Sequence record: NC_031126.1
Reading direction: 5' to 3' (one strand)
Length of the DNA stretch: 64,000 nucleotides
This document shows, piece after piece, positions 1 to 64,000 of this stretch. How positions within the stretch are numbered: the stretch's first letter is position 1; the number at the start of each line of letters is the position of its first letter. Both the position numbers and the translations under genes were made by a program. The notes beneath the pieces were generated by a model. The model was given only the letters and a program-made list of their open reading frames with translations. It searched no databases and was not told the DNA's origin.

Positions 1-486
1 ATGACCACGATTGCTTACGATGGCGTAACGCTGGCGTCGGATAGCCAAACTACCCAAGGCGATATCCGCCTGTCGAACTCAGCGGTGAAAATCTTTGCAG
101 CCCCACACCGTGATTGGGCAGTCGAGGGGAAACGTATCGTAGCATTTGGGGTGGCTGGTAATCTTCACGCCGCTAATGACCTCCGCGCCGCGATGTCCAC
201 GTTCGCTGGCCACAAAGCGGGTGACCCGTTCCCTGAGGGCGTGACGTTTGCGTTCATCGCGATTGCCGAAGACCACACAGTGTTCGTGGGTGGGAAGTAT
301 TCCGATGATACACGCTCGTGGGTTGTGGAAGCACAGGCACCCATTGCGGTCGGTAGCGGTGGTGATTTCGCCATGGGTGCCATGGCCGCAGGTGCCAAGG
401 CCGAAGACGCTATTCGCGTTGCATCGAAGTTTGATGTGAAAACCAACGACAGCGTATCATCAATCGTTTGCTGGAGTAACACATGA
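1..486 (+). CDS. Ntn-hydrolase, HslV/proteasome beta-subunit-like protein
   Basis: Begins M-T-T-I-A-Y-D-G-V-T-L-A-S-D-S (Thr1 after Met removal, LAxDS strand). Also has KI at ~30, GVAG and AVGSGGDFAMGA, the motif order of T1 peptidases. Confidence 0.75.
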   Translation: MTTIAYDGVTLASDSQTTQGDIRLSNSAVKIFAAPHRDWAVEGKRIVAFGVAGNLHAANDLRAAMSTFAGHKAGDPFPEGVTFAFIAIAEDHTVFVGGKYSDDTRSWVVEAQAPIAVGSGGDFAMGAMAAGAKAEDAIRVASKFDVKTNDSVSSIVCWSNT

Positions 487-818
487 CCGAAGAAAAATCT
501 CAACCGGAACTGGTGTTTGATTTTGCATATCCGCTGGACGAAGTCTGTGCAATTCTGGGAAATACCCGCGTACCGAAAATCGCTGCGTTGACGGAAGTTG
601 TGGCTAGCGTGCAGTTTCACATGTGGGCTGCTACTAACTTGGTTACCGTGATGGTTCTGTCGAAAGACGGCGATGCTACCACGGTGAATACTTACCAAGG
701 CTACAGCCCTGTAACTAAAATCGAATCTATCAATAACGCTATGGAACATGCGCTTAAAGACGCTTTGAAGTCTTGGGCCTACCTCCAGACACGTAATTTG
801 AATGACGCGGTAGTCTAA
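483..818 (+). CDS. hypothetical protein (111 aa)
   Basis: ORF coupled to the upstream gene by an ATGA overlap, with GGAG upstream. Confidence 0.7.
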   Translation: MTEEKSQPELVFDFAYPLDEVCAILGNTRVPKIAALTEVVASVQFHMWAATNLVTVMVLSKDGDATTVNTYQGYSPVTKIESINNAMEHALKDALKSWAYLQTRNLNDAVV

Positions 819-854
819 TTACAGGATAACCTAGTGTTATGCTGAGAGGCACAC

Positions 855-986
855 ATGACCTTAGGACGAAAGTTACCAAGGCCAGCCCCGCCGCGATTAA
901 AGCGTCCGGAGTTGCCTCCTGCACCACCACCGTGCAGTGAATGCGCTTGCTGCAAGAAACGGCAAGCCACAGATTTAGGGAAGTAG
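855..986 (+). CDS. small Pro/Arg-rich, Cys-cluster peptide (43 aa)
   Basis: GAGAGG SD then ATG at 855; reads MTLGRKLPRPAPPRLKRPELPPAPPPCSECACCKKRQATDLGK*. Below the ORF-track cutoff; the last codons overlap tRNA-Trp. Confidence 0.4.
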   Translation: MTLGRKLPRPAPPRLKRPELPPAPPPCSECACCKKRQATDLGK

Positions 987-1052
987 CTCAGCAGGCAGAG
1001 CGCTGGTCTCCAAAACCAGATGTCGCAGGTTCGATTCCTGTCTTCCCTGCCA
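977..1052 (+). tRNA. trnW: tRNA-Trp(CCA)
   Basis: Acceptor AGGGAAG/CTTCCCT; anticodon arm CTGGT-CTCCAAA-ACCAG; T-loop TTCGATT; encoded CCA. Confidence 0.95.
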
Positions 1053-1118
1053 AATTTAGCCAACAGGAACATTATTCAACGCGGACGACACAAATTTGTC
1101 AATCGGCGGAGAATCCTC

Positions 1119-1340
1119 ATGAACCTGTATTTGCTAGAACGACTGGACAACGTCGGTTACGACGAGTTTGATTCCATAGTCGTTGCCGCTCCTACGGAGC
1201 TGGCCGCGTGTGCAATTCGTCCACGAGGCGGATGGGTACCAGACAACCAAGCCGAAGACGGGGTTACCCTGAGGATAGCGTTGATAGGTACAACCCATCT
1301 GCCCACAGGCATAGTCCACACGTCGTTCAACGCAGGCTGA
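1119..1340 (+). CDS. small phage hypothetical protein (73 aa, ends SFNAG)
   Basis: GGAGA SD before ATG 1119; MNLYLLERLDNVGYDEFDSIVVAA...SFNAG resembles a common small phage protein type. Confidence 0.75.
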   Translation: MNLYLLERLDNVGYDEFDSIVVAAPTELAACAIRPRGGWVPDNQAEDGVTLRIALIGTTHLPTGIVHTSFNAG

Positions 1341-1368
1341 ATAACCGGCGACTTTCGGGTCGCCAACC

Positions 1369-1444
1369 GGGGCAATGGCTCGAGCGGTCAGGCGCTAGAT
1401 TGCAAATCTGGATTACGGGGGTTCAATTCCCTCTTGCCCCTCCA
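1369..1444 (+). tRNA. trnC: tRNA-Cys(GCA)
   Basis: Acceptor GGGGCAA/TTGCCCC; U73; anticodon loop TTGCAAA; T-loop TTCAATT; CCA. Confidence 0.93.
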
Positions 1445-1590
1445 ATTCTTTAAAAACACATCTCGCCCGATGTGACAACTTTACAACAAACCCGTAGAGC
1501 CTTTCGGGGGTGTAGCTAGTAGGAGTGTTTGTTCACTCTACGGTCTTTCACTCCTGGGCGCTGGCTCACCCACCCAAAGGAAAAAATACT

Positions 1591-2016
1591 ATGTTTGGCT
1601 TCTTGAAAAAACGTGCTTCTCGCTCTGTTACCGAAATCAAAAAATTCGACAAACGCGACCTGGCACAGGCTGTTGTTAACGCAGCATATCTGGTAGCTTA
1701 CGCCGATGGCGAGCTGGAAGCATCTGAGAAAGCAAAAATCGAACAAGTGCTGCGCGCTAACCCGGTACTGTCTAACTTCCAGGGTGAACTGAACCAGATC
1801 GCTGGCACCATCATTGCACAGCTGGATGCAGACATCGGCATTGGCCGTCGTGCTGCCCTGCGTGAAATCGCCGATGTGAAGGGTGACCAGCGTGAATGCG
1901 AAGACGTGCTGGACGTAGCTATCGCTATCGCTAAAGCTGACGGTGAAGTTGAGCCGGAAGAAGAAGCGGTACTGAAACAAATCGCCGAAGCTCTTGGCCT
2001 GCGTTACGACGCCTAA
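1591..2016 (+). CDS. terB: TerB-family (tellurite-resistance-like) protein
   Basis: Two TerB motifs, AYADGELEASEK and AKADGEVEPEEEAVLKQIAEALGL; AAAGGA SD before ATG 1591. Confidence 0.88.
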   Translation: MFGFLKKRASRSVTEIKKFDKRDLAQAVVNAAYLVAYADGELEASEKAKIEQVLRANPVLSNFQGELNQIAGTIIAQLDADIGIGRRAALREIADVKGDQRECEDVLDVAIAIAKADGEVEPEEEAVLKQIAEALGLRYDA

Positions 2017-2019
2017 GCC

Positions 2020-2199
2020 ATGAAGCTGAAAACCAAGTTGTACATCGCGGCCGCACTGCTACTGATGTTGCTTGGCAACTTCGTAGGACGGGCATTCACG
2101 TTGCTCGCCTACGTCGCTGTAATTGGCTTAGTAGCATATCTCGTGTGGCCACTCATTAAGACTTATGCAGCCAAGGCTAAAGCTAAGGTCAAGTCTTAG
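2020..2199 (+). CDS. small membrane protein (59 aa)
   Basis: MKLKTKLYIAAALLLMLLGNFVGRAFTLLAYVAVIGLVAYLVWPLIKTYAAKAKAKVKS*: two hydrophobic segments and a basic tail; starts 3 nt after the terB stop. Confidence 0.7.
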   Translation: MKLKTKLYIAAALLLMLLGNFVGRAFTLLAYVAVIGLVAYLVWPLIKTYAAKAKAKVKS

Positions 2200-2249
2200 T
2201 GTGATTGCGGGGAGGGAACATTCTCCCCGTACGCTCGGGGCAAAAAAAT

Positions 2250-3032
2250 AACGAACGCTGGGGTTGGTTTTCCAACTGCTGCCGTGAGTACCACTCATTT
2301 GGCCGGGCTGGTATCCCGTCTGATACGGTATTAGCTGAGACCCAGCGCATACCAGTAAGTCGCTGATAGCCGGTTACACAAAGCACTACACCACAGAGTA
2401 GCGTGGGGGTAGGTAACTGACCGTAAACTAACTTACTCGATGAGAGAGCCCTTATATATGCAAGGACTAAAAGAGTTGGTGCGTGAGTTCATTCGTTCTT
2501 TAAAGAGCGTGTGGTCTTTCGTACGACACTGGTCACTTGCCCATTACTGGCTTACAGGCGGTGGGAGTTCCCGTGAGGGTTCCCGATACAGACATCTTCC
2601 TGCGTGGAAATATGTGTCCGTAACGGACAGGCCAGCACCGGACTGCTAAACCGCTAAGCTAACGCCTGTAATACTACAATCTGAAAATCTTTGATGGGAT
2701 TAAGTTCCTATAAAGTGTCGAAGCGGCTGTGTGTCGCTGGAGATAACCCCCCGTCGTGGGTCAAGTTATCCCAATGGTAATGTGAAAGAGGATGGTGCTT
2801 GGAGACGCTAAGACCGGCGGATACGCTGGCTCAGAAGAAGAAGTCCATCATCCTCATTCTCACTCTGAAAATTCAATTACAGTTTTATCCCTATATATGT
2901 CAATGATAACAAAGCGAATTCTAACGAACGAGTTTTCTTTGTTATATGTCGGGGAACCTCGTTGTTGCTGCACAGGGCGTTGCGTTGCGTACGCTTGCCG
3001 GTGTGTAGGAGTTGCGAGGTGCCCTGGCACCT
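2250..3032 (+). ncRNA. candidate large structured non-coding RNA(s)
   Basis: No convincing ORF. Many helices found by eye: 2256-62/2341-47, 2552-60/2663-71, 2631-36/2825-30, 2742-47/2765-70, 2788-97/2846-55, 2906-14/2937-45. Lies directly upstream of the tRNA array; strand assumed from context. Confidence 0.5.
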
Positions 3033-3037
3033 AATTT

Positions 3038-3123
3038 GGCGCGGTACTCAAGCGGTCAACGAGAGCAGACTGTAAATCTGTTGCCTTCGGGCTTCGTAGG
3101 TTCAAATCCTTCCCTCGCCACCA
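3038..3123 (+). tRNA. trnY: tRNA-Tyr(GTA)
   Basis: Anticodon loop CTGTAAA; long variable arm; T-loop TTCAAAT; ACCA end; one acceptor mismatch (C5-U68). Confidence 0.93.
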
Positions 3124-3129
3124 AATTCT

Positions 3130-3204
3130 AGGGGTATAGCCAAGCGGTAAGGCCCAGGGCTTTGATCCCTGTATGCTCTGGTTCAAATCCAGATGCCCCT
3201 TCCA
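3130..3204 (+). tRNA. trnQ: tRNA-Gln(TTG)
   Basis: Acceptor AGGGGTA/TGCCCCT; CAGGG-CTTTGAT-CCCTG; CCA. Confidence 0.92.
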
Positions 3205-3210
3205 TTTTAT

Positions 3211-3287
3211 TGTCTCGTAGCTCAGTTGGTCAGAGCGCTCGCCTGATAAGCGGGAGGTCAGTGGTTCAAGTCCACTCGAGACAACCA
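3211..3287 (+). tRNA. trnI: tRNA-Ile(GAT)
   Basis: Acceptor TGTCTCG/CGAGACA; loop CTGATAA; ACCA. Confidence 0.95.
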
Positions 3288-3291
3288 ATTC

Positions 3292-3367
3292 GGTTCTGTA
3301 GCTCAGTCGGTAGAGCACGCCACTCATAATGGCGCGGTCGTTGGTTCGATACCAGCCGGAACCACCA
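3292..3367 (+). tRNA. tRNA(CAT), elongator Met or Ile2
   Basis: Acceptor GGTTCTG/CGGAACC; CGCCA-CTCATAA-TGGCG; ACCA. Met versus lysidine-Ile2 cannot be resolved by eye. Confidence 0.9.
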
Positions 3368-3491
3368 GTCACGAGAACGTAACCCTGCGGTTTGGTTAGT
3401 CACCTATACTAGCGGTTACGCGATGCCTTTATCTGCGGGGCGTGAAATAGTGCGAGAGGTAGACTCTCTCAAGCAAGCAGAGGCAAATTCA

Positions 3492-3566
3492 GGTGCTATC
3501 GTCTAGCGGCTAGGATACGGCACTTTCACTGTCGGTACACGAGTTCAAATCTCGTCGGGAATGCCA
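3492..3566 (+). pseudogene. tRNA-Glu(TTC)-like gene with unpaired acceptor stem
   Basis: D, anticodon (CGGCA-CTTTCAC-TGTCG) and T arms (ACGAG-TTCAAAT-CTCGT) are normal and it ends GCCA, but acceptor strands GGTGCTA and CGGGAAT do not pair. Confidence 0.65.
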
Positions 3567-3572
3567 AACAAT

Positions 3573-3648
3573 TCTCCCATCATCTAGCGGTCTAGGATCG
3601 CCGCCTTTCGAGCGGTTAACCGGGGTTCAAATCCCCGTGGGAGAACCA
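3573..3648 (+). tRNA. trnE: tRNA-Glu(TTC)
   Basis: Acceptor TCTCCCA/TGGGAGA; GCCGC-CTTTCGA-GCGGT; T-loop TTCAAAT; ACCA. Confidence 0.9.
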
Positions 3649-3654
3649 AATTAG

Positions 3655-3820
3655 CAGGAGAGCTTTAGGGGTTCGTTTTCAGACGCCTAGGTTGTGGAAC
3701 GTTGCATCCCGCGTCAAGCCGGATGTAATTGGGGTTCGACTCCCCACTAGGATGCCCTAAAGGTAGCGCCGTCACAGGCGAGCAACTAACACGAGGCGTC
3801 ATGACACGCCTACTCCTGAG
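3655..3820 (+). ncRNA. structured RNA containing an internal tRNA-like T-arm module
   Basis: Perfect T arm TGGGG-TTCGACT-CCCCA (3730-46) nested in CCTAG/CTAGG, CTTTAGGG/CCCTAAAG and CAGGAG/CTCCTG helices; 8-bp stem in place of an anticodon arm. Confidence 0.6.
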
Positions 3821-3827
3821 TAACAAT

Positions 3828-3910
3828 GGAAGTAAAGCTCGCTGCTTCGGAAACTCATGGTGAAAGACCCGTGACCTTCCAGGCCGGTGCTATACCGGAT
3901 GCTTCCACCA
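3828..3910 (+). ncRNA. atypical tRNA-like RNA with acceptor stem and ACCA end
   Basis: GGAAGTA/TGCTTCC-ACCA plus three internal hairpins; T-loop is TGCTATA and there is no canonical 7-nt anticodon loop. Confidence 0.6.
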
Positions 3911-3916
3911 ATTAAT

Positions 3917-3994
3917 GGTGTACGTAGTTCAGTTGGTTAGAATTCTGGCTTGTGACGTCGGAGGTCGAGGGTTCAAGTCCCTCCGTACACCCCA
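3917..3994 (+). tRNA. trnH: tRNA-His(GTG)
   Basis: Encoded G-1:C73; acceptor GTGTACG/CGTACAC; loop TTGTGAC; CCA. Confidence 0.93.
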
Positions 3995-3999
3995 ACTTT

Positions 4000-4075
4000 A
4001 GTGCCGTAGTCGAGTGGCTAAGACGCTCCCCTGTCACGGGAGAGATCGTGGGTTCAAACCCCATCGGCACTGCCA
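4000..4075 (+). tRNA. trnD: tRNA-Asp(GTC)
   Basis: Acceptor AGTGCCG/CGGCACT; CTCCC-CTGTCAC-GGGAG; GCCA. Confidence 0.95.
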
Positions 4076-4080
4076 TATCT

Positions 4081-4168
4081 GGAGAATTGACCGAGAGGCC
4101 GAAAGTGCTCCCCTGCTAAGGGAGTGGTCCTTAGGGGCCCGAAGGTTCGAATCCTTCATTCTCCGCCA
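4081..4168 (+). tRNA. trnS: tRNA-Ser(GCT)
   Basis: Acceptor GGAGAAT/ATTCTCC; loop CTGCTAA; long variable arm; GCCA. Confidence 0.95.
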
Positions 4169-4173
4169 AACAA

Positions 4174-4266
4174 TGAACGTGGCCTTTTCATTTAAATTAG
4201 CATGCTATGCGGCATTGCTCCAGCAAATGAGAATCAGTCCTGCCTTAAATGGTAAGCGTTCACCCA
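4174..4266 (+). ncRNA. CCA-terminated structured RNA (non-tRNA)
   Basis: 7-bp terminal stem TGAACGT/GCGTTCA followed by C-CCA; inner CATTTAA/TTAAATG and GGCA/TGCC helices; no T-loop. Confidence 0.5.
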
Positions 4267-4271
4267 ACAAA

Positions 4272-4337
4272 GGTTTCTCCCGGTCGGTCTGGGGTCGTCA
4301 GTCAAATGGCGAGGTTGGTTCAAATCCAGCAGAAACA
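4272..4337 (+). pseudogene. degenerate tRNA-like sequence
   Basis: Canonical T arm GTTGG-TTCAAAT-CCAGC and GTTTCT/AGAAAC acceptor; anticodon arm TCGTCA-GTCAAA-TGGCGA has a 6-nt loop; no CCA. Confidence 0.5.
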
Positions 4338-4338
4338 A

Positions 4339-4439
4339 GAACGATGAAGTTAGAGGCATAAACACCCGACTCATAATCGGATAGCGGGTTACCCGGCGGG
4401 TAACTTGGTCGCAGGTTCGAATCCTGCCTTCGTTCGCCC
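4339..4439 (+). tRNA. atypical tRNA(CAT) with long variable arm
   Basis: Anticodon arm CCGA-CTCATAA-TCGG; T arm GCAGG-TTCGAAT-CCTGC; extra stem GGTTACCC-GGC-GGGTAACT; acceptor GAACGATG/CTTCGTTC; ends GCCC, not CCA. Confidence 0.65.
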
Positions 4440-4445
4440 TATTAC

Positions 4446-4522
4446 GGTTCCATAGCTCAGTTGGTTAGAGCGGCTGCCTGTTAAGCAGTAGGTCCCTGGT
4501 TCGAGTCCAGGTGGTACCGCCA
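4446..4522 (+). tRNA. trnN: tRNA-Asn(GTT)
   Basis: Acceptor GGTTCCA/TGGTACC (one U-U); GCTGC-CTGTTAA-GCAGT; GCCA. Confidence 0.93.
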
Positions 4523-4525
4523 CAT

Positions 4526-4595
4526 TTTGTGTTGCCCTTGTCCCGAAAGACATTCCGGAAAAATATCATTCATGGTCGGGGGTAACACAGAACCA
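4526..4595 (+). ncRNA. CCA-terminated long hairpin RNA 1
   Basis: TTTGTGTTGCCCT/GGGGTAACACAGA 13-bp stem then A-CCA; inner TGTC-CCGAAA-GACA hairpin. Confidence 0.55.
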
Positions 4596-4598
4596 AAT

Positions 4599-4662
4599 TC
4601 CGGTCACCACACCTTTTGTCGCCACCTGCATGGCTGCCTCCGGGGTGTGGTGGCTGGAACCA
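4599..4662 (+). ncRNA. CCA-terminated long hairpin RNA 2
   Basis: TCCGGTCACCACACCT/GGGGTGTGGTGGCTGGA ~16-bp stem then A-CCA; inner GCCA/TGGC hairpin. Confidence 0.55.
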
Positions 4663-4758
4663 TCTTTAGCCGTTTGTTTTTTTCTTAACTTACGGATAGA
4701 GCCCCAGTGGGGGAAAAGCCACTAACAACAATAGAAATAGCAATAGAAGGAAAGAACC

Positions 4759-5268
4759 ATGTTTACAGTACAACGTATCGTTAAAGGTACCCGCTGCCCT
4801 ATCGACCTGGAAGAACCGGCACTTGGTGACCGTGATTCTGACGTCTTTAAGGAAGCAATGAAATTGGCCCAGGAATCCATTGCCATGCAAAGCAACACGG
4901 TCATGGACATGAATCTGGCCGGTGCCCGAGAAATCATCGGGATGCAGGAGAAGTTCAATACTCCTGAAGGCGTAGACGAAGAAACCGCACACGCCTTGTG
5001 CCAAGAATTTACTGCGGTGGACTTGGAGTTCCACTACGACGACTCTAAACCTGAAGAACAACCACAACAGGCTGTTCTGTTGGGTTCCCGTCCTGGCACA
5101 CGTTCTTTGGACGAAGCCATCGGGGTCCTGTCGTATTCACTTGAAGACCGCCGCGACCAGGAGAAACCGGAAACGTACGTGCAAGCGTGCCGCTACGAGT
5201 TCTTCTATCCAGGTGATCAAGTCTACGTAACAAACCGTTACGGTAAGACGGTCGATTCCCTGCGTTAA
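4759..5268 (+). CDS. hypothetical protein (169 aa, acidic)
   Basis: Clean ORF with AAGGAAAG SD. Confidence 0.8.
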   Translation: MFTVQRIVKGTRCPIDLEEPALGDRDSDVFKEAMKLAQESIAMQSNTVMDMNLAGAREIIGMQEKFNTPEGVDEETAHALCQEFTAVDLEFHYDDSKPEEQPQQAVLLGSRPGTRSLDEAIGVLSYSLEDRRDQEKPETYVQACRYEFFYPGDQVYVTNRYGKTVDSLR

Positions 5269-5418
5269 CAGAATCAACCCGCTCGTTGATACCGATGTTG
5301 TTGGAGCTACCCACTCCTGCCTGAAACCGACATCACTTGCAGTTCCTTCGAAAGCCGATAAGCCTGGTACCCCCTACCCCCAAAAGGGGTAGGGACGTAT
5401 CCTATATTTTTTTGGATA

Positions 5419-5434
5419 TATATCATTTAGGTGA
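5419..5434 (+). promoter_or_regulatory. putative early (virion RNAP) promoter
   Basis: TATATCATTTAGGTGA, a variant of the recurring motif, 49 nt before ATG 5483. Confidence 0.5.
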
Positions 5435-5482
5435 GATTACAATCCTGTAATCAAATGCCTCAGCCCATCAAGGAGTTCTATT

Positions 5483-6496
5483 ATGTCCGCAGTTATCGCA
5501 GCCTCAGCCATTGGCACACTGATGTCATACGGCTATACCGAAGCCGAAGCCAAGCGTATCCGTTCTTTCTTACCACGCCGTTTCCAGACCTTTGGACAAC
5601 CTTTACCACCAACGAATATTGACGCATGGTTAATCTACCGTGCAGTTAAGCATTATCTGCTGTGCTCTAACGAGCGGGGTGTATTCAAACCGTACGCAGG
5701 TACTAGTGGTTACCTCTCCATGCAGTCTACAGAGAGCATGACTTATGTAACCGATAAAGAAACTATCAGCTTTAGCACCGTGGAGTTTGTCCGTCATTTC
5801 GGTGATGCCTTCTACACTGACATGAGTGAGCAGGAAGGTAAACGTATCATCCGTATGAACCAGGATGGGTCGTTCGTTATTAAGAATCGTCGATTGGAAC
5901 AACTGTTCCGTGAGATGGAACAACGTGCTAATCACCAGAAAGGTCCAGGTAGCCACACCAATCCGTACATGAACGCTCACAGCGGTATGTTCTACCTCCC
6001 AGTAGACGAAACGTATAGCGCCAGTGACATCTTTAGCATGTATACCCACGCGGCATTAGCCACTGAATACGTACAGACTCAGGATTTCCGCAAAACGATG
6101 ATATCGGGTGTGGACTTCCACATGGTAGCAAAATATCTGTACTTCCTCTACTGCGAGAAATTGAAAGGTGAAGCACACGGTGAGCATTTTGAAGGTGAAC
6201 GTTTCACGATTGCGCGCGTGTTGGATAATCGTAACGTAGATGCTTTCGCTTACTACCCACATCGTCGTGGGTCAGCAATTTACTTCGCTGACCAAACCGC
6301 TTTAACTGCTAATGGTATCGTGCAGGTAGTGCCGATGCAATTGACTATGAACACTGTACCGGTCAACTATTACTCCCACGGCCGTATGGTTCGCTTCAGT
6401 CTCAATGGTCACATGGAATCATCCCCAAATATTCCATTATCGGTGAAAAAGTATTTCACTCTTGATGAGTGGGCTACTGCGCTTAACAAACAATAA
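5483..6496 (+). CDS. hypothetical protein (337 aa)
   Basis: AAGGAG SD, long ORF, followed by a terminator. No tubulin GGGTGS/TG motif. Confidence 0.85.
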   Translation: MSAVIAASAIGTLMSYGYTEAEAKRIRSFLPRRFQTFGQPLPPTNIDAWLIYRAVKHYLLCSNERGVFKPYAGTSGYLSMQSTESMTYVTDKETISFSTVEFVRHFGDAFYTDMSEQEGKRIIRMNQDGSFVIKNRRLEQLFREMEQRANHQKGPGSHTNPYMNAHSGMFYLPVDETYSASDIFSMYTHAALATEYVQTQDFRKTMISGVDFHMVAKYLYFLYCEKLKGEAHGEHFEGERFTIARVLDNRNVDAFAYYPHRRGSAIYFADQTALTANGIVQVVPMQLTMNTVPVNYYSHGRMVRFSLNGHMESSPNIPLSVKKYFTLDEWATALNKQ

Positions 6497-6502
6497 CTTA
6501 AA

Positions 6503-6532
6503 AAGGTGACCTTCGGGTCACCTTCTTTTTTT
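6503..6532 (+). terminator. intrinsic terminator
   Basis: AAGGTGAC-CTTCGG-GTCACCTT plus T-run. Confidence 0.85.
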
Positions 6533-6567
6533 ACTGTAGAGACCGTTCTCTATAGGAGGAGATAATC

Positions 6568-7020
6568 ATGGCCAATCTGCAACCGACTAGCTACAGCTTT
6601 GAAATGTTGTTTAAGAAATACGCAGCACAGGATATTTTCAAAGCTTTCCACGAAGGCATCATGCCCGCGAGTTTCCAACCTAATAACCGTTACGATGAAC
6701 TTCTACACGATGAGGTGTTAGGGTTTCTGTTTCACCATCCTTTATTTCAGGAATGGCGCGATACACTCAAGTTCGATGAGGATTCTTCTGTCATCCGTAT
6801 CGCGAGTGAATGCCCTGTTATCGAAACCGGGTATAATCTCTCAACACAAGAGGTTCGTCGTTTCAGACAAGATGGCCAGGTTATCCTTGGCTTTATGCGC
6901 TCTATGGCGCGTAGTCTGACGGATCGTGCATTACCTTATGAGGAAGTGTTCGCTGTCATCATGGACGGTATCTTCACTGCTCATCACGTTATGACCACGA
7001 ACATCGAGAACGTCCACTAA
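6568..7020 (+). CDS. hypothetical protein (150 aa)
   Basis: AGGAGGAG SD, clean ORF. Confidence 0.85.
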   Translation: MANLQPTSYSFEMLFKKYAAQDIFKAFHEGIMPASFQPNNRYDELLHDEVLGFLFHHPLFQEWRDTLKFDEDSSVIRIASECPVIETGYNLSTQEVRRFRQDGQVILGFMRSMARSLTDRALPYEEVFAVIMDGIFTAHHVMTTNIENVH

Positions 7021-7086
7021 CTTTTTACGCCAGATACCCTCCCTATAGGGAGTCTGAGCATTATTAGATTCCGATAGGAGAGAAGC

Positions 7087-7473
7087 ATGAAGACGAAGTT
7101 GCGTCCTCTGGATGTTATTCTCGCTCATCCAGAAACGTTAGGTAAGATTAAGCCTAAGACCGAGCTAGACAAACAACTGTTGGAGTGTATCGAGTGGGGA
7201 TTTGCTTTCCATCCGGACGAGACAACAAATACAAAGAAGCTCGACGTTTCTGATGAAGTGGAAATTGACTGGAGTGAAAAAGAAGGGTTCGATGATGTGC
7301 GGCGTTACGTGGAGCAAGCGACGGTTCCTGCTAATATACCCATTGCAGGTAAAGCGGAACATGTTATCTCGCTGCGTCGAGTTGCCAATGCCCAGGAAGA
7401 GAAAGTGCGTGACGGTGAAGCCTGGTCGTATGGCACAGCCAGCCATTTGAAGAACTTGCTGATGCAAGCATAA
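7087..7473 (+). CDS. hypothetical protein (128 aa)
   Basis: AGGAG SD, clean ORF. Confidence 0.8.
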   Translation: MKTKLRPLDVILAHPETLGKIKPKTELDKQLLECIEWGFAFHPDETTNTKKLDVSDEVEIDWSEKEGFDDVRRYVEQATVPANIPIAGKAEHVISLRRVANAQEEKVRDGEAWSYGTASHLKNLLMQA

Positions 7474-7478
7474 TACCC

Positions 7479-7516
7479 TACCCCTGCTTGCGCAGGGGTA
7501 AGTATTTCTTTTTTTT
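7479..7516. terminator. terminator between convergent genes
   Basis: TACCCCTGC-TTGC-GCAGGGGTA plus T-rich tail. Confidence 0.75.
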
Positions 7517-7518
7517 GT

Positions 7519-8331
7519 TTAAGACTTGTATCGACCACCGGCTTGCCAGTTGTAACGATCGCCAATGTTGTCGTTGTGAATCATGGCGCGCTTAACCGCA
7601 GGGATAGTATCATTGAAGGAATCACCAGCATCGGCGTATCCTTCAATCACATTCTTGAATGCACCGAATTCCATACCATTCTCCAGCTTACCGGAGTCCA
7701 TATCGAAAATCAGTTTGTTGTAGATGTACTGTTTAACGGCAAACACTGCCAATGTGCCAATCAGTGGATAGAAGTCTGGTTTGATTTCGTTCAGTTCTTC
7801 GGTCATGGCTAATTTTGCCATCAGTTTAGTTCCGTAGACGAACATACCAGGGTCTTTAATCTTCACGGTGTTTGGCCCGAGAACCCTAACCTCAGGAGAG
7901 GAGATACGTGGTAACGCAGACTGCGAGTCTACCACCTGCTGATTGGAAGCCAGGATACCGGTGGTGGCCCCATCCAGATAGGAGCCCGCTGGCGGCAGTG
8001 TATACGCCTGTCCGGCTACTGGGGTTACCGCCAGATAACCACCGATGATTTCACGACCACCTGTTTTAAAGTCGTCAATGAAGTACACACGGCTGTAGTA
8101 GTCTACCGCATCGTTTTCATACGGCAAACCCTGTAGGTCAACTTCTTCAAACTGACCCATACGGCAGATTTCAGGGATAACGTACTCGTCCAGAACCTTT
8201 TCAGTAATTTCGTTGTCCACTCCGCTCGCAATACCCAAGGAGCGTAAGTTTTCAGGAATAAAAGCGATCCGGAGAACTGGAGCAGGGATATCGCGCCGGA
8301 TACGACGCAGGCAATAATCAATGACATTCAT
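7519..8331 (-). CDS. conserved phiKZ-like protein, probably virion-associated (270 aa)
   Basis: Long ORF with GGAG SD; isolated minus-strand gene ahead of the early cluster, as recalled for phiKZ-like genomes. Virion role is inferred from synteny. Confidence 0.75.
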   Translation of the reverse strand: MNVIDYCLRRIRRDIPAPVLRIAFIPENLRSLGIASGVDNEITEKVLDEYVIPEICRMGQFEEVDLQGLPYENDAVDYYSRVYFIDDFKTGGREIIGGYLAVTPVAGQAYTLPPAGSYLDGATTGILASNQQVVDSQSALPRISSPEVRVLGPNTVKIKDPGMFVYGTKLMAKLAMTEELNEIKPDFYPLIGTLAVFAVKQYIYNKLIFDMDSGKLENGMEFGAFKNVIEGYADAGDSFNDTIPAVKRAMIHNDNIGDRYNWQAGGRYKS

Positions 8332-8455
8332 TTAAAGCTCCTGTGAAGCATTTTAACGGCGTTCATACCAACGGGTTAACCAACCCTACAGGTAACTTAA
8401 AAAAATACGTTACAACGCCATTATGTGCGTACCGCAATCGAAGATATTTGACATA

Positions 8456-8471
8456 GATATTATCTAGGTGA
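8456..8471 (+). promoter_or_regulatory. putative early promoter
   Basis: GATATTATCTAGGTGA, 24 nt before ATG 8495. Confidence 0.65.
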
Positions 8472-8494
8472 CATTCCATAAGGAGTATCTTCCC

Positions 8495-8818
8495 ATGATG
8501 CGGGTCTTGTTTGAGTTGAATTTAAAAACCAAGATTGGGTATATAGGTCCGTACTGGTTAATCATTAACGGTATACAGGAACTCATATACCCAGGACAAT
8601 TCAACTTACCAAAAAATATACTGGACATAGCCAAGCGCTATGACGGAACGGACGCGTGGTTCATGCTCTCTAGTTTGGGGCCAAACCATCGCTATCCATT
8701 TACTTATCATAATGGGGTTGTAGAAACGTGGTCAGAATACACATTAAGCCAAGTGATGTGCACGAGGACTTTTGGGGACGTGTCGCCAAGACGCCTTACG
8801 CTGCCGGACTGCGCATAG
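8495..8818 (+). CDS. hypothetical early protein
   Basis: AAGGAG SD before ATG 8495 (ORF track starts at 8468). Confidence 0.75.
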   Translation: MMRVLFELNLKTKIGYIGPYWLIINGIQELIYPGQFNLPKNILDIAKRYDGTDAWFMLSSLGPNHRYPFTYHNGVVETWSEYTLSQVMCTRTFGDVSPRRLTLPDCA

Positions 8819-9387
8819 ATGAACCAAGAAAGCAAGAAGTGACCGTTCAGCTACTCCATACCGCATTGGAGGAAATCTTCTACTCTATTGAAGAAATGCC
8901 CAATGCACAACTGACCGACCACCTCGAGCCGTATGTTGACCGACCGATGATGCATAACCTTCTGCAAAAGAACGGCATCCTGGGCGAACCCGAAGTTATT
9001 CGTAGCATGTCGAAAGTTGTTACTGACACAATACTGGGTAAGGATTATCTCGGCAGCAAAGTAGTGGAGCATGTAGTTTACGAATCGCCGTCGGCGTTAA
9101 TTACGGCTGCGTTTGAACAAATCTTCCATGACTTTGTTTCTGGTATCGAACGTTTACTGAAAACCAGTTTCCGACAGATGAACAAACGTCTGAATCGATA
9201 TGCTGTAGTCGAGATGGTTCCGCATATCTCACATAACTCCCGCATCGTATCATTGGAGCTGGTAATAGGTGAAGACATCAGACACATTCATTATAGGCAA
9301 TGCTTCCCAACCGGGCGTTACAAAGCCCCAGTCGTCTGTGACGATGATACGCTTCGTGACGTACAAAGCATACTTGCGGATAATTGA
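8728..9387 (+). CDS. hypothetical early protein (start uncertain)
   Basis: 219-aa ORF; GTG start overlaps the upstream gene. Confidence 0.7.
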   Translation: MVRIHIKPSDVHEDFWGRVAKTPYAAGLRIDEPRKQEVTVQLLHTALEEIFYSIEEMPNAQLTDHLEPYVDRPMMHNLLQKNGILGEPEVIRSMSKVVTDTILGKDYLGSKVVEHVVYESPSALITAAFEQIFHDFVSGIERLLKTSFRQMNKRLNRYAVVEMVPHISHNSRIVSLELVIGEDIRHIHYRQCFPTGRYKAPVVCDDDTLRDVQSILADN

Positions 9388-9715
9388 AAACGCACACAAC
9401 AACGACGTGTACCTCTCGGGGTACGATTGCCAAACAACCTTGAAGTTCGTGACATGGGATTTGTTTCAGTATCTCATCCACCACTTCAATCCATACGCTG
9501 GCATTAACTACGACGATGTCGTAACGATAGTCAGAGTACAATTCCCAGCTGTGCCCAGACATGTAGCTTTTGAATGGGCAGAGATAGTACGCAGAGCCAT
9601 GTGCGAAGAGTTTAATATAGCGTATAAGGGATACACACTCACTTACGAACTTGATAATGAGTTTGTTCGTGTCACCACGAAGAAGGTGATGGAAAGTGCA
9701 GACGATCTATTTTGA
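9344..9715 (+). CDS. hypothetical early protein
   Basis: ORF 9269-9715; likely ATG 9344 (MIRFVTYK). Confidence 0.65.
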   Translation: MIRFVTYKAYLRIIENAHNNDVYLSGYDCQTTLKFVTWDLFQYLIHHFNPYAGINYDDVVTIVRVQFPAVPRHVAFEWAEIVRRAMCEEFNIAYKGYTLTYELDNEFVRVTTKKVMESADDLF

Positions 9716-10085
9716 GCTACCCGATACTTATCGGGAAATGCTTAAACCACTGGATCATTTCGGCGGGTTAGATTATTTCCAGCACCATGAAACGATTGAC
9801 CGATACATCGAACATTTAGTTCGCATGGAGGTCTGTCGCCGTCAGTGTCACGCCGAGCCTTACCATGTAAGGGAGTGGTTTAAAGCGACCATCGCGGAAG
9901 ATCCAATTTCCGATGATTATTTCATCAATCAAGTAATACAAACTTACATCGTCCAATCTACGGATATGTGGCGACATATTGAACGTGAACTCACTTTCAC
10001 ACCTACCAGTCAATTCATGATGTGGCACGTTGACTTTGGACTGTGGAAAATGATTGCTTCAGGAGTTAAGTTTTATGTTAAGTAA
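9696..10085 (+). CDS. hypothetical early protein
   Basis: 129-aa ORF, MQTIYFELPD, overlapping operon arrangement. Confidence 0.75.
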   Translation: MQTIYFELPDTYREMLKPLDHFGGLDYFQHHETIDRYIEHLVRMEVCRRQCHAEPYHVREWFKATIAEDPISDDYFINQVIQTYIVQSTDMWRHIERELTFTPTSQFMMWHVDFGLWKMIASGVKFYVK

Positions 10086-10581
10086 ATCATACTTTCTGAT
10101 TCCTGACTATCAGGATATCTGTGGCCCCCTGTCAGAGTTTGACCCGCATGCTGTTCTGCGGGAAATTAACGATGACTTGAACGGCGTCATCAATAAAGCG
10201 TTTGCTTTCGTTGAGACCGGGTCAATTGGTGATGAGTTGCCATTCATGCTACCGAACACGTATCAGTACGTGGCAACTGAATTATCCACTCGTGGCATCA
10301 CATTAGATGGCCCGCAAGCACTGGTCTACGGGGCTGCTATTCAGGATGTGGGTAAAGCATTCATGACCGCGGTTTCGACATCTCCCCACTGGTTTACCCG
10401 TTATGGGAAATGGGTTGGTGGTCGATACAGCACTAATCGTCCGGGTGGTGTTGAGTTCTTACTGGATTATAATCAGGTTAAGTTCCCACAATTCGAAACA
10501 GCCGAAGCATTTAATGAACTATCACCGAAGTTGTTGACAGTCATTGAAATGTTGATTGGTTCGTTGGGCGGCCGCTTATGA
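10075..10581 (+). CDS. hypothetical early protein
   Basis: AGGAG SD before ATG 10075 (MLSKSYFLIPD). Confidence 0.8.
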   Translation: MLSKSYFLIPDYQDICGPLSEFDPHAVLREINDDLNGVINKAFAFVETGSIGDELPFMLPNTYQYVATELSTRGITLDGPQALVYGAAIQDVGKAFMTAVSTSPHWFTRYGKWVGGRYSTNRPGGVEFLLDYNQVKFPQFETAEAFNELSPKLLTVIEMLIGSLGGRL

Positions 10582-11096
10582 TTGTCTACTACGATGCAAC
10601 TGAGCGTGTAGACAATTACGGCAAGGCGAAGTTCTACGAGATGGTGCGTGAGAATATCGCAGAAATCTTCGAGAAGAGCGGGCTTGAGGTTATGGCCCAT
10701 GAAGTTCATGGGTCAGATAAAGCCATCATTGATATCTATCAGAAATACGCATACGCGTACGTGGTCGCTATTATGGCGAATAACTCCACGCTTTTCGAAG
10801 ACAACTTCTTTGAAGAACTCAATGATCCTGTCGGGGGCTGGCGGCCAATGGATGAGGGCGGTGATGAGTGGGGTTCCACGGTGTGGAATGAAACTGTTGT
10901 CCCCAATACATACGGGTCGATGGAACAGCAAAACCTCGCCCGCATCACCGCGGTAAACATGTTCAACGAACAAGGTCAACAACAAACTGACCTGGCTGGG
11001 TTGGTGCGTCAGTTGTATCCGGGGCGTTACCTGAACCACCATGGTGACGATTTCAAAGGGCTAGTGTTGGTATGTGAGCATGAAAGTTTATTTTGA
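10578..11096 (+). CDS. hypothetical early protein
   Basis: 172 aa, ATGA-coupled. Confidence 0.8.
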   Translation: MIVYYDATERVDNYGKAKFYEMVRENIAEIFEKSGLEVMAHEVHGSDKAIIDIYQKYAYAYVVAIMANNSTLFEDNFFEELNDPVGGWRPMDEGGDEWGSTVWNETVVPNTYGSMEQQNLARITAVNMFNEQGQQQTDLAGLVRQLYPGRYLNHHGDDFKGLVLVCEHESLF

Positions 11097-11517
11097 GCTA
11101 CGTGACATCTGCGACATCGACGGTATACTCGGGCGGGTAAATATCGAATCGGCGTACTATAATCCAAAGCGAACACCACACTTGTGTTATATGTTCGTCG
11201 CGGAATACGCAAGAGAAGCACTGGAGCAGATTGTGAACCATGGTTTAGGCGTGGGGTTTGTGACCTTCACGCCACCTGACCAGTATCGCATTCTGGCTCG
11301 TATGAAGCAACTCTGGTCGGAAGAAGACATCCTCGCATTGCGGATCAGTTTTGACTCGATAGCATTGCATGAAGAGGTACGCTTCTTCGAATTACAGCAA
11401 ATCGTGCAAGCAGCTTGTGTGCACTCCGGTTTTAATCGTATGGAGATTGCCGAGCAAACTAAGGTTACTCTCTTTATGAATGAGATTGGTAACGCACTGA
11501 TTTGCATGGAGTGCTAA
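11080..11517 (+). CDS. hypothetical early protein
   Basis: MKVYFELRD..., overlapping operon. Confidence 0.75.
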   Translation: MKVYFELRDICDIDGILGRVNIESAYYNPKRTPHLCYMFVAEYAREALEQIVNHGLGVGFVTFTPPDQYRILARMKQLWSEEDILALRISFDSIALHEEVRFFELQQIVQAACVHSGFNRMEIAEQTKVTLFMNEIGNALICMEC

Positions 11518-11526
11518 GGAGCACAG

Positions 11527-12123
11527 ATGATTTATAACGTGTTGGCCATCCACAGCTGGGGAATTAAACTGGGTGTGGTCGGCTACCTCACGGATGGCGA
11601 AGTGTTTTTGGAGGCGGTTGAAAAAACCGTTGCGAAGTTCCCAAAGATGCGCGTCGATTTACCGGTAGGGGAGCTGGAGAGTGATGTAATTTATAGCGCG
11701 TTACGTACAGCGGCGATGGTGTATCTGGATAACTATCAAACCGTATTGCCTCGCGTTCAGCTAAGTCGTCTGAAAACGTTCCTGGATTCGCTAAGTGATG
11801 AATACCGTCGTTGGAAATTCGATGCCGGTATGGAGTGTACCCCCAACGATACGGTGATGGAGGAATTGACCCCGTTGATTCAACTACACCGTTCTGTGAG
11901 CAGTGATAATTTCAGCGTGGCAAATACCATTCTGGAATATTCCATTGAAGCCGTCTCGCAGTTCTTTGCGAAGCAGATTGTGGAAGAGTTCGCTCACGTT
12001 GTTGCGGCGTACCGTCTCATGCACAAAGGGAACATTGAGCGGTTAGTCGTCACGCTCGATTTCCCACAGTGTCAATTCAACATCATGGATATGAGACTAC
12101 ACATTCACGTCGCGGAGGAGTAA
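11527..12123 (+). CDS. hypothetical early protein (198 aa)
   Basis: AAGGAG SD. Confidence 0.8.
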   Translation: MIYNVLAIHSWGIKLGVVGYLTDGEVFLEAVEKTVAKFPKMRVDLPVGELESDVIYSALRTAAMVYLDNYQTVLPRVQLSRLKTFLDSLSDEYRRWKFDAGMECTPNDTVMEELTPLIQLHRSVSSDNFSVANTILEYSIEAVSQFFAKQIVEEFAHVVAAYRLMHKGNIERLVVTLDFPQCQFNIMDMRLHIHVAEE

Positions 12124-12530
12124 TGTACGACATTAAGCAGTTAGAAGCCGGTTCGGTGGTGAACATCACGTATGACACCCCGATTAAGATGCCCGAGCAA
12201 CGTGTTGTTGTCTTGGGCACCTGCGGTTACGAAATGGCCAAAAGCTTTGAAGATGTCAATGCAACCCAGAAGAACATCTATTCCAGTCTGGTCGCCCAGC
12301 CGGAAGACAATACAGCGAAATACCTGTATCTGATGTTCAAAGGGGCTAACGGTAAAATCCGTGTAGCAGCAGATGCGTGGATTCGTGACGTTAGCGTCAT
12401 TAAGAATCTTACCGTACGCTTTACCGTTACGGTGGATAACCGTGACGAGATTGATGAAATTACCAAAGCCTTGGCTATCCGTGGGCTAAACGATGTCAAG
12501 TATGAAATCGTGGATAACACGGCAGGATAA
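12123..12530 (+). CDS. hypothetical protein (135 aa)
   Basis: GGAGGAG SD, TAATG coupling at 12121-25. Confidence 0.8.
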   Translation: MYDIKQLEAGSVVNITYDTPIKMPEQRVVVLGTCGYEMAKSFEDVNATQKNIYSSLVAQPEDNTAKYLYLMFKGANGKIRVAADAWIRDVSVIKNLTVRFTVTVDNRDEIDEITKALAIRGLNDVKYEIVDNTAG

Positions 12531-12570
12531 GAATACCCCTCTTCGGAGGGGATTCTTTTTTTTTCTTTTT
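12531..12570 (+). terminator. intrinsic terminator
   Basis: CCCCTC-TTCG-GAGGGG plus long T-run. Confidence 0.85.
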
Positions 12571-12625
12571 TCACGGGAGAGACAAGTCTTATAGCAGAGA
12601 GAATCTAACGCCACAGGAGTACAGC

Positions 12626-14935
12626 GTGGAATACAAAGAACCATTCCGATTACAGGTCGACGAGTATAAGCGTGAGATTGATGTAATCGAAGGATACATG
12701 GAACAACTGACGCTGTACATCTGGCACCAAACAGATCACAAGTACAGTCAAGAGTACATTCGTGGACAAATTGAGGAGATGTTTGCGGAAGGTGGTGAGT
12801 TGGCACATAACTACCCATCGTGTAAGATGTGGGTGCGCAATCAGACCACCGGCGATCGTGAAGAAAAACATACCACGATTGATAAGCTATTTAAGACAGT
12901 GATTGCAAAGCAGATTATTTCTGCACCATCACTGACTTTCTATTTACCAGAACATGTCAAGCGTTCTAAGCTTGCGGAATTTACCGCAGAGAACGTGCGT
13001 AAACGTGCTGTGGTAAAGAACGAGATGTACGAAGCAGCAGCGGCCGGTAATGAAGTTCTGAAAATTAACAAGAAGAACGAACAGAACGCTGTTAAGACTT
13101 TGAACAACGGTATGTCAGGTGCGTTCTCTTCACCGTATACGGTAATCTTTAACCAGTCTTCGCACTCGGTGTTGACCTCGACTTGTCGTACAGCAACCTC
13201 GTTTGGTAACGCAGGCAACGAACGTCTGTTGGGTGGCGCGCGTCACTACGACACACCATCCCGCGTTATCGACCATTTCCTGAGTATCGGTACGCTGACC
13301 GACTTCATCGCCTTCAAAGAGTGCATGGAGAAATACAGCCTGCATGTACCTACGGTCGACGAGACCATGGATGTTATCACCTACTCGTCCGATCTGTATT
13401 GGCGCAGCGCTGAGGGTCTGGCGCGCGTACGCCACTTCGTTGAACGTGTATCCGATCTGGAACGTGCAGCGTTTGTGTACATGGGTGACTTCTTCCATCT
13501 GGCGAAATTCAACGACGAGTTCATGCGTGGGTTTATCACCGCTCTCATTTCTAAAGAGATGGTTGAGGACTGCACTAACTGGACGGATGAGCAGTGGAAA
13601 GCTGCTGAAAAAACTATCGACGGTGATATGAAAATCATCATTGGTCAGTTCCGTACAGATATCGTACCGTTGGGTAAATCGTTTGGGGACGTTAAACGTA
13701 AGGATAAAGAAACCGAACAAGCGTTACCATGGAGTGAGCAGGGCGATTATAAAGAGTTGATTCGTTCAGCTGTATTCCTGCAACGCACTATCGGTAGTTA
13801 TACTTGCCTGATTAAGAATATCCTGACCACTCGTAACCTGCCGGTTAACATTGCCAGGATGCCCGATGTGGTACGTCGTGTGGGTGTGGTATCTGATACT
13901 GACTCCACGATGATGACCGCACAGTGGTGGGCGCAGTGGTATTGCGGTCAGCATTACGGTGAAACCGCAACTCGTGTATCGGATGCAATGATTTACATTG
14001 CTACCCAGCACCTGCGTCACCTGATGGCCAGTATGTCAGCCAATATCGGTGTGGCCAAAGAACGTATCTTCCTGTACGCCATGAAGAACGAGTTTAAATT
14101 TGACTCCTTCGCATTGACCACCAAAGCAAAACACTACTTCTCCATTATTACTGGACAGGAAGGCCAGCTGAAGAAAGACCCAGAGTTGGAAGTTAAAGGC
14201 GTAAGCTTACGTACCTCTAATATTCCTCCGATTATCATGAAGGAGTTTAAGAAGACTATCCGTCAGCTGTGTATCACCGTAGCAAAAGGTGAGCGGATTG
14301 AAATCGTTCCACTGATGGAGAAAGTCGCATCTATTGAGCACAACGTTGTTGACTCGTTGCGTAGCGGTAACCCAGGTTACTTGAAAACCACGAACATCAA
14401 ACCGCGTGATGCTTATCAGGGCGATGAGAAGAGCTACCATTATCACCGCATGTACAATACGATCTTTGGGCCGAAGTATGGTTACATCGAGGAACCACCG
14501 TACGATGCTGTTAAGCTTCCGGTCAATCTGGAAACCAAAACGGCATTGAAAGAATGGATTGAGTCTATCGAAGACCCGATTATCCGTAACGGGGCACAAG
14601 CCTGGTTTGAAGAAACCAAAGGCCGTACGTACAGCACATTGATTCTGCCAGAACACTTGGTGGAGAACCACGGTATTCCACCTGAGCTGATTGCTGCTGC
14701 GAACGTACGTAAAACCGCATTCGCAACGGTAGAGCCTTACTATCACATCCTGGAATGTCTGGGTGTCTTCATGATCGATAAGACCCGTACGCGTCTGCTG
14801 TCTGACTACTACGGTGAATCGTTAGAAGCCCTGGCTGAGTTGCCAGATCTGAAAGCAGTGCGTTATGTACCGAAAGCAGAACGTGACGCGGAAGATGAAG
14901 ACGAGGATGAAGACGGTGAAGAAGCAGAAGATTGA
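12626..14935 (+). CDS. family B DNA polymerase, catalytic subunit (phiKZ gp50-like)
   Basis: Motif B-like QNAVKTLNNGMSG; motif C VVSDTDSTM; KAKHY and VKGV. AGGAG SD before the GTG start; acidic C-tail. Confidence 0.9.
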   Translation: MEYKEPFRLQVDEYKREIDVIEGYMEQLTLYIWHQTDHKYSQEYIRGQIEEMFAEGGELAHNYPSCKMWVRNQTTGDREEKHTTIDKLFKTVIAKQIISAPSLTFYLPEHVKRSKLAEFTAENVRKRAVVKNEMYEAAAAGNEVLKINKKNEQNAVKTLNNGMSGAFSSPYTVIFNQSSHSVLTSTCRTATSFGNAGNERLLGGARHYDTPSRVIDHFLSIGTLTDFIAFKECMEKYSLHVPTVDETMDVITYSSDLYWRSAEGLARVRHFVERVSDLERAAFVYMGDFFHLAKFNDEFMRGFITALISKEMVEDCTNWTDEQWKAAEKTIDGDMKIIIGQFRTDIVPLGKSFGDVKRKDKETEQALPWSEQGDYKELIRSAVFLQRTIGSYTCLIKNILTTRNLPVNIARMPDVVRRVGVVSDTDSTMMTAQWWAQWYCGQHYGETATRVSDAMIYIATQHLRHLMASMSANIGVAKERIFLYAMKNEFKFDSFALTTKAKHYFSIITGQEGQLKKDPELEVKGVSLRTSNIPPIIMKEFKKTIRQLCITVAKGERIEIVPLMEKVASIEHNVVDSLRSGNPGYLKTTNIKPRDAYQGDEKSYHYHRMYNTIFGPKYGYIEEPPYDAVKLPVNLETKTALKEWIESIEDPIIRNGAQAWFEETKGRTYSTLILPEHLVENHGIPPELIAAANVRKTAFATVEPYYHILECLGVFMIDKTRTRLLSDYYGESLEALAELPDLKAVRYVPKAERDAEDEDEDEDGEEAED

Positions 14936-15191
14936 GCCTGAACGTATTCTGGGTATTCGGACACCGAAGAACGCCATGTGGGCGCTCATGCCCAAGCGCG
15001 AGTTATCGGAGATTATCCGTGAGCTGTTATTGACCGACCATCAAACTGAAGGGATGATGGTCGAGCAGCACATCATGGTTGACGATCTGATAGCCAGCAT
15101 GACCCCAGCACAATCTGCGGAGATACGTGAGGCGATTGTGAATGTAATCCGTAAGGTAGTAAAGGAGACGATTGACAATGGCGTATCGTGA
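14895..15191 (+). CDS. hypothetical protein (start uncertain)
   Basis: ORF overlapping the polymerase 3' end. Confidence 0.55.
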   Translation: MKTRMKTVKKQKIEPERILGIRTPKNAMWALMPKRELSEIIRELLLTDHQTEGMMVEQHIMVDDLIASMTPAQSAEIREAIVNVIRKVVKETIDNGVS

Positions 15192-15363
15192 TCCAAAGAA
15201 AGCGAGTGAAATGGCTCGTGGTATCATTGATGATCTGAAAGAACGGGGTTGTGAGAATATAGTTCTCCACAGTAGCGGTGAAACAGTTCATGTTACAGCC
15301 GACGACCCTAAAAAGAAAAAGGGCGTCCAGGTGATTGGTAAACCCTACGCTAATGGAGGGTAA
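15178..15363 (+). CDS. small hypothetical protein (61 aa)
   Basis: AAGGAG upstream of ATG 15178. Confidence 0.65.
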   Translation: MAYRDPKKASEMARGIIDDLKERGCENIVLHSSGETVHVTADDPKKKKGVQVIGKPYANGG

Positions 15364-15367
15364 GTAG

Positions 15368-15859
15368 ATGGCCAGGGATAAAGATATAAAGACGATGCTT
15401 GCATACACCAAACGTGTGGATGCGGATGAACGCAGCATCCGTGGTTTCCGTATGCCGCAGGCTAATCGTGTACACCAACCCGGCGGGAAGGGCACTACGG
15501 TTGTTGTTGAGCTGAATCCGAACTCTGGCTTGGCCAAACGTTTAATGGAAGAAGCGAAGTACCGTTATCTGGCGGTGTTGGATTATACCGATCTCGAGGA
15601 TGTTGATTACGAGAAAGGTTTCCCCACGCGGGAAGAAGCGTTAGCGGAATACTTGCGTACTCTACCGGACATTAAACACCGGGTCGTTCTGACAGAAGAT
15701 TGTCGTGGCCCAGCCCTGAATGCACCTAACCGTTTAGTGGAAGTGGACTTCCTGGTCATCACCCCAGAGGGGAAATACCAGAACATCCGCTTTACGGACG
15801 AGAATATCGGCCATGTCTGTACTGCGTTGAACATCGCGTATTATCAGACAAAAAAATAA
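15368..15859 (+). CDS. hypothetical protein (163 aa)
   Basis: GGAGG SD, ends at a terminator. Confidence 0.8.
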   Translation: MARDKDIKTMLAYTKRVDADERSIRGFRMPQANRVHQPGGKGTTVVVELNPNSGLAKRLMEEAKYRYLAVLDYTDLEDVDYEKGFPTREEALAEYLRTLPDIKHRVVLTEDCRGPALNAPNRLVEVDFLVITPEGKYQNIRFTDENIGHVCTALNIAYYQTKK

Positions 15860-15860
15860 A

Positions 15861-15896
15861 GGGAAGCTGCATCCCGAAGGATGCAGTTATTTTCCC
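15861..15896. terminator. bidirectional terminator
   Basis: GCTGCATCC-CGAA-GGATGCAGT, A-run upstream and T-run downstream, between convergent genes. Confidence 0.75.
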
Positions 15897-15935
15897 TATT
15901 ATATGTACACTGGAAACAGTGTGCGGACGAGGGGA

Positions 15936-17006
15936 CTATTTTCCCGATTCTGCAAGCTGGTCTCCGAGTGGTCTGAACAACGTATGCCGATAGTGATTGT
16001 AAATCGCCTTCGGTAACCTGTTCAGAACCTTGAGGTCCATAAATCGATCCAGGTCGTACGACAGCTCTTTCTTGAATTTACTCATGATACCCGCATCGTA
16101 GCTGAGGCAGTAATGCATCCAGCTCCAGTTAACCAGACTCAAATGCCATGACCCTTGCGTTGTACTGCCAGAGTCACGGAATAAGATACGGTCGATTGCG
16201 GTACGGGTTTCACCGGGGCGATTAAAGAACTGAGGTACGTGTGCCAGCACTACGCCCGGTAACGGGTTAGCGGCCAACAATACTTTGCGAATGTTTGTCG
16301 CATTTCGTATTGCTAAGTCGCGCAGTGGCGGTACCGGAACTGTCCTGACCGGTTGTTCGGGTTCCACGTCTCTTCCCGCTGCGATTGCGCGGTGGATGTT
16401 GAGGAACGCGATGTCCATATACGACGGTAACATCCTGCTGATAACGTGTCGCCAGGCATATACCGGTGTAGTAATGGGCTCCTTAATGTTGCGGTAGTAA
16501 ATCTCTGCTTTGGCGTATTGCCACAACAGTTCGACGAGATTAATCTCGATGATACTCACCCCACGCGGCTTACCATTACCGAGCTGCCAATTTAAATTGG
16601 TGTACTCGTGATATAAGTAGCGAACCGGTGTGTATTCGCGGAAGGACAACTCGGGGTCAATCGGTCTGGCCACAAGAGAGATAATCTCATCCTGGCCTTC
16701 GATAAACGCACCGTTGAACACTTGGCCAAACTCCCCGACGGAAGTGAGACGCATAGCGTTTCCAATCCCCACCAAGCGACGACGGCAAGCCCACTCGATA
16801 TCATCGTAGTCGGGTTCGCCAGCATAGCCCACCTGGGACAGTACCTGAAGGACGAGATGACCGGATGCTACGCGGGTCTGTACCGAGTCGAAGTGGTTGC
16901 GAATACGTTGGTGGTTATTTTTTACAAGACTACCTAATTGTATAGCGGAAGGGTCTGCTGTATGACCTTTAATCTCCACTTGCTTTAATTCGGCTTGACT
17001 GAACAT
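15936..17006 (-). CDS. conserved phiKZ-like protein divergent from chimallin (gp52-like)
   Basis: AGGAG SD before ATG 17006 (ORF track 17072); position opposite chimallin matches recalled phiKZ-like synteny. Confidence 0.8.
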   Translation of the reverse strand: MFSQAELKQVEIKGHTADPSAIQLGSLVKNNHQRIRNHFDSVQTRVASGHLVLQVLSQVGYAGEPDYDDIEWACRRRLVGIGNAMRLTSVGEFGQVFNGAFIEGQDEIISLVARPIDPELSFREYTPVRYLYHEYTNLNWQLGNGKPRGVSIIEINLVELLWQYAKAEIYYRNIKEPITTPVYAWRHVISRMLPSYMDIAFLNIHRAIAAGRDVEPEQPVRTVPVPPLRDLAIRNATNIRKVLLAANPLPGVVLAHVPQFFNRPGETRTAIDRILFRDSGSTTQGSWHLSLVNWSWMHYCLSYDAGIMSKFKKELSYDLDRFMDLKVLNRLPKAIYNHYRHTLFRPLGDQLAESGK

Positions 17007-17061
17007 GACGGTCTCCTGTGTTACCACATAGGAACGGTCACTTTCAAAAAAATTACAGATG

Positions 17062-17077
17062 TATATTATCAATGTGA
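17062..17077 (+). promoter_or_regulatory. putative early promoter 1 of chimallin
   Basis: TATATTATCAATGTGA. Confidence 0.65.
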
Positions 17078-17151
17078 CAGTTCCGGCATATCTTACTGTC
17101 CGTGGTATTCAATAGGCGACGGCTTACTTGCATTCCATTATATCTCAGCCA

Positions 17152-17167
17152 GATATTATCGCTGTGA
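17152..17167 (+). promoter_or_regulatory. putative early promoter 2 of chimallin
   Basis: GATATTATCGCTGTGA, 41 nt before ATG 17208. Confidence 0.65.
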
Positions 17168-17207
17168 ACTCTATACTGTAAATTACTTATCAAGGAATAT
17201 AAATACC

Positions 17208-19013
17208 ATGGTTAAAATCGTAGAAGAAAACACTGGCGCAGCATCAGCAGCTTCCACCACCGCTACCTCTGGTATCGGCGACCTGGGCACCGCCAAAACT
17301 AAGCCGACTGCAACTACCACTGATTACAGCGGTATGTTCGACCGTGCGTTCGACTGGTCTTCTTCCAGCAGCATGGCTGGTGATTTCGTTAAGGCACTTA
17401 ACGAAGCCGCAGAGAAGAACGACAAACTGTCCCTCTTTAAATACGGTGTTGTCGATGGTATCGCACCGGAAATGGGTTCTGCCGCATTCGTTGCAGGCGA
17501 CTATAACGGCTCATGGCTGTACGGTCTGCTGTTCTTCGAGAAAGGCCAATCCATGCGTTTCCAGGAACTGCCTAACCATCAGGAAACCTACTACACTCTG
17601 GTAGACCTGATCAACCGTCCAGTTCTGGATAAAGTAGAAGCGGCTATCAATGCTACTGGCGTTGACAACGTTCACTACATGCTGACCAACACCGTGCCGG
17701 ATATCTCCGACCACCGCATGAGCGCTGAATGGGCACAGTCCCTGATGGGCCAAATGCTGCTGGGTATCTTCGGCCGTGTACCAGGCTGGCTGGGTAACAT
17801 GACTCTGAGCAAATCTGACCGCTTCCTGGTCAACGTTGCGACCCCAGAGTCTGGCATTGCAATGGACGACAACGGTCACCCGAACCGTGCCGACTTCGCA
17901 GTGTACGTAGAGCACACTCCGTCTAACCAGAATCAGGATGATCCGACTCTGCTGGACAGCTCTGCGGCTACCGAATTCCCACCGGTACGTGCAGCGGGTT
18001 ACATCAACCTTCGCTTCACTGGTCTGAAACCAATCGGCCCGAACGGCGTACAAGACCTGAAACAGGTGCAGGGTGAAGTTGTAATCTCCCTCATCGATTC
18101 TCAGGCTCGTGGCTCTCGTGCACCGTACGAACGTCAGCTGGTAACTCTGGCAGGCTTCGCGGAAATCGCACAGAACGGCGGCTGGCGTGATATGTTCATC
18201 AATACGCTGAACACAACTGATCGCAAGTTCTCCTCTCTGGCGTCTTACCTGAGCTGGGGTTCTGACGGTGTGCCGGATCTGTCCAAACTGGATAAGAATC
18301 GTGAACACATCGACCAGGCTCTGAAACTGTTCGCACCGTCTTCTGCGGCGCTGGTAGTCAACCATCGTGCTGGTAACGGCGTAGGTGGTCTGTCTAACCT
18401 GCTGGCTGAAATCGGCGTGGGTAACCTGAACTCTCTGGGCCAGCTGATGAACATCTGTGATGCGATGTTCTCTAAAGGTTCTGCTGAGCCGTTCCGTAAG
18501 TACCTGGCCAATGCGCTGAACGTTACCGAACTGAAACCGAACCACATCGTGGCAGCGGCTGTTCCGGGTATCGCTGGTATCTACAGCGGTGCTGGTACTA
18601 AGCGTTCTGTACAGGACGGTGACCTGATTGCTGTGACCTCATTCCTGGGTGATAAGCAAGCTGACGTCATGCGTTTCGTTCACGCGCAGTCTTACCAGAA
18701 CCGTGAGCTGGAATCCAAAGCTCAGCGCATCTACCTGGCTAAGCTGTACTCTGGTATGTACGGCAACCGTCAGCTGCGTCTGACTGGCGAAACGCTGGAC
18801 ATGGCAATCAACCCAATCTTCGCACGCTGCATCCTGGATAAGGTACGTGAGAAGGCTGGCTGGCAGGTTAACGGCGTCAACGCTTACAACGAAATGGAAA
18901 CTTCCCTGTTCTACAACAACGGTGGTCAGTCTCTGATTCTGTCAGGCAATGGCGCAACTGGCGGTCTGTCCGACTTCGGTCTGGGCGTGACGCTGGGCGA
19001 TTACAACCTGTAA
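17208..19013 (+). CDS. chmA: chimallin, phage nuclear shell protein (phiKZ gp54-like)
   Basis: 601 aa from ATG 17208 (AAGGA SD); low-complexity Ala/Thr/Ser N-arm; highly-expressed-gene codon bias; immediately upstream of nvRNAP beta'N. Call rests mainly on size and synteny. Confidence 0.82.
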   Translation: MVKIVEENTGAASAASTTATSGIGDLGTAKTKPTATTTDYSGMFDRAFDWSSSSSMAGDFVKALNEAAEKNDKLSLFKYGVVDGIAPEMGSAAFVAGDYNGSWLYGLLFFEKGQSMRFQELPNHQETYYTLVDLINRPVLDKVEAAINATGVDNVHYMLTNTVPDISDHRMSAEWAQSLMGQMLLGIFGRVPGWLGNMTLSKSDRFLVNVATPESGIAMDDNGHPNRADFAVYVEHTPSNQNQDDPTLLDSSAATEFPPVRAAGYINLRFTGLKPIGPNGVQDLKQVQGEVVISLIDSQARGSRAPYERQLVTLAGFAEIAQNGGWRDMFINTLNTTDRKFSSLASYLSWGSDGVPDLSKLDKNREHIDQALKLFAPSSAALVVNHRAGNGVGGLSNLLAEIGVGNLNSLGQLMNICDAMFSKGSAEPFRKYLANALNVTELKPNHIVAAAVPGIAGIYSGAGTKRSVQDGDLIAVTSFLGDKQADVMRFVHAQSYQNRELESKAQRIYLAKLYSGMYGNRQLRLTGETLDMAINPIFARCILDKVREKAGWQVNGVNAYNEMETSLFYNNGGQSLILSGNGATGGLSDFGLGVTLGDYNL

Positions 19014-19029
19014 TCGCGTAGTCAAGGAT

Positions 19030-19068
19030 GGGGTGGGAGCAATAGCTCTCACCCTCCCCTCTTTTTTT
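19030..19068 (+). terminator. intrinsic terminator
   Basis: GGGTGGGAGC-AATA-GCTCTCACCC then T7. Confidence 0.75.
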
Positions 19069-19081
19069 GCTTGAGGTTGAA

Positions 19082-20674
19082 ATGCAGAAAGCACCAAGAT
19101 TTTATGGTATTTCCGGGAGACTGGAAAGTCAGGACAAGTATCTCCTTGACTTGATGATTGAAGCGGACGCTAAAAGAATTAAACCGCCTACTATTATCAA
19201 CGACATTGCGATCGGCGGCGACCCAATCCGGGTAGCTGAACAAATTGACCTGTTGGTGCAGAATCGTATCGTTGGTGAACAACTTAATTCGACTCCTATT
19301 TGCGACATCCTGTGCGAGAACCCGACAGCGCATCGCTATAACCTGGGTAAGATTTGCCCATGTTGTGGTTTCCGCGTAACGGAAAACAGAATTGAGTCTG
19401 ATGTATGGATGCGTGCTCCCGACGAGATTGGGCATTTTGTAAACCCGCGTTTCTGGGCAATGTTCAATGCGTTCTTCAATACCAAGAAGATTCGCAAATT
19501 TGACCGCAATAAAGTAGGCGTTGGTAATGGTTCTGATTTGATGATGTGGTTCCTCGATCCGTATTATCGAAGCGATGAGCCGGACTCGAAACGTGCACAG
19601 GTTGTGAAACGTATAATGGAAGAACACGGAATTCGTCGTGGGATTCATTATTTCGTAGACCACCACAAAACGATCTTCGAGATCCTAACCAAACCAGAGT
19701 CGTGGCGGGAAATCTATCCTCCACAGCGTAACAATAGTACCGAGAGTGAAGTGCTTCGAGACCAGTGGAAACGGTTATTCGAATCACAAGCATCTGCCAT
19801 GTTCCCGCGTCATCTACCGGTCATCTCATCGAAGCTGATTGTGTCGGAAGAAGGACGACGTGGTGTGATGATTGACCCGGTGTACACATCCGCAATTGAT
19901 GCGGTGAAGAACATCGCGCAGCTTTACACTCGTAAGCGTGCAGTCGACCCACGGTTTATGATTAGCCGTGCATTGAAAGCGAACCGTCAACTGGCATACT
20001 TCTATATTGACTTCCGTCGTGAAAACTTAGAACAGAAGCCAGGTGGCTACCGTGCTAAGGTAAGCTCTACTCACGTTTGTAACTCTGGCCGTGCAACCAT
20101 TTCGCCGATTGCCTCTCCGCATGATGCGTGGAAGCTGAAAGCGCCGTGGCGTTGGTCTGTGGGGTTGCTATCGGTTGATATCGAAAGTAAGCTGATGGAT
20201 CGCGGATATACTTCGCGACAGTGTGAACGTATCGTGGCGAAAGCCGCAATGCAGTACGACCCGTTGGTTGATGAAATCTTCAAAGAGCTTATTAAGGAAT
20301 CTCCGGGCGGATTGGGGATACTGGTGTTACCACTACGTAACCCTACCTTAGTACAGCTGTCCATTCAGGCATTGTGGATAGACGAAATCATCACCGATGT
20401 AAACCAATGTTCTATTCGTATCTCGGACCGCGTTATCAAGATGGCGAACGCCGACTTCGATGGCGACCAGCTCATGGTATACCGTCCGACAGACCAACGC
20501 GAAATCGATCTCGCAATGGCGTATCGTCCAGACAATGGTTTCATGTCCTCTACCAACGTAAACGAGGTAGAGCGCGGCATGGTCTTGCACAGCGAATTGA
20601 TTAGTATGCAAAACCGATTCCTTATCGAGGCTGATGAGGATGAAGAAATGGGTGTGGCACTCGAAGATCTTTAA
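19082..20674 (+). CDS. non-virion RNA polymerase beta' N-terminal subunit (phiKZ gp55-like)
   Basis: N-terminal Cys cluster (CDILC...CPCC), RNPTL, and catalytic ANADFDGDQL. Confidence 0.92.
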   Translation: MQKAPRFYGISGRLESQDKYLLDLMIEADAKRIKPPTIINDIAIGGDPIRVAEQIDLLVQNRIVGEQLNSTPICDILCENPTAHRYNLGKICPCCGFRVTENRIESDVWMRAPDEIGHFVNPRFWAMFNAFFNTKKIRKFDRNKVGVGNGSDLMMWFLDPYYRSDEPDSKRAQVVKRIMEEHGIRRGIHYFVDHHKTIFEILTKPESWREIYPPQRNNSTESEVLRDQWKRLFESQASAMFPRHLPVISSKLIVSEEGRRGVMIDPVYTSAIDAVKNIAQLYTRKRAVDPRFMISRALKANRQLAYFYIDFRRENLEQKPGGYRAKVSSTHVCNSGRATISPIASPHDAWKLKAPWRWSVGLLSVDIESKLMDRGYTSRQCERIVAKAAMQYDPLVDEIFKELIKESPGGLGILVLPLRNPTLVQLSIQALWIDEIITDVNQCSIRISDRVIKMANADFDGDQLMVYRPTDQREIDLAMAYRPDNGFMSSTNVNEVERGMVLHSELISMQNRFLIEADEDEEMGVALEDL

Positions 20675-20689
20675 CTGTAGGAGTGATGT

Positions 20690-21277
20690 ATGGGAATGTG
20701 GAATAATCTGACCACTGCGTTTACGAAGCAACAGGCGGGTGGCGGGACGTTCGACTTCTTCCAGCAATCGTTCGATATATCACGAGTAGCACCGGATATG
20801 CTTGACCGCGTTATGGAGCACAAAAAGGAACTGATGTCCCTGGATGTGTTCCGTAGAACTAGCGCGGCGATGCGTAAGCTCCAGAATACGGATGGTACCG
20901 AAGTAATCAGACAGTTGACTGACATTGGTGAATTCCAACATGCCAACTCTCTGCTTCAACCATTCCTGGTGGCAATGCCTGAGTATCGCAAGTTGTATAA
21001 TGCGCATCTGGCAACCGGTTATGAAACAGGCTTCTCTCAAGATGACGTGTTCCGTGGCAATGCTTACATGCATACCGACGATAACTATCGTGAGATGACG
21101 TCTGATATCTCAACTGAGTACGATGAAGATAAGATTTGGCACTGGGTGTCCAATGAAGATCGCCAACATCGTCTCACAACTATCGAACGTGTTGATCTGG
21201 GTATTAACCGAGCACGTATGCGCGAGTTTGACTGGGAAGACGGTGACCCGTGTTCCGAGATGAATGCATCGTGTTAA
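20690..21277 (+). CDS. conserved hypothetical protein (195 aa)
   Basis: AGGAG SD, core-block position. Confidence 0.8.
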   Translation: MGMWNNLTTAFTKQQAGGGTFDFFQQSFDISRVAPDMLDRVMEHKKELMSLDVFRRTSAAMRKLQNTDGTEVIRQLTDIGEFQHANSLLQPFLVAMPEYRKLYNAHLATGYETGFSQDDVFRGNAYMHTDDNYREMTSDISTEYDEDKIWHWVSNEDRQHRLTTIERVDLGINRARMREFDWEDGDPCSEMNASC

Positions 21278-21288
21278 TGTAATGTAGT

Positions 21289-21332
21289 GAGGGAGGGGAT
21301 TAGGCATCCCCTCTCTTTCTATTTTTTTCTTT
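21289..21332 (+). terminator. intrinsic terminator
   Basis: GAGGGGAT-TAGGC-ATCCCCTC plus T-rich tail. Confidence 0.7.
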
Positions 21333-21451
21333 AAACTGTTTGCGGAAATTATACGTAATAGGTAATTGATTTGAGTAGCCGAGCGTCCATGTTTTATCAC
21401 GCTCTGTAAGCTGACAGATCTTATGTTGGGTTTACTTCACAGGAGCGTATC

Positions 21452-21829
21452 ATGGTTATCGCAGTAGGCACCCTTTCAACCCGAGGTTGGGCTAAGACCA
21501 CCAAGGAAAAAGTTACGGAACTGATGAATCATTATACAGAGGCAGGCTATAGCCAGTCGGTGATTTATCGGAATAACATTAAATCGTACGCTTGGGCATG
21601 TGCGCAATATGCACAGCAGCCCGATTACTTAGCGCAGCAGGTAGAGACTGATTTGAAACGTCTGTACGGGAATGTATTTCCAGAGGGCGTGAGTTGCGAT
21701 GTGACCTATCGGTTCATTGACAGCAACCAAATCAAATATAGCATCGATATCAGTTTGCGTGTCATGGTTAACGGCGAGTGGTACGATTCGACCAGAGCGC
21801 TAGAAGTAGATAAAACGGGAGCAATCTAA
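21452..21829 (+). CDS. small conserved protein, possibly gp25/W-like baseplate component
   Basis: AGGAG SD; helix then beta-strand pattern (LKRLYGNVFPEGVSCDVTY...YSIDISLRV) recalls sheath initiators. Function is a weak inference. Confidence 0.6.
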   Translation: MVIAVGTLSTRGWAKTTKEKVTELMNHYTEAGYSQSVIYRNNIKSYAWACAQYAQQPDYLAQQVETDLKRLYGNVFPEGVSCDVTYRFIDSNQIKYSIDISLRVMVNGEWYDSTRALEVDKTGAI

Positions 21830-22500
21830 TGTCCGAAGAAAAGATGGAAAATGGGGAAATGTATCAGCGTGATCTGATGGACCCGCAACACATCTACGCA
21901 CTTGACCGTGCGCTGGGTGTCGAGCAGGACATTAAAGACCACCTCGATCCCTATGCTCGTTTCCAGGAATCAACTTTCCGTCGTCAGGGGCTGCCTATTC
22001 TGAGTGGGTTGATTGATGGGACGTTTGACCAGAACAACTGGACAAACTTCGTAGGTTCGGCCTTCGTGCCTTGTCAGATTGTTTCTGACGATGTAACCAA
22101 AGTGCTGTTTACGATCCCGGCCTTGAATTACACCGGTGAAACATTACTGCACGTTGAAGGCCAACCGTCTCTGACTGATGAGTCAATGGATATCGAGCAG
22201 TATTCCATCCAGATGCCAACCGCAGGTGAGAAGGCCAAGCATGATCTAATTGTGGGTACCTTAGACGGTATTGACAAAGTCATGTACGAAACCAACCGCC
22301 AACGTGGTTTCCGTGTCATCACTTTACTGAACTGGATTTTCGAACGCTATGGCTTAACTGGACGTATCGCATATCCGGCCGGTATGGAAGACCTGCAAGG
22401 AAAGACTGCGGCCGCAGCTGAATCCGGTGTTGCTCCTGCCACAGTGAATAAAGTGGAAGAGGTTAGTGATGGCGGAATTGACGACTGCGAAGACCTTTAA
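21829..22500 (+). CDS. conserved hypothetical protein (223 aa)
   Basis: TAATG-coupled ORF. Confidence 0.8.
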   Translation: MSEEKMENGEMYQRDLMDPQHIYALDRALGVEQDIKDHLDPYARFQESTFRRQGLPILSGLIDGTFDQNNWTNFVGSAFVPCQIVSDDVTKVLFTIPALNYTGETLLHVEGQPSLTDESMDIEQYSIQMPTAGEKAKHDLIVGTLDGIDKVMYETNRQRGFRVITLLNWIFERYGLTGRIAYPAGMEDLQGKTAAAAESGVAPATVNKVEEVSDGGIDDCEDL

Positions 22501-23656
22501 TCGGTCGGAAATAGCGAAGCACATCGAGAAGATCTATCACATTCCCGCGAAGCCCCTGGATGTGCGGCGCATTCTGGTGTTGTCCGATGTCCACCTTCTA
22601 CATCGTCGTGTGCCGACCTGGCACATCATCGAAGTATTGAAGGAAAAGATACTTTCGGGCGGTGTAACGCTAGATGCAATTTATATAGCGGGGGACTTAT
22701 TTGATGACTCCCGTTATCTCCGCCAAGACGAATCGCAGGAAGCTGTCGGCTTCCTGACTTGGTTACTCGAATGGTGTCGTTCCACGAAAACCGCGCTACG
22801 CATTATCGAAGGTACACCATCACATGACCACGGTCAGAGTAAGGTTGTTGAAGCCCTGAACATTACTGTTGGGGTTGACTGCCTGTATCTGGCAGGGATT
22901 GGGGTGTTCTACGATGAAGCGATACAGGCAACGGTTGGTTGGGTACAGGACGAGTACAAGGATCGTGTAGCAGAGAACACCGAAGCAGAGATGGCCGAAC
23001 TGATGGCCACTCGTGGATTGGAGAAGGTCGATTTCTTCTTCATGCATGGCTGTTTCAAGTTTCAGGTACCAATCGAATCACCACACTGGTTCGATGAAGA
23101 CTTTTGGATTTCACGTTGTCGCCTCGGTATTTATATCGGTCATGACCACCGTGAGAAAGTCTTTGGTCTCATCCGCGTTATGGGAAGCGTGGATAGATTG
23201 GCACACGGGGAAAACGAAGACAAGGGCATGACGCTCGTCGACTTCACTCCAACCGTGGCGAGGAACTATTTCCTCGTTAACCAAGCTGCGTGCCCGATGC
23301 GTGCAGTGGCAGCAAACGAAGACTACACCGCACAACTGGCGGAGTGTCTGGATGCCTTAGCCTACATTGACTCACATCCATCGCGTGCCATAGGCCGCTT
23401 TAAAGTGGAGTATCATAATGGCTCTCCTATTGCTGACCATGTTAGCAAATGGAAACGTGAATACGGATTCCACATCGAGGGAAAACGTGTTAACACGAAG
23501 GATGAGGAAGAACGCCTCATCGCAGTGTTCTCTACCGAAGCATCGGTAGATGAAAAGATTACGCCCGAAAACGTCGAGCGTATCTTGTTAGAAGGGATGA
23601 ACGGGATGAAATACGATCCCCCCATCGTTTCAGATATCGTTAGGAGTATCCAATGA
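22469..23656 (+). CDS. SbcD/Mre11-like metallophosphoesterase nuclease
   Basis: Motifs LSDVH, AGDLFD, GTPSHD, FMHG and IGHDH. Confidence 0.88.
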   Translation: MAELTTAKTFNRSEIAKHIEKIYHIPAKPLDVRRILVLSDVHLLHRRVPTWHIIEVLKEKILSGGVTLDAIYIAGDLFDDSRYLRQDESQEAVGFLTWLLEWCRSTKTALRIIEGTPSHDHGQSKVVEALNITVGVDCLYLAGIGVFYDEAIQATVGWVQDEYKDRVAENTEAEMAELMATRGLEKVDFFFMHGCFKFQVPIESPHWFDEDFWISRCRLGIYIGHDHREKVFGLIRVMGSVDRLAHGENEDKGMTLVDFTPTVARNYFLVNQAACPMRAVAANEDYTAQLAECLDALAYIDSHPSRAIGRFKVEYHNGSPIADHVSKWKREYGFHIEGKRVNTKDEEERLIAVFSTEASVDEKITPENVERILLEGMNGMKYDPPIVSDIVRSIQ

Positions 23657-24474
23657 GTCCCATAAGCGTTGATCGCAAATTTGGGGGCTATCCGATATCA
23701 ATCGCCGGTTCTCTGGCGATGGAAGGTTTATTGCACACAGGCGAGTTTGCCGATAGAGATGGTGAGTTGGCCATCAATGATTATCAGGCTTTGTTCCTGA
23801 ATCTACGTACGCTTTTCCGCAATGCATTTTACGCATTCGAAGAAAACCGAGAACGGCTCACGCCAGACGTAATTAAGACATGCATCGAAGAAGATATAGA
23901 AAATATATACGCCACCGCAAGAGCGGTGGCTCCTTCGATGGTATGTGCCTTTTACCTCTGTGAGTACAAAAAGGTGAACCGCGAGTTCCCCAAAGGTACC
24001 TTCCGTAATGCGAACACACCCAACCAGGTTTTCTATAATTCTCTGGAACAGGATGTGTACAAAATGTTCTTGCTGGAACAGCCACGTCGCGATGACTTCC
24101 AGGTATTTGATGTCTATCCCGAAGGTGATAAAAACACCCTGTTGTTAACTCACTACCCGTGTGATTTGCTGGCAGTGAAAGATTTTCCAACCCTGGCACT
24201 TTTGGAGTCCCATACCGGCGAGGTGAAAACCCAGCTGCAATGGAATACCAAGATGTATAACAAACCTAACGTCCCATTCAACAAAGGCTTCTTAACGCTC
24301 TTTGGTGACAATGTGATGTTCCACCCGCAGGACAGGAAGGTACGTAATGTGGTATTGAAAACCGCTGAGAAATACAGCTGGAATGCCAGTACCACAATGG
24401 ATCGCGTCAACAACTGTTTACGGTTAGTGAACGAACCACACGTCATTGCTTACCTGCGTGAATTGAATAGCTAA
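23653..24474 (+). CDS. conserved phiKZ-like protein (gp66-like position)
   Basis: 273-aa ORF coupled to the nuclease gene. Confidence 0.8.
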   Translation: MSPISVDRKFGGYPISIAGSLAMEGLLHTGEFADRDGELAINDYQALFLNLRTLFRNAFYAFEENRERLTPDVIKTCIEEDIENIYATARAVAPSMVCAFYLCEYKKVNREFPKGTFRNANTPNQVFYNSLEQDVYKMFLLEQPRRDDFQVFDVYPEGDKNTLLLTHYPCDLLAVKDFPTLALLESHTGEVKTQLQWNTKMYNKPNVPFNKGFLTLFGDNVMFHPQDRKVRNVVLKTAEKYSWNASTTMDRVNNCLRLVNEPHVIAYLRELNS

Positions 24475-24537
24475 TTTTTTACATCACCGGGGTATCATGT
24501 GTAGATACCCCCTTAACTAAGATCAAAGGATTTCCCA

Positions 24538-25191
24538 ATGGGCATGATTAACACAGAACTCTTTAACAACAAATGGTGCTTCCCGCAGTCGGAGCCCGAT
24601 AACCAGGGAAAGACCCGTAAAATTGGTATCGAGCCTAACTTCTTCAAGGACAGCACCGATTGTGAAGGTCTGAAATTCAGCTATTCGTTCGCCAAGGGCG
24701 AAGGTCTGTATTACAACGCTAACCCAGAAATTACTCAGGCGTTCCTGGATGCACTGCGTGATGTTCTGCGCAAGAGCGAAAAAGATATCATCAGTATCGG
24801 TAACACTGCCGGTAACCGCGGTCAGGTTACTCTGTCGGTTGGTCGTGGCGACGATCTGGTTCCGTTTGTTGCCATCTCTGGCGAAATCAACGGGCAGCGC
24901 CGTAGCAAGAAATTCTTCTTCCCTATTCCAAAGGGTTACGTCATTACTCGCAACGGCGCACCGTTAAGCGATCTGGAAGCTGCCGAACGTATGGCGCGTG
25001 TCTTTACTGAACGCTTCCACAAATTCCAGGAATGGCTGGACGCTTCGTACAAAGCGAAGGTGTGGAACCCAACTGGTGGTGGTAATCCAGGCCGTGGCGG
25101 CTACAATAACGGTGGCGGCAACAACGGTGGTAATGGTGGCGGTGGTAGTTCTGCACCGGCATCAGACGCGAACTTCGACGAATTCCTTTAA
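24538..25191 (+). CDS. chmC: ChmC-like nucleic-acid-binding protein
   Basis: 217 aa, beta-rich N-domain with a Gly/Asn low-complexity tail (GGGNPGRGGYNNGGGNNGGNGGGG) and acidic-aromatic end (NFDEFL); directly upstream of gp68-like and PicA-like genes. Confidence 0.7.
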   Translation: MGMINTELFNNKWCFPQSEPDNQGKTRKIGIEPNFFKDSTDCEGLKFSYSFAKGEGLYYNANPEITQAFLDALRDVLRKSEKDIISIGNTAGNRGQVTLSVGRGDDLVPFVAISGEINGQRRSKKFFFPIPKGYVITRNGAPLSDLEAAERMARVFTERFHKFQEWLDASYKAKVWNPTGGGNPGRGGYNNGGGNNGGNGGGGSSAPASDANFDEFL

Positions 25192-25267
25192 GATAATGAA
25201 ACCCGCTGGCGAGGCCAGCGGGTACACTACCTGCTGATCCCAGGCGCATCGTACGAAATTTGAGATA

Positions 25268-25283
25268 GATGTTATCTCCGTGA
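25268..25283 (+). promoter_or_regulatory. putative early promoter
   Basis: GATGTTATCTCCGTGA, 29 nt before ATG 25312. Confidence 0.6.
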
Positions 25284-25311
25284 ATATAACTCTGTCGGAG
25301 CACTGACTATA

Positions 25312-26937
25312 ATGAGAATTGAGAAATATAAAGACAATGTTACCATCTTCCATAAAGGCGAAACGTTAGCTTTCATGAACGTGCCTGGAATCCGTAAGTC
25401 TCCTGGCCCAGACCTACGTGACCATGATGGGAAAGTTGTCACTCGCGACCAACTCCTGTTTAGTGAACTGAATCGTTATTGGGCTACTCTGAAAGAAGCC
25501 GAGAAGGATGAACTCTTCGAAGCATATTCCACGTTGAATGAAATCGCCAGTGAGTCGATGGATGTGATGCGTGAGTACGTGCCAAAAATCGTGGCGGTGA
25601 TTGCCAAGTACCACACCGATGCGGCTTACAAGAAGTTGTATCCGATTAGCAATGTGTTTATTCCGGATAAGTTGCATGCATCCTTTAATGACATGTCGCC
25701 GAATTATACCGAAGCAATGACGTATATCGTGCCGGATTATTATCAGTTGCTGATCATGACTCTCCGCGTGAAACCGTTCATTCCAGTCTTCAGTGTGCTG
25801 GGAGCGTATACCGGGGGTAAAGGGTTGTCTCAGGAAACCAAACGTCAGGTAGTGTACAACATTAACCTGGCCTTTGAAATGCTGTGCGAAACAGAACTGA
25901 TGTCGTCTCCAGCGATTGATAAGCTGTCTCGTTTCTTGACCAGCCTGGTAGAGAAATTCCAGAAGGAACTGAGCAACCGCAGCAATGGTACCAGTTTGAG
26001 CGTACTGGCATCTGTTGCGGGTTACGGTTCTGACATGATGGATGAGTATCTGCTGGCGTTGACTGTGGTGCGTCTATTGGCACTGCGTCCGGGTTATGCG
26101 GATTATCCAGATGGGCGCATGGAAGACAATTCAATCGTCTCCAGCATCTATTTTGGGATTCGTGCAGAAGTGGAAAGTGGATTCGCCAATCGTATCTCGG
26201 GCCAGAGCATCATCATGAAGCAACACCCAACTGCGGTGGTGTTCAATGGTGAGAAAGGGAAGGTCAGTGCAATCGACCTGGTGACGGCCCGCAGCATTGC
26301 GCCGATGAAAGAACCGATTCGTGCGGGTGTGATGTTTGTTGACTATCGTCGACACATCAAGTCCACTGAGTTGGATATTCCACCGGCACAGGTTAAAGTT
26401 CTGATTGATTCCATGCAGGTGAATCATACCGGTGTAACGTACGAATTGCATGAATGGTTAGTAGCGGCCGTGTGTCACCGCCGTACCGATTATCGTTCGT
26501 ACAAAGACATTGACCCAGATAAGTTCATCTACGCGATGGCGATAGCTCAAGCTATCTACCTGAACTACGGGATGTACGAAATCGCGCAGCTATTAAGTTG
26601 TGAGATGCTTCCGGGTAATGTCAGTGGCTATCCGTTCGATCCGGCAGACAGTGAACTGAAAATATCTACAGATAGATATTATCCTCAGGCATACCGTCCA
26701 CAACGGAATCAAGAACAACAGTCTGTTGTACGTACGTCATTGGATATTCTGGTACGCAACCACATCAGTCCTTACAGTTTCCATTTGAAGGCTAGTGATG
26801 AGGCGGCAGAGTTGCTGCACTGCAAACCAGATATCCCGCATTACCGTCCGGGTAACAATATCCTGACACAGCTCACTGAGATCCTTGGCATTCAGGCCCG
26901 TGGAAAACTCAAAGAAGTATCATGGTTTAACCAATAA
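25312..26937 (+). CDS. non-virion RNAP accessory subunit (phiKZ gp68-like)
   Basis: 541 aa, helical; size and position between ChmC-like and PicA-like genes (synteny inference). Confidence 0.7.
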   Translation: MRIEKYKDNVTIFHKGETLAFMNVPGIRKSPGPDLRDHDGKVVTRDQLLFSELNRYWATLKEAEKDELFEAYSTLNEIASESMDVMREYVPKIVAVIAKYHTDAAYKKLYPISNVFIPDKLHASFNDMSPNYTEAMTYIVPDYYQLLIMTLRVKPFIPVFSVLGAYTGGKGLSQETKRQVVYNINLAFEMLCETELMSSPAIDKLSRFLTSLVEKFQKELSNRSNGTSLSVLASVAGYGSDMMDEYLLALTVVRLLALRPGYADYPDGRMEDNSIVSSIYFGIRAEVESGFANRISGQSIIMKQHPTAVVFNGEKGKVSAIDLVTARSIAPMKEPIRAGVMFVDYRRHIKSTELDIPPAQVKVLIDSMQVNHTGVTYELHEWLVAAVCHRRTDYRSYKDIDPDKFIYAMAIAQAIYLNYGMYEIAQLLSCEMLPGNVSGYPFDPADSELKISTDRYYPQAYRPQRNQEQQSVVRTSLDILVRNHISPYSFHLKASDEAAELLHCKPDIPHYRPGNNILTQLTEILGIQARGKLKEVSWFNQ

Positions 26938-26948
26938 GGAGAATCTAA

Positions 26949-28658
26949 ATGAATGGCATGCTTTTGAAGTCCCTGCAAATCTTCCCGGTGTACGAAGTTC
27001 CAGAGCAGGTACGTCGCCGTATTGCAATTAGCGGTACAACGGGCGCAATGGATACACTGAGTGATGTGGTCGCCCAAGGTGGCCACGCCGCAGCGGGTAC
27101 TGCGGAATATCAGAATGCGTTGGCCGACATCGTCGGCTTCGATGCTACACCACAAGGATTTGAACGTCCTCTGGTAAACGTATCTGATAGTGATACGAAC
27201 ATTACCCAGTTCGCGTATGAAGCACGCGATACTGGTATCTACAACTTTGTCATGGTGTTGGTCGCCAACCCAATTAACGAAACCCGATCGCAGGAAGTCC
27301 AGTACGTTGTTACCGGCTATACTTCACAAGCAGAAACATCAATCATCAGCGGCCTGCTGCCAGATGACATGGTTCTTTACATTAACGACATCTACGGCAT
27401 GCAGACAACTTATCGTCGCAACGCCTTCGGTGAACGTGAAGTGGATGAGAACAGTTTCCGCATGATCGATAACTACGTTCTGTCCCGTTCTCTGGCACAC
27501 AACGAGTATCATGAAGCGAGCATCAACGCCATCAACATTACCAAGTCTGCGGACATGGTGAAGAAGATGAACCTTGGTTCTGGTGAGGCGATTATCCCTA
27601 CCGACCAAACGTTGTTTGCACCGGTTGCAACTACTACACCAACTCTGCTGGCGGGTAACCTGACGCAGCCTACGAACTTCGTTACTGCCATCTCCAACTC
27701 TTATCTGCGTACCATGGGTCGTGATAATGAGCTGAGCATGGTGGACAGTTTCTTCGAAGGTACGGGCGGTACGGCAGTGGAGCAGGAGTTGCAGAGCCTG
27801 GGCGTGGTGCGCCAGTTCACGAACTACGAGCTGGTGAAGTCATTCCGTCAGGCACTGAACAACAATACCGGTAACAGCAAAGAAGGTTGGAGTATTTCTA
27901 ACCGGGCCAGTTTCCGACTGCGTGATTTACGTGCAGCGTTAATGAACCCACAGCTGGTCGACGTACAGATTCAGAACTCCCTGTTCCTGGCATCCCGTTC
28001 CGGCGTAGGTCAGATTGATTCTACCGATCAGTGGATTGGTCGTAACGACTACTCAACCATGGGCTCACTGGTGAGCTATGACATGGCGATGCAGTTGGGT
28101 GCGATTCTCTCCCGTAACCTGGTAGGTCGCGTGAGCTTCATGTTCGATAACCGTTCAGCTGACTTCACTACTCAGCCAACGTTGAACGTCTACGAAGATT
28201 CACTGGAAGCAATCGCCAATGCACAGCTGCCCCGTATGCTGGCACAACGCCTGCTCTCCGATCTCCATGCCATGTTCGTGAAAGTTACAAAGCACAACCA
28301 CATTCGCTGCGCCGTTCACGTCGTGGCATTGTTGGGTACCGTCACTCGTGTGGAAATCTTAATGGATGGTGAACTCCAGAAGGAACGCTACACCTACGCC
28401 AGTTTCATGTCAGCTCGTCTGCATAACGGTAACACCACCAGTCTGGAATACGCCGGTCGTTTGGCGCAAAGCACCAGTAAACTGATGGACAGCATCGAAG
28501 ACGGCTTTGGCACGCATGAGCGCGGCAAAGGTAAAGACCGTCTGTTCTCCAACATCCCATCCGCACCGAATCAATCAACCGGTAACTCGTTACTGGATGG
28601 GGCGGAATCCAACATCATTCTGGGCGGCAGCATTAAGCGTAACAGCCTCCTGGATTAA
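26949..28658 (+). CDS. picA: PicA/Imp1-like phage-nucleus protein import factor (phiKZ gp69-like)
   Basis: 569 aa, AAGGAG SD; position after gp68-like and two genes before nvRNAP beta. Synteny-based call. Confidence 0.68.
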   Translation: MNGMLLKSLQIFPVYEVPEQVRRRIAISGTTGAMDTLSDVVAQGGHAAAGTAEYQNALADIVGFDATPQGFERPLVNVSDSDTNITQFAYEARDTGIYNFVMVLVANPINETRSQEVQYVVTGYTSQAETSIISGLLPDDMVLYINDIYGMQTTYRRNAFGEREVDENSFRMIDNYVLSRSLAHNEYHEASINAINITKSADMVKKMNLGSGEAIIPTDQTLFAPVATTTPTLLAGNLTQPTNFVTAISNSYLRTMGRDNELSMVDSFFEGTGGTAVEQELQSLGVVRQFTNYELVKSFRQALNNNTGNSKEGWSISNRASFRLRDLRAALMNPQLVDVQIQNSLFLASRSGVGQIDSTDQWIGRNDYSTMGSLVSYDMAMQLGAILSRNLVGRVSFMFDNRSADFTTQPTLNVYEDSLEAIANAQLPRMLAQRLLSDLHAMFVKVTKHNHIRCAVHVVALLGTVTRVEILMDGELQKERYTYASFMSARLHNGNTTSLEYAGRLAQSTSKLMDSIEDGFGTHERGKGKDRLFSNIPSAPNQSTGNSLLDGAESNIILGGSIKRNSLLD

Positions 28659-28667
28659 GGACTATCA

Positions 28668-30035
28668 ATGCACATTATCGCTTTCTATCAATCCGAACTG
28701 GAATCCCTGGGCTTCAACCGTGACGGCGACTTGCTGGTACACGCTGACGACGGGACTCCAGCGTACTTTACGTACAACAAAGAGAAGCGCCGTCTGGTGC
28801 TTCCTACCAGTGCCATGATTAAGAATGGCATGGAAGATCCACAGGGTCGAGAGTGTCATGCGTTCCACCCGCTGTGTGAATCTGTACTGGCTGGGGAATC
28901 AGGGACTATCCGCTTCTTGAAGAAAGCCATTCGTGCAAACGTCTGGCTGCGTACCATGGATTTGATTGATGTCATCATGGACATTAATGCATCCGGTAAG
29001 TCGGTACGTGCGGCAGCGTACAAGAAGTTCATGACCGAAATCATCTGCGAGGGTATTAAAGAACCAAAGCTGGATGAGAAGCTGAAATCCAGTTGGGTTG
29101 CTTTAAGTAATCACCTGACTGAAACGGTGGAGCCGAAGAAACAATCCAATCTGTACATCGCGTCGGATCTGTCTATTGACGGCACGAAGTATGTGCGTGT
29201 GGCAAACTTCAAGCATCTGTTTGAAGAAGAGTCACTGGATGATACCGCGACTTACTTCGGTGTGAAAATGCATCGTAAGCAGGACAAAGTTATTATTCAC
29301 CGCTTACTGATGACTATCATGGGTTGGTATCCAGACCTGTGTGGTTCTAACGACAACCGTCCGTACTTTGGTTGCCTGTCTCGTGGCTGGGCGCAGTATG
29401 TCATTAACTACAATCAGATTGTTAAAGGTCTACGTGATGTTAGTGGTCTGAAAACTCTGAGTGATGAATGGATCGGTCAGCTGGATTCCCTGTCGCAGTA
29501 CGACAACGTAATTCAGACTCTGCCGTTTAACACCGGTTCTGCATCAACTAACCCAGAGAAAGATACCACGCAACAACAGTATCGTGTCTCTAGCTCCCAG
29601 ACCAGTCTGCAAACTGAGCGTCGTATGGCGTCCGAAACAGCACAGCCTGCGGAAGAAGAAGGTTCGTTGGGTTCATTCTTCAAGAAACATTTGGGGAATA
29701 CCGATCGCTCCGGTAAACTGGATATCAACTCATTGCCGTTGGTACAACAACGTGCTTTGAAAGAATCTGGTCAGCTGATTAAGAAAGATGACAGCCCAAG
29801 CGTTACTGAGATTTCTCTGGTAAGCGTACATGGTGGTCGTAAGGCAGCACCTTCTCTGGGTTCACTGAACTCATCCAACTACGGTGATAATTCACTGTTG
29901 GGTGGTGGCAGTCAACAGCGTTTAGGTGGTATTGGTAACTTGGGTGGCGGATCACTGTTAGACAGTGGCCCATCCCTAGGCCCAATGAGCGGCAATCAGA
30001 ACACGCGTGGTTCTGGCGGCGGCTTTGCCTGGTAG
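28668..30035 (+). CDS. conserved core protein (phiKZ gp70-like) with Gly/Ser-rich disordered C-terminus
   Basis: 455 aa; contains FHPLCESVLAGESGTI; low-complexity tail ending GGFAW. Confidence 0.75.
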   Translation: MHIIAFYQSELESLGFNRDGDLLVHADDGTPAYFTYNKEKRRLVLPTSAMIKNGMEDPQGRECHAFHPLCESVLAGESGTIRFLKKAIRANVWLRTMDLIDVIMDINASGKSVRAAAYKKFMTEIICEGIKEPKLDEKLKSSWVALSNHLTETVEPKKQSNLYIASDLSIDGTKYVRVANFKHLFEEESLDDTATYFGVKMHRKQDKVIIHRLLMTIMGWYPDLCGSNDNRPYFGCLSRGWAQYVINYNQIVKGLRDVSGLKTLSDEWIGQLDSLSQYDNVIQTLPFNTGSASTNPEKDTTQQQYRVSSSQTSLQTERRMASETAQPAEEEGSLGSFFKKHLGNTDRSGKLDINSLPLVQQRALKESGQLIKKDDSPSVTEISLVSVHGGRKAAPSLGSLNSSNYGDNSLLGGGSQQRLGGIGNLGGGSLLDSGPSLGPMSGNQNTRGSGGGFAW

Positions 30036-30036
30036 G

Positions 30037-30080
30037 AAAAAAATAAATAAGAAGAAGGGACGAGTGTCCCTTCTTTTTTT
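30037..30080. terminator. bidirectional terminator
   Basis: A-run, AAGAAGGGAC-GAGT-GTCCCTTCTT, T-run. Confidence 0.8.
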
Positions 30081-30402
30081 AACTGATTATCGTTTCCAAA
30101 ACTTCGGCGACGGCCATAGATGTCGGTACACGCAGGGTTTGGAAATCGTCAGTGTTGAACATCATCGGCTCATCAATTCGGTTGATGAGCATGATCGGAT
30201 ATACTTGGTTAGGTTCCCACCCTACTAATTTACAGTAGGCGTAAAAGTTATGTATCTCAGGCCAAGCAAATCTCGGATCAATGGGGATAGTCTGAGTGTC
30301 TTTGTGATTACGCAGATACTCTGTGTGGTCTCGTAGAACGCGTCGTTTCACACTGTCCAGCGAGGGTACTACTTCATCCAAGGTAATGAACTTTTCGAGC
30401 AT
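30079..30402 (-). CDS. small LysM-like (T4 gp53 / P2 gpX-like) protein
   Basis: AAGGAG SD; YPIMLINRIDEPMMFNTDDFQTLRVP fits the I-x-x-N-x-I-x-D/E-P...L-x-I/V-P pattern. Confidence 0.6.
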   Translation of the reverse strand: MLEKFITLDEVVPSLDSVKRRVLRDHTEYLRNHKDTQTIPIDPRFAWPEIHNFYAYCKLVGWEPNQVYPIMLINRIDEPMMFNTDDFQTLRVPTSMAVAEVLETIIS

Positions 30403-30430
30403 GAGGTCTCCTTGAAAAGATTGTCGAATA

Positions 30431-30446
30431 TATATTATCTTGGTGG
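30431..30446 (+). promoter_or_regulatory. putative early promoter
   Basis: TATATTATCTTGGTGG, 28 nt before ATG 30474. Confidence 0.6.
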
Positions 30447-30473
30447 AGTAACCAAGAAGGAGTATTTAATAAA

Positions 30474-32687
30474 ATGAGCACACCGGTACAACTTGTCGGT
30501 TCACACGCAGACCGGGAGACTACATCACCTGAGCAGTCAGGTGCACGCGCATCAATGGTGGGTGGACATATGAAATCGGCAGCGCCGATTGACCATCCGC
30601 AACATACGCTGCATTTCACTGGGGCTGATGTAAACTACCACGATATTGTGTTTAACGATATAGTCGAAGATTCAGGCACGGTTTGTGTATATAACGATAA
30701 TGGGTCGCACAAGCGAGCCGTATTTACGCGTCACTCACGAGTTGGGCATCCTGCTCCTTTAGAACATGCAATCTTCTTCCGCCGTAGCGAGTCCAGTGCG
30801 GCAATGCATCACAAACCAGTGATTGATGTAATCGAGATTAATCACTACACGCATCACGATAACGTCTTCACGTCAGAGAAACGTACCACTGACAAACTGC
30901 GTGCGGTATTGCGTGGTGAAACGTTAATGCTTGACAAAGATGAAATGCTGACCACCATGAACTGCCAAAAAGATGGCGAGTTTGTGGATGGGGTTAACCT
31001 CCCTACGGTAACCATTTCACATCCGGATATCATTGAGGATTCCTACACCATCTCCACATATGCCGCAGAACAAATGCACGCGTATGGGTTAAAGGAAATC
31101 GAACTGGTACTCCGTGAAGATGAGTTCTTGCTGGATACTTACGGTGTGGATACACCGGATGGTCGTCGTCCTCAGTATTTCCCAGACGTCGGCCAAGCTG
31201 TCCGTTCAGATGGGTTAGTGATAGCTGCCCGTCAGTTCGATCCGCTGTATGCAGCGATTAATGCCAGTGCTGGTGAGTGTCAACATGCGTCACCGTGGTA
31301 CGACCACTGCGAATATGTCGATGCTGATCCCGACCACCATCAGAACCCGCTGCCAACCAATGGCTCGCGTGTTATTGATGTTCAGGTATGGCGTGATGAA
31401 ACCGGTATCCATAACGGCGTCAATAACATCCGTGCAACGGAAGAGAATAAACAAATTCTTGACCAGTACGCTTTGGGATTGAAGCAGTATTACCGTGACA
31501 TTGTTCGCTTCTACTTCACCGTCAAAGACGATGTGGTATGGTCACCAAAAGCCTGTGAGTTCCTGGAGAAAGCTTTCGCTTCGGAAACTCATGAAGTGTA
31601 CAGCGAATTCCGTAATGAAATTCGTGAAGTGGTTGAAGCGGCCGCCCGCCGTGGCGAATACAAACGTGCTGACCTGGAAAGTAAAGTCCTGAACAGACTG
31701 AATTCCCCGGTCGAGCGTATGTTACGCGACGTTATCAAAACCTACACCATACGTATCGTGGTGCGTTATCCGATCCCGGTTACAGTCTCCTCGAAGATTA
31801 CTGACCGCTCGGGTACCAAAGGGATTGTGGGTGCGGTTCTACCAGTTGAAGATATGCCGCTCGATGAGTTTGGTCAACGTGTCCATGTGTTGCGTTCCAT
31901 GAACGCCGTACCACGACGCTCAACTTACTCTGGCCTCTTCCACATCTATTGGTCTGCGGCGTCTGAGCAACTGAAGATGCGCTTGAAGCCTATCATTGAT
32001 AGCGGTGAAATTGATGAAGCCTTCAATATTCTGTTAGATTACCTCTCGCGGTATAATCCAGATTGGGCTAACGTGATTATGCAAGATCACGAAACCACGG
32101 AACGTAAGCGTGAACTCTTCAAAGAGATTTACGATTTCAGTATCCGTATTTGGATTCCGCATGAGAACCCGAAAAGCTCACTCCAGATGGCTAAAGACCT
32201 GGGTGAGTACGCACCGAAGAAATCGAAGCTGTTGCTGACGAACTACGACGGTGAGAAAGAATGGACGAAGAACGACTTCTACGTGGGTTATGTGGAAACA
32301 CTCCGCCTCGATAAGACCGGTCGTGAGTTCTCCTCTATCTCGTCGATGTTCACCAACTACTTGGGGATGATTGATGCATCCAACCAGGGGCGTGGTTCGT
32401 ACCCGATTAACTACTCTGCGAAGAAGTGGGGTGGTGAGTCTGAGCACCGGCTGTGCGATGGCTACGGGCAGGGGATGTTTGATGAAGTGCACAACCGTTC
32501 GAATTCACCAGACGTACATCGCGTCATGGTCGAAGGGATGTACTTATCGCCGACACCAAGTAACCCAGGTTATCTGGTAGACCGCAATAAATATCCGCTG
32601 GGTGATTCGCAAGTCGATCGCATGATCGATAACATTCACCGTTGTGAAGGGTTCGTATTGGTTCGTCCAGAGAGGGAGGATAATTGA
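30474..32687 (+). CDS. non-virion RNA polymerase beta C-terminal subunit (phiKZ gp71-73-like)
   Basis: SSKITDRSGTKG corresponds to GDKxxGRHGNKG; also HPDIIEDS, VEDMP and KKWGGESEHR. Confidence 0.9.
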   Translation: MSTPVQLVGSHADRETTSPEQSGARASMVGGHMKSAAPIDHPQHTLHFTGADVNYHDIVFNDIVEDSGTVCVYNDNGSHKRAVFTRHSRVGHPAPLEHAIFFRRSESSAAMHHKPVIDVIEINHYTHHDNVFTSEKRTTDKLRAVLRGETLMLDKDEMLTTMNCQKDGEFVDGVNLPTVTISHPDIIEDSYTISTYAAEQMHAYGLKEIELVLREDEFLLDTYGVDTPDGRRPQYFPDVGQAVRSDGLVIAARQFDPLYAAINASAGECQHASPWYDHCEYVDADPDHHQNPLPTNGSRVIDVQVWRDETGIHNGVNNIRATEENKQILDQYALGLKQYYRDIVRFYFTVKDDVVWSPKACEFLEKAFASETHEVYSEFRNEIREVVEAAARRGEYKRADLESKVLNRLNSPVERMLRDVIKTYTIRIVVRYPIPVTVSSKITDRSGTKGIVGAVLPVEDMPLDEFGQRVHVLRSMNAVPRRSTYSGLFHIYWSAASEQLKMRLKPIIDSGEIDEAFNILLDYLSRYNPDWANVIMQDHETTERKRELFKEIYDFSIRIWIPHENPKSSLQMAKDLGEYAPKKSKLLLTNYDGEKEWTKNDFYVGYVETLRLDKTGREFSSISSMFTNYLGMIDASNQGRGSYPINYSAKKWGGESEHRLCDGYGQGMFDEVHNRSNSPDVHRVMVEGMYLSPTPSNPGYLVDRNKYPLGDSQVDRMIDNIHRCEGFVLVRPEREDN

Positions 32688-34786
32688 TGGAAGCTCGTGC
32701 AGTCCATGTGCGTGACTTGCGTAATCTGGATTCAAACAAAATCTGGAAAGTACGCGGTCGCTATGACGTAACGTTTGATGATGGTGTAACGAAGCCGATG
32801 TCTGGTCGCCACATCAAACTGAGCTGGCCGTACTGGGGTATGTCGCGTTTCTATCCGAATGTGCCAACGCCATCCACGTTGTGTTATCAGCGTGGTGGCG
32901 AATGGTCGACGGACGATCGCCATCTCGAGCTGATGTCACAAGCTGCGCTCCTGGCCCGTAAAGCCGGGATAGATTTGGCGGATACCCGTTACATTCTCAG
33001 CCAGCATGTATACGCGGATGCGTTCAACCTCACCGTAAAGAATCTGTTGTCTTTCTGTACTACTATCGACATCGATACGCTGTTACAGATTTACGACCAC
33101 CCGGAATATCAAATCATCCACGAGTGGATGAAGATGTATCCGTCGGGGTATGATTCCGAAGGGAAGGACTACGTTAACGAAGCGTACATCATCATTGACA
33201 AAATCATCAAGTCGCCGGAACTGTTCGGCAACCCGTTGGCGATGTCGGTGGTAGATAAGACGCTGAAGCTCGATCAGGTGCTCCAGGCATTCGTGCGTGG
33301 TAAAACCTCCGAGATTGATTCGCGTGTCTATACCAACCAAGTATGGGAAGGTTTCTTCACTGGACTGAATACGGTTATCAGCCGTCTGAAAGAATCCGGT
33401 GCAACTTCCCGTGCGCACCTGTACAACACCGATAAGATCGCCGAAGCAGAATACGGTTCGCGCAAGCTGCAATTAGCGGCCAACGTGTTGACCCATTTCA
33501 CGCTGGACGATTGTGGTACCACACATTGGCACAACCACACCTTCCGTGATAACGAAGGGGAAAAAGCGAAGTTCTCGGCCATGGTCGGGATGCGTTATCG
33601 CTTTGTGGGTGAAACCGGTGAGTGGCGCGTCTTCGAGAAAGGTCACTTCGAAGATGTGGTGGATAAACCGTTGCACTTCCGTACAGCCATGTCCTGTCTC
33701 CATATGCGTAAGCAAGGGGTCTGTGCTGTCTGTATGGGTGACTTGGTGTACAACCTCTCGGAGAAAACCTCTCCGGGTCATCTGGCCTCAACTTCTATCT
33801 CGGAAAAAGGTACACAGGGTATCCTGTCAACCAAGCACCTTGACTTCTTGCGTTACCTGTTCAAGCTGGTAATCTCTGGACGAATTGGTGCGTACTTTGA
33901 CGAATATGCGAAGGGATCAGAGAAAGGTCTGCATCTGAAGAGCAAACCAGAGTTCGGTAACTGGGATGAATACGTCATGGTCGTTAACGACAAGATGCAT
34001 TCCGAAATCAGTCAGGTCGCGTATTATGACAACCTGGATGACATCGACGAAACCAGTCTACCGGATGTAACGGATGTGACATTTACCCGCTTGAATAAAG
34101 AAGGGGAACCGATCGGAGGTGAATCCTTAGATGTCCGTATGGGCGTATGTGGAAACTTCTCGAAACAGTTCCTGGCTTTCTTCTTGAAGGTACGTGACAA
34201 GGTACAATACATCAAGAAAGGTGAGATTCGTATCCCACTGGCCGGATGGAAAACCAAACAACCGTTCCTGGTGTACACCAACCGTTCTGAATCCATGGCA
34301 GAGTTCGTTGCTGGTCTTGAGACTAAGCTGCGTTCGATTGCTGCGGATAAGAATGAAGACCCGGTGGACTTCACGACCGATGCAACTGTGAAGATGGGCA
34401 AAGATGGTCGTGTGAAAACACTGACCTTGGTGGAGATGGGTGGGTCTACCGAAGCGCAATGTACGTACGCGCTGTTCGATACCTTCCGCTACATTAAGCG
34501 TAAACTGAGTGGCATTCCGATGACACACATTGCGATTATGTTGGCTATCTCCCGTGTTGAATCTCCGACCAACCCGTTCCCGGCAGCAGGCTTCGATTCT
34601 GAAGAAGCAGTCAATGGATTGGGCAAACGGTTCTTAGACCACAACACGTTGATTGCGATTCGTTCTGCGGCACCAATGTTCTTCTTCCAAGGACAGCAGG
34701 ATAATATCAACCAGCCAGGTTTCTTTACCGATCGTAAAATCCCGGCCTCGTTATACGACGGGTCGTTCAAAACTCGGTTGCATTAA
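32687..34786 (+). CDS. non-virion RNA polymerase beta' C-terminal subunit (phiKZ gp74-like)
   Basis: Bridge-helix-like RAHLYNTDKIAEAEYGSRKLQ, DDCGT, Zn motif CLH...CAVC, and GTQGILSTKH trigger-loop motif. Confidence 0.9.
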   Translation: MEARAVHVRDLRNLDSNKIWKVRGRYDVTFDDGVTKPMSGRHIKLSWPYWGMSRFYPNVPTPSTLCYQRGGEWSTDDRHLELMSQAALLARKAGIDLADTRYILSQHVYADAFNLTVKNLLSFCTTIDIDTLLQIYDHPEYQIIHEWMKMYPSGYDSEGKDYVNEAYIIIDKIIKSPELFGNPLAMSVVDKTLKLDQVLQAFVRGKTSEIDSRVYTNQVWEGFFTGLNTVISRLKESGATSRAHLYNTDKIAEAEYGSRKLQLAANVLTHFTLDDCGTTHWHNHTFRDNEGEKAKFSAMVGMRYRFVGETGEWRVFEKGHFEDVVDKPLHFRTAMSCLHMRKQGVCAVCMGDLVYNLSEKTSPGHLASTSISEKGTQGILSTKHLDFLRYLFKLVISGRIGAYFDEYAKGSEKGLHLKSKPEFGNWDEYVMVVNDKMHSEISQVAYYDNLDDIDETSLPDVTDVTFTRLNKEGEPIGGESLDVRMGVCGNFSKQFLAFFLKVRDKVQYIKKGEIRIPLAGWKTKQPFLVYTNRSESMAEFVAGLETKLRSIAADKNEDPVDFTTDATVKMGKDGRVKTLTLVEMGGSTEAQCTYALFDTFRYIKRKLSGIPMTHIAIMLAISRVESPTNPFPAAGFDSEEAVNGLGKRFLDHNTLIAIRSAAPMFFFQGQQDNINQPGFFTDRKIPASLYDGSFKTRLH

Positions 34787-34789
34787 TAC

Positions 34790-34816
34790 AGAGGGGCCAT
34801 GTGCCCCTCTTTTTTT
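34790..34816 (+). terminator. intrinsic terminator
   Basis: AGAGGGGC-CATGT-GCCCCTCT plus T-run. Confidence 0.8.
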
Positions 34817-34829
34817 GTAGAGGGGCAAC

Positions 34830-36530
34830 ATGTACGAGATACACATCACGCATACCTCAATGGGGGTGCGTGTGGAGGTGCCAGTCCGACAAATTGAGAT
34901 AGCTCTCAAGACTTGGGCTGAGCAGAACCTTCACGCTCCCAAAATGGGGAAAGACCACGGTAGAATAACCGTGGAGCAGGGTGATGGATATTACGCGTAC
35001 TTGCCTGGTACGAGAACATTCATCTTCCACAAGACGTTCCTGGAACAGATTCTGTCTGTTATCAAGAACACCGTTGTATCGCACCGCTTAGACGTCAAGC
35101 TTATTGAACACGACGTCACCAAGAACCGCAAGCAACCCTACGGTTGTGCGTTTCCCAACCACGGGTTCGACTTAGTGGTCACCGATCCCGATTCTCGCTT
35201 CTATTACCAAAACGACGTAGTGGAAGCTGCACTTGACCCTTTATGGGCACAGGTGATATTTGCCATCCAAACCGGCCGTGGTAAGACGAAGTCTCTCCAG
35301 AAGGTCATGGTAAAGATGGGAGTACGAACGGCGCTTATAATGCGTCCTACGTACAAGGACAAATGGATCTTCGACTGTTGTGATGATCCGACCGGCTTGC
35401 TGGTCGAAAAAGAACATGTTCTTATCTGTCAAGGGGTGCAGTCGATATACGATGCCTACGAGATGGGCCAGAACGGCGAGTTAGACGCGAAGGATATCCG
35501 CATCATTATTATCCCAACCGTCACGCTACAATTGTTCCTCAAAGAGTACATGAACACCTCGGCGACTAACGCCATTAACCTTGACGACTTCTACGACACC
35601 TTGGGTGTCGGCCTTGTGGGGTATGACGAAGTGCATGAACACTTCCTCCTGGTTTACCTCAGTGGAGTCATGTTGAACCCGCCGAAGACTGTGGAGATGT
35701 CAGCCACGCTTGAACCGGGTGCAGCGAAGGTGTTTATCCGCGAACGCTATAAGGAACGCTTCCCAATCATTAACCGATTGAGTATTCCCTATATCCCCGT
35801 CGTGGATGTGCGTGGTTTGTACTACACCATCGAAGACAAGAAGTTAGCATGGTGGGCGACGAAGATGACGCCTTACAACCATAAAGTCTTCGAAGGGAAA
35901 TTGATGCGGGAAGGCTATCATATTTCGTACTGCGAAATGTGGTATAACCTGATGGAGAAGACCTATCTGGCGAACTACGAGCCTGGTCAGAAGATTATCA
36001 TTCTGTTCGCTACTGTGGACATGTGTGAATTCTACACCAACTACGTTCGTGAGAAGCTGTCAACTCATCCGGTGTTCTGCGATTTGATGGTGGCGAAGTA
36101 TAACGGTGGCGATTCGTATGACGATTTCATCATGGCAGAGATTGGGGTATCTACCCCGAACAAAGCCGGGACGGCAATCGACAAACCGGGCACTGTCCAC
36201 ATGTACGTGACCACACCAATTGATGACCAGCAGCTCAACGAGCAGATTGCCGGTCGTCCACGTCCTGTTATCTGGGACATGAACCCGAAAGTGTGGTTCG
36301 GTCATTGCATGAACATCCCGAAACATGGCTCTTATCTGAACTCCCGCATGAACTCTTTAAAAGGGAAAGTGCTGTCGTTCATGGTAGCAACCTCACCGTA
36401 TGTTGTAAGGAAAAGTTATGATAACGCCTCCACTTCCAGCAGAACCCGAAGCCCCTTACGTCGGCTTGAGTTTACAAAAGTTTCTCGAAAACGTTCTAAG
36501 GGCGTATCCAGGGGTAGAAGACGTCGCTAA
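34830..36530 (+). CDS. superfamily 2 helicase (phiKZ gp75-like)
   Basis: Walker A IQTGRGKT, Walker B YDEVH, motif III MSAT, motif VI QIAGRPR. Confidence 0.88.
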   Translation: MYEIHITHTSMGVRVEVPVRQIEIALKTWAEQNLHAPKMGKDHGRITVEQGDGYYAYLPGTRTFIFHKTFLEQILSVIKNTVVSHRLDVKLIEHDVTKNRKQPYGCAFPNHGFDLVVTDPDSRFYYQNDVVEAALDPLWAQVIFAIQTGRGKTKSLQKVMVKMGVRTALIMRPTYKDKWIFDCCDDPTGLLVEKEHVLICQGVQSIYDAYEMGQNGELDAKDIRIIIIPTVTLQLFLKEYMNTSATNAINLDDFYDTLGVGLVGYDEVHEHFLLVYLSGVMLNPPKTVEMSATLEPGAAKVFIRERYKERFPIINRLSIPYIPVVDVRGLYYTIEDKKLAWWATKMTPYNHKVFEGKLMREGYHISYCEMWYNLMEKTYLANYEPGQKIIILFATVDMCEFYTNYVREKLSTHPVFCDLMVAKYNGGDSYDDFIMAEIGVSTPNKAGTAIDKPGTVHMYVTTPIDDQQLNEQIAGRPRPVIWDMNPKVWFGHCMNIPKHGSYLNSRMNSLKGKVLSFMVATSPYVVRKSYDNASTSSRTRSPLRRLEFTKVSRKRSKGVSRGRRRR

Positions 36531-36801
36531 GGCACTGTGTCAGGACCCGAAAATCAATCGGGCCTTTCACTATTACATGGTGACTGAACACTATGCTGGA
36601 ATGTTTATCGAACAACGCGGGTTACGCTACCATGTAACCCGCACGTCGAATATACGCGGTACCGCCGCGTACGAACTGTACACCTACACTCTCTGGACGG
36701 ACAACCCAGCCGGGAGTGTAGACCAAAACCCGAAAATGGCCTATGCTCTCTTCTCTGAGAAATGGCATGATTGGGTGACTGTTCCACATAACGTATCTTA
36801 A
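36418..36801 (+). CDS. hypothetical protein (127 aa)
   Basis: AAGGA SD before ATG 36418; overlaps the helicase 3' end by 113 nt. Confidence 0.6.
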   Translation: MITPPLPAEPEAPYVGLSLQKFLENVLRAYPGVEDVAKALCQDPKINRAFHYYMVTEHYAGMFIEQRGLRYHVTRTSNIRGTAAYELYTYTLWTDNPAGSVDQNPKMAYALFSEKWHDWVTVPHNVS

Positions 36802-36856
36802 AACAGCAGTTGGATATAATGTGTGAAACCACCCTGTATTTATAAAGGAAAATCCC

Positions 36857-37465
36857 ATGTCACGTCGTAAGAAACCCGCTGGTTACAATCCTAAGCAAGC
36901 TGCTCGTGATGGCATCACCCGCAACATGCGCGATATCAACAACGTGGAACAAATCTTCCGCGGTGAATCGTTAATCCTGTCTGACCGACTGGATACCGAA
37001 GGCAAAGCTCTGGAGTTGATTGAGTCCGCTGAGCTGCGCGATTACCTGACCGGGCACTTCAACCGTACGAAGAGTGGCTTCGTCGGTTTGATGGCGGAGT
37101 TCATCCAAAAACTCGCTGCTATTCGTACTCCAGCCGACGCCCTTGCGTGTGACTGGATGACTAAACTCTCGACGAATAAATGGGATGTCGTTAAAGACGC
37201 CTATGCCCTGGCCGATCTGGAACTGACTGCTGCATCGGCAGACGCTATCTTCCTGGGCCAGGAATCAACCGCTGCTGCTATCGAGTTGTTCTCTCAATAC
37301 GCTTCCCGCACCAGTGCCATGCACCGGGCAATGCGTATGGGCCTGACTATCCCTCAGGTTATTGAGTTCATGGAAGCAGTGGATGAAAACACTGCACCTG
37401 CTGCCGTTGAAAGCGTAGCAGAAGAAGCCGTAGCTGAGACTAAAGAGGAAGCTGCAAATGTCTGA
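36857..37465 (+). CDS. hypothetical protein (202 aa)
   Basis: AAGGA SD; basic N-terminus, acidic C-terminus. Confidence 0.8.
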   Translation: MSRRKKPAGYNPKQAARDGITRNMRDINNVEQIFRGESLILSDRLDTEGKALELIESAELRDYLTGHFNRTKSGFVGLMAEFIQKLAAIRTPADALACDWMTKLSTNKWDVVKDAYALADLELTAASADAIFLGQESTAAAIELFSQYASRTSAMHRAMRMGLTIPQVIEFMEAVDENTAPAAVESVAEEAVAETKEEAANV

Positions 37466-39437
37466 ACAGTTTGATGCCCGCCCAGGAATGGTGCGACGCG
37501 ATGTTCCGGAGGCTGTGGATACGAAACCCACCTTCCAACCATTGGCTGAAGAGATGATGGCATCCCTGTCAAAAGGGGATGCTATCATGCAGATGCTCCA
37601 CCTCAATCCCACTTTTTCTTTTGCCGAGGCAAGCGGCGTTTACGATGACTGGGCTGCCAAACAGCAGGCACCGGTTGTTGAGCCGAAGAAAGAAGAAGTG
37701 CAGGTTGCTGCACCGACGCCAGCGGCGGTTGCACCGGTAACACAACCCATTGCTGAACCGGTCACCCCTGTGGCTCCGGTACAAGCTCCCGTGAAGCAAG
37801 AGATTCCGGAAACTATCCGTACTCTGCATACCCACGCCGAGCCGGTACAGGCCGCCACCACTACTGCGCCGGTAGCGCCTATTGCACCTGCGCCACTGCC
37901 GGAGTCTAACGATGCTGCCCAACCCATCGTCGCTGAGTCAATCCCTCACAAGGTTGATTTCGGGTCTCAGCCTAATCGCGAAGAAATTGGCGAGATGGGT
38001 AAAGAAGATCCACATCGCATTTACACACAGACCGATGAACTGGTCGGTACCTTCTTGCCGTTGGCCGCAGAAGAAGACGCCGCACGTTTCTTCTCTTCAA
38101 TCCGCCGTAACGCCAAAGGCCAACCGATGTTCGCCTCCGAAGCCGAAGCGAACAAGTATCAGGTTCTCTCCACGGTTCTGGAGCTTACACCACCAGTAAA
38201 CGCGAACGGTCGTGCTGTCTTTGACACTGCTCTGGAACGTAGCGATACGTCTTGGACGCAGGGGATGACTCTCCCGACCGGTAAAATGGCTGGCCCTGCG
38301 CAAGACCGTGGTGCTGATGCCAAGGGTGCCCGCGCTGCCTTGCGCCGTCGTCGTCAGTCAGGCTCACCGATTTCTCTGTGGTTGCCGTCTACCGGTATTT
38401 ACGTAGGGTTCCGTGCACCACTCGAACGCGAGATGTGTGACTTCGACATTCGACTGGCTACCGAAACTGCAACGCTCGGTATGCAGACCTATGGCCTGCT
38501 GCTGTCGTCTATGTCTGGCGTGTACCTGCGTCACATGGTAGAACATTCGCTGAATTTTGCGATTGAGACCACCTATGACTGCCAGGGTAATGACATCAAG
38601 ACCGCACTGATCGATATCGTTGACCTCGATGATTACTGGTTGTTGATTCTTGGCCCGATTATGGCTAAGTTCCCAACTGGGATTCCGTGGAAGTTGGTGT
38701 GTGCGAAAGACGACTGCGGTCATGAGCGTGACGTTAAGTTGAACCTGGCGCGTTGTATCCGTATGGCCGATGGATTGTTCACCGACCTGCATCGTGCAAT
38801 GAACCAACGTCAACGTGGTAAGACGAACCAGATTATCGGTCCGGACGATTACCTGGCGTATCGCAAAGAGCTGCCGCATAACCCGGCCAGCGTGTTCAAA
38901 AACCCAGAAGCGGGTCTCACCATCAACTTCGGTCGTTCTACTGTCGGGGAATACCTCGATAGCACCGATCGTTGGTTGGAAGAGATTAACCGTGCTGCCA
39001 CCGATGCGTTGTCTTCCAACGCCAGCGACTACGAACGCACCAACTACATCAAGTTGACTGCGGAAGTGCGTCGTCTGACCCGTCATGCCCACCACGTTAA
39101 GTCCATTATCGTGGAAGAAGAAGTGAAGGGTGAAATCGTCGAGACTGAGGAAACGGACCCACTGAAAATCGTGGAGATTCTGGAAGACATGTCCTCTGAC
39201 CGTGTATACGTTCTGGCGTTTGAAAATGCGCTGGCACGTTACAACGATCTGTCTCGTATGGCGGTGCTCGGCTACATGGGTCACGCTTGCCCTGCTTGCC
39301 AGACGAAAGAAGGCGAAGAAGACGGTCCGTTCCGTGGTATTGTTACCATTTCACCGGACAGGGTTTTTTTCGCGCTATCTCGTGTGGTGTCCGAGATACA
39401 GAAAGTCTTTTTACAACAGTTCGGAAATATTGGCTAG
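37458..39437 (+). CDS. T4 gp26-like baseplate-hub / tail-assembly chaperone protein with Pro/Ala-rich linker
   Basis: DYWLLILG...WKLVCAKDDCGHERDVKLNL and C-terminal CPACQ...DRVFF match the recalled gp26-type pattern; PAVA-rich N-region. Confidence 0.7.
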   Translation: MSEQFDARPGMVRRDVPEAVDTKPTFQPLAEEMMASLSKGDAIMQMLHLNPTFSFAEASGVYDDWAAKQQAPVVEPKKEEVQVAAPTPAAVAPVTQPIAEPVTPVAPVQAPVKQEIPETIRTLHTHAEPVQAATTTAPVAPIAPAPLPESNDAAQPIVAESIPHKVDFGSQPNREEIGEMGKEDPHRIYTQTDELVGTFLPLAAEEDAARFFSSIRRNAKGQPMFASEAEANKYQVLSTVLELTPPVNANGRAVFDTALERSDTSWTQGMTLPTGKMAGPAQDRGADAKGARAALRRRRQSGSPISLWLPSTGIYVGFRAPLEREMCDFDIRLATETATLGMQTYGLLLSSMSGVYLRHMVEHSLNFAIETTYDCQGNDIKTALIDIVDLDDYWLLILGPIMAKFPTGIPWKLVCAKDDCGHERDVKLNLARCIRMADGLFTDLHRAMNQRQRGKTNQIIGPDDYLAYRKELPHNPASVFKNPEAGLTINFGRSTVGEYLDSTDRWLEEINRAATDALSSNASDYERTNYIKLTAEVRRLTRHAHHVKSIIVEEEVKGEIVETEETDPLKIVEILEDMSSDRVYVLAFENALARYNDLSRMAVLGYMGHACPACQTKEGEEDGPFRGIVTISPDRVFFALSRVVSEIQKVFLQQFGNIG

Positions 39438-39844
39438 ATGCCGATGATATTCCTTCCGGCGCTATCATTAATGCACTGAAGCTCGACACCTCCTCGCTGT
39501 TCAAACAGCGCAGTAGCCGACCCATCACGTATCAGGAGGCGCACGACGAATTACTCTCCACCTACGACGACGTTATGGGGATGGACACTGGTGAGAACAA
39601 CATCAGTTTGTCCGACTTCGAAAACCCATTGATGGGTTCGTTGTACGAGGTGTGGATGACGACGTATGTGCGTGAACGTATCGGGGATATATTCCAACTC
39701 AGCTTTGATGAGTTCCTCGACCGTCCTCGATGGGAGATTATGAAGTTGCTGGAAGTGGCAAAGCGCCGCTTGGCGGAGCTGAACCGCGTGCAGGGGAATA
39801 TCGTTTCCGACGATTTGGAAAAGCAGTTAAAGTTAAACCTGTAA
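39365..39844 (+). CDS. -1-frame ORF, gp51 / tail-chaperone GT-like; probable frameshift extension of 37458-39437
   Basis: Open from 39287, with no ATG/GTG/TTG between 39287 and 39575. C-terminal IGDIFQLSFDEFLDRPRWEIMKLL motif. Slippery T TTT TTC at 39365-71. Confidence 0.7.
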   Translation, partial: FFRAISCGVRDTESLFTTVRKYWLDADDIPSGAIINALKLDTSSLFKQRSSRPITYQEAHDELLSTYDDVMGMDTGENNISLSDFENPLMGSLYEVWMTTYVRERIGDIFQLSFDEFLDRPRWEIMKLLEVAKRRLAELNRVQGNIVSDDLEKQLKLNL

Positions 39845-39876
39845 AAGAAGGGGCTTCGGCCCCTTTCTTTTTTTTT
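39845..39876 (+). terminator. intrinsic terminator
   Basis: AAGGGGC-TTCG-GCCCCTT plus long T-run. Confidence 0.85.
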
Positions 39877-39910
39877 GTGTTGATATGACACCCGCCTTAG
39901 GAACGGAACA

Positions 39911-40765
39911 ATGGAAAACTTGTATGACGATTACGCTGACGTATTAGGAAAGGTTCGTCAGGAAGTACGCTTAGCACCAATCCTCGACTTGGTGAGCCTG
40001 GGAATCGATTACGGCTACGACACGACACTCGCGGACATTTATTACCAGCCGCTTCCCGAGCCGAACGATGAATGTATTCGCCTGGAAGGTATCATTGTCA
40101 AAGTGGCAGTGGCCTTAGGGCAACGACTGGGGATTGGCTTTAATCCCCAGGAAGTCTTTAAGAAACCCAAGGAGACCGTACGCGTTCTCCACGGCCTTCT
40201 GGAGAGCTTTGACGAGTTCGAAGACAAAGATGCCTTGTACGGCATTATGTGCTCTGGTGAGCCCGCACAGTTCATTCTGGAGAACATGGCACGCCATGTC
40301 TACGGAGATAACGAACTTCACTTCGAAGATTTGATTGTGGTGGTCGAGCCACGACTACTGAACGCCTTACGTAATATCTTTGCCGCCCAGTCTGCGGAAG
40401 ATGCAGAAGAAGGCGATAACGATCCACGTATGGAGCGAATCATTCCTTATCTGCGACAATACCCAGCCAACCCGTCGGCCTTCGTGTTCATGAACTTACC
40501 GACTGTGGTCGATTTGAACGCGGTGGTGCAATCGTTGGATTTCAGTGAAGAGAATGGCATCTCTGAGATTGATTTGCTGGTCATGTACGCTGTGGGGCTT
40601 TCTATTATTGGCGCTGCGGACTATCAAACCGCATACGGTCAGCTGGAAGAAAACTTAGCGCTGATTAATAACGAGGACTTGCCAGAAGGGCCTATCCTGA
40701 AAGATGCAATGGAAGGTCTGAAAGCGGTCTATGCTGAGGAGCTAGAGAATCATGACGAAGATTGA
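39911..40765 (+). CDS. acidic conserved protein, probably virion-associated (284 aa)
   Basis: AGGAA SD; GATATG late-promoter-like site at 39882; precedes the vRNAP beta' fragment. Confidence 0.75.
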   Translation: MENLYDDYADVLGKVRQEVRLAPILDLVSLGIDYGYDTTLADIYYQPLPEPNDECIRLEGIIVKVAVALGQRLGIGFNPQEVFKKPKETVRVLHGLLESFDEFEDKDALYGIMCSGEPAQFILENMARHVYGDNELHFEDLIVVVEPRLLNALRNIFAAQSAEDAEEGDNDPRMERIIPYLRQYPANPSAFVFMNLPTVVDLNAVVQSLDFSEENGISEIDLLVMYAVGLSIIGAADYQTAYGQLEENLALINNEDLPEGPILKDAMEGLKAVYAEELENHDED

Positions 40766-42056
40766 ATACCTGTATGCTGCCTGTAAGTCCGGGGCCTGGA
40801 AGCGCCTGGTATGGCGGATGGGTATCTTCAACGTCTGTGTCTTCCCAGAGGACAGTGAAGGGCCAGTGCAGTATGACCTGACGTTTATCGACGGGATGCC
40901 GCATTATTGGGAATCAGCAGACGATGATAGTCCCGGCGAATGGATTGCCATCAGCGATGGGAAGAAGGATGAAGAGTTGTTCTTCCCTGAAACAGTATTG
41001 CCATTACCGAAGACGGAGTATCCGGGGTTAGAGGAAGACATCACTACTACGGTAGGGCGTTACGTTCTAAACTGGATTACTATTTATTACGCGTTCGGTA
41101 CTCGCTTACCGTACCTTCGGGAAAAAGACCCGATGTCCTACGCTAAGGTAATGTACGAACGTTGTCTGGATAATGAAGAAGACAATCCCGAGGATGAAGA
41201 CGCCATTCGTCCGAGTATGGTAGCGCGCTTTGTAAACGGCCTCAGCGAGCTGGCACCCATGGCTAAGGCAATCTCCCCAACTGGGACGTTGCGTTCGTTC
41301 ACGGTGCATCCAGACGCGTATAAGTTGCGTGATGCGTTACTGCTCAAGCATAAAGACGAACTGGACAACCCGGCGGTCATTGCGATGATTGAAAAAGCAT
41401 TGGACGAACTGGATACCGAATGGTTATCGGGTGACCAGTCCATTCAGTTCTACGCCTCGAAGAAAGCGCGTATGCGTCGTCGTAAGCTGATGTTGTTCTA
41501 CGGAATCGAGTCTTCATTCCACGAAGGGACAGACTACACCTTAATCCCAACTGCATTAGTAGAAGTGGATAAGGCGGGGATGGAAAACCTGGTGGCGAAA
41601 TACAACTCGATTCGTGAAGGTTCGTACTCTCGCGGTGCGGAAACAGCGAAGGGCGGGGAGCAGGTACGTATCATCCAGATGATTTTTCAGAACCACCGAA
41701 TCGTCGAAGGGGATTGTGGCACCAAGATTACCCATGCTGTGTTGGTGACTGACGCTAACGCCGGTCGCTACATCGGTATGAATGCCATGGTGGACGGTAA
41801 ACCGAAGATGATTACCACCGACTGGATTAACACCCAGAAGGGTAAAATCATTCGACTACGCCGACCCATCTTATGTCAGCTGAAGCATATCGACTGTTGT
41901 GCGACTTGTGCTTCGCAAGATAAAGCGAAAGAACCCCGCGCAATCGCCGCAGATATCTCCACCGCGTTCTCGAACGTCATGGGTGTGGCGATGGCGAAGA
42001 TGCACGGCTCTGAAAACATTGTGCGGGAATTCAAACCGCTACAACACATTACCTAA
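40752..42056 (+). CDS. virion RNA polymerase beta' middle subunit (phiKZ gp80-like)
   Basis: REGSYSRGAETAKGGEQVR bridge helix, EGDCGT, LRRPILCQ...CCATC Zn motif. Confidence 0.87.
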   Translation: MTKIEYLYAACKSGAWKRLVWRMGIFNVCVFPEDSEGPVQYDLTFIDGMPHYWESADDDSPGEWIAISDGKKDEELFFPETVLPLPKTEYPGLEEDITTTVGRYVLNWITIYYAFGTRLPYLREKDPMSYAKVMYERCLDNEEDNPEDEDAIRPSMVARFVNGLSELAPMAKAISPTGTLRSFTVHPDAYKLRDALLLKHKDELDNPAVIAMIEKALDELDTEWLSGDQSIQFYASKKARMRRRKLMLFYGIESSFHEGTDYTLIPTALVEVDKAGMENLVAKYNSIREGSYSRGAETAKGGEQVRIIQMIFQNHRIVEGDCGTKITHAVLVTDANAGRYIGMNAMVDGKPKMITTDWINTQKGKIIRLRRPILCQLKHIDCCATCASQDKAKEPRAIAADISTAFSNVMGVAMAKMHGSENIVREFKPLQHIT

Positions 42057-42066
42057 GGAATATCCC

Positions 42067-42576
42067 ATGAGCGAAGTCGTAAAAGACGAACAGACCCAGG
42101 CAGTCCGTCCGGTTGCCACCGTCCGCGCTACTGCGCCGGAATATGGCCAGGAAGACCAGGCTAAAGTAAAACTCATCACTGAGATGCTGGATGAAGCCGG
42201 TTCGGCTGTTGGTCGTAACAAGAAAACGAAAGCTGAGCTGGAAGTGGCTGCGTATAGCAAGCTGCACTCGGCTTTCCGTAATCTGTTCACTCTGCGTGGC
42301 CAGCCGTTCCTCGATGCCTTTGCGGTCTTCGTGGCTGCGGCCACCAAACACAAAGCGGGTATCTTTTATACCCCGCTGGCAACTGCGCACATTGATAATT
42401 TCAATGACCGCAATGAACGTGAAACCTTCATGATCTTTATCCACATGGTTATCCGTTTCGCCAGCACCACCGATAAGGCTAACTTTGCATCACGCAATAA
42501 CGCCGATCGTCTGGCCAGTCGTGTGGCTGACCCAGAGCTGCAACAGCTGATTCGTCACGCTTTCCTGGCAGCGTAA
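42067..42576 (+). CDS. hypothetical protein (169 aa)
   Basis: AAGGA SD before ATG 42067. Confidence 0.8.
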   Translation: MSEVVKDEQTQAVRPVATVRATAPEYGQEDQAKVKLITEMLDEAGSAVGRNKKTKAELEVAAYSKLHSAFRNLFTLRGQPFLDAFAVFVAAATKHKAGIFYTPLATAHIDNFNDRNERETFMIFIHMVIRFASTTDKANFASRNNADRLASRVADPELQQLIRHAFLAA

Positions 42577-42627
42577 AATAAATAAGAGTACCTCACTACC
42601 CATTTGGGTAGTGAGGTTTTCTCTTTT
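42576..42627. terminator. bidirectional terminator
   Basis: ACCTCACTACCC-ATTT-GGGTAGTGAGGT with A-rich and T-rich flanks, between convergent genes. Confidence 0.8.
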
Positions 42628-44404
42628 AAAATCCTGAAACGTACTCAGTAGGTGGTTCTTCGTTGGCAACACGTTTGTTGAATGCATCCAACACTTCGTC
42701 TTTGCCTGGCAACAAGAACAGACTGCACGCGATATCCATCGCATTCACTTTACCTGCCGTCAGGTTAACGCCCGCCGCACGACGTACGTGCTCTGGAACA
42801 CCTGTGATAGCCAGCAGTTCAATGATGGTGGTCTCACGAGACTGGTTCATCATGTTTGTTGCAGACGGGTATGCCTGTGTTAAGTCGGCATCTGCCGCTT
42901 GTCCACGGAATGCTGAGTAGAAGGTTGGCAGCTCTTTCAGAACATCCAGCCCGTTCTCCGCATTCATGCATGCCGTCAAGGTTACAATCCAACCATCTGT
43001 ACCGATTACTTCATCGTCGAAGTCGTTACGCATCGCCGACCCTACAGAACCAATGACCAAATCTTGGGCATACAGGTAGTAGGTAAAGGCCACGCATATT
43101 CGTTTCGGTAACGACGGGAAGATATCGTACATCGAGTAACCCGCAAGAATCGATATTGCCGAAGACATATCGTTTGTCTTCTTATCCAGCAACACAATCA
43201 TCAGGTTATCGAAAATGTTATAGACGCAATACTCTAACGCATAATCCCGTTGTGCTTTCAAGTGCCATTCGAGTTTCTCCTCATACGGCAGCCCTGGAAT
43301 ATCGAGTTTGTTTAAACCTATCTCGCTATCCAGAATGGCGTTGAGTTTATACGACGGACGCTGTCCCTCATGCACACGAAGTGAACGGAACAGTACCATC
43401 GCATCCACACAATAGAAGGACGCCATGCAATACAAAACGTGCCACTGTTGAGACGGTGCTTTGGTCAGTGACTTGGACTCCGTTTTCTTCGACGCCTGGT
43501 CTTTCTTGAACCACACACGACGATACTTCTCTGGCACTGACGGGTGACAGAACACATCTTCAGGACGAATACCTGCACGGTCTAATGCTTCCATCATACG
43601 TGAGATATCGAACTCGTGGTTCCATGCAGCCATCAGGTCAGGCAGACGTTCGTGAATCTCTTCGAACATACGTTGCACACACAGACCAGAGTTGAGACAT
43701 TCGTAAGTGAAGATTTTGTACCCTTCAATCACGTTTTTCTCTTTGACTTCTACCTGGTCGGTTAACTTGTTCTTTTCACGGAACTGAATCTTCGAGAGCA
43801 TCTCTTTCGCTTTCACGATTAAACGCTCTTCCCAATTCTTGCCCATGCGCATGGCGTAGTCTTTGGTGCAGAAGAAATGAATCTCGTCGTCGAGAACAAA
43901 GGACATTAACCATGGGTCACGGCTCTTATCTTCTTCACGGGTTTCCACGTCATACACACAGATGCGGTTCGGTGTAACCTTGTCTTTCCAGCGAGCCATG
44001 TACTTCTGTTTGATGTACGTGGTAACCGGTAAGTCCGCCCAATAAACGAACGGAGAAGTACAAATCTGGCGCAGCTTCTTACGTGGGTCGGGGAAAGACG
44101 CACCCAAGCCCATTTGAATTGCGTTCCCCATGTTAGCGTCGGTTGTCCAAATCTCCTGGCAGTTACCTTTCTTTTCGTACTCTTTCTTTTCCTTGTGATT
44201 ACGAAATTCTTTACGGGTAATGTACACCGGACGACGTACGTTCTCACGGCCAATTAACCGTGGAATAAAGCGCCCATCCTTAGTATGGATGACCTCTTTG
44301 ACGAGGACAAAATCGTTTTCCTTATCATCATCGGTCGCGTAGGCAACGTGTTTGCACTCCTTGGCAATGACGTCCTCGGGTGCGTAATATAGATTGCTTT
44401 CCAT
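42626..44404 (-). CDS. family B DNA polymerase, 3'-5' exonuclease plus motif A subunit (phiKZ gp82-like)
   Basis: ExoI YDVETRE, ExoII WNHEFDI, ExoIII YCVYNIFD, and PolB motif A DADLTQAYPS. Likely ATG 44404. Confidence 0.87.
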   Translation of the reverse strand: MESNLYYAPEDVIAKECKHVAYATDDDKENDFVLVKEVIHTKDGRFIPRLIGRENVRRPVYITRKEFRNHKEKKEYEKKGNCQEIWTTDANMGNAIQMGLGASFPDPRKKLRQICTSPFVYWADLPVTTYIKQKYMARWKDKVTPNRICVYDVETREEDKSRDPWLMSFVLDDEIHFFCTKDYAMRMGKNWEERLIVKAKEMLSKIQFREKNKLTDQVEVKEKNVIEGYKIFTYECLNSGLCVQRMFEEIHERLPDLMAAWNHEFDISRMMEALDRAGIRPEDVFCHPSVPEKYRRVWFKKDQASKKTESKSLTKAPSQQWHVLYCMASFYCVDAMVLFRSLRVHEGQRPSYKLNAILDSEIGLNKLDIPGLPYEEKLEWHLKAQRDYALEYCVYNIFDNLMIVLLDKKTNDMSSAISILAGYSMYDIFPSLPKRICVAFTYYLYAQDLVIGSVGSAMRNDFDDEVIGTDGWIVTLTACMNAENGLDVLKELPTFYSAFRGQAADADLTQAYPSATNMMNQSRETTIIELLAITGVPEHVRRAAGVNLTAGKVNAMDIACSLFLLPGKDEVLDAFNKRVANEEPPTEYVSGF

Positions 44405-44472
44405 CGGTTCTCTCTCATCGATCCAGCCTATAAGGATTGGTGGTGACGTAAAAATCTTAAAGGACACCGGAA

Positions 44473-45822
44473 ATGGGTTACTGGTCTAAACATGCACAAA
44501 CGGTGGGAGAGTTAAAGCTCGTTGCTGCCGAGTCAATTAAATTTCAGGATAAGAAGAAACTTGCGGCCTTAGCAGAAATCGTCGCTGCCTTCCAGGCGGC
44601 GGGTGATTACTCTTTGGCAGCATACGACACTTCCGGTGTTGCTGAGTGGGTACAGGATACTGTGGGTGTCGGTATCAAACTTTGCACCGGTCACGAATTG
44701 GGTCTGGAGTTTGAGTTGTTTGCGGCGGTTGAACCGCCACAGATTGATGCGAACAACCCAATCATCGCCGATCTTCAGAAGACCACATATCAGGGCAACA
44801 AAGACCTGGACTTGTACACCAAGTTCCTCAAGGACAATGCACTGAATGGCGAGTTCGACGATTCTAACGCGAAGCTGAAAGGCGACCTCAGCAAGATTAC
44901 CAGTCCGTTGTACGTGACGCCGGAAATCTTCAAAGGTCGTGCGGAACTGACTGCGTATGAAATCGCGGCCATTATTTTGCATGAAGTCGGTCATGTCTAC
45001 TGGTATCTGCGTACGCTGATGCGTGGGGTGATAGTTAACCTGATTGCGGACGCTGCGGCTAACCGCATGATGGAGATGGATTCCCCGCAGGAGAAACTGC
45101 GTGTGGTGAAAGATGTTGAGCGGATGCTGAACACCAAAATCAACCAGCCGGAAACCATCTGCAATGACTACAAGAAAGAAAACATGTACATGCACCTGGT
45201 GACCCAGACGCTGCTACTGCGTCCGAACATCACTGGTGGTCGTGCTACGGGGAACCGTGTGTGGGAACGTGCGGCAGATGACTTCGCAGCACGTTTCGGT
45301 GCAGCGCCCCACTTGGCATCGGCATTGTACAAGATGGAGATGTCTAACTGGTGGATTCTGCGTAACAATGCGTACACCAACATCTATACCCATCTGTTCG
45401 GTGAGCTGATTGAAATCAGTGGCCTGGTCATCGCAATGACCAACCCGATTGGTGTGGTGTTCAGTACCATCAGCATCATGTTCGGTTTACTCATCAACGA
45501 CCCAGGTAGCACCATCTATGATCCACCGCAGGAACGTTTCGAAGCTCTGCGTCGTAACCTGGTCGAAGAACTGAACACACTGAAAGGTGTGAATACCAAG
45601 CAGGCACAGGAAAACCGTGACCGCTGCTTGAAAGGCATTGTCCAGCTTGACCAGATTCTGAAAAACGTGAAGGACAAAGATAACATCTATTCCTTCATCA
45701 TGAAGAACCTGACCTCCTACGGCCGCAAAGAAAAAGCTGCCGTGGATTATCAACGTCAGCTCGAAAGTTATATGTCCAACGACCTGCGCATTGCTTCTGC
45801 GAAGCTCCAGCAGTTGGCCTAA
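44473..45822 (+). CDS. virion head/ejection protein with M48-like zincin motif
   Basis: ILHEVGH, ERAADDFAARFG...LASALYKM, a hydrophobic C-terminal segment, and an N-terminal AAE-S site. Confidence 0.75.
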   Translation: MGYWSKHAQTVGELKLVAAESIKFQDKKKLAALAEIVAAFQAAGDYSLAAYDTSGVAEWVQDTVGVGIKLCTGHELGLEFELFAAVEPPQIDANNPIIADLQKTTYQGNKDLDLYTKFLKDNALNGEFDDSNAKLKGDLSKITSPLYVTPEIFKGRAELTAYEIAAIILHEVGHVYWYLRTLMRGVIVNLIADAAANRMMEMDSPQEKLRVVKDVERMLNTKINQPETICNDYKKENMYMHLVTQTLLLRPNITGGRATGNRVWERAADDFAARFGAAPHLASALYKMEMSNWWILRNNAYTNIYTHLFGELIEISGLVIAMTNPIGVVFSTISIMFGLLINDPGSTIYDPPQERFEALRRNLVEELNTLKGVNTKQAQENRDRCLKGIVQLDQILKNVKDKDNIYSFIMKNLTSYGRKEKAAVDYQRQLESYMSNDLRIASAKLQQLA

Positions 45823-45843
45823 GATAAACGAAAGGGTATAACC

Positions 45844-46281
45844 ATGACTCACAAACTTTCTTTAAACAGCCTGGTGCTGGATTACAAACGTGCGGTAGAA
45901 GGGAAGGGCGTAGAAGGGACTCGTGCCCTCACTGCGATTGTCGCCTTCGCTTTGGCGTATAACGCTCCGCTGCCGGATAACGGCCCGTATGGTTCAGGTG
46001 ATGCGGTAAATGGTTGTCTGAAACCGATTATCAATAACCTGGTGTCGGATGTGAACGAACTGTATTGCATCGATATGGGTTCGGTTGATGACATGATTAC
46101 GGTCATGTACTGCAACCGTTACGACGCTGCTCACGGTGGTCGTCGCGCTCTGGAAGCCTACTCGGTGAAACAGATTGTTGACGAAACCCTCGGGGGCGAT
46201 ATCTGGCCAACCGTCATGCTCTGGTGTGACCGCTTTGTGGATTGCGTCCGCTTCTACCTCAGCGAAACCAAAAAGGGGTAA
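45844..46281 (+). CDS. probable virion protein (145 aa)
   Basis: Clean ORF within the head-protein operon. Confidence 0.7.
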   Translation: MTHKLSLNSLVLDYKRAVEGKGVEGTRALTAIVAFALAYNAPLPDNGPYGSGDAVNGCLKPIINNLVSDVNELYCIDMGSVDDMITVMYCNRYDAAHGGRRALEAYSVKQIVDETLGGDIWPTVMLWCDRFVDCVRFYLSETKKG

Positions 46282-46284
46282 GCC

Positions 46285-47997
46285 ATGACGAGTATGACGA
46301 TGGTGGGGGGTTTGGTACCACCGGCCCCACAGTGGCGTTTAGGCGAACTCGGTGATGTGCTCCGTGAACACATGAACACCAAGATTGAAAGCCTCGACCA
46401 GCTGACGCTGTACATGCAGCGCAATGATGCGGATATGTTGTACGGTGGCCGTATACTCGCGCAAATTGACGCCATCCTCGATGACCTGCGTCGGAACGGG
46501 ATTTCCCGTGACCTGGCCGTTGCGGTGGAGTCAGCTCGTCCGGGTACGATTCCAAAGAACGTACAAAGCCTGCTGACCTCTAACTATACCCGCACAGGAC
46601 AGAAAGAGACCATTGCGGCTCTCGAGTCCTGGAAAGAAGCAGGTAAGTTGGGGCTGGTCGTGCTGGTGATTACTGCGGTGTTGAAGATGCTGAGTTGGAT
46701 TCTGTCTAACGGCAGCGGCTACAGCCCAGACGCATCAGGCAAAGACTTTGCCGACCGTGCCGAGTATGTGGACAAAGTGAAGGAAAACATTGAAACCCGT
46801 ATCGAAAAGGTGCAGGAAAATGTGCGTCCGGAAGCCAAGGCCACTACCCAGGTCTGCCAGTGTGCGTCCGTACAGGATGCATACATGGATGCTGTCAGTA
46901 AAGGTAAGGTTCAACAGGGCGGTGCCAAGCAAGCAGCTGTGGCGGCTGTGAAGCTCGATAAAGTGATTGCCAAGGTAAAAGGCCAAGATTGGGTGGACTA
47001 CGCATCTCTACGCGCGGGTAAGTCCGTCTTCGCCGGTATCTTCGATGATATCGTCTCAGGCAAAGGTAACGCCAATGACGTTATCGAAATGGCTATCAAC
47101 CGTATGCTGCGTGACTACCATGTTGGCGATGCGGTCTTCACCCAACGTGGCGGTGGTCTTATCTACGCATCCCTGCCAGAACGTTTGCGTAAAGCCGGTA
47201 TTCGTGTTCCGGTCGATACCGTGTTCACGGTTGCAAACAACCGCTTCGGCGAGTTGGCTGCGTACTTTAATTCGGTAGCGAAAGGCTTCGATGACCTGCG
47301 TCAGGTTGACCTGAGTAAAGAGAACCCTGACCTGCATGCGGTACGCACCAGCTTTGCAGCGGCTATTCGCACACTGAACGATACCCTGGCAACGTCTATC
47401 CCTGACGTGTCTAAGAAAGGCATGTTACTGGATACAATGCCAGCGGCTGCAATGACTGAACAGCAGGCATCTACGCTGATTGGTTATGGCGACCCGGTTG
47501 ATTTCATCAACGGTAAAGTAATTGTAGCGGCAGGTTATGAGTCGTACCTGAATGGGACGTCGTTTGGATTGATTACTGAACAGCTGAAACCGAATGACGG
47601 TGAGCTGGAAGTGATTCTCTCGGCGGTGTGTGCAATGCTGAATAAAGACAACATCAGCAGCAACACTAATGTCTCCAACATGTCTGGCTACAAGAAACTG
47701 GAAGCGGATGTTGAACTGTTGGTTTCTAAAATCGAAACCTGGCAGAAAGACTTGCAGCGCAACAAAAATATCGACCTGAATAAACTGGGCCGTGATTTGG
47801 CTGATGCTTCTCTGGAACAGCGTTCGGATTCACTGAACCTCGGTCGTGAGATTTCCATGGAGTATCAAGATACTCCTGACTTCTTCGCAACCTTGCGTAA
47901 ACAGATGTCCTACGTCCGCCAGATTTGCCGTGGCGTATTAGGGATGAATCGTGTTGTTACTACCAGTAGCAAGAACCTCATCTTGAAGTCGAAATAA
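46285..47997 (+). CDS. virion head/ejection protein (570 aa)
   Basis: AVE-S and ALE-S maturation-type sites followed by a hydrophobic helix (LGLVVLVITAVLKMLSWIL). Confidence 0.75.
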   Translation: MTSMTMVGGLVPPAPQWRLGELGDVLREHMNTKIESLDQLTLYMQRNDADMLYGGRILAQIDAILDDLRRNGISRDLAVAVESARPGTIPKNVQSLLTSNYTRTGQKETIAALESWKEAGKLGLVVLVITAVLKMLSWILSNGSGYSPDASGKDFADRAEYVDKVKENIETRIEKVQENVRPEAKATTQVCQCASVQDAYMDAVSKGKVQQGGAKQAAVAAVKLDKVIAKVKGQDWVDYASLRAGKSVFAGIFDDIVSGKGNANDVIEMAINRMLRDYHVGDAVFTQRGGGLIYASLPERLRKAGIRVPVDTVFTVANNRFGELAAYFNSVAKGFDDLRQVDLSKENPDLHAVRTSFAAAIRTLNDTLATSIPDVSKKGMLLDTMPAAAMTEQQASTLIGYGDPVDFINGKVIVAAGYESYLNGTSFGLITEQLKPNDGELEVILSAVCAMLNKDNISSNTNVSNMSGYKKLEADVELLVSKIETWQKDLQRNKNIDLNKLGRDLADASLEQRSDSLNLGREISMEYQDTPDFFATLRKQMSYVRQICRGVLGMNRVVTTSSKNLILKSK

Positions 47998-48048
47998 ATA
48001 AAAGCACTACCCACTCCTTTACGGGAGTGGGTAGCTTTCTTTTTTTAT
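47998..48048. terminator. bidirectional terminator
   Basis: CTACCCACTCC-TTTACG-GGAGTGGGTAG with A-run and T-run flanks. Confidence 0.8.
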
Positions 48049-50993
48049 TCTTTATCGGTGTCGTGTTTGTTGTAAGCAATCACGATGTCGTCTTTCAAAC
48101 CGATAGTGCCATTGGCTTCAATCGCCAATTTCTTACCGATGGTGACGCGAGCAGCGGCATCGACAACGGTGAACAGACGCATGTCCTGGTCTGGCCCCAT
48201 GTTGCCCAGCTCAACTCCGATAATTACCCCCTCCAGTTTCGTGCCCAGTACCTTACCCAATTCCGTAGCCGATACGGTATCGTGTGTTTCCAGGTATTCG
48301 TTAATCACCTGGCTAGTCTGTTTGCGAATGGTGGCAATCAAGTCGGTGTTCTGACGGTTAGCTGCCGTGAGGTAGTAGTTGACAGTGAACTGATTCTCAG
48401 CCGGGATAGGTGTGACAGCACCATCTTCCGTACGGGCATTGATGTAACCCATCGTGGTGATTGGTACGAAGAACGCTTCAGTACGTTCCAGTAACTGACT
48501 CTGCAAGCTCGGTACCGTCGATGTGATTTTGACAATCAGGAAGTCGATAACCGTTTGCAGGTAAGCCTGTACCTCATCGCTGTTGGCAAATTTGTAACGG
48601 GCGTCAAACACCGCCATTTCACTACGGAACCGAATGCTGCGTGGTTTCGCGATGATAGGTTCTTTGGTGGATGGGTCGCGTTTCAAATCGCCTTTATAGT
48701 ACGCAATCTCACGCGTACCGTCTTCGTTGTATTTCGGGTCACCGACACGATGCAGGTACGTTAAGATAATCGGCGGGTCTTGCGTTTCATCAATAACGTA
48801 CTTCGGCACACCGTGTTCATCACGGTCGAGCACATCTTCTTCCCACACTGCCAGTACGTCTTCTTCGTAATACTCGTAGTTGATACTGTCTGTAACTGCA
48901 CGGGCTTTACGCCAGAATGCCGACAGTGCTTTCCCGAGTTCAATCTTGAAGATTTCGTGTGTGATTCCGATGGCATCACGGGACGGGGGAACAATGATGG
49001 TATCCATCTCCGCCCGCTCGTAGTTTTTCGGATAGTAGGAAGAACAACCGTAGAAGATGTTGAAGTCTTGCAGCAGGGCTACCGGTACGTTCACCGTGTT
49101 ACTGGAGGTAATGCGGGTATTGGTCAGTACCAACTCATCGTTACGGTCAACGTCGAGATTGGTCTCTAACGGGAATTCCCACACACGCTCATTGCCTTGC
49201 TTACCAACCAGCGTGCCATTGATGTAAGCCACATGCTCGCCATTACGTGGTGTAAAGGAAATCTGGGCAAACACCTGGTCGTCGCTCATCTTCTGATACG
49301 GCGGCTCTGATTTGGTCACCGTACGTAACACGTAACCGGTTTCGGTCATCAGAACTTGATAGTCAGCCGTGACCACCGACAGCTCTGTGGAGATGTTGGT
49401 ATCAATGAAGCGTTTGCTAGATAACTTCGGTTTATCCAGCTGATAGATACGCACGTCAATCGCATTGTTGTTAATGTCCAACACGTAATGGAACGGTGTG
49501 AACAGATACGACGTGGCGTTGCCCGCTGTCACTAAGTCAGCTTTACGCATAGAGCGCACTAACTCAGTCATCGTTGGGTCAACAGCTAATGCTGCACCAT
49601 CAAAACGATACAGAGTACCCGGCAATACGGTCATTCGGCTGTCGTTGATACGAACCGTTGGCAGTGTAGCCAACTCATCCCAGCTAAAGTATAACGCACC
49701 GGTTACAGAACCAATCGGTGAACTCACTTTGCTTAACTGGGAATCGGGTAGCGGTGCCGATAACAGATATGTACGGTCGGTTACGTAGTCGATGGCGTTA
49801 TACAGCGACAAACCGTAGTCTGACACACTCGCTGCCAGCTGACCCGCTGTTACAGGCGTCTGACGCACACCTACGGCGTTATTCACCACACGGCTACGTA
49901 ATTCATCGAATGTCAGGTCGGTACGCCCACCGGTCGTTCTAAAGCCCGATTCTGCGATCATCTGTGCAATCGAGAAAGACTTCAGCGGGTTCCAGTAACT
50001 GGCATCCACCTCATCATTCAAATCACGCAACGCCCAAGTGAATTCATCAATGGTGTAGCTAGACAGGTCAATGTCCAGTGGTCCCAATGTGGTATATACG
50101 TCCATGCGAATTTCACCGGACACCAAACCGTTGTTCAGGTAGACCGAGGGAATGGTACATTGGATGGCTTGCCCGTTAACCTGAATCAACGCCGTTCCAA
50201 CCGTAGGGTCGTAAACATCACGACTGTGGGTATGTGGAATCTCTACCCATCCGGTTCCGTTTGGCGTATGTTGCCAGACCCGAACGTAAAAGAACTTGTT
50301 GGTAAAGGTGCGCTGCATGACGAAGGTGTTGTTACCCGCAGTCGAATCCGAGTGGGACTTCACATCGTACTGCTTCACCGGAATCTTAATACGTAGCAAC
50401 GTAGACGTTGTGGTTGGGGATGAACCCAACTCCCAATCCAGGGCGTTCGTCGACACCGGTGAGATAGGAGATTGATTATCCGTAATCCACAATACCTGGA
50501 AAGCCGGGTTTTCGATTGTCCCGTACGGCAGCACCCGAATCTCAATCGGATATTGGATGGCAAACGTGTACCCCGCAACCTTAAACTGCGTATCGCGTGG
50601 AATCACCACTTTACGTACACCGGCGAATTGCAACGGCATGGCTTTTGCTAACAGTGAGTCAGTGTCGATAATCAACTGCAACTCGGTGTCGGAAGGCTGT
50701 GCAAAGACGTCGATGTAGTCCACATCGGACATGTGACGATAAAGGTCGTCCATGGTTTGTGCCATGGATGGATACGTACGTGGAATCGTCGCCCTTACAC
50801 CCTCAATGGTCGCGTGTGCCAACGTCACACCACACTCCGTTAAGAACGCTACAGGGTCTGTAGGGTCCATTAGAGTAATGTTGTTCGCTGAATCCTGGGC
50901 TTTCGATAACTGGTTCAGCAAAAGTGTCTGCATTGCCGAAGGGTTATTCGCTAGTAACAGCAGGTTCTTCGACAGCGTTTCGATAGTATCCAT
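48045..50993 (-). CDS. baseplate wedge protein, T4 gp6 / P2 gpJ-like (982 aa)
   Basis: TTGGRTDLTFDELRSRVVNNA corresponds to the baseplate-J GG-x-D-x-E-x-D-E-x-L-R-x-R motif; beta-rich. Confidence 0.75.
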   Translation of the reverse strand: MDTIETLSKNLLLLANNPSAMQTLLLNQLSKAQDSANNITLMDPTDPVAFLTECGVTLAHATIEGVRATIPRTYPSMAQTMDDLYRHMSDVDYIDVFAQPSDTELQLIIDTDSLLAKAMPLQFAGVRKVVIPRDTQFKVAGYTFAIQYPIEIRVLPYGTIENPAFQVLWITDNQSPISPVSTNALDWELGSSPTTTSTLLRIKIPVKQYDVKSHSDSTAGNNTFVMQRTFTNKFFYVRVWQHTPNGTGWVEIPHTHSRDVYDPTVGTALIQVNGQAIQCTIPSVYLNNGLVSGEIRMDVYTTLGPLDIDLSSYTIDEFTWALRDLNDEVDASYWNPLKSFSIAQMIAESGFRTTGGRTDLTFDELRSRVVNNAVGVRQTPVTAGQLAASVSDYGLSLYNAIDYVTDRTYLLSAPLPDSQLSKVSSPIGSVTGALYFSWDELATLPTVRINDSRMTVLPGTLYRFDGAALAVDPTMTELVRSMRKADLVTAGNATSYLFTPFHYVLDINNNAIDVRIYQLDKPKLSSKRFIDTNISTELSVVTADYQVLMTETGYVLRTVTKSEPPYQKMSDDQVFAQISFTPRNGEHVAYINGTLVGKQGNERVWEFPLETNLDVDRNDELVLTNTRITSSNTVNVPVALLQDFNIFYGCSSYYPKNYERAEMDTIIVPPSRDAIGITHEIFKIELGKALSAFWRKARAVTDSINYEYYEEDVLAVWEEDVLDRDEHGVPKYVIDETQDPPIILTYLHRVGDPKYNEDGTREIAYYKGDLKRDPSTKEPIIAKPRSIRFRSEMAVFDARYKFANSDEVQAYLQTVIDFLIVKITSTVPSLQSQLLERTEAFFVPITTMGYINARTEDGAVTPIPAENQFTVNYYLTAANRQNTDLIATIRKQTSQVINEYLETHDTVSATELGKVLGTKLEGVIIGVELGNMGPDQDMRLFTVVDAAARVTIGKKLAIEANGTIGLKDDIVIAYNKHDTDKE

Positions 50994-52255
50994 TAGATCA
51001 TTCCTGCCTTTTTCAAGATACGTTGGTAATCGACATTATACACCCACCACGACAACTTGCGACGGATTGGGTCGATGTGCGGATACCCGTAGTAGTTAAA
51101 CAGCGGCATCATCTGCGGCGGAATCTGTTGCATCATGTCCATTCCTTGCGGGATGAAATTGCCAGTTCGTATCGCCTCGGCGGTTGGTGCCATATCCGGA
51201 TTGAAGTAGGATACCGTGGCGTTGAACATGTCCATGTATAGCGGGTCGTCGTAACGTGCTCCGATACACTGCCACTGCAACGAGATGTTGGTATCATCGT
51301 TCATCTGTGGCTTGGAGTTATCCACCGAGGCCATTTGCCCGGCGTTGTTGTTCATTGGCCACGCTACACACGCTGTCCAGAAACGGGTGATGTTCCCCAG
51401 TGGGTCATAGCGCATCCCGTAAATACGAGACTGGTAGTCAATGCGGCGTTGAATCGAGTTACGAATCTTCGGCATAAAACGCCCTTCCTTCACCCCGGAC
51501 ATGTACTCAATCCAGATAGAAGCTAAGCGCATAATCGCATTACCGTATGGGTTAGTCAGGGAAGTTGACAAAGAGTATTGGTTGTTCACCTCGTGAGTAG
51601 AGTCCACCATACCCCACTGTTCACGTTTGATACCTTCGTCCGACATCCAGTTGTCTACCGACTCATCGGGCATCCCTGAGAGGCTCACAAGTTGTGTCGA
51701 AAGCAATGGTATGAATGCCTGTAAATTGTCAAAAGGGATATCCGGTAAAAATGGTGTCCCTAAACGACTAATTTTCTGTCCGTCCTTGTTTCGTCCTGGG
51801 TCAGAAAAACCCAGTTCAAAATCGGGGTCAAGCGCTGCCAACAAGGAATAGTCCAGTGACGCTCTGGGCTGCATGGCCATGTTGGAGAAACGACGCGAGT
51901 TCGCGATATTGTTAAAGTCCAGGTTAAAGTCTGGACGGGTAAAGAAGGTCAAACCCCCATATTCCCGGTTAACTGGAACGGGGTTGTTGGCCATCATATG
52001 GTTGAACCCCATGAGGGGATTGGTCATACGCTGCGCAGCGATACCTAAACCGACTGTCAACCGAATCCTGTCTTGCCATACGGAAAGTTCGTCTTCAACA
52101 ACCCCCTGTGTAGGCTTTGTGGTCGAGTTTCGACCATCGAAATAGCCACCCACAGAAGGAACAGCATCTGCGTTGTTCGGATTGGGAACTGTGTAGTCGA
52201 TGTCCGTGTTTGCGTCGTAACCAGGATCTTTATTCTGTTCAGTCTCGTTACTCAT
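50993..52255 (-). CDS. virion structural protein, tail/baseplate-associated (420 aa)
   Basis: Coupled to the baseplate gene; beta-rich; ATG 52255. Confidence 0.7.
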   Translation of the reverse strand: MSNETEQNKDPGYDANTDIDYTVPNPNNADAVPSVGGYFDGRNSTTKPTQGVVEDELSVWQDRIRLTVGLGIAAQRMTNPLMGFNHMMANNPVPVNREYGGLTFFTRPDFNLDFNNIANSRRFSNMAMQPRASLDYSLLAALDPDFELGFSDPGRNKDGQKISRLGTPFLPDIPFDNLQAFIPLLSTQLVSLSGMPDESVDNWMSDEGIKREQWGMVDSTHEVNNQYSLSTSLTNPYGNAIMRLASIWIEYMSGVKEGRFMPKIRNSIQRRIDYQSRIYGMRYDPLGNITRFWTACVAWPMNNNAGQMASVDNSKPQMNDDTNISLQWQCIGARYDDPLYMDMFNATVSYFNPDMAPTAEAIRTGNFIPQGMDMMQQIPPQMMPLFNYYGYPHIDPIRRKLSWWVYNVDYQRILKKAGMI

Positions 52256-52259
52256 CAAT

Positions 52260-52277
52260 TTTTACTCCGGAGTAAAA
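52260..52277. promoter_or_regulatory. perfect 18-bp palindrome carrying GGAG on both strands between divergent starts
   Basis: TTTTACTCCGGAGTAAAA; start codons at 52255(-) and 52284(+). Confidence 0.6.
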
Positions 52278-52283
52278 TTTAAA

Positions 52284-53462
52284 ATGGCAGATACCACTAT
52301 CGAAACGAGTGTCGTCTCGTTCCTGTCAAAGTTTCCAGACCTGTTCCGGCAACGTGCCGATTCACTGGAAGAGTTTAACCAGATACTCTACAACGAGTAT
52401 ACGACTCTGGTTGAGCAATCACTCCTGGGCCTGGACTATCTGCCGGGTATCCTGGAAAAACTTCAAATTCTGATGGCGGGTAACCAACTGACAGCGATTT
52501 CACTGTTAGTCGGCGTTCCTGAGGTTGATATTCTCGGTACCCTCGACCAGATTTCTACCCGTCGTAATAGTGCTGATGCAGCCGCTCGTTCTGGTGCCCG
52601 TTTGGGTAAATTCGCCATGGGCGAAAGTCGTGGCCGTTATGGTTTGCCGTCATACGATAACCTTGCCGTTGCGGTGGGTGAGTCCATGCGTGGTAACCGC
52701 CGTAACCCGAACGTACAGGTAGCTGCTGAATCCACATCTGCGGATAAAGCAGACCGTGTCTCCTCTACACTGCCTTCTAACTTCATGAAGCAGCTGTCTG
52801 AGCAAGAAGGTCTGTCACAGGGTAAACAATTCTCTGCCACCTTCGAACGTAACGGTAATAAGGTTGAAGTGCCAATGCGCATTCGCCTGGACGTAAAGTC
52901 CGTACCGACCGAAGGGCTGGAAACTATCATTGCCTTTAGCGACCAGACGAAAGACTTCTGGGATCGTTATCTCCGCCTGCAATATAAAGGCGACCGCAAA
53001 GGTAGCGCGCTGGATAAAATCGCAGCAGCGAAAGACCTGGCGTTCTCCAACGACCTGATCGAAGAGTACCGTAAAAACCGCTTCCGCGATAAGACCGGTT
53101 ATTACAGCAAGATGATGGAGAAGCGTAATGGTAACTGGCTGTCCGGCCTGTTGACGTTGGCACCATCTATCAACAACGCCTCGGGCATCGTTGTGGTTTC
53201 TCAGGAAACTATTGACGGTCTGGAAGCGCAACTGGGTGGTAGCTTTGATGACTTCAATGTTCGTCAACGTGTCTTCCAGGATAGCCTGACTGTGTACTAC
53301 GTGGTGGTTGACACTACTTGGAACAAGGTCACTATCTACACTCGTGGTATGAACGGTTCTCAGGAACTCGACAAGTCCGACTTCTCCAAATCTAAGGCCG
53401 GTAGCGCCGATGTCAACAAAGTCATCGAAGCGTACCGTGCTGGTGCACAACCGGTTCTTTAA
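52284..53462 (+). CDS. virion head protein (392 aa)
   Basis: MGE-S, VGE-S and AAE-S sites around residues 110-150; head-protein operon. Confidence 0.75.
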   Translation: MADTTIETSVVSFLSKFPDLFRQRADSLEEFNQILYNEYTTLVEQSLLGLDYLPGILEKLQILMAGNQLTAISLLVGVPEVDILGTLDQISTRRNSADAAARSGARLGKFAMGESRGRYGLPSYDNLAVAVGESMRGNRRNPNVQVAAESTSADKADRVSSTLPSNFMKQLSEQEGLSQGKQFSATFERNGNKVEVPMRIRLDVKSVPTEGLETIIAFSDQTKDFWDRYLRLQYKGDRKGSALDKIAAAKDLAFSNDLIEEYRKNRFRDKTGYYSKMMEKRNGNWLSGLLTLAPSINNASGIVVVSQETIDGLEAQLGGSFDDFNVRQRVFQDSLTVYYVVVDTTWNKVTIYTRGMNGSQELDKSDFSKSKAGSADVNKVIEAYRAGAQPVL

Positions 53463-53473
53463 GGGGTTAGCGA

Positions 53474-54409
53474 ATGCCTATTCCAAACATGCTGGCAATT
53501 CTGTTGCCAAGCTTTGAAGCCACCAACCTGAAAAACAGCCTCACGTCAAACTGTGATGCGCTGGGTGATGTGTTGCTTCCTCAGTATCAGAACTTGCAGG
53601 AACTCGTTGGGTCTATCCAAGGCAAACCGTTTAATTCCAAAACGGTACAGGGCCTCAGTGAAAACCTGGTGCGTTACCTGCGTGAAACCAAGCTGGAAGT
53701 AGCGGGTCTCCGTGAACCTAGCATCCTCGAGTACATTATTGCTGCGATGGAGAACACGGTTGCACTGCGTCCATTCTTGGAACAGTGTATTTCCCGCGAC
53801 ATCGGTAAATCAGTCGTCACTGCGTCGCTGACGTTTAACAAACAAACGTTGCTCCAGATTCTCGACCTTATCGACTTCTTCACTGTGTACTCGTCCACGT
53901 TGCTGAACTACATCACGGCGGAAGAGATTGGCAACCAGCCAGGCTCTAACATCGCGGTGAAAGGTGTTGGCCCGAACGACCTGACGTATCTGAATGCACG
54001 GCTCGTGACTTTCGGTATCGCCCTGCGTGTTCTGGCTACCCCAGCAAACAAACTGAAAGCCGACTATGCGGAAATCCCGGAAGCGGTCTTCAGCGAAGAA
54101 ACCTACAATGAGTTAGTGGAAGCCTTCGGTACGAAGACTACTGACCCGTTAGGTCTCTCTGCTGTACCATTCCCTCTTTCCATCGTTTATCGGGTTAAAC
54201 TGTCCTGGGCTGATTATCAGATGGACAAGTACGATGAATGCGTGGAAGCAGCGAAAGCAACCGAGCTTCGTATTTTGCTGTACAAAAAACAGCAGGCTAA
54301 CGGTCAGGGCGATGCGCACATCGAAAAACAAATCGAGCGCCATGAGAAACGCTTAGGCGACCTCATGCGTAAACGTGAGCGTTTAGAGAAGAAGTACGAT
54401 CTCAAGTAA
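53474..54409 (+). CDS. virion head-associated protein (311 aa)
   Basis: Operon position; C-terminal coiled coil. Confidence 0.75.
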   Translation: MPIPNMLAILLPSFEATNLKNSLTSNCDALGDVLLPQYQNLQELVGSIQGKPFNSKTVQGLSENLVRYLRETKLEVAGLREPSILEYIIAAMENTVALRPFLEQCISRDIGKSVVTASLTFNKQTLLQILDLIDFFTVYSSTLLNYITAEEIGNQPGSNIAVKGVGPNDLTYLNARLVTFGIALRVLATPANKLKADYAEIPEAVFSEETYNELVEAFGTKTTDPLGLSAVPFPLSIVYRVKLSWADYQMDKYDECVEAAKATELRILLYKKQQANGQGDAHIEKQIERHEKRLGDLMRKRERLEKKYDLK

Positions 54410-54427
54410 TCGCCACAGGAGCGTAGC

Positions 54428-54991
54428 ATGTTGCAAGAAATCACCACCCCAGACTTCAACCAGGCAGAACGCATGTTGAAGGCGTACATGGATAAGCTCA
54501 CCCAGAACCCTGTCCTCGTGCATGATGACGAAGTCATTCATGGTGTCCTGCCAGCGGTAGCAGTGGTTTTGCCCTACTTCCGTCTGGCTGCGGCAGAGAG
54601 TGTGCAACAAGTATTATATGACGAATATCCGCAAATCGGTTTTACGTTCAATACGTTCTACAATGAGACGGTAGCATTCTTGCTGGAAGGCAAGCGTCGT
54701 ACCACCACAGTGGGTACCTTCTCGGTGCTAATGTCGTCCTACATGAACGACGTTGCTGGCACGAAGTACGTGGAACAAACCGGTAGCATTGGTGCACGCA
54801 TGGTCTCAGCGGCCTTCGGTAAGGCAGGTAAGGTTCGTGAATTCGGCAAACAGTTGCAGTCAATGCAAGCCGACCAACGACTATTATCATATGCAGACCA
54901 CGAACTGCTGGCACGATGGATGACGCGTACTAACGGATTGTCCGATATGATTACGTCGTTGGCAGTGTTCTTGAAAATCGCACGTCCCTAA
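54428..54991 (+). CDS. probable virion protein (187 aa)
   Basis: AGGAG SD; operon position. Confidence 0.7.
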   Translation: MLQEITTPDFNQAERMLKAYMDKLTQNPVLVHDDEVIHGVLPAVAVVLPYFRLAAAESVQQVLYDEYPQIGFTFNTFYNETVAFLLEGKRRTTTVGTFSVLMSSYMNDVAGTKYVEQTGSIGARMVSAAFGKAGKVREFGKQLQSMQADQRLLSYADHELLARWMTRTNGLSDMITSLAVFLKIARP

Positions 54992-55048
54992 GGGGGCCCC
55001 TTTCTAGGGGCGTGTAATTCGGTTATAACCAAACAGGAAACAAGTAAG

Positions 55049-56326
55049 ATGGCAAACTTTTCTCAACGTAAAATTGCCCGCGAGTCTATCGAGGGTTCCA
55101 ACCCGAACGAAATCGATGGCCTGAGCAATGTGGAACCGGGTGAAGAAAACCTGGATACCCAGCTGGCTGAAATGGCATCTGACGATGCACAGCTGGAACA
55201 ACTGGAAGGTGACGGCCAGACTCTGTCTGACGACATCGACCGTACCGAATCTGCTGTCTCTGCTGCCGACGAAGCTGAAGCTAACGGCGAAGAGCTGAGC
55301 GAAGAATCCATCGCACACACCGAAGTGGCACAGGAAAGCATCCGTCGTCGCTGGGGTATCGATGTTCCTCGCGTTGCGCGTGAATCCTTCCGTCGTGGCC
55401 GCGGCATGACCAAAGCTGCCGGTGAAGGCTGGAAAGACACGCTGAAAGATCTGTGGAAGCGTTTCATCGAGTTCTGCAAAACTGTGGTCAACAAGATCCG
55501 TGATGTAAAACTCAAATACCTGAACGTGGGTAAAACCGCGCAGGGCCGCGCCAAGAAATATCTTGAAGCGATCCGTAAGCTGGGTAAAAAAGAGAAAGAC
55601 AACATCTCTGGCGGCTTCATCAGCAAACTGTCCATTGATGGTAAATTCAACATCGACAGTTCTATCGCTGTAGCGAAAGACGTTGTTGGTGGTAAAGTTA
55701 AAGGTGCTATCAGCGCTATGGCTGCACAGGCCGACTCTACTGCGACCTACGTTGCTAAAACTGCTGACGGTGAAACTCAGGCGGCTACCTCTATCGGTGG
55801 TGGTAAAGTTGAGCTGTTCGGTACTACTGCTACCAAACTGCAAAACCTGCCACAGTTCGAAAACGGCGAAGGCCAGAAACTGATGGCTCTGCCAGGTAAC
55901 GCATACATCCAGTCTGGTTCTAAATCACTGGCTGGTGATGCTGAGTTCGTAGCGATCGCTTTCATGGCCACCGGTGATGCTACCGATGACAAAGAAATCG
56001 AAACTCCGGCTACCGGCAAACTGTCTGTTGCAGCTTCTGCGCTGGACACTATCGGTAAAGGCTTCGAGAAAGTCCTGCAAGACTTCCGTGCCTACGATAG
56101 CGGCGTTGAGAAACTGCTGAAAGCTGCTGAATCTGCTGCGGCCAAGTTCGACAAAGCGACTGAAGATTCTGACCGTCAGGTTCTGTCTGCGGCTCGTAGC
56201 GCAGCTGATCAGGCTGTTAAGAACTACCAGACTCTGCATCGCGCTGTTTCTTACACTGCGAACACCGTTATTACCGGCCTGAACGGTTACATCGGTGCTG
56301 GTATCGGCGCTTACAAGAAAGCCTAA
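55049..56326 (+). CDS. internal head protein, phiKZ gp93-97 / SPN3US gp53-54-type paralogue 1
   Basis: Acidic propeptide with ARE-S, AQE-S, ARE-S; amphipathic WKDTLKDLWKRFIEFCK helix; highly-expressed codon bias. Confidence 0.8.
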   Translation: MANFSQRKIARESIEGSNPNEIDGLSNVEPGEENLDTQLAEMASDDAQLEQLEGDGQTLSDDIDRTESAVSAADEAEANGEELSEESIAHTEVAQESIRRRWGIDVPRVARESFRRGRGMTKAAGEGWKDTLKDLWKRFIEFCKTVVNKIRDVKLKYLNVGKTAQGRAKKYLEAIRKLGKKEKDNISGGFISKLSIDGKFNIDSSIAVAKDVVGGKVKGAISAMAAQADSTATYVAKTADGETQAATSIGGGKVELFGTTATKLQNLPQFENGEGQKLMALPGNAYIQSGSKSLAGDAEFVAIAFMATGDATDDKEIETPATGKLSVAASALDTIGKGFEKVLQDFRAYDSGVEKLLKAAESAAAKFDKATEDSDRQVLSAARSAADQAVKNYQTLHRAVSYTANTVITGLNGYIGAGIGAYKKA

Positions 56327-56402
56327 TTCGCTTTCACGACTGTAAACCCGTTTCTTTTGATTAAAGGTGGGGCGCGGAGCCCCATCTAGAGGAAAGCTGA
56401 AA

Positions 56403-57671
56403 ATGGCAAACTTTTTGCAACGTAAACTGGCACGCGAATCCGTAGAAGGCACCGGCACTGTTGTTCCGGATGGCCTGGAACTGCCAGCTGAATCGGTAGA
56501 AGGCATTCTGGCCGAACTGGCCCAGGATGAGAAAGAGATTAACCAGAACGATAGCGAGCACGACGTTCTGACCGAAGATGCTAACGAAACTGACGCCCAG
56601 CTGGACGCGGTTGACGAAGCAGATGCGGCATCTCAGGGCACTGGCGAAGAAGGCGACGACGGCGAAGCGCCGATGGAAGCCGAAGAAGATATGCCTGACG
56701 AAGCAGCCGATGCGCTGGACGTCGCTCAGGAATCTATCCGTAAGCGCTGGGGCTTCGATCACCGTGTAAGTGTTGCTCAAGAAGCGTACGGTTCTCGTAA
56801 ACGTCGTCAGGTTGCCCGTGAATCCCTGTGGGATGACATCAAGGCATTCTTCCGCCGTATCTGGGAATGGCTGAAAGAGCAAGGTCGTAAAGTTAAAGAT
56901 CGCTGGCTGAAATTCAGCAACCAGGGTAAATCTATCCAGGCGCGTTCTAAGAAGTTTGATGCTGCTATCCGTAAACTCGGTAAGCAGAAAAAAGATACCG
57001 TTAGCGGTAGCTTCATCAAGCAACTGTCTGTTGCAGGCAAATTCGTTGGTAACGACGTAAGCGCACTGAACGCACAGCTGACCGCCACTGGTAAACTGGC
57101 CGATCTGCAAAAATCAGCTCTGGATACCGGCGCTGACATCGCTGACGCGGCTGCGAAAGAAGACACTGCTGCCATCGGTAGCCAGTACGGCGAATTCGTT
57201 CGCGGTAACGCTTCTACGCGCGATGAAGAATGCCTGGGTAGCAACAAGCTGCATTACGAAGTGGAAGGTACCGGCGCTGACACTGAGCTGACCGTAACCT
57301 ATATCCCTTCTGAATCCGAAGTTGAAGGCGATGTTAAAACTCCAACTCCGGCGCAGCTGTCTAGCCTGAACAGCTTCTACAACAAACTGGGTATCGAAGT
57401 TGAGAAACGCGTTAAAGCGTATCACAGCATCAACCAGGCGCGTGATAAGTACGAAAGCGCTGTTGAGAAACTGCTGAAGAAAATCGACGGCGTGAAGATC
57501 GACGAAAATGCGAAAATGGTACAGGCTACTCGTCTGTCCCGTAAGATGATCAGCAGCATGAACAGCGTTGTTAGCAACACTGAACGTGCCCTGACTTCTA
57601 TCGTGACCAACCTGGTGTCCGGTACTAACGGTTACATCGCGGCTGGTATCGCGGCGCACGAAAAAGCCTAA
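56403..57671 (+). CDS. internal head protein paralogue 2
   Basis: Same N-terminus (MANFLQRKLARES), repeated AxE-S/A sites, shared KFSNQGKSIQARSKK...FIKQLS block and NGYIxAGI C-terminus. Confidence 0.8.
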   Translation: MANFLQRKLARESVEGTGTVVPDGLELPAESVEGILAELAQDEKEINQNDSEHDVLTEDANETDAQLDAVDEADAASQGTGEEGDDGEAPMEAEEDMPDEAADALDVAQESIRKRWGFDHRVSVAQEAYGSRKRRQVARESLWDDIKAFFRRIWEWLKEQGRKVKDRWLKFSNQGKSIQARSKKFDAAIRKLGKQKKDTVSGSFIKQLSVAGKFVGNDVSALNAQLTATGKLADLQKSALDTGADIADAAAKEDTAAIGSQYGEFVRGNASTRDEECLGSNKLHYEVEGTGADTELTVTYIPSESEVEGDVKTPTPAQLSSLNSFYNKLGIEVEKRVKAYHSINQARDKYESAVEKLLKKIDGVKIDENAKMVQATRLSRKMISSMNSVVSNTERALTSIVTNLVSGTNGYIAAGIAAHEKA

Positions 57672-57687
57672 TCTCGGTTAGTGCTGG

Positions 57688-57727
57688 AATCCCCCTCTTC
57701 GGAGGGGGATTTTACTTTTCTTTTTTT
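57688..57727 (+). terminator. intrinsic terminator
   Basis: AATCCCCCTC-TTCG-GAGGGGGATT plus T-rich tail. Confidence 0.8.
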
Positions 57728-57752
57728 GTTCGAATAAAAAGAATCTCAGATA

Positions 57753-57768
57753 GATATTACCTTAGTGA
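57753..57768 (+). promoter_or_regulatory. putative early promoter
   Basis: GATATTACCTTAGTGA upstream of the 57833 operon. Confidence 0.65.
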
Positions 57769-57832
57769 CTAGACGCTCTAGTTTTTTACGTGAGCTGTTT
57801 AAACTTATGGTTAACCCGAAGGAGATTTCTTT

Positions 57833-58378
57833 ATGCGTTATTCTTTGATCGATCTAGCGTCTGTCGTTAGACAGACAATGCCTCAGTCTTTTGACCTTAT
57901 CTTTAAGTCCTCTTTACGAGGAATGACACATACTGTCCCAGATGCGATTATGGTGGCCATAGCCACTATCATCACCCAAGCATACCGTACCAGTACAGAA
58001 CATGTGCTAACGTACGGTGGTCGTCATGAATTTGTGTGCCCAGCACTGAACTACGACCAGTACCTGGAATTAAAGGCAGCCTGGCAATGGCTGACCAAAG
58101 AAGATTACACCATCTTCAACAAAGTACACAGTGCCGACTTCTCCAAGCAGGAATACTTCTGGCGTAAGAAGCAGGACCGTAGTTCTGCATTATTCGACGG
58201 ACGTGAGGTGTACATGATTGTCCCTGCCCGGTCTGAGAAAGTCGTGCGTGGTGAAATCTATATTCTCGAAACTCGCAACTGCGATAACCTGCTCGATGGG
58301 AAGGAAGCCGTGCGCTTACATCTCCCGCACAGTGACCTTGACATCACCCTGAAAACCCAACAGTTGAAGGAGGCGTAA
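57833..58378 (+). CDS. hypothetical protein (181 aa)
   Basis: AAGGAG SD. Confidence 0.8.
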   Translation: MRYSLIDLASVVRQTMPQSFDLIFKSSLRGMTHTVPDAIMVAIATIITQAYRTSTEHVLTYGGRHEFVCPALNYDQYLELKAAWQWLTKEDYTIFNKVHSADFSKQEYFWRKKQDRSSALFDGREVYMIVPARSEKVVRGEIYILETRNCDNLLDGKEAVRLHLPHSDLDITLKTQQLKEA

Positions 58379-58379
58379 A

Positions 58380-58730
58380 ATGGCTGATACAAATCAATAC
58401 TCCTTCTCAATGCCTGGCGGGATTCATTCCGTCAACATGGTAATGGGTGGCGAGCAACTCCAACTCGTCCCAGAGGATGTTACAGGGCTTCTGGAGTTCC
58501 TTAACGACCGCAATCGGATAGGTACGTACGCACTACGTCTGTCTAAGCCGTTTATCGGCAGTGGCATGTTTGCCGGTGTAAAGACCGAACACCTCGTGGT
58601 GGACGTCGAAGCGCGTACGGTAACCATCACCCTGATTACCAGCAGTCTCCAGCAGCACACCTACGGGCGTAAAGACCTGACGTTGTACTTGCGGGAATTG
58701 AACAAGATGATTCAGAAGGATAAAGAATGA
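58380..58730 (+). CDS. hypothetical protein (116 aa)
   Basis: AAGGAGG SD. Confidence 0.8.
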   Translation: MADTNQYSFSMPGGIHSVNMVMGGEQLQLVPEDVTGLLEFLNDRNRIGTYALRLSKPFIGSGMFAGVKTEHLVVDVEARTVTITLITSSLQQHTYGRKDLTLYLRELNKMIQKDKE

Positions 58731-59254
58731 AACTTTCCATTATTGCGGCAGTAGACCAGAACAACGCTATCGGTAAAGGCAACACATTACCGTGGAAACT
58801 CCCGGCAGATTTAGCCAACTTCAAAGCCTTGACCACAGGCAAGCTGATTATCATGGGACGTAGGACGTGGGAGTCACTCGGCTGCCGTCCTTTGCCTGAC
58901 CGGAAGACGCTGGTGATATCCCGCAACGCGAATGAAATGGAAGTGCCCGATGGCGTGCTTCTCGCCAAGAGCATTACCGAAGCCGTGAAGTTCACCACCA
59001 ATGCGGTTAACGACGAAGCGTTCCCGGAAGAAGTCTTCATCGTCGGTGGTGCTGAAATCTATCACCAGTTCATGCCACTTGCCGACAAGATTTACTTGTC
59101 GCGTATTGACCTGAAGGTAGAAGGTGCGGATGCCCATTTCCCAGAGATTGACCGGGATGTCTGGCAGATGAACTACCACACACGCAACTTGAAAGATGGG
59201 TTAAAGCACACCCTGGATTGGCATTATCAAATCTGGGGTAAAACGGGGGTTTAG
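58727..59254 (+). CDS. folA: dihydrofolate reductase
   Basis: IIAAVDQNNAIGKGNTLPWKLPADLANFK, IMGRRTWES, LPDRKTLVIS, FIVGGAEIY, ADAHFPEID. Confidence 0.97.
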   Translation: MKLSIIAAVDQNNAIGKGNTLPWKLPADLANFKALTTGKLIIMGRRTWESLGCRPLPDRKTLVISRNANEMEVPDGVLLAKSITEAVKFTTNAVNDEAFPEEVFIVGGAEIYHQFMPLADKIYLSRIDLKVEGADAHFPEIDRDVWQMNYHTRNLKDGLKHTLDWHYQIWGKTGV

Positions 59255-59255
59255 C

Positions 59256-59702
59256 ATGTGGGGAAAACAACCACCAGGCGGAAAGAAGACTGGTAACAGT
59301 TTACTGGATTTCTTTGACGATGCGATGACGATGCCTACTAAGAAGACCCAGCAGCCAGAGGGTATAGGTACGTTGCCGATGGGTATGGTCTACGATGCGC
59401 GTTGTGACATGAGCCCACACCAGTCAATTTCTGAACTGGAAGAAGAAGTCTTCGAGTATGAGAGGGTGCGTCTGGTAATACGCAGCGATATGTCGCAAAG
59501 TGTACCGAGTTATTGTTATCTGCACCACCGACGCGTAGCAGGCTCAATGAAGGTGGGTGATTTCTTAGCTCACCGTATGAACGTCCTGGGAGTTTCCTTA
59601 GACACGATTTGGGTGTTGCTCGGTACCGGTGAAATTATCCCACCGCGGGATAAGCGACTCCAGTTATTGAGCGTCAATCAGATACGACGTTCTTACAAAT
59701 AG
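59256..59702 (+). CDS. hypothetical protein (148 aa)
   Basis: ORF following DHFR, ending at a terminator. Confidence 0.7.
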   Translation: MWGKQPPGGKKTGNSLLDFFDDAMTMPTKKTQQPEGIGTLPMGMVYDARCDMSPHQSISELEEEVFEYERVRLVIRSDMSQSVPSYCYLHHRRVAGSMKVGDFLAHRMNVLGVSLDTIWVLLGTGEIIPPRDKRLQLLSVNQIRRSYK

Positions 59703-59727
59703 AGGCACACTTAACGTTCGAATGAAA

Positions 59728-59756
59728 CACGGGAGCTTCGGCTCCCTGTTTTTTTT
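59728..59756 (+). terminator. intrinsic terminator
   Basis: GGGAGC-TTCG-GCTCCC plus T-run. Confidence 0.85.
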
Positions 59757-59805
59757 GTGTTTTACGTTATCGCCCAGTGATATGTACACAACGAGGGACA
59801 AGCCA

Positions 59806-61326
59806 ATGCAACAGTATTACGAAGTACCATCATTGGACTTGACCGTGCGTAAGTCGGTGATTGACGGAGTTGTAGAGCGCGTATTGATGGAGTCGGGTAT
59901 CGAGAAACCGGACATTGTCTACGTGGACTCTTTCAACACAGCTCATCAGCCTGACTCCACCTTAGGTGAGGAAACCAACGTCGAGTATGCCGCCACTGAG
60001 CGTGTTTATATCGAAGTTGCTGATGAACGTGATGAGATGTCCCGCATTAACCGCAACGTCGGTATGGGCAACGAAATCCCGTTCTTCAAGAACGATACCG
60101 ACCAGGTGAAAGCATGGGCAGTCCGCTGCAAATACAAAGCCACGGTAACTTTCCGCCGTAATGCAGAGTCGCCTGACGAACTGCAACGCTGGATTAACCG
60201 TTTGAACAGTTTGATTGACATGGGCCGTTTTACCCTGGTCACCGAAGCAGAAGCCTTCTACTACATCCCGAAAGGTGTGTTGCGTCTGCTGAACGAAACG
60301 TACAAAGCTTCCGAAGAGCGTGTACCGAAGTTCGATAAGTTCGTCGATTACCTGAAAGCCTATTTCCACCCATCCGTTTTCGTCACCGGTAACGTCGGTG
60401 GTGGCCAAGCTACTATGGCCGTTCGTTGGTCTCCAGTGCGTATGGAAGTCGTTTACGACACCACACCGCCAACCTGGGACAAGGACGAGAACCACTACGA
60501 AGCTACGTTCACCGTCACGTTTGATTACGAGCGTCCGGAAGAGGTGGCCTGTGTCTATCCGTACATCATCAATCAGACTCCATTGCCTGATGAGTACCAG
60601 CCCCAGATTGACCCCCCGTGGATGGAGAACGAAGAACAAATCGAGCGCAGTCAACCGCAGAAAGAATTCGACGGGACGTGGTGGAGTAATGAAGCCACGC
60701 AGTTGATTATCCTGCCGTACTTGCTGTGCCCGAAAGAACAGTTCCACCGCACGCACACACCGATTGAGCGCATCACGCTGCCTATCTTTGGTACCGATGT
60801 CTGTTTCGGGGAAGAGAATATGTCGAGTCCTGTGATCTGCACCACAGAAGACTTGCCGTATGTCTGGAACCCGGTATTGTTGCCGTATATTGAACACTGT
60901 CGTGTGATTGACCCAACGGGACAACGTGGGGTCTTCCGTATGGAGCTGTTTGAGAATGGCGCACTCATCGAACCGAAGTTCTATCACTGGGAAGGGGAAG
61001 AGTTTTCTCTGAAAGGTCGGGAGATAGACGTCACGAAGAATTACTTCTTGACGGAGCGGGTGATTTACGATTGGCGTGGTCTGGACATGTTCCCACTGTG
61101 GCGATATCCGAAAGCAGCAGAACTGCTCATCAAGTGGTTATTCCCGAAATGGGATACACCAGACTGGTGGTGGGACTTACCGGTATTGCCACCGAGTGTG
61201 GTTGATGAAATTGAGAAACAGACCGTGTATCCGGAGAAAGGGTTGTACCTGACTATCTTCAACACGTCTATCCTGGCAATACGAGGTGTGAGCGATGCTA
61301 CAAGCGAAGGGGAAGGGGAACACTAA
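59806..61326 (+). CDS. virion structural protein (506 aa)
   Basis: ATG 59806 with GAGG SD; TATG late-promoter-like site at 59781. The ORF-track start at 59722 lies inside the terminator. Confidence 0.75.
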   Translation: MQQYYEVPSLDLTVRKSVIDGVVERVLMESGIEKPDIVYVDSFNTAHQPDSTLGEETNVEYAATERVYIEVADERDEMSRINRNVGMGNEIPFFKNDTDQVKAWAVRCKYKATVTFRRNAESPDELQRWINRLNSLIDMGRFTLVTEAEAFYYIPKGVLRLLNETYKASEERVPKFDKFVDYLKAYFHPSVFVTGNVGGGQATMAVRWSPVRMEVVYDTTPPTWDKDENHYEATFTVTFDYERPEEVACVYPYIINQTPLPDEYQPQIDPPWMENEEQIERSQPQKEFDGTWWSNEATQLIILPYLLCPKEQFHRTHTPIERITLPIFGTDVCFGEENMSSPVICTTEDLPYVWNPVLLPYIEHCRVIDPTGQRGVFRMELFENGALIEPKFYHWEGEEFSLKGREIDVTKNYFLTERVIYDWRGLDMFPLWRYPKAAELLIKWLFPKWDTPDWWWDLPVLPPSVVDEIEKQTVYPEKGLYLTIFNTSILAIRGVSDATSEGEGEH

Positions 61327-62620
61327 GTTTGTTCCCGTAGAGCCGGAAACCCCAGCTCTGAATCAACCCCAAGACGGGGTGAAAGAAAAGACCAACATCG
61401 TCACTAGCCCGGAACGCACCACCGTCATTGACATGGAGCGTGTGCCGAAGCTACAGCTATTGGCGGTAGTGGAAGGTTCATCCTGGCCGACGGAACGCTG
61501 GTATCGGTCGTTGAAAGGCAAGAACGACCCGAAGGTTTTGTTTGACCCGAAGGTCGATAACCCAAGTCAGCAGTTCGACTGTATCCGTAACCTCGAGTTG
61601 CGGGTAACGTCAGCGCTTGATCGTTCGCAGGAAGGGACGAACAAAACGTACAGCATGACCGGCGCAGCCACGGTGGTAAACTCGGTACCTGTGAATGAAG
61701 GTGACTTCTTCACTGCCTCTATCGGGGACGGTCGGTTCGGCCTGTTTACCATCACCGCTTCTAATCGGCCATCGAATAACAAAATCTCAACCTACACGGT
61801 CGAGTATGGCATGTTGTACGAGGTGACCCCGTTCCACCGTCAGGTGTTGGAAGCCTGTACGGTACGGACGTATTACTACATCAAGGAACGTGCGTTCACC
61901 GGCGGTGATACGTTACTGACCGAGAAAGAGTATCGTCGGTTCCTGGAACTGGGTGAGCGTATTGACAGCATTGAGGAAACCTACGTCAAGCGATTCTACA
62001 ATGCCGATGCGCAAACGTTACTGTATCCAAACGATGCCTGGGGTTACGCCTACGACGTCTTCCTGGCGGTTTTTGTAAAAGCCTTGGGGTTACGTCAGGT
62101 TGGGAAAGATATCCGTATCTACCCACACCAGAGGACGAATGTGAAGGACGTGGAAACGCTGTTCTCTCTCATCATCAAACAAGACCCGTTATTCTTGCAA
62201 GATGCCAACCGTCCTAATAAGCCGTTCCAGACACGGAGCTTCCGTACACTGCAAGTGGCGAACAATGTGGGATGGTCGAAGATTTTCGTCACCCGTTTCT
62301 TCCAGGCCGATATGCCGCTTAACCAGCAGCTGGGTAATTGGGAGCCGTTCACTGCTTTTGAACCGAAGCTATACCCACTGCTCGGCGCAGACGTCCCGCT
62401 CTTCAATCCGATTACCTACGACCCGTACATTCTCTCCACAGAGTTTTACAATGGCTCGTATAGCTCGGTGATTGAGTATGCCCTGCATCTGTATCTGAAC
62501 AAACAACCGTTAGACAGTGCCATTGCCGCCGAGTTAGGCGCGGAGGTACACAAGCTGCCACGCGACAGTCAATTCTATTACGTGCCGCTGGTCTACGTGC
62601 TGTTGAAGTACGCGAGGTAA
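61295..62620 (+). CDS. virion structural protein (441 aa)
   Basis: GAGGTG SD; beta-rich N-domain; late operon. Confidence 0.75.
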   Translation: MLQAKGKGNTKFVPVEPETPALNQPQDGVKEKTNIVTSPERTTVIDMERVPKLQLLAVVEGSSWPTERWYRSLKGKNDPKVLFDPKVDNPSQQFDCIRNLELRVTSALDRSQEGTNKTYSMTGAATVVNSVPVNEGDFFTASIGDGRFGLFTITASNRPSNNKISTYTVEYGMLYEVTPFHRQVLEACTVRTYYYIKERAFTGGDTLLTEKEYRRFLELGERIDSIEETYVKRFYNADAQTLLYPNDAWGYAYDVFLAVFVKALGLRQVGKDIRIYPHQRTNVKDVETLFSLIIKQDPLFLQDANRPNKPFQTRSFRTLQVANNVGWSKIFVTRFFQADMPLNQQLGNWEPFTAFEPKLYPLLGADVPLFNPITYDPYILSTEFYNGSYSSVIEYALHLYLNKQPLDSAIAAELGAEVHKLPRDSQFYYVPLVYVLLKYAR

Positions 62621-62622
62621 TC

Positions 62623-63165
62623 ATGCCACAGAAACGCAGTGCGGCGTTCTTCCTGTTCCATGCCTGGATTGGTTGGCGTGTTCCTGAATACGTCACCTTG
62701 ACACGCTATGCCCGCGAAGAACAAGGTCTCTTCTTGCCGGAAGACAAGGATAAGGCCAAGGCCATTTTGCTTAACAAGAAATTCGTCATGTACCGCCCAG
62801 CGGATATTGCCGAATACCTCGCCACCGGTGGGGCACTTGACATTAACGACCCGAACGATGCAATCAAAGTCTACGGGTGGATAATGGAGCATCTGTCCAA
62901 TTGGCTACATCATCTGGAGAACCCGCAGATGTTTTTGCGGCACCCTCCGATGGATGGCCTGCGTAAGTTTAACCGCTTGGCGAACCAACTGTTCCCAGTG
63001 GCTAACCGCTACGGCTATTTTAAGAAGCCAGAAATCACCATGTCGACTGCGTTACAGTCGTTGTTCACACCGAATGTCCGAGTAGAGCAAACCCGACATC
63101 GGTTCAATGACACGATAATGCGGAGACTGGAGATGGCTTATCGTCGTCTGGGAGGTAAGAAATGA
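62623..63165 (+). CDS. conserved hypothetical protein (180 aa)
   Basis: GAGG SD; late operon. Confidence 0.75.
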   Translation: MPQKRSAAFFLFHAWIGWRVPEYVTLTRYAREEQGLFLPEDKDKAKAILLNKKFVMYRPADIAEYLATGGALDINDPNDAIKVYGWIMEHLSNWLHHLENPQMFLRHPPMDGLRKFNRLANQLFPVANRYGYFKKPEITMSTALQSLFTPNVRVEQTRHRFNDTIMRRLEMAYRRLGGKK

Positions 63166-64000
63166 TTCCGCGTTTTCAGAAAATCGTGAATACGCATATC
63201 GCGCAAGCGATAGGAATGCCCGCCCTTAACTACGACGCCATTGTCACAGTCAAGGGCAAGCCTTTGACGGTCATCAAAGTTCACTCGGTGATTAACAGCG
63301 GTAACTTTGCGAACGACATGACGGGGTTGATTCACATGACCATCGTCTTGCCGTTAACCCAGCAACGTATCGCCACCTCACGCGCCGACGGCGACCTGCG
63401 CGTACAGTTGATAGTTCGTACCAGCAACAAACTGGTCGGTATCTTCCCGTACCGTGGTATCGCCATCAGTAACCGTGAGCAAGACATGGAAGCCCCAACC
63501 GCCTTTATGGGAGAAGCCGGGGATAAAGCCATCGCCATGGTCACGTTCGAGCTAATGGACGAATCCATGTGGTTCATGCGTACGGCTAACGTGCCAGTGA
63601 ACTTCCATGACACCGATGCCCTAACCGTAGCACGCACTATCCTCGCCAAAACCATGCCGTCCTCTGGGGCGGACAAAGGCGAAGTGCAATCATTGCAGTA
63701 TGAAGAAGAAGAGCAGCAGGGGTATCGTGATATCATCCTGCCCGATTCAACGACGTTCCTTGGAGTGTTCGATAAACTCCAGGAAAACTACGGCATTTAC
63801 AGCAAAGGGCTCGGGGTGTATCAGCATCTTCGACGTTGGTATCTTTTCCAGTTGTACGATATGGAGAAGTTCAATACCGCGAAAGAGAAACTGGTCATCA
63901 TGAACCTGCCACGCGAAATGTCAGCGCACATCGACAAAACCATCCACATCACACCGGGGGTACTCTATTTGATTACCGGTGGCGATAGCCGCACGCTATC
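63162..64000 (+). CDS. probable tail/baseplate hub protein (phiKZ gp101-like), truncated by window end
   Basis: GGAGG SD, ATGA coupling at 63162; open to the end of the window and absent from the ORF track. Product is a synteny inference. Confidence 0.65.
   Translation, partial: MIPRFQKIVNTHIAQAIGMPALNYDAIVTVKGKPLTVIKVHSVINSGNFANDMTGLIHMTIVLPLTQQRIATSRADGDLRVQLIVRTSNKLVGIFPYRGIAISNREQDMEAPTAFMGEAGDKAIAMVTFELMDESMWFMRTANVPVNFHDTDALTVARTILAKTMPSSGADKGEVQSLQYEEEEQQGYRDIILPDSTTFLGVFDKLQENYGIYSKGLGVYQHLRRWYLFQLYDMEKFNTAKEKLVIMNLPREMSAHIDKTIHITPGVLYLITGGDSRTL

Follow-up and report, generated by a model that had tools for sequence, protein, structure and literature searches.

Nine tRNA genes share a compact array with eight non-canonical elements

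The jumbo Erwinia phage vB_EamM_ChrisDB (NC_031126.1) carries a tRNA gene array in which ordinary genes lie among elements that are not ordinary tRNAs. What are these elements, and do they constitute a single functional system? We analyzed bases 1-64000 of the record (the window). A preliminary description of this DNA had counted nine tRNAs alternating with about eight odd elements and had interpreted the latter as candidate decoys or regulators; the interleaved array is confirmed, while the interpretation is partly supported. ARAGORN predicted exactly nine canonical tRNAs within 3038-4522, all with an encoded CCA: tRNA-Tyr(GTA) (3038-3123), tRNA-Gln(TTG) (3130-3204), tRNA-Ile(GAT) (3211-3287), tRNA-Met(CAT) (3292-3367), tRNA-Glu(TTC) (3573-3648), tRNA-His(GTG) (3918-3994), tRNA-Asp(GTC) (4000-4075), tRNA-Ser(GCT) (4081-4168) and tRNA-Asn(GTT) (4446-4522), the final tRNA of the array. 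The first four (3038-3367) scored 48-71 bits against the Rfam tRNA model, which also recovered the other five and gave two weaker matches at 4340-4435 (39.6 bits) and 3501-3555 (29.9 bits). All eight non-canonical elements (E1, TLE, E3, E4, E5, E6, E7 and E8) were located, interleaved with the tRNAs. The whole forms a single tightly packed block on the plus strand, to which all coordinates below refer, with spacers of 2-9 nt that are mostly A/T-rich, like those of the tRNA genes, as had been noted. The array had also been extended upstream to 2200; nothing of the tRNA or odd-RNA kind was found at 2200-3037, a conserved and mostly unannotated region 5' of tRNA-Tyr.

Compared with shuffled sequence, folding gave z-scores of -3.3 for TLE, -3.5 for E3, -2.2 for E4, -3.6 for E5, -3.1 for E7 and -5.1 for E8, and folds no better than shuffles for E1 (+0.44), E6 (-1.1) and the spacer at 3368-3490 (E0, -0.36). 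The elements have different origins and include at least four unrelated families, each distributed differently; being mutually unrelated and independently distributed, they are not the one system that had been envisaged. Covariation in homologues, which had been named as a check, was found for TLE, E5, E6, E7 and E8, whose helices are kept by compensatory substitutions and thus do not reflect random decay; the same cannot be said of E1, a deletion scar. TLE, E5, E7 and E8 represent at least four unrelated non-coding RNA families whose helices are maintained by selection, and E3 probably belongs among such families. The reading that we favor, with a probability of about 0.6, is that the array consists of nine working tRNA genes together with products of recombination, tRNA(CAU) variation and selected RNA families, that the odd RNAs would be excised as stable species, and that TLE would act in trans as a mimic of the tRNA body.

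TLE belongs to a large, mostly phage-borne RNA family

The main result is that TLE (3655-3818) is the local member of a widespread family of structured phage RNAs that is absent from Rfam. In ChrisDB, helix P1 (3655-3660/3813-3818) is followed by J1/2 (AG, 3661-3662), P2 (3663-3670/3755-3762) enclosing a variable tRNA-like insert (3671-3754) with a T-arm TGGGG-TTCGACT-CCCCA (3730-3746), J2/3 (GTAG, 3763-3766), P3 (3767-3780), the conserved single strand AGCAACTAACACG (3781-3793) and P4 (3794-3811). Our covariance model R1 matched this copy, the only one in the window, with 123 bits (E = 2.5e-31), and its helices were recovered by the single-sequence fold. The family has no match in Rfam 15 and no description in the literature that we searched. 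No co-occurring protein gene was found, so that no partner is indicated.

TLE is carried by about 40 IMG/VR loci and is represented by 64 metagenome matches, spanning unrelated phage families and environmental phages of distant hosts. Exact-pattern scans returned 44 stretches in IMG/VR and, among the matches listed, over 119 in metagenomes; of the pattern's 19 matches in 185,579 bacterial genomes, only three were true members. RNAalifold recovered the P1-P4 scaffold unaided, with compensatory double changes in 13 of 21 pairs and almost none broken, and model R1 detected held-out members with E-values of 1e-14 to 1e-26. Searching 80 metagenome loci with R1 yielded the 64 matches, an independent set in which, in an alignment (A10) fitted to the model, 98.7% of cells were paired compared to 70% in shuffled and 32-46% in slid alignments. 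Double-change cells numbered 320 compared to 91 in shuffles, and none of 500 shuffles attained the observed figure. Because P4 and the 12-mer formed part of the search pattern, their invariance is partly circular.

Invariant purine-rich strands (AG, GGUAG and AGCAACUAACACG) form the junction of the four helices, and the tip of P2 bears a variable module, often a cloverleaf with a canonical T-arm and without a usable anticodon loop or free CCA end. A canonical T-arm stands at a fixed distance from P2' in 20 of 45 inserts; ARAGORN called a tRNA in only three of the 45, and the insert of phiEa21-4 scored 50 bits as a tRNA. Small members (e.g., L034 and L030) have no tRNA-like insert at all, so the scaffold must do something in its own right, beyond what tRNA mimicry can explain.

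Could the conserved elements be purely cis-acting processing or stability devices of a polycistronic tRNA precursor (RNase P or RNase E guide structures, exonuclease blocks, a terminator), with no role after excision? In that case TLE would serve as leader or cassette and control release of the embedded tRNA-like segment, the ends of which are indeed clamped by P2. Of 43 copies, 30 have a tRNA on the same strand within 1 kb; against such a role, the remaining 13 have no tRNA in the flanks examined, the tRNA-like cargo is missing from the small versions, and the junction strands are conserved beyond the needs of a processing stem. Moreover, in phiEa21-4 as well as an Acidobacteriaceae MAG, promoter-like sites end 10-12 nt 5' of P1. 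This predicted sigma-70-type promoter of its own in unrelated phages suggests that TLE most likely acts in trans. We thus regard an exclusively cis-acting role as possible but doubtful.

Long hairpins and tRNA-shaped RNAs of the array

Other points that favor cis action come from E5, E7 and E8. E7 (4527-4595) is an interrupted hairpin of about 70 nt with a basal helix of 10-13 bp, the conserved internal loop GTCCCGAA and a 3' (A)ACCA. Eleven phages together carry 15 copies, with a single one in the window, and among them is a paralogue 5' of Asp in the Machina lineage; the two paralogues have diverged and both keep the fold, with double changes in four pairs and with G-U pairs on the plus strand only. 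Its encoded CCA had been thought preserved, but other genera and its paralogues carry CCT, CCC or CAC instead. E8 (4598-4662) is an 18-bp hairpin directly followed by CCA, with compensatory double changes in three pairs among four phages. A terminator-like stem and T-run (4649-4684) overlaps its 3' arm and is the probable end of the array transcript. Both hairpins thus adjoin the last tRNA and overlap the terminator-like site, as cis-acting devices might, and the simplest shape that RNase P accepts as substrate is a hairpin with RCCA after it (PMC4201824).

E5 (4273-4336) is a compact tRNA-like RNA of 64 nt with a 6-bp acceptor, a 5-bp D-like stem and a canonical T-arm, lacking a variable region and an encoded CCA. 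Across three genera, RNAalifold found 22 pairs, six with compensatory double changes and one cell broken. No Rfam tRNA match was obtained, the sole match being tRNA-Sec (17 bits, E = 9.7). Other lineages fill the E5 slot with other anticodon-defective tRNA-likes, and in every lineage this slot ends 2 nt 5' of a CCA-less tRNA(CAU), an arrangement reminiscent of a T4-type dimeric precursor and hence also in line with a cis-acting role. E3 (3828-3910) points the other way, as its sequence is kept at two different array positions. This 83-nt cloverleaf-shaped RNA has a 7-bp terminal stem (GGAAGUA/UGCUUCC) followed by ACCA, an 8-nt "anticodon" loop and neither T-loop nor D-loop consensus, and gave no match to the tRNA model at E≤10. 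It occurs only in ChrisDB, SNUABM_9, SNUABM_10 and SNUABM_6, with 1-2 differences and diverged flanks, and in IMG/VR in ChrisDB alone; the evidence for E3 and E8 comes from four near-identical sequences each.

Several elements are therefore tRNA-shaped yet unable to decode, and selection acts on their helices, which speaks for the set of decoys or regulators that had been proposed, RNAs that in infected cells would sequester or mislead synthetases, sensors of uncharged tRNA or the nucleases of tRNA-targeting defence. Among the targets of known anticodon nucleases are tRNAs with GUN anticodons (here the four for Tyr, His, Asn and Asp) as well as tRNA-Glu and tRNA-Gln. The canonical set is rich in these targets, which would suit a counter-defence role for the whole locus, and presence is patchy among close relatives, as with accessory counter-defence genes: TLE, E3 and E8 are absent from Caitlin, Machina and Parshik, which infect the same host, so that none of the three is essential. 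However, known anticodon nucleases read the anticodon loop, and it is precisely this part that is not conserved in E5, where it measures 6-8 nt, lacks U33 and differs among relatives, nor in its positional homologues. Anticodon-loop equivalents are the least conserved parts of both E5 and the TLE inserts, which argues against decoys for anticodon nucleases specifically. The elements' lack of kinship and the scar nature of E1 also weigh against a decoy set, as does T4, in which deletion mutants of the tRNA region grow on common laboratory hosts, so that the analogous RNAs appear dispensable there. Altogether, we consider a decoy set improbable.

A deletion scar, a probable remnant and a modified tRNA

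Array content varies greatly among relatives; compared to pEa_SNUABM_9, ChrisDB has lost Phe, three odd tRNA-likes, Asp, Ser(TGA) and further segments. Such turnover would be expected if all non-canonical elements were neutral debris, functionless pseudogenes decaying after gain, loss and recombination of tRNA genes. E1 (3491-3569) fits this explanation. It is a ChrisDB-specific deletion scar, a dead Asp/Glu chimera, in which the 5' acceptor strand GGTGCTA derives from tRNA-Asp and everything from the D-arm onwards from copy 1 of tRNA-Glu. At this site SNUABM_9 has Asp-Ser(TGA)-Glu-Glu and SNUABM_4 an intact Glu; the chimera, which lacks a stable fold, was found in ChrisDB alone. It had been described as a Glu-like tRNA with an unpaired acceptor, which is accurate (at most 4 of 7 acceptor pairs form, and the Rfam match at 3501-3555 covers model positions 10-63 only, hence no acceptor).

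E4 (approximately 4174-4263) is tRNA-shaped and probably a half-decayed remnant left by recombination between neighbouring tRNA genes. All relatives conserve the 3' third (GAATCAGTCCTGCCTTAAATGG.AAGCGTTCACCC), the interior is hypervariable, and in the Machina lineage a 98-aa CDS takes up the 5' part. In Caitlin the terminal stem reads GGACG/CGTCC in place of GAACG/CGTTC, a covarying change, and stem and ACCA are exact; in ChrisDB they are a near miss. Because E4 ends in A-CCC-A rather than ACCA, the exact terminal stem plus CCA reported for four elements holds for three (E3, E7 and E8).

E6 (4339-4436) is the group's conserved, genuine tRNA(CAU) of Met/Ile2 type (Rfam tRNA, 39.6 bits), with a hairpin of about 24 nt inserted in the variable region. 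It lacks an encoded CCA and is mismatched (U-U) at 7:66. The long variable arm that had been noted is therefore real, but E6 is a tRNA variant and not a mimic. Its orthologue in relatives is a short canonical tRNA(CAU) directly 5' of Asn; the insertion is common to SNUABM_9, SNUABM_4 and SNUABM_6 and shows one compensatory pair (GTTACCC/GGGTAAC versus GATACCC/GGGTATC), and the tRNA stems show compensatory changes in relatives. E0, the spacer of about 123 nt 3' of tRNA-Met, has no stable fold; it is nearly invariant in an alignment of ChrisDB, pEa_SNUABM_9 and pEa_SNUABM_4, and nhmmer found weaker copies 3' of tRNA-Tyr in pSal-SNUABM-04 and SNUABM_6.

Neutral debris is thus a viable explanation for E1, a demonstrable scar, and for E4, and the shuffle-like folds of E1, E0 and E6 agree with it. 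In contrast, compensatory double substitutions with hardly any broken pairs in TLE, E5, E7, E8 and the E6 stems, the occurrence of TLE across unrelated phage families and among environmental phages whose hosts are distant, and the fold kept by both E7 paralogues speak against it; for TLE, E5, E7 and E8 it is refuted by covariation. As an account of the whole set, it is very unlikely.

A proposed model for processing and function

In the favored reading of working tRNA genes, recombination products and selected RNA families, the odd elements would be co-transcribed with the tRNAs and excised from the array transcript by host tRNA-processing enzymes. In E3, E7 and E8, RNase P would recognize a terminal helix of 7-12 bp with RCCA after it, and the remaining elements would be freed by cuts at adjoining tRNAs. 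Judging from their shape, we infer that the excised RNAs would accumulate as stable small RNAs, as do species 1 and 2 of T4. Between the last tRNA and the terminator, E7 and E8 would most likely punctuate processing and, as a cap, protect the 3' end of tRNA-Asn. TLE would offer, on a rigid scaffold, a mimic of the tRNA body (elbow and acceptor, not anticodon) to a host or phage factor that recognizes tRNAs, a presentation comparable to that of the tRNA-like domain in YrlA Y RNAs.

Comparison with known RNAs

T4 species 1/2 and YrlA RNAs are the closest analogues. The former (rnaC and rnaD) are small stable RNAs of unassigned function, their genes lying within a phage tRNA cluster and on its strand. 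The parallel drawn earlier holds: rnaD ends in ACCA like E3, E7 and E8, rnaC has a canonical T-arm (CCGGGTTCGAATCCCGG), and both come last in the T4 array, just as E7 and E8 are distal in ChrisDB. However, they show no sequence or model similarity (a search of the T4 tRNA region with R1, at E≤1, gave no match), the ChrisDB array has more such elements, of several families, and the known occurrence of the T4 RNAs is far narrower than that of TLE.

YrlA RNAs, found in bacteria and phages, contain a tRNA-like domain without a free CCA; in Mycobacterium smegmatis, YrlA is cleaved by RNase P and receives CCA, and among the main determinants named for this cleavage is a 7-bp acceptor stem (PMC4201824). 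YrlA (Rfam RF02553) and TLE are both modular non-coding RNAs that combine a conserved stem module with a tRNA-like domain bearing a T-arm, and one TLE member (L032) has a permuted topology of YrlA type and a weak partial YrlA match (23 bits). Unlike the single long stem of YrlA, the TLE scaffold is a four-helix junction, and the stem that opens to the scaffold is, in most members, the acceptor-like one and not the anticodon stem. The YrlA model had no match at 3655-3818 (E≤10), the Ro-binding motif GNCGAA(N0-1)G was not seen by eye in the ChrisDB copy, and none of ten scanned ChrisDB ORFs flanking the array matched Ro60/TROVE.

The eukaryotic mascRNA/MALAT1-type family (RF01684) likewise has a cloverleaf inside a longer transcript with leader-trailer pairing. 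Its match at 3684-3753 was sub-threshold (24.4 bits, E = 0.097), far under the gathering threshold of 42.5, and the resemblance comes from tRNA shape alone. Set beside canonical phage tRNAs and their pseudogenes, E6 is an orthologue of tRNA(CAU) and E1 a pseudogene; E5 keeps acceptor, D-like stem and T-arm but differs in lacking a variable region and U33, as E3 does in lacking the T-loop and D-loop consensus. Bacterial RNase P also has non-tRNA hairpin substrates, among them the 4.5S RNA precursor and the M3 RNA of phage phi80. Compared by shape alone, these resemble E7 and E8 as long hairpins with an RCCA-like 3' tail.

Nine canonical tRNAs are interleaved with eight other elements

The window was matched with 100% identity to Erwinia phage vB_EamM_ChrisDB (KX397366; Machinavirus; 244,840 bp), of which it covers bases 1-64000; the phage is called ChrisDB below. 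ARAGORN located nine tRNA genes (Tyr, Gln, Ile, Met, Glu, His, Asp, Ser-GCT and Asn) between positions 3038 and 4522 of the window, and further tRNAs for Trp and Cys upstream of this block. All nine encode their CCA and scored 48-71 bits against the Rfam tRNA model (RF00005), above its curated gathering threshold. Eight additional elements occupy the inter-tRNA gaps: E1 (3491-3569), a T-arm-embedded RNA that we refer to as TLE (3655-3818), E3 (3828-3910), E4 (approximately 4174-4263), E5 (4273-4336), E6 (4339-4436), E7 (4527-4595) and E8 (4598-4662). The spacers between elements measure 2-9 nt and are A/T-rich for most. ARAGORN, Rfam and these spacers therefore bear out the preliminary description, made from the sequence alone, which had nine tRNAs alternating with about eight other elements and separated from them by the same short A/T spacers as the real tRNAs. 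That description also let the tRNA-mimic array begin at position 2200, and nothing comparable was found in 2200-3037.

E6 (4340-4435, 39.6 bits) lies above the tRNA gathering threshold of Rfam and E1 (3501-3555, 29.9 bits) barely at it, the acceptor part of the model remaining unmatched. E3, E4, E5, E7, E8 and the TLE insert had no tRNA match in Rfam at E≤10, and none was called by ARAGORN; the only match of E5 was tRNA-Sec (17.2 bits, E = 9.7), and the only match of the TLE insert of the window was mascRNA (24.4 bits). Six elements folded better than dinucleotide-shuffled sequences (z = −2.2 to −5.1); folding was not clearly better than in such shuffles for E1, E6 and the spacer at 3368-3490. 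An exact terminal stem followed by N-CCA, previously ascribed to four of the non-tRNA elements, was retrieved in three of them (E3, E7 and E8, each with ACCA) and not in the fourth.

The spacer at 3368-3490 (~123 nt), which follows tRNA-Met, is near-invariant in three phages; pSal-SNUABM-04 and SNUABM_6 have weaker copies behind tRNA-Tyr. The spacer lacks both an ORF and a predicted fold, and may serve as a promoter for a phage polymerase or as some other signal at the level of DNA.

Among the canonical tRNAs of 977-4522 is the complete GUN-anticodon (queuosine-family) group of four, Tyr, His, Asn and Asp, together with Glu(UUC) and Gln(UUG). Known anticodon nucleases cut the Tyr, His, Asn, Asp, Glu and Gln tRNA classes. 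Because the set coincides with these target classes, the genuine tRNAs of ChrisDB may contribute to counter-defence no less than to codon supply.

E1 and E6 derive from genuine tRNA genes

We compared the homologous region in 13 related jumbo phages (Machinavirus, Erskinevirus and Seoulvirus) and found the array content to be very different among them. Relative to its nearest relative, pEa_SNUABM_9 (94% identity), ChrisDB lacks an 834-bp upstream gene, tRNA-Phe with three odd tRNA-like segments, and Asp and Ser-TGA plus two shorter pieces. The site of E1 is occupied by Asp-Ser(TGA)-Glu-Glu in SNUABM_9 and by an intact Glu in SNUABM_4. E1 itself consists of the upstream flank and 5′ acceptor strand of Asp (GGTGCTA in ChrisDB E1 versus AGTGCTA in SNUABM_9) fused to the body of Glu-1 from the D-arm on. 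At most four of its seven acceptor positions can pair, in agreement with the earlier recognition of a Glu-like tRNA whose acceptor is unpaired; it has no stable fold (z = +0.4) and was found in ChrisDB alone. E1 is a recombination scar.

The missing 834-bp gene codes for a TAXI/NMT1-like solute-binding protein, follows the gp7 homologue in all relatives compared and is cleanly absent in ChrisDB, where the junction lies at 2199-2236 and 2237-3035 is 94% identical to unannotated DNA downstream of the TAXI-like gene in pEa_SNUABM_9. We considered whether 2205-2649 is a disrupted version of the TAXI-like protein (278 aa) found in the relatives, and ruled this out since the gene is cleanly missing and 2237-3035 matches its downstream region. 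The annotated gp8 of ChrisDB (2205-2366) does not resemble the missing protein and is possibly a spurious ORF.

A tRNA(CAU) immediately precedes Asn in every relative, with compensatory changes in its acceptor and T stems, and a hairpin of ~24 nt in its variable region, in which one pair is compensatory, is common to ChrisDB, SNUABM_9, SNUABM_4 and SNUABM_6. Since orthologues precede Asn in all relatives and the hairpin has been added in four phages, E6 is a variant of a genuine tRNA; in the ChrisDB lineage it carries a U-U mismatch at 7:66, and its CCA is not encoded.

Two further sets of tRNA-like segments were seen in relatives. The tRNA-Phe/tRNA-Ile interval of pEa_SNUABM_9 (locus L002, 3537-3829) comprises ~290 nt with three T-arm-bearing segments, none of which is called by ARAGORN or present in ChrisDB. 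Genes of 94-121 nt annotated as tRNA-Ile(aat) in Stratton and Asesino (L005 3257-3376 and L006 3389-3509) and in Machina (L007 4416-4509) have a sound acceptor and T-arm, with 20-45 extra nt located in either the anticodon or the variable region, and represent a further kind of oversized tRNA-like gene in this phage group.

Structure is under selection in E5, E7 and E8

Covariation across related phages had been proposed as a check on the array, and compensatory changes were indeed seen in the TLE (see below), E5, E7 and E8. E5 folds into a compact 22-pair cloverleaf supported by six orthologues from three genera, with compensatory double changes at six pairs and a single broken cell. The loop at its anticodon position has 6-8 nt of variable sequence and lacks U33; no 7-nt anticodon loop with U33 is kept among the orthologues, whose loops differ (AGUCAAAU, ACCCAAAU, CGUAAUA, UAUAAUG and UGUAAA). 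Because the fold is conserved in the six orthologues and the loop is not, selection keeps the tRNA body of E5 and ignores the anticodon. Lineages without a recognisable E5 have, at the corresponding position 2 nt before tRNA(CAU), other tRNA-like genes, which in single folds show a good acceptor and T-arm and an anticodon loop of 3-5 nt or otherwise aberrant; as read from these folds, the same pattern of a kept body and an ignored anticodon may extend to these positional homologues.

E7 was found 15 times in 11 phages; these copies include a diverged second paralogue that lies upstream of Asp in the Machina lineage. Four of its basal pairs show double changes, and several positions alternate between U-A and U-G, which fits the + strand only and identifies E7 as an RNA read from that strand. 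Its encoded CCA is not conserved beyond Machinavirus and Asesino. In E8, which forms an 18-bp hairpin, three pairs show compensatory double changes among four phages. Both elements lie downstream of the last tRNA, and a terminator-like site (4649-4684) overlaps the 3′ arm of E8, whose main hairpin is followed by CCATC and, ~16 nt beyond, by a T-run.

E3 adopts a cloverleaf fold with a 7-bp terminal stem and ACCA, lacks the T-loop and D-loop consensus, and has an ‘anticodon’ loop of 8 nt instead of the 7 nt expected of a decoding tRNA. It occurs in four phages only, at two different array positions, with 1-2 internal differences while its immediate flanks diverge, a near-invariance that would fit either purifying selection or recent transfer. 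The terminal stem of E4 covaries and its 3′ third is conserved, its interior is hypervariable, and a CDS occupies its 5′ part in the Machina lineage; E4 looks half-decayed. Pattern scans of IMG/VR for E5 and E3 matched the ChrisDB phage group only, and a scan for E7 was discarded as its pattern was too loose and gave chance-level matches.

The TLE belongs to a widespread RNA family associated with tRNA genes

When the Glu-His gap was used in a distant BLAST search, unrelated phages of Serratia, Pectobacterium and Erwinia, both jumbo and mid-sized, gave matches to unannotated DNA, always inside or beside tRNA clusters. Exact-pattern scans built on the core common to these matches found 44 stretches in IMG/VR, more than 119 stretches among the metagenome matches listed, and 19 stretches in 185,579 bacterial genomes, 3 of which are true members. 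Cultured carriers include the phiEa21-4-like Erwinia phages, Hafnia phage SPARTY, Aeromonas phage phiA050, Citrobacter phage Tr1, Klebsiella phages phi1_175008 and FKP3, Yersinia phage fHe-Yen9-04, Pectobacterium phages CBB, Arno162 and Wc4, and Serratia phages 2050HW and Moabite. The hosts of the unrelated phages that carry the family comprise Enterobacterales, Aeromonas, alphaproteobacteria and Acidobacteria, and members also occur in soil and freshwater metagenomes. On some metagenome contigs (L250, L265, L269 and L284) two tandem copies lie 150-380 nt apart, like arrayed tRNA genes.

All members share the architecture P1-AG-P2[insert]-GGUAG-P3-AGCAACUAACACG-P4-A-P1′, in which P1 has 6 bp, P2 has 8 bp and encloses an insert of 12-192 nt, P3 is a hairpin with a GNRA loop in many members and is followed by a near-invariant single strand, and P4 has 5-6 bp. 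RNAalifold recovered P1-P4 unaided from an alignment of 32 diverse members; 13 of the 21 pairs show compensatory double changes, as many as five pair types occur at one position, and P1, P2 and P3 covary. A covariance model built from this alignment (R1) matched the window exactly once, over its full length (123.3 bits, E = 2.5×10−31), and recognized held-out members with E-values of 10−14 to 10−26. R1 found no member in Caitlin, Stratton, Asesino, Machina, Parshik, SNUABM_10, SNUABM_6, pSal-SNUABM-04 or SPN3US. Across 61 distinct metagenome members, in an alignment itself fitted to R1 and with P4 and the conserved 12-mer fixed by the search pattern, 98.7% of cells held standard pairs, compared to 70% in shuffles and 32-46% with slid partners, and double-change cells numbered 320 compared to 91 in shuffles (0 of 500 shuffles reached the observed value).

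Many inserts are tRNA-shaped: in 20 of 45, a canonical T-arm of 5 bp and its T-loop lie at a fixed distance from P2′. ARAGORN calls a tRNA in only three of the 45, and the insert of phiEa21-4 scores 50 bits as a tRNA; small members (84-140 nt) have only a hairpin or three-way junction as insert. A same-strand tRNA lies within 1 kb of 30 of 43 copies. An all-against-all BLASTP of 1030 ORFs revealed no co-occurring protein family in more than 5 of 42 loci, and among the ten ChrisDB ORFs flanking the array only TerB was matched in a Pfam scan. In phiEa21-4 and an Acidobacteriaceae MAG, a predicted sigma-70-type promoter (10/12 match) ends 10-12 nt upstream of P1; its position directly upstream indicates a stand-alone TLE transcript in both. 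E. coli genomes were also scanned for a complement of the conserved TLE single strand; nothing was found, a result that is uninformative at that query length and database size. On the minus strand, the P4 hairpin (3794-3811) together with the conserved single strand resembles an intrinsic terminator, a hairpin followed by CGTGTTAGTT; this score is common to ChrisDB, phiEa21-4 and the Acidobacteriaceae MAG and is probably a coincidence.

Comparison of the TLE and its neighbours with known RNAs

Rfam 15 searched at permissive E-values with the window and 12 family loci, including insert-less small versions, returned only tRNA or chance-level matches for the scaffold. tmRNA, RNase P RNA, riboswitch and ribozyme classes and group II intron domain 5 were each rejected, having no model match and misfitting helix lengths. 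A tmRNA-like tag frame and an SD-ATG inside P4 were likewise dismissed, as they could be read in the ChrisDB sequence only and were absent from the relatives. The conserved 12-mer is absent from the searchable literature, where shorter 11-mers match unrelated papers only; one large catalogue of structured RNAs from phages (PMC10690425) may include the family.

Two known systems come closest. Like T4 species 1 and 2, the ChrisDB elements are not tRNAs, share the strand of the phage tRNA cluster in which they lie, and show ACCA ends and a T-arm; E7 and E8 hold the position that rnaD and rnaC hold in the T4 cluster. The parallel drawn earlier thus extends to cluster position, strand and tRNA-like terminal features; as to homology with rnaC or rnaD, R1 had no match in the T4 tRNA region and none was seen by eye. 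YrlA, a Y RNA of bacteria and phages, has a tRNA-like domain without free CCA that RNase P cuts in one species (PMC4201824). The Rfam YrlA model had no match to 3655-3818 at E≤10, and its sub-threshold matches in the window are pairs of genuine tRNAs, a kind of false positive noted by the YrlA authors (PMC4201824). Y RNAs of this type are encoded beside a Ro60 (TROVE) gene and bound by Ro60; the Pfam scan of the ten ChrisDB ORFs flanking the array gave no TROVE match. One family insert (L032, 4616-4786) is a circularly permuted tRNA-like module with a T-arm, a loop-closed acceptor stem and a D-arm, whose anticodon stem opens toward the scaffold; this is the topology of YrlA, and the insert gave a weak partial YrlA match (23 bits).

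Processing and possible roles

The elements would be co-transcribed with the array tRNAs. RNase P could free E3, E7 and E8 by way of their terminal helix and RCCA, the remaining elements being released by the cuts that free the adjacent tRNAs, and the products would persist as stable RNAs like T4 species 1 and 2. E7 and E8 probably act as processing punctuation and as a 3′ cap for the last tRNA. The TLE is proposed to be a trans-acting scaffold presenting a tRNA-body mimic, for which YrlA offers a precedent (PMC4201824).

Taken jointly, we give roughly one chance in four to the reading that 3655-3818 (164 nt) represents an undescribed and abundant class of phage ncRNA acting in trans, and that the array maintains several independent tRNA mimics beside real tRNAs. 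The TLE would then combine a rigid four-helix scaffold and an invariant purine-rich junction with interchangeable tRNA-body mimics devoid of anticodon or free CCA, addressed to a tRNA-recognising host factor such as a defence nuclease, a processing or modification enzyme, or the ribosome. A role as defence decoys may exist as a special case. The array had been proposed to form a decoy system, and its elements are indeed structured and selected; they fall into several families and are not a single system, and since their anticodon-loop equivalents are poorly conserved, decoys for anticodon nucleases are less likely.

Ever since T4 species 1 and 2 were described, phage tRNA clusters have been known to encode stable RNAs other than tRNAs, which to our knowledge are still without an assigned function. 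The ChrisDB locus shows that such RNAs are not peculiar to T4 and that one jumbo phage holds several structure-conserved families. Stable tRNA-like RNAs of phage tRNA clusters and modular tRNA mimics are known kinds; the TLE family itself appears uncatalogued, and its support is sufficient for description as a new RNA family, the covariation being strong enough for a curated entry. Since cultured, tractable carriers exist, for example the phiEa21-4-like phages, in which the TLE has its own predicted promoter, deletion of the TLE, its binding partners and its structure are all testable.

In current annotation, embedded TLE modules are labelled as tRNA-OTHER, tRNA-Gln or spurious small ORFs. The first two labels are found on the embedded module of phiEa21-4-like phages, and small ‘hypothetical protein’ CDSs are annotated over family RNAs in pEa_SNUABM_9 (L002 4464-4601, minus strand), Moabite, Erwinia phage KEY and Klebsiella phage records; all are probably mis-annotations.

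Follow-up and report, generated by a model that had tools for sequence, protein, structure and literature searches.

A large structured RNA of an undescribed family, predicted from sequence comparison beside the tRNA array of SPN3US-like jumbo phages, contains a conserved small ORF

What lies immediately 5′ of the tRNA array in an SPN3US-like jumbo phage, and is it an RNA, a gene, or both? The window, i.e., the whole stretch of DNA analyzed, comprises the first 64 kb (64,000 nucleotides) of Erwinia phage vB_EamM_ChrisDB (KX397366, Machinavirus), an SPN3US-like jumbo phage, and window coordinates are those of the genome. An earlier note, made from the letters of the window, had proposed a large structured noncoding RNA of ~800 nt at 2250-3032. 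A conserved folded RNA does lie inside this interval, but it is shorter, a module of ~560 nt at 2299-2859 on the + strand, 5′ of the tRNA array. The interval contains two distinct elements, this RNA module and a promoter-like motif with a tRNA leader (2877-3037). Positions 2250-2298, at the proposed 5′ boundary, are spacer left from a deleted TAXI gene, which has been lost in ChrisDB and of which 2200-2298 is all the spacer that remains; at the proposed 3′ boundary, the last ~140 nt are the separate promoter and tRNA leader.

Comparison of homologous sequences indicates that a large, ornate, and conserved structured RNA exists beside the phage tRNA array and that its family is undescribed. The fold next to the tRNAs is as the earlier note supposed; its noncoding character is not, because the module contains a conserved small ORF. 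With this ORF present, the module resembles a dual-function RNA or a structured mRNA more than a pure noncoding RNA.

The locus is annotated inconsistently: SPN3US, Caitlin, and pEa_SNUABM_4 have no feature here, and the Machina group and Asesino have a “hypothetical protein”. Two such proteins, gp8 and gp9, are annotated in ChrisDB (Table 1). The former has no conservation among relatives and is a spurious gene; the annotated ATG of the latter, at 2440, is not conserved. The module is near coordinate 1 of the deposited ChrisDB genome.

By blastn, the region is matched in 48 phage records, all of them ~240-kb phages of Erwinia, Salmonella, Escherichia, and Proteus, and the loci examined cover four genera (Machina-, Seoul-, Erskine-, and Wellingtonvirus). 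Motif scans add further copies in IMG/VR and metagenome contigs; one IMG/VR match (L026) was discarded as a chance match within a coding region without tRNAs. After de-duplication, the comparative set holds 24 distinct sequences from the four phage genera and metagenomic contigs, so that the gathering of homologues, proposed earlier as a check, has yielded relatives with covariation across them. Each of two covariance models finds exactly one copy per phage, with no second match in the 64-kb window. Similar DNA was not found in 5,426 E. coli genomes or 72,556 plasmids, and the module motif was not found in 185,579 GTDB species genomes. TerB, tried as a synteny anchor to other phages, yielded only P1 TciA-like genes in unrelated contexts. 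The module is conserved by vertical descent in SPN3US-like jumbo phages.

The flanks of the module are variable. Upstream, most phages carry a TAXI-family solute-receptor gene and Seoulvirus carries another small gene; in one relative (L015), a tRNA-Cys ends 74 nt before the module start. On the 3′ side, the module is followed by a promoter-like motif, a ParB-like gene, another CDS, or, only 6-7 nt from its 3′ end, a tRNA gene (tRNA-Gly in Stratton and Asesino, tRNA-Leu in L021). Because the flanks differ among phages, the conserved block is a discrete module bounded at 2299 and 2859.

The whole-module MFE z is weak (−1.96 on the + strand and −0.73 on the − strand), and that of the 5′ domain is +0.7; the evidence for the fold is thus comparative, not thermodynamic. 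An RNAalifold consensus of the 24-sequence alignment predicts 123 pairs. Counted by parsimony on a maximum-likelihood tree, these pairs have undergone 108 independent double changes with pairing kept, in contrast to 2-17 in controls in which the 3′ partners were slid by 1-3 columns. Most of this support falls on P1, the three inner helices of the junction, the two hairpins at 2722-2738 and 2739-2772, and both helices of the 3′ hairpin. Absent covariation, which the earlier note had named as one outcome that would speak against an RNA, is the opposite of what is found, and the dense set of helices that it described proves to be nonrandom and on the + strand.

Covariance models were built for the 3′ part and the 5′ domain, and all matches were re-aligned before pairs were counted. 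In the 3′ part, 96.0% of cells are paired versus 35-50% when slid, and both sides change in 20 of 38 pairs; in the 5′ domain, 96.8% are paired versus 34-43%, and both sides change in 18 of 26. The slid controls for the two parts show both-side changes in only 1-7 pairs. Covariation scores are 0.416 for the 3′ part and 0.656 for the 5′ domain, with slid controls at or below 0.095, and none of 500 shuffles reaches the observed percentage paired or score in either part. The folded species is the + strand RNA, as follows from the excess of G-U over A-C cells (283 vs 61) and from an invariant G-U pair.

Several pairings were set aside. Many G/U-rich candidates from a naive scan were dropped, AGCCGG/CUGGCU (2368/2547) has 0 double changes, and a 7-bp kissing pair between the P1 loop and the P3 loop is seen only in ChrisDB and SNUABM9. 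The long-range GCCAGC/GCTGGC pair (2631/2825) listed in the earlier note is unsupported, since both strands are occupied by better-supported local helices.

Table 1. Features of the module and its surroundings in ChrisDB (window coordinates).
Feature	Coordinates	Strand	Remarks
gp8, “hypothetical protein”	2205-2366		GenBank annotation of ChrisDB
P1 hairpin	2299-2323	+	stem 2299-2307/2315-2323; 15 independent double changes
Pseudoknot	2310-2313 (GGUA, P1 loop) with 2434-2437 (UACU)	+	from tree-based helix scan
Multi-helix junction	2324-2425	+	closing helix 2324-2329/2420-2425
Junction hairpin	2342-2348/2359-2366	+	17 independent double changes; conserved loop CAYACCNGUAAGY
Junction stacked helix	2371-2377/2413-2419	+	6 independent double changes
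Junction stacked helix	2386-2389/2409-2412	+	4 independent double changes
gp9, “hypothetical protein”	2440-2649		GenBank annotation of ChrisDB
Small ORF	2458-2649	+	63 codons plus UAA 2647-2649; frame open in 24 of 24 homologues
Central domain	2529-2711	+	lies within second half of ORF and beyond
Long-range helix (tentative)	2529-2538/2702-2711	+	97% paired; 2 double and 9 single-side changes
9-bp helix TTACAGGCG/CGCCTGTAA	2552-2560/2663-2671	+	unchanged in 17 of 24 homologues
Two-tier hairpin, GNRA-capped	2563-2583	+	covaries within clades
Hairpin	2615-2629	+	central domain
Stop-codon hairpin	2634-2660	+	AGC/GCU 2634-2636/2658-2660; CGG/CCG 2639-2641/2651-2653
Helix	2678-2684/2695-2701	+	central domain
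Hairpin	2722-2727/2733-2738	+	loop UGUGU; 10 independent double changes
“Cassette” hairpin	2739-2772	+	helix 2740-2745/2767-2771; 12 independent double changes
3′ domain, long irregular hairpin	2784-2859	+	96% paired vs 35-50% slid; MFE z = −3.99
3′ hairpin, outer helix	2784-2800/2841-2859	+	16 independent double changes
3′ hairpin, inner helix	2808-2819/2824-2834	+	12 independent double changes
Promoter-like motif TTAC-N15-TATG (TTACAG...TATATATG)	2877-2899	+	outside RNA module
tRNA-array leader	2906-3023	+	hairpin 2906-2945 plus long irregular stem ~2947-3023
tRNA-Tyr	starts 3038		ARAGORN and Rfam

The 5′ domain harbors P1, a pseudoknot, and a multi-helix junction. Both sides change in 5 of the 9 P1 pairs, and three invariant G-C pairs adjoin the 7-nt loop (2308-2314, consensus YUGRURU). 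The pseudoknot that this loop forms is 99% paired in the 24 sequences with 4 independent double changes, in contrast to 24-62% and 0 events when slid, and its variants are GGUA/UACU, GAUG/CAUU, AAUG/CAUU, and GAUA/UAUY. The 3′ strand of the pseudoknot is located 10-20 nt before the AUG of the small ORF, directly ahead of a Shine-Dalgarno-like AGGUGA/GAUGAG. In the junction, a conserved ACAAAGCA bulge (2378-2385) separates the two stacked helices, and some relatives have an extra hairpin inserted after 2330.

A riboswitch or translational operator in a cis-regulatory leader is characterized by a conserved folded domain with its 3′ strand overlapping or abutting the RBS of an ORF, and the pseudoknot is placed in just this way. 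The arrangement has the layout of a translational operator, and the ORF may be regulated through it. Neither a local hairpin that might compete with the pseudoknot nor any other alternative fold has covariation support. No known aptamer matches the module (Rfam 15, 2290-2900, E ≤ 10).

A variable linker of ~100 nt follows the 5′ domain. It is in this linker that the small ORF starts and that its first, protein-like half is encoded. The region had been described as ORF-free, yet a conserved frame of 55-64 codons is present in every homologue at the position of 2458-2649. In all 24 sequences, an ATG precedes the invariant UAA by 55-64 codons, length differences 3′ of an invariant Trp are multiples of three, and the other two frames contain 0-4 stops each in the 19 sequences checked. 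For the first half of the ORF, pS is 0.52 and pN 0.19, giving a pN/pS of 0.36 (14 within-clade pairs) as opposed to 0.79 and 1.70 in the shifted frames. For the second half, pN/pS is ~1 at a pS of 0.09; synonymous and nonsynonymous sites are equally frozen, as expected under RNA-structure constraint, and the invariant residues 3′ of residue 25 all coincide with RNA helices. By these substitution patterns, the first half of the ORF evolves like protein and the second half like RNA. Codon-position bias is marginal (p ~0.05 with five phylogenetically independent pairs), and in several lineages the Shine-Dalgarno-like sequence is weak or has an unusual spacing. We judge translation of the small ORF likely.

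The predicted peptide is bipartite. AlphaFold2, run with a 12-sequence alignment, places residues 2-33 in a helix (pLDDT 75-85), and residues 36-55 have a pLDDT below 50 with the tail predicted to be disordered. The N-terminal ~33 residues are hence a predicted helix, and the disordered C-terminal ~30 are those coded by structured RNA. The peptide has no Pfam or PDB match, its sole PHROGs match is phrog_26199 (unknown function), and two very large protein searches confine the family to the same clade; in two long proteins, 5-9 short stretches also matched, which was put down to repeats or low complexity. The TATATATG copy at 2453-2460 was considered as an internal promoter and rejected: it occurs only in the ChrisDB subgroup, TTAC lies at the wrong distance, and a transcript starting there would lack the AUG. 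Readthrough or frameshifting beyond the UAA was rejected as well, there being no conserved downstream frame.

The central part (2526-2716) has a weak consensus across clades, and its hairpins are specific to clades. The perfect 9-bp helix TTACAGGCG/CGCCTGTAA of the earlier note is retained in most homologues but gives way to a different arrangement in the Erskine/Wellington clade. Its CCC-GTGA-GGG tetraloop (~2570) is borne out by covariation, becoming CUC-GUGA-GAG in the Machina group and carrying GUAA/GCAA loops in Seoulvirus; the two-tier hairpin as a whole reads GGGA..CCC-GUGA-GGG..UCCC in one version and GGCA..CUC-GUGA-GAG..UGCC in another. The stop-codon hairpin is 100% paired in the 24 sequences and holds the invariant UAA of the ORF in its loop, and a G-C to A-U change in its inner helix represents two independent tree events. 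The long-range helix listed in Table 1 is missing from a second RNAalifold run, and from its pairing record it is plausible but tentative.

In the 3′ part, the cassette hairpin exists in three unrelated sequence versions among relatives, and cassette type is discordant with phylogeny (Stratton vs Asesino, Machina vs pSal-SNUABM-04). Phages seem to swap these hairpin cassettes among themselves. The long irregular hairpin that ends the module contains an invariant purine-rich internal loop, GGAGACG (2801-2807) opposite AAGAAG (2835-2840), and is capped by GAUA in ChrisDB. An invariant G2795-U2848 wobble marks the + strand. The 10-bp pairing GAGGATGGTG/CATCATCCTC (2788/2846), seen in the earlier note, is real, with 13 independent compensatory changes by tree parsimony. 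At 79-90% identity versus 78-81% for neighboring genes, the hairpin is not more conserved than its surroundings, so the case for it rests on covariation and invariant loops. There is no U-tract after the hairpin.

Two further elements of the earlier note, the helix ATAACAAAG/CTTTGTTAT (2906/2937) and the irregular hairpin at 2957-3019, are real, with covariation, but are part of the separate tRNA leader and not of the module. The leader has an MFE of −61.5 kcal/mol (z = −5.86), and between Machinavirus and Seoulvirus 13 of its 35 pairs differ at both positions. The spacing of the TTAC-N15-TATG motif ahead of it is the same in these two genera. The motif has 5 matches in the 64-kb window, all on the + strand, versus 1.76 expected, and one of these is located between gp2 and tRNA-Trp, upstream of tRNA-Trp. 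The phiKZ late promoter consists of TATG, the G being +1, and the middle promoters of that phage have AAanTTACc near −24 (PMC4666361). If the motif works as in phiKZ, G2899 would be the transcription start. We read 2877-2899 as a putative promoter of the tRNA array and 2899-3037 as its structured leader. No promoter motif was found upstream of the 560-nt module, which is probably the distal part of a unit starting upstream of tRNA-Trp.

At gathering score, Rfam 15 matches only tRNAs in the whole window, and searches of 2000-4800 at E ≤ 1 and of 2290-2900 (611 nt) at E ≤ 10 find no family in the module; the sole permissive match (11.7 bits, minus strand) was taken as chance. The cmscan search that had been proposed as a check thus agrees with the suggestion of an undescribed class, no Rfam 15 family matching even at E ≤ 10. 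The parallel suggestion of GOLLD or ROOL fails, as neither model matches at gathering score, E ≤ 1, or E ≤ 10. Literature searches found no published description of such an RNA.

GOLLD and ROOL are large ornate RNAs that are often phage-associated, with GOLLD, whose family model has a conserved 3′ half with multistem junctions, often found beside tRNA genes. The module is similarly large, with many helices, conserved junctions and loops, and a position in a phage tRNA cluster. In contrast to them, it has ~560 nt and a conserved ORF and occurs only in SPN3US-like jumbo phages of Enterobacterales; oligomeric cages such as GOLLD and ROOL form are a possibility for the module.

tmRNA is also present in some phages rich in tRNA genes. 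The module, too, is a structured RNA with an internal frame and several structured elements after it, and it recalls tmRNA, by resemblance only, in having a pseudoknot just 5′ of this frame and in presenting the stop codon within the loop of a hairpin. However, ARAGORN and Rfam identify no tmRNA, and the module has no tRNA-like domain, T-arm, or CCA end, terminating instead in a long irregular hairpin. Its frame has its own conserved AUG and 55-64 codons and is not entered at a resume codon. The tmRNA tag usually ends in ..ALAA, unlike the ..QAPAH and variants at the C-terminus of the module peptide.

Like RNAIII (hld) and SgrS/SgrT, the module would combine a folded RNA and a small-peptide mRNA in one transcript. 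Staphylococcus RNAIII has ~514 nt and many hairpins and is similar in size to the module. A covariation-supported secondary structure, one of the two marks of a dual-function RNA beside a translated functional peptide, is present in the module. There is no sequence or structural homology to either system, and an antisense target is not known for the module. Its ORF, unlike theirs, enters the folded core, such that half of the peptide is dictated by RNA constraints.

A pseudoknot beside a Shine-Dalgarno sequence and start codon is a classic layout for the control of 30S binding. As in the T4 gene 32 leader, E. coli rpsO/S15, and thrS, the 3′ strand of the module pseudoknot adjoins Shine-Dalgarno and start; in contrast to these, the domain in the module is far bigger, ~140 nt including a multi-helix junction, and has no covariation-supported competing structure. 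The T4 tRNA cluster encodes species 1 and 2 (rnaC/rnaD), non-tRNA RNAs of ~120-140 nt that are released by tRNA processing and have no ORF and no known function. Compared by description, the module is likewise a non-tRNA RNA within a phage tRNA cluster, differing in its ~560 nt and its ORF.

Other resemblances were rejected. A group I intron has no Rfam match here, and its core topology (P3-P8/P4-P6, with P7 formed by R and S elements) is incompatible with the module, in which the covarying 2788-2797/2846-2855 helix pairs strands flanking the R/S-like sequences; as the flanks differ among phages, there is no interrupted gene and there are no exons to join. RNase P RNA is matched by neither the type A nor the type B model, the AAGUCC-like strand pairs locally in the 3′ hairpin, and the likeness to P4 (AAG-U-CC) is only 7 nt long with the strand order reversed. 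The sequence UGGCUUAGAAGCAGCCAUCAU, reminiscent of the 23S GTPase-associated center, has different pairing partners, and the TPP “CUGAGA” and B12 box are not conserved among homologues.

The account that we favor, at slightly less than an even chance, is a dual-function RNA in which the 5′ pseudoknot gates translation of the peptide, the remainder has an RNA-level role, and the 3′ end is processed with the tRNAs. Transcribed together with the tRNA region, the RNA would be released as the tRNAs are processed, and in three lineages its 3′ end would be the one left when RNase P cleaves the tRNA that follows. As a translational operator, the 5′ pseudoknot domain would control ribosome access to the small ORF, and the folded 3′ part would serve as a binding or stability platform, giving the RNA a role beyond coding. 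A simpler alternative is an ordinary but heavily structured mRNA, of which the small protein is the only product that matters and which has no function in trans. The 5′ pseudoknot would again be an operator, and the 3′ hairpins would be stabilizers, an RNase III-type processing site, or a terminator. Consistent with this are the conserved ORF, with its protein-like first half and confident helix, the pseudoknot abutting the RBS, the position of the module at the end of a unit with a new promoter-like motif after it, and a 3′ hairpin that looks like an irregular processing hairpin. It is nevertheless rather unlikely: ~370 of the 560 nt are noncoding and contain conserved junctions and the invariant loops ACAAAGCA, CAYACCNGUAAGY, and GGAGACG/AAGAAG, which is more than stabilizers require, the second half of the ORF is without amino-acid-level selection, and a U-tract is missing after the 3′ hairpin. 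The converse, a pure noncoding RNA with a functionless peptide, would have the frame tolerated or kept for a nonprotein reason, for example, because ribosome transit remodels the fold. Marginal codon periodicity with independent pairs, weak Shine-Dalgarno-like sequences, the coincidence of invariant residues after residue 25 with RNA helices, and a clade-restricted peptide family with no known domain all point this way. That the frame is open in 24 of 24 sequences against 0-4 stops in the other frames, that the ATG is kept and indels are multiples of three, and that pN/pS is 0.36 in the variable first half nonetheless make it an unlikely description.

Descent from a known family (tmRNA, a group I intron, RNase P RNA, GOLLD, or ROOL), with the module as a highly divergent member, is very improbable. 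It is suggested by superficial likenesses, namely the tmRNA-like pseudoknot before the ORF and stop codon in a hairpin loop, a tRNA-side position as for GOLLD, and the similarity of AGAAGAAGUCC and GGAGAC to strands of group I R/S or of RNase P P4. These are outweighed by the absence of an Rfam match at E ≤ 10 on 611 nt and of an ARAGORN tmRNA, by the missing tRNA-like end and an ORF with its own AUG, by an outer helix of the 3′ hairpin that joins the would-be P6′ and P9 of a group I intron, and by flanks that vary (TAXI gene, tRNA, other gene) and leave no exons to join. A DNA-level element, such as a replication origin or a packaging or recombination site whose inverted repeats mimic RNA helices, would fit the location near coordinate 1 of the deposited genome and hairpin cassettes that are seemingly exchanged between phages. 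We regard it as the least credible reading: there are 283 G-U cells and only 61 A-C cells, with an invariant G-U pair besides, duplex DNA would account for neither the strand-specific wobble covariation nor the pseudoknot, and GC skew does not change at the locus.

Large structured RNAs whose folds are complex and conserved are rare, and the majority of known classes have proved to be ribozymes, RNP scaffolds, or nanocages. A bolder form of the dual-function account, possible but doubtful, is that the module represents a new large-RNA class of nucleus-forming SPN3US-like jumbo phages, an RNA machine or platform together with a helix-plus-tail peptide that may be its partner. If this is true, the RNA could bind a host or phage translation or RNA-processing factor, assemble into a higher-order particle like ROOL or GOLLD, or mark tRNA-region transcripts for handling between phage nucleus and cytoplasm; in its logic it would then be to viruses what tmRNA or RNAIII is to bacteria, though unrelated by descent. 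SPN3US infects Salmonella and belongs to a tractable group with amber-mutant genetics. The module is located in the translation-related (tRNA) region of nucleus-forming jumbo phages, the RNA biology of which is almost unexplored, and it places one sequence under two codes, with a frame that is half protein-like and half RNA-like in its evolution.

The array of tRNA genes that follows the RNA module (a covariation-supported structured RNA of about 560 nt) harbors several elements beyond its conventional tRNA genes. The cloverleaf-like RNA at 3827-3910 has as the last of its three arms a 6-bp hairpin, which lies in the T-arm position; after it comes an encoded CCA. Its plus-strand minimum free energy corresponds to z = -3.3. 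Both ARAGORN and the Rfam tRNA model pass over this RNA, and it therefore may be a non-canonical tRNA-like gene within the array. ARAGORN misses the match at 4340-4435. Its fold has CAU in the anticodon loop, and its variable arm is GC-rich and unusually long; the corresponding array of relatives contains ~120-nt genes annotated as "tRNA-Ile(aat)". Two further stretches, located in gaps of the array, are probably decayed tRNA genes.

Features in and around the tRNA region of ChrisDB and sites of the promoter-like motif
Feature	Position	Strand	Description
gp6, TerB-domain gene	1591-2016	+	homologue of phage P1 TciA and TerB genes
Partial tRNA match	3501-3555	+	29.9 bits, model positions 10-63
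Second tRNA-like stretch	3684-3753	+	good T-arm
Cloverleaf-like RNA	3827-3910	+	8-bp acceptor-type stem UGGAAGUA/UGCUUCCA, three arms
tRNA match	4340-4435	+	Rfam tRNA model, 39.6 bits
TTAC-N15-TATG, five sites (motif count in window)	819-841, 2877-2899, 30230-30252, 36573-36595, 59762-59784	all +	

The motif TTAC-N15-TATG, one copy of which separates the RNA module from the tRNA-Tyr leader, is observed five times against an expected 1.76, with every site on the plus strand. Three of the five begin with TTACAG, and tRNA genes lie downstream of two. The motif is similar to the middle/late promoters of phiKZ and is a candidate promoter class for the phage's RNA polymerase.

The TerB-domain gene gp6 shares 41-71% identity with TciA of phage P1 and the TerB genes of many unrelated phages, and in SPN3US-like jumbo phages it is located within the tRNA region alongside a DUF3927 membrane peptide. 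A TAXI-family TRAP solute-receptor gene of ~0.83 kb separates the DUF3927 gene from the RNA module in those Machina-, Erskine-, and Wellingtonvirus relatives that were fetched. It is missing from ChrisDB (window 2200-2298, compared with loci L003-L010), where just its final ~20 nt are left. The annotated gp8 (2205-2366), which is not conserved, covers this deletion scar and the P1 hairpin that opens the RNA module. On the other side, in the Machina subgroup (L006-L008, locus positions ~2065-2400), an inserted small ParB-like gene separates the promoter-like motif from tRNA-Tyr; thus, the downstream neighbor of the RNA module varies within one genus.

Within the RNA module, the hairpin at 2739-2772 occurs, at homologous positions in loci L002-L036, in three sequence versions that are unrelated to each other. 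The distribution of these versions cuts across genus lines (Stratton versus Asesino; Machina versus pSal-SNUABM-04), which suggests that hairpin "cassettes" are exchanged through recombination between co-infecting phages.

Follow-up and report, generated by a model that had tools for sequence, protein, structure and literature searches.

The window analysed here, the whole 64,000-nucleotide stretch of record NC_031126.1, is DNA of Erwinia phage ChrisDB, a member of the Chimalliviridae according to its taxonomy. The locus under study (Table 1) is centred on ORF1, or gp55, relatives of which were detected by tblastn in 187 phage records, including phiKZ-type phages, PhiPA3, 201phi2-1 and RAY. 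ORF1 is the orthologue of phiKZ gp77, 201phi2-1 gp136, PhiPA3 gp074, SPN3US gp39 and RAY gp267, and phiKZ gp77 is named in the record notes of its orthologues. By sequence orthology and synteny, ORF1 thus belongs to the Chimalliviridae core gene cg18, which is represented in the core-genome table of the family by Goslar gp081, PhiKZ gp077 and RAY gp267. Orthologues range in size from 480 to 730 aa. In the ChrisDB protein, residues ~70-200 are rich in proline and alanine and predicted to be disordered, and a conserved core (residues ~260-640) features four invariant cysteines and an invariant Phe-Phe pair. One GenBank annotator labels an ORF1 orthologue “T4 gp26 like”.

The gene order gp79-gp78-gp77-small ORF is maintained family-wide. 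The wider neighbourhood encodes a helicase, hypothetical proteins, RNA polymerase subunits and a B-family DNA polymerase, in the same order in relatives, so that the locus does lie away from a tape-measure gene, as the preliminary description of this DNA had remarked. An intrinsic terminator closes the transcription unit formed by ORF1 and the small ORF that follows in the −1 frame (ORF2), and no promoter-like or terminator-like signal of note was found between these two ORFs.

Table 1. Features of the cg18 locus in Erwinia phage ChrisDB (positions within the window).
Feature	Position	Strand	Remarks
gp54, upstream neighbour	36857..37465	+	Orthologue of phiKZ gp78; 8-nt overlap with the start of ORF1
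ORF1 (gp55)	37458..39437	+	659-aa zero-frame product
T7 run followed by C	39364..39371	+	Over the conserved Phe-Phe codons; run proper 39364-39370, in-phase heptamer T_TTT_TTC 39365-39371; proposed site of tandem tRNA-Phe −1 slippage
−1-frame coding piece	39371..39844	+	157 codons plus stop; all-helical in model; proposed C-terminal extension
Dual-coding overlap of two frames	39371..39437	+	Zero-frame tail and −1-frame peptide both conserved
Hairpin	39376..39398	+	7-bp stem TATCTCG (39376-82) / CGAGATA (39392-98), 9-nt loop; 4 nt past the heptamer
gp56 (GenBank annotation)	39575..39844	+	89 aa; last 89 codons of the −1-frame piece
Intrinsic terminator	39847..39876	+	GC-rich stem and T run; ends the transcription unit of ORF1 and the −1 ORF

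Near its 3′ end, ORF1 reads AGG GTT TTT TTC GCG, and the coordinates bear out that the heptamer T_TTT_TTC lies in the phase expected of a zero-frame slippery site. A run of seven T is in itself common in this DNA, occurring 25 times in the window where 11.8 occurrences would be expected. Of the 39 in-phase heptamers of the X_XXY_YYZ type in ORFs of at least 150 aa, however, only 2 are followed by a −1 frame that stays open for at least 50 codons beyond the zero-frame stop, and the second of these frames is an ordinary overlapping gene with a GTG start of its own.

The −1 frame of ChrisDB is open from 39287 to the stop codon at 39842-44, in agreement with the earlier reading of this frame. The preliminary description had further claimed that this frame holds no ATG, GTG or TTG between 39287 and 39575. 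This is correct between the T run and 39575; a second in-frame TTG at 39296 had been overlooked, and both TTG 39287 and TTG 39296 lie upstream of the run. The ATG at which GenBank starts gp56 was rightly said to lack a clear Shine-Dalgarno sequence: its duplex energy with the 9-nt anti-Shine-Dalgarno string of 16S rRNA, which served as yardstick, is +0.4 kcal/mol, compared to −4.5 to −11.4 kcal/mol at neighbouring genes started by ATG. No Shine-Dalgarno sequence was found at the near-cognate starts of the ChrisDB −1 frame either. The first ~68 codons of the −1-frame piece are thus start-less, and yet they are its best-conserved part.

Searches for known families and folds, all performed with single-frame pieces, gave few clues on the nature of the two proteins. 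No named family was retrieved for ORF1 or ORF2 in Pfam or NCBIfam, and PHROGs returned families of “unknown function” only. At E≤1, Pfam yielded nothing for ORF1, ORF2 or 11 orthologues of ORF1. Among 62 remote ORF1 orthologues, a single one gave a match to PF12322, which was sub-threshold (E = 0.027) and lay among matches at noise level. The PDB, including solved virion structures, provided no match by sequence or profile and nothing significant by fold. Structure models of both proteins are of low confidence (pLDDT of 55 for ORF1 and 58 for the −1 piece), and fold matches therefore carry little weight. With this proviso, Foldseek matched ORF1 (query pLDDT 55) to A0A6J5KPC0, a “Baseplate hub assembly protein, T4-like” (E = 1.9e-4, TM-scores 0.19/0.37, 16% identity), and the same low-confidence model to a 687-aa “baseplate protein” of an uncultured myovirus (E = 1e-11). 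For ORF2, structure searches retrieved small uncharacterised chimallivirus proteins only. Neither ORF showed a match of chaperone type in Pfam, PHROG functions, NCBIfam, PDB or BFVD. The likeness of ORF1 to T4 gp26 suggested in the preliminary description is therefore weak, with the A0A6J5KPC0 match in its favour and the lack of any Pfam match for ORF1 and its 11 orthologues against it; the proposed likeness of ORF2 to T4 gp51 and to P2 E′ extensions was not upheld, with no match in Pfam, NCBIfam or PDB.

Conservation of the locus was assessed on a set of 47 non-identical loci drawn from GenBank, IMG/VR and metagenomes and representing at least 12 named genera and 9 remote metagenomic lineages. 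Two sub-alignments served as queries in the search for related loci, the orthologues being too divergent for one alignment. All 47 loci have a run of five to eight T over the same Phe-Phe pair, 27-135 nt ahead of the ORF1 stop codon, and a −1 frame that is open for 149-183 codons past the run, one of these frames reaching the end of its contig. The +1 frame, for its part, has a median of 14 open codons after the run, mostly fewer than 60 apart from a single locus with 140. All 30 lineages have an in-phase T_TTY tetramer, which in 26 of them forms part of a canonical X_XXY_YYZ heptamer; the non-canonical heptamers of the remaining four lineages have T5 or T6 runs. Conservation of the T run and its reading phase, which the preliminary description had proposed to check in orthologues, thus extends from ChrisDB to phiKZ. 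The recoding signal is far more general than had been thought, the same signal being present in every relative examined.

Codon usage at the site is also telling. TTT is the minority phenylalanine codon elsewhere in ORF1 (mean fraction 0.33; 0/14 and 0/18 in two phages). The P-site codon, in contrast, is TTT in 27/28 lineages against 0.33 expected (P~2e-14), and the base preceding it is T in 24/28 lineages against 0.27 expected (P~1e-10), these P values being merely indicative because lineage counts are not phylogenetically independent. Synonymous sites upstream of the T run vary, except for two invariant codons, which speaks against a conserved upstream nucleotide element. The preference for TTT and for a preceding T indicates that the T run is selected at the nucleotide level, beyond the requirement of the protein for Phe-Phe. 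Given how common such runs are in the window, it is this conservation across the family that argues decisively against a chance occurrence of the site.

The downstream frame tells a similar story. Alignments obtained by tblastn with the −1 piece begin at its first residue, encoded immediately after the run, in nearly all relatives. In the stretch that separates the ORF1 stop from the first ATG, 9, 5 and 38 of 46 columns each vary at the three successive codon positions of the −1 frame. Judged by this pattern, the stretch from the ORF1 stop to the annotated start is clearly to be read as −1-frame coding sequence, under tighter constraint than the annotated part. The first canonical −1-frame start occurs 7-84 codons past the run, at positions that are non-homologous among loci, and 41/47 loci have no −1-frame start upstream of the run, the six that do including ChrisDB. 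Where the overlap between the two frames is long (114-135 nt), it is conserved in both, so that −1 translation would begin before the ORF1 stop; since the zero-frame tail is conserved too, both products appear to matter. In nine Machinavirus-type loci, variation in the overlap is confined to 10/64 columns. Moreover, the best 150 of 1188 representative family clusters all end 10-45 residues past Phe-Phe, with no in-frame fusion among them.

The downstream hairpin did not live up to expectation in the same way. As described earlier, it has a perfect 7-bp stem and a 4-nt spacer in ChrisDB, but it is not conserved in orthologues. Only a 5-bp core of it recurs in SPN3US-like phages, this core is broken in Kwan, and phiKZ-like phages have no counterpart, so that no conserved downstream stimulatory structure was found. 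The consensus energy of the hairpin is −4.2 kcal/mol and fold z-scores are near 0; in no lineage were downstream folds more stable than shuffled sequence. No compensatory change was observed (covariation term 0), in a region which offers almost no variation to compare because it is dual-coding. The hairpin may possibly act as a local stimulator of slippage in ChrisDB, a role unsupported by conservation.

Taken together, these data strongly support the earlier proposal that −1 recoding joins ORF1 to a start-less ORF, with site, phase and −1 ORF conserved throughout the Chimalliviridae. We consider a programmed −1 ribosomal frameshift, yielding products of 659 and ~795 aa, as the best explanation of the cg18 locus, with a probability of about 0.7. 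Most ribosomes would pass the T run in the zero frame and stop 22 codons further on, giving the 659-aa protein with its short conserved tail. Some ribosomes, carrying tRNA-Phe in both the P and the A site at T_TTT_TTC, would slip back by one base and read 157 further codons in the −1 frame, giving a protein of ~88 kDa, for which the earlier figure of 795 aa is arithmetically right (638 + 157 residues). The two proteins would have residues 1-638 in common, and their ratio would be set by slippage efficiency. The helical C-terminal domain of the long form would then correspond to what databases list, in shortened form, as a separate gp56. We infer both the identity of the ribosome, rather than RNA polymerase, as the slipping agent and the efficiency of slippage. 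Function is the weakest step: by analogy with other phage proteins that occur as two isoforms, our guess would be a role in assembly or scaffolding, with the long form adding an interaction domain. Several observations speak against a frameshift, namely the lack of a conserved stimulatory structure downstream, the spacer of only 4 nt between heptamer and hairpin in ChrisDB, the non-canonical heptamers of four lineages, the homopolymeric nature of the run, which would equally suit slippage during transcription, and the occurrence in some lineages, e.g. Machina, of a start codon 7-35 codons past the run. Such lineages with an early start might, in addition, produce the small protein in free form.

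The same long protein would result if RNA polymerase, probably the phage multisubunit enzyme, stuttered on the T run, so that in a share of the mRNAs the run had an altered length. Most lineages indeed have an uninterrupted stretch of 7-8 T as their signal, the run itself is under selection, and the lack of a conserved downstream RNA structure would fit as well; furthermore, these genes are transcribed by unusual phage polymerases, subunits of which are encoded next door. Nevertheless, efficient slippage by bacterial-type polymerases usually takes about nine or more A or T, and PhiPA3, D6, pVa-21, PA1C and two IMG/VR phages have T5 or T6 only. That the T_TTY tetramer is always in phase weighs little against transcriptional slippage, because the conserved Phe-Phe forces the phase. 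We regard slippage during transcription as rather unlikely. It is tempting to speculate that recoding is ancient and universal in the Chimalliviridae, in which some 900-1200 protein clusters all end shortly past Phe-Phe, and brought about at least partly by the multisubunit RNA polymerase stuttering in the phage nucleus. This idea, too, is an improbable one; if true, the isoform ratio of an essential core protein would be set at transcription and not at translation, the mode of recoding would be tied to the unusual polymerases of the family, and cg18 would be a new two-isoform core protein, the long form carrying a conserved helical domain.

Two accounts dispense with slippage altogether. GenBank records annotate two separate genes, and the downstream ORF might accordingly start at ATG 39575, or else at a start that is non-canonical or lies further upstream, e.g. 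TTG 39287 or 39296, the run being kept for Phe-Phe only. Some lineages do have an ATG 17-37 codons past the run, and RAY gp266 is annotated from one of the upstream starts found in 6/47 loci. This scheme is hard to reconcile with annotated starts that are non-homologous and give called products of 72-183 aa, with phiKZ and KTN4, which lack a canonical start for 84 codons, and with the fact that the best-conserved part of the ORF, evolving as coding sequence, lies upstream of the annotated starts. The bias towards TTT, and towards a T in front of it, is far stronger than Phe-Phe would require, most loci have no upstream start, and in ChrisDB neither the ATG nor the near-cognate codons have a Shine-Dalgarno sequence; independent initiation is thus very unlikely. 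As homopolymers are error-prone, the two frames could also be one continuous ORF split by a sequencing or assembly error, or else a decaying gene, and SEGD1, a record of the SPN3US species, is annotated with a single 795-aa CDS. This possibility is refuted in practice by the distribution of the two-frame layout, which is the same in 47 non-identical loci across independent isolates, platforms and metagenomes, as well as by purifying selection on both frames and the lack of fusions among the best 150 representative clusters. The SEGD1 CDS was rejected as a natural fusion: its run is as long as that of SPN3US, and the single CDS is due to one single-base indel in another part of the gene, within a dense patch holding 10 of the 21 mismatches of the gene, apparently a badly assembled stretch.

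A programmed ribosomal frameshift in cg18 would have well-known counterparts. In phage T7, gene 10 encodes the major capsid protein 10A and the minor, frameshift-extended 10B. As proposed here, the −1 slip takes place a few codons before the zero-frame stop, involves tRNA-Phe and yields a minor C-terminally extended form beside the short one, in a ratio set by efficiency. The protein family is a different one, however, and the cg18 extension, of ~157 residues, constitutes a separate conserved domain; moreover, a conserved 21-residue tail is retained by the short form of cg18, and the site is kept across a whole virus family. Conserved −1 frameshifting at a slippery heptamer is also known from the tail assembly chaperones G/GT of lambda and E/E′ of P2, in which an N-terminal part is common to two proteins and the longer one arises by −1 frameshifting into a start-less downstream ORF. 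Unlike these genes, cg18 is not located between tail tube and tape-measure genes, yielded no match to chaperone families by sequence or fold, and features a much larger ORF1. A homopolymer-like heptamer sets the ratio of two isoforms in E. coli dnaX (tau/gamma) and in the orfA-orfB arrangement of IS3/IS1-type transposases as well. In dnaX, though, frameshifting gives the shorter of the two products, at a site flanked by known stimulators, whereas the shifted product of cg18 would be the longer one and no conserved stimulator was found. As to the T4 gp26/gp51 baseplate hub family (PF12322), the “T4 gp26 like” annotation, the Foldseek matches and the one sub-threshold profile match would hint at a relationship, against which stand the 61/62 remote orthologues without a significant Pfam match, the low TM-scores from a low-confidence model and the lack of similarity of ORF2.

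No published report of a frameshift site in cg18 was found in the literature searched, in which several matches to “gp77” follow the numbering of phages other than phiKZ, and the trans-frame species is unmentioned in the searchable published descriptions of the core proteome of the family. If programmed frameshifting is confirmed, one core gene would have to be re-annotated in all nucleus-forming jumbo phages sequenced so far. The small “hypothetical protein” following the phiKZ gp77 orthologue, for which the annotated start differs in nearly all records, would be the C-terminal domain of a trans-frame isoform and not the product of a gene of its own, and a second conserved protein species would be added to a family core proteome of ~70 genes. 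The prediction is sharply testable with existing proteomic, ribosome-profiling and RNA-seq data for phiKZ, SPN3US and their relatives. The locus would also lend itself to the question of whether nucleus-forming phages recode at the ribosome or through their polymerase, which matters because transcription takes place in the phage nucleus of these phages, apart from translation.

The 2.4-kb region of the window compared with Erwinia phage vB_EamM_ChrisDB (KX397366; Chimalliviridae, genus Machinavirus in the NCBI taxonomy) is 100% identical to it, and window and genome coordinates are the same. In GenBank, gp55 (ORF1) and gp56 are neighboured by genes for a helicase, RNA polymerase beta-type subunits and a B-family DNA polymerase. 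The codons AGG GTT TTT TTC GCG near the end of ORF1, with their in-phase heptamer, the hairpin downstream and a -1 frame open to the end of gp56, were all found as put forward in the preliminary description. The -1 frame had also been called start-less, which holds from the run to the gp56 ATG but not upstream of the run, where a second in-frame TTG, besides that at 39287, lies at 39296. That ATG indeed has no Shine-Dalgarno sequence (+0.4 kcal/mol, vs -4.5 to -11.4 at neighbouring ATG-started genes), and neither has any near-cognate codon of the ChrisDB -1 frame. A strong intrinsic terminator follows the -1 ORF, its stem (GGGGCTTCGGCCCC) identical in the four closest relatives, and nothing between ORF1 and the -1 ORF separates them, so that both would lie on one mRNA.

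Features of the ChrisDB locus and of compared loci (window coordinates unless a compared locus is named)
Feature	Position	Size or sequence	Remark
Overlapping gene pair (apparent)	11527-12530	154-codon -1 frame	ORF 11527-12123; in-phase TTTCCCA at 12060; GTG at 12069
gp53	36466-36801		annotated TTG start
gp55 (ORF1)	37458-39437	659 aa	GenBank 'hypothetical protein'
Pro/Ala/Val-rich stretch	37660-38060	ORF1 residues ~70-200	low-complexity; predicted disordered, pLDDT ~30
Near-invariant stretch	39323-39445	~120 nt	around shift site
T run	39364-39370	T7
Heptamer	39365-39371	T_TTT_TTC	in phase with ORF1
Hairpin	39376-39382/39392-39398	7 bp, perfect	4 nt 3' of heptamer
gp56	39575-39844	89 aa	GenBank 'hypothetical protein'
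Intrinsic terminator	39847-39876	8-11 bp GC-rich stem, T9 run	directly after -1 ORF
SEGD1 gene	L011 596-2983	795 aa	single CDS
RAY gp266	L016 2313-2861	136-nt overlap with gp267	annotated start upstream of T run
PhiEaH1 ORF1 orthologue	L043 312-1400		at genome end; left unannotated
Macro-domain gene, two remote metagenomic contigs	L051 3423-3878; L055 3365-3820		after small ORF

T7 runs per se are common in the window: runs of at least seven T number 25 against 11.8 in shuffles, about twice the expectation, and several lie directly 3' of hairpins and probably mark terminators. Among 39 in-phase heptamers within the long ORFs, only two are followed by a -1 frame extending at least 50 codons beyond the zero-frame stop, one being the shift site. 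At the other, the -1 frame has its own GTG, as expected if two ordinary genes simply overlap there.

Orthologues of ORF1 include SPN3US gp39, phiKZ gp77, PhiPA3 gp074, 201phi2-1 gp136 and RAY gp267, and the family is core gene cg18, a 'hypothetical protein', of the published family core genome. Across 47 non-identical loci, drawn from GenBank (phages belonging to 12 or more genera), IMG/VR contigs and nine remote metagenomic representatives, a run of T5-T8 lies over the same, nearly invariant Phe-Phe in every case, 27-135 nt ahead of the ORF1 stop. The -1 frame beyond it is open for 149-183 codons in all 47 (at one locus the contig ends within it), the +1 frame is generally short, and the -1 pieces align as homologues family-wide. 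An ORF1 profile searched against 1.84 billion representatives of clusters at 50% identity matched 1188 clusters; among the best 150 (279-705 aa), almost every full-length match stops at the Phe-Phe, the protein itself terminating 10-45 residues beyond, and no in-frame fusion was found. Two Gly, four Cys and the second Phe are invariant in 62 diverse members. Judged by sequence comparison, the shift site is a real, conserved recoding site, and the central claim of -1 recoding into a start-less downstream ORF is strongly supported by run, phase and conservation of the -1 ORF.

Codon choice at the run exceeds what conservation of the Phe-Phe protein sequence demands. At the P site, 27 of 28 lineages use TTT for Phe, whereas TTT makes up on average 0.33 of the Phe codons in the rest of ORF1 (0/14 in Xoo-sp14, 0/18 in RSL2). 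A T precedes this codon in 24 of 28, the frequency of T at third positions being 0.27. The corresponding Poisson-binomial tails, ~2e-14 and 1e-10, are indicative only, the lineages being related. In-phase T_TTY is universal, and the canonical heptamer occurs in 26 of 30 lineages. The stretch around the shift site is almost invariant in four phages differing by ~9-18% elsewhere, downstream of the run because of dual coding; over the ~40 nt upstream this near-invariance is genus-limited, synonymous sites varying between genera.

Independent initiation of the downstream ORF would make gp56 an ordinary gene, and gene callers do report a small gene, of 72 to 183 aa. These lengths differ because the first canonical -1-frame start lies anywhere from 7 to 84 codons past the run (68 in ChrisDB, 84 in phiKZ-type KTN4), at non-homologous positions, and none lies upstream of the run in 41 of 47 loci. 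With the 157-residue -1 piece as tblastn query, moreover, nearly all relatives match from its residue 1, a point which in SPN3US and ChrisDB alike precedes the final sense codon of ORF1 by 64 nt. Within the 138 nt from the ORF1 stop to the first ChrisDB ATG, variable columns among nine Machinavirus-type loci number 9/5/38 at -1-frame codon positions 1/2/3, compared with 50/26/76, of 89 each, in the part annotated as gp56; the start-less stretch is therefore coding, and the most constrained part. With the start codons so scattered and no Shine-Dalgarno sequence at the ChrisDB ATG, independent initiation is unlikely. So is a sequencing error at the run, given T run and open -1 frame in 47 non-identical loci; the sole 'fused' record, SEGD1 of the SPN3US species, has the run length of SPN3US. 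Its gene differs from that of SPN3US by one single-base indel away from the run, in a patch holding 10 of its 21 mismatches, and it was treated as an assembly flaw, not a natural fusion. Conservation of the zero-frame tail in SPN3US-like phages, and of both frames inside the overlap where this is longest (114-135 nt), suggests selection on both products.

Taking the two slippage mechanisms together, we regard recoding at the run as close to certain. We favour -1 ribosomal slippage of tRNA-Phe, tandem or single, as source of the long form (probability about 0.7), which fits every lineage, those with T5 or T6 included. Transcriptional slippage would yield the same protein and is left conceivable by the homopolymeric signal, the unusual polymerases and the lack of a conserved stimulator, yet we consider it rather improbable. 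The hairpin exists in ChrisDB and may be a local stimulator, although its conservation lends that role no support: of eight SPN3US-like lineages, six to seven retain a 5-bp core (it is broken in Kwan, weakened in Caitlin), and no pair has compensatory changes (covariation term 0, a test of little power because the region is dual-coding), and phiKZ-like phages have nothing comparable. The 45-nt windows 3' of the run fold no better than shuffles in 31 lineages (z -1.6 to +1.3).

Annotation of the locus varies by record (see table). The gp53 start, inside the helicase gene and without a Shine-Dalgarno sequence (-0.2 kcal/mol), is doubtful because its counterparts in relatives are annotated shorter, at ~225 nt.

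Searches of Pfam, NCBIfam and PDB with both pieces, 11 orthologues and family profiles gave no match, and PHROGs places both in families of unknown function. AlphaFold models are poor, with mean pLDDT of 55 (ORF1, disordered at residues ~70-200) and 58 (-1 piece, all-helical). The Pro/Ala/Val-rich stretch of ORF1 is highly variable in SPN3US-like phages and missing from phiKZ-like orthologues, which accounts for orthologue lengths of 480-730 aa. The proposed likeness of ORF1 to T4 gp26 found no Pfam support, but a remote kinship with the gp26/gp51 family is possible: PF12322 appears, below threshold, in one of 62 remote orthologues (E 0.027), one GenBank record reads 'T4 gp26 like', and in Foldseek against viral models the low-confidence ORF1 query hits, after chimallivirus orthologues, an uncultured myovirus 'baseplate protein' of 687 aa (E 1e-11) and a protein named 'T4-like baseplate hub assembly protein' (E 1.9e-4, TM 0.19/0.37). 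The proposed gp51- or E'-like character of the -1 piece found no support; it matches small uncharacterised chimallivirus proteins only. The ORF1 protein is unlikely to be a major component of the virion: Goslar gp81 is not among the proteins listed in the virion structure paper and no solved chain matched the family profiles.

No mention of frameshifting or slippage at the phiKZ gp77-type locus was found in the full texts searched, among them the core-genome paper and a review on nucleus-forming phages from 2025; the frameshift is provisionally unreported, as most subscription papers lay outside the search. The site belongs to the well-known kind of -1 frameshift that gives a C-terminally extended isoform. 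It stands out by its place in the core genome of a much-studied phage family and by being mis-annotated everywhere.
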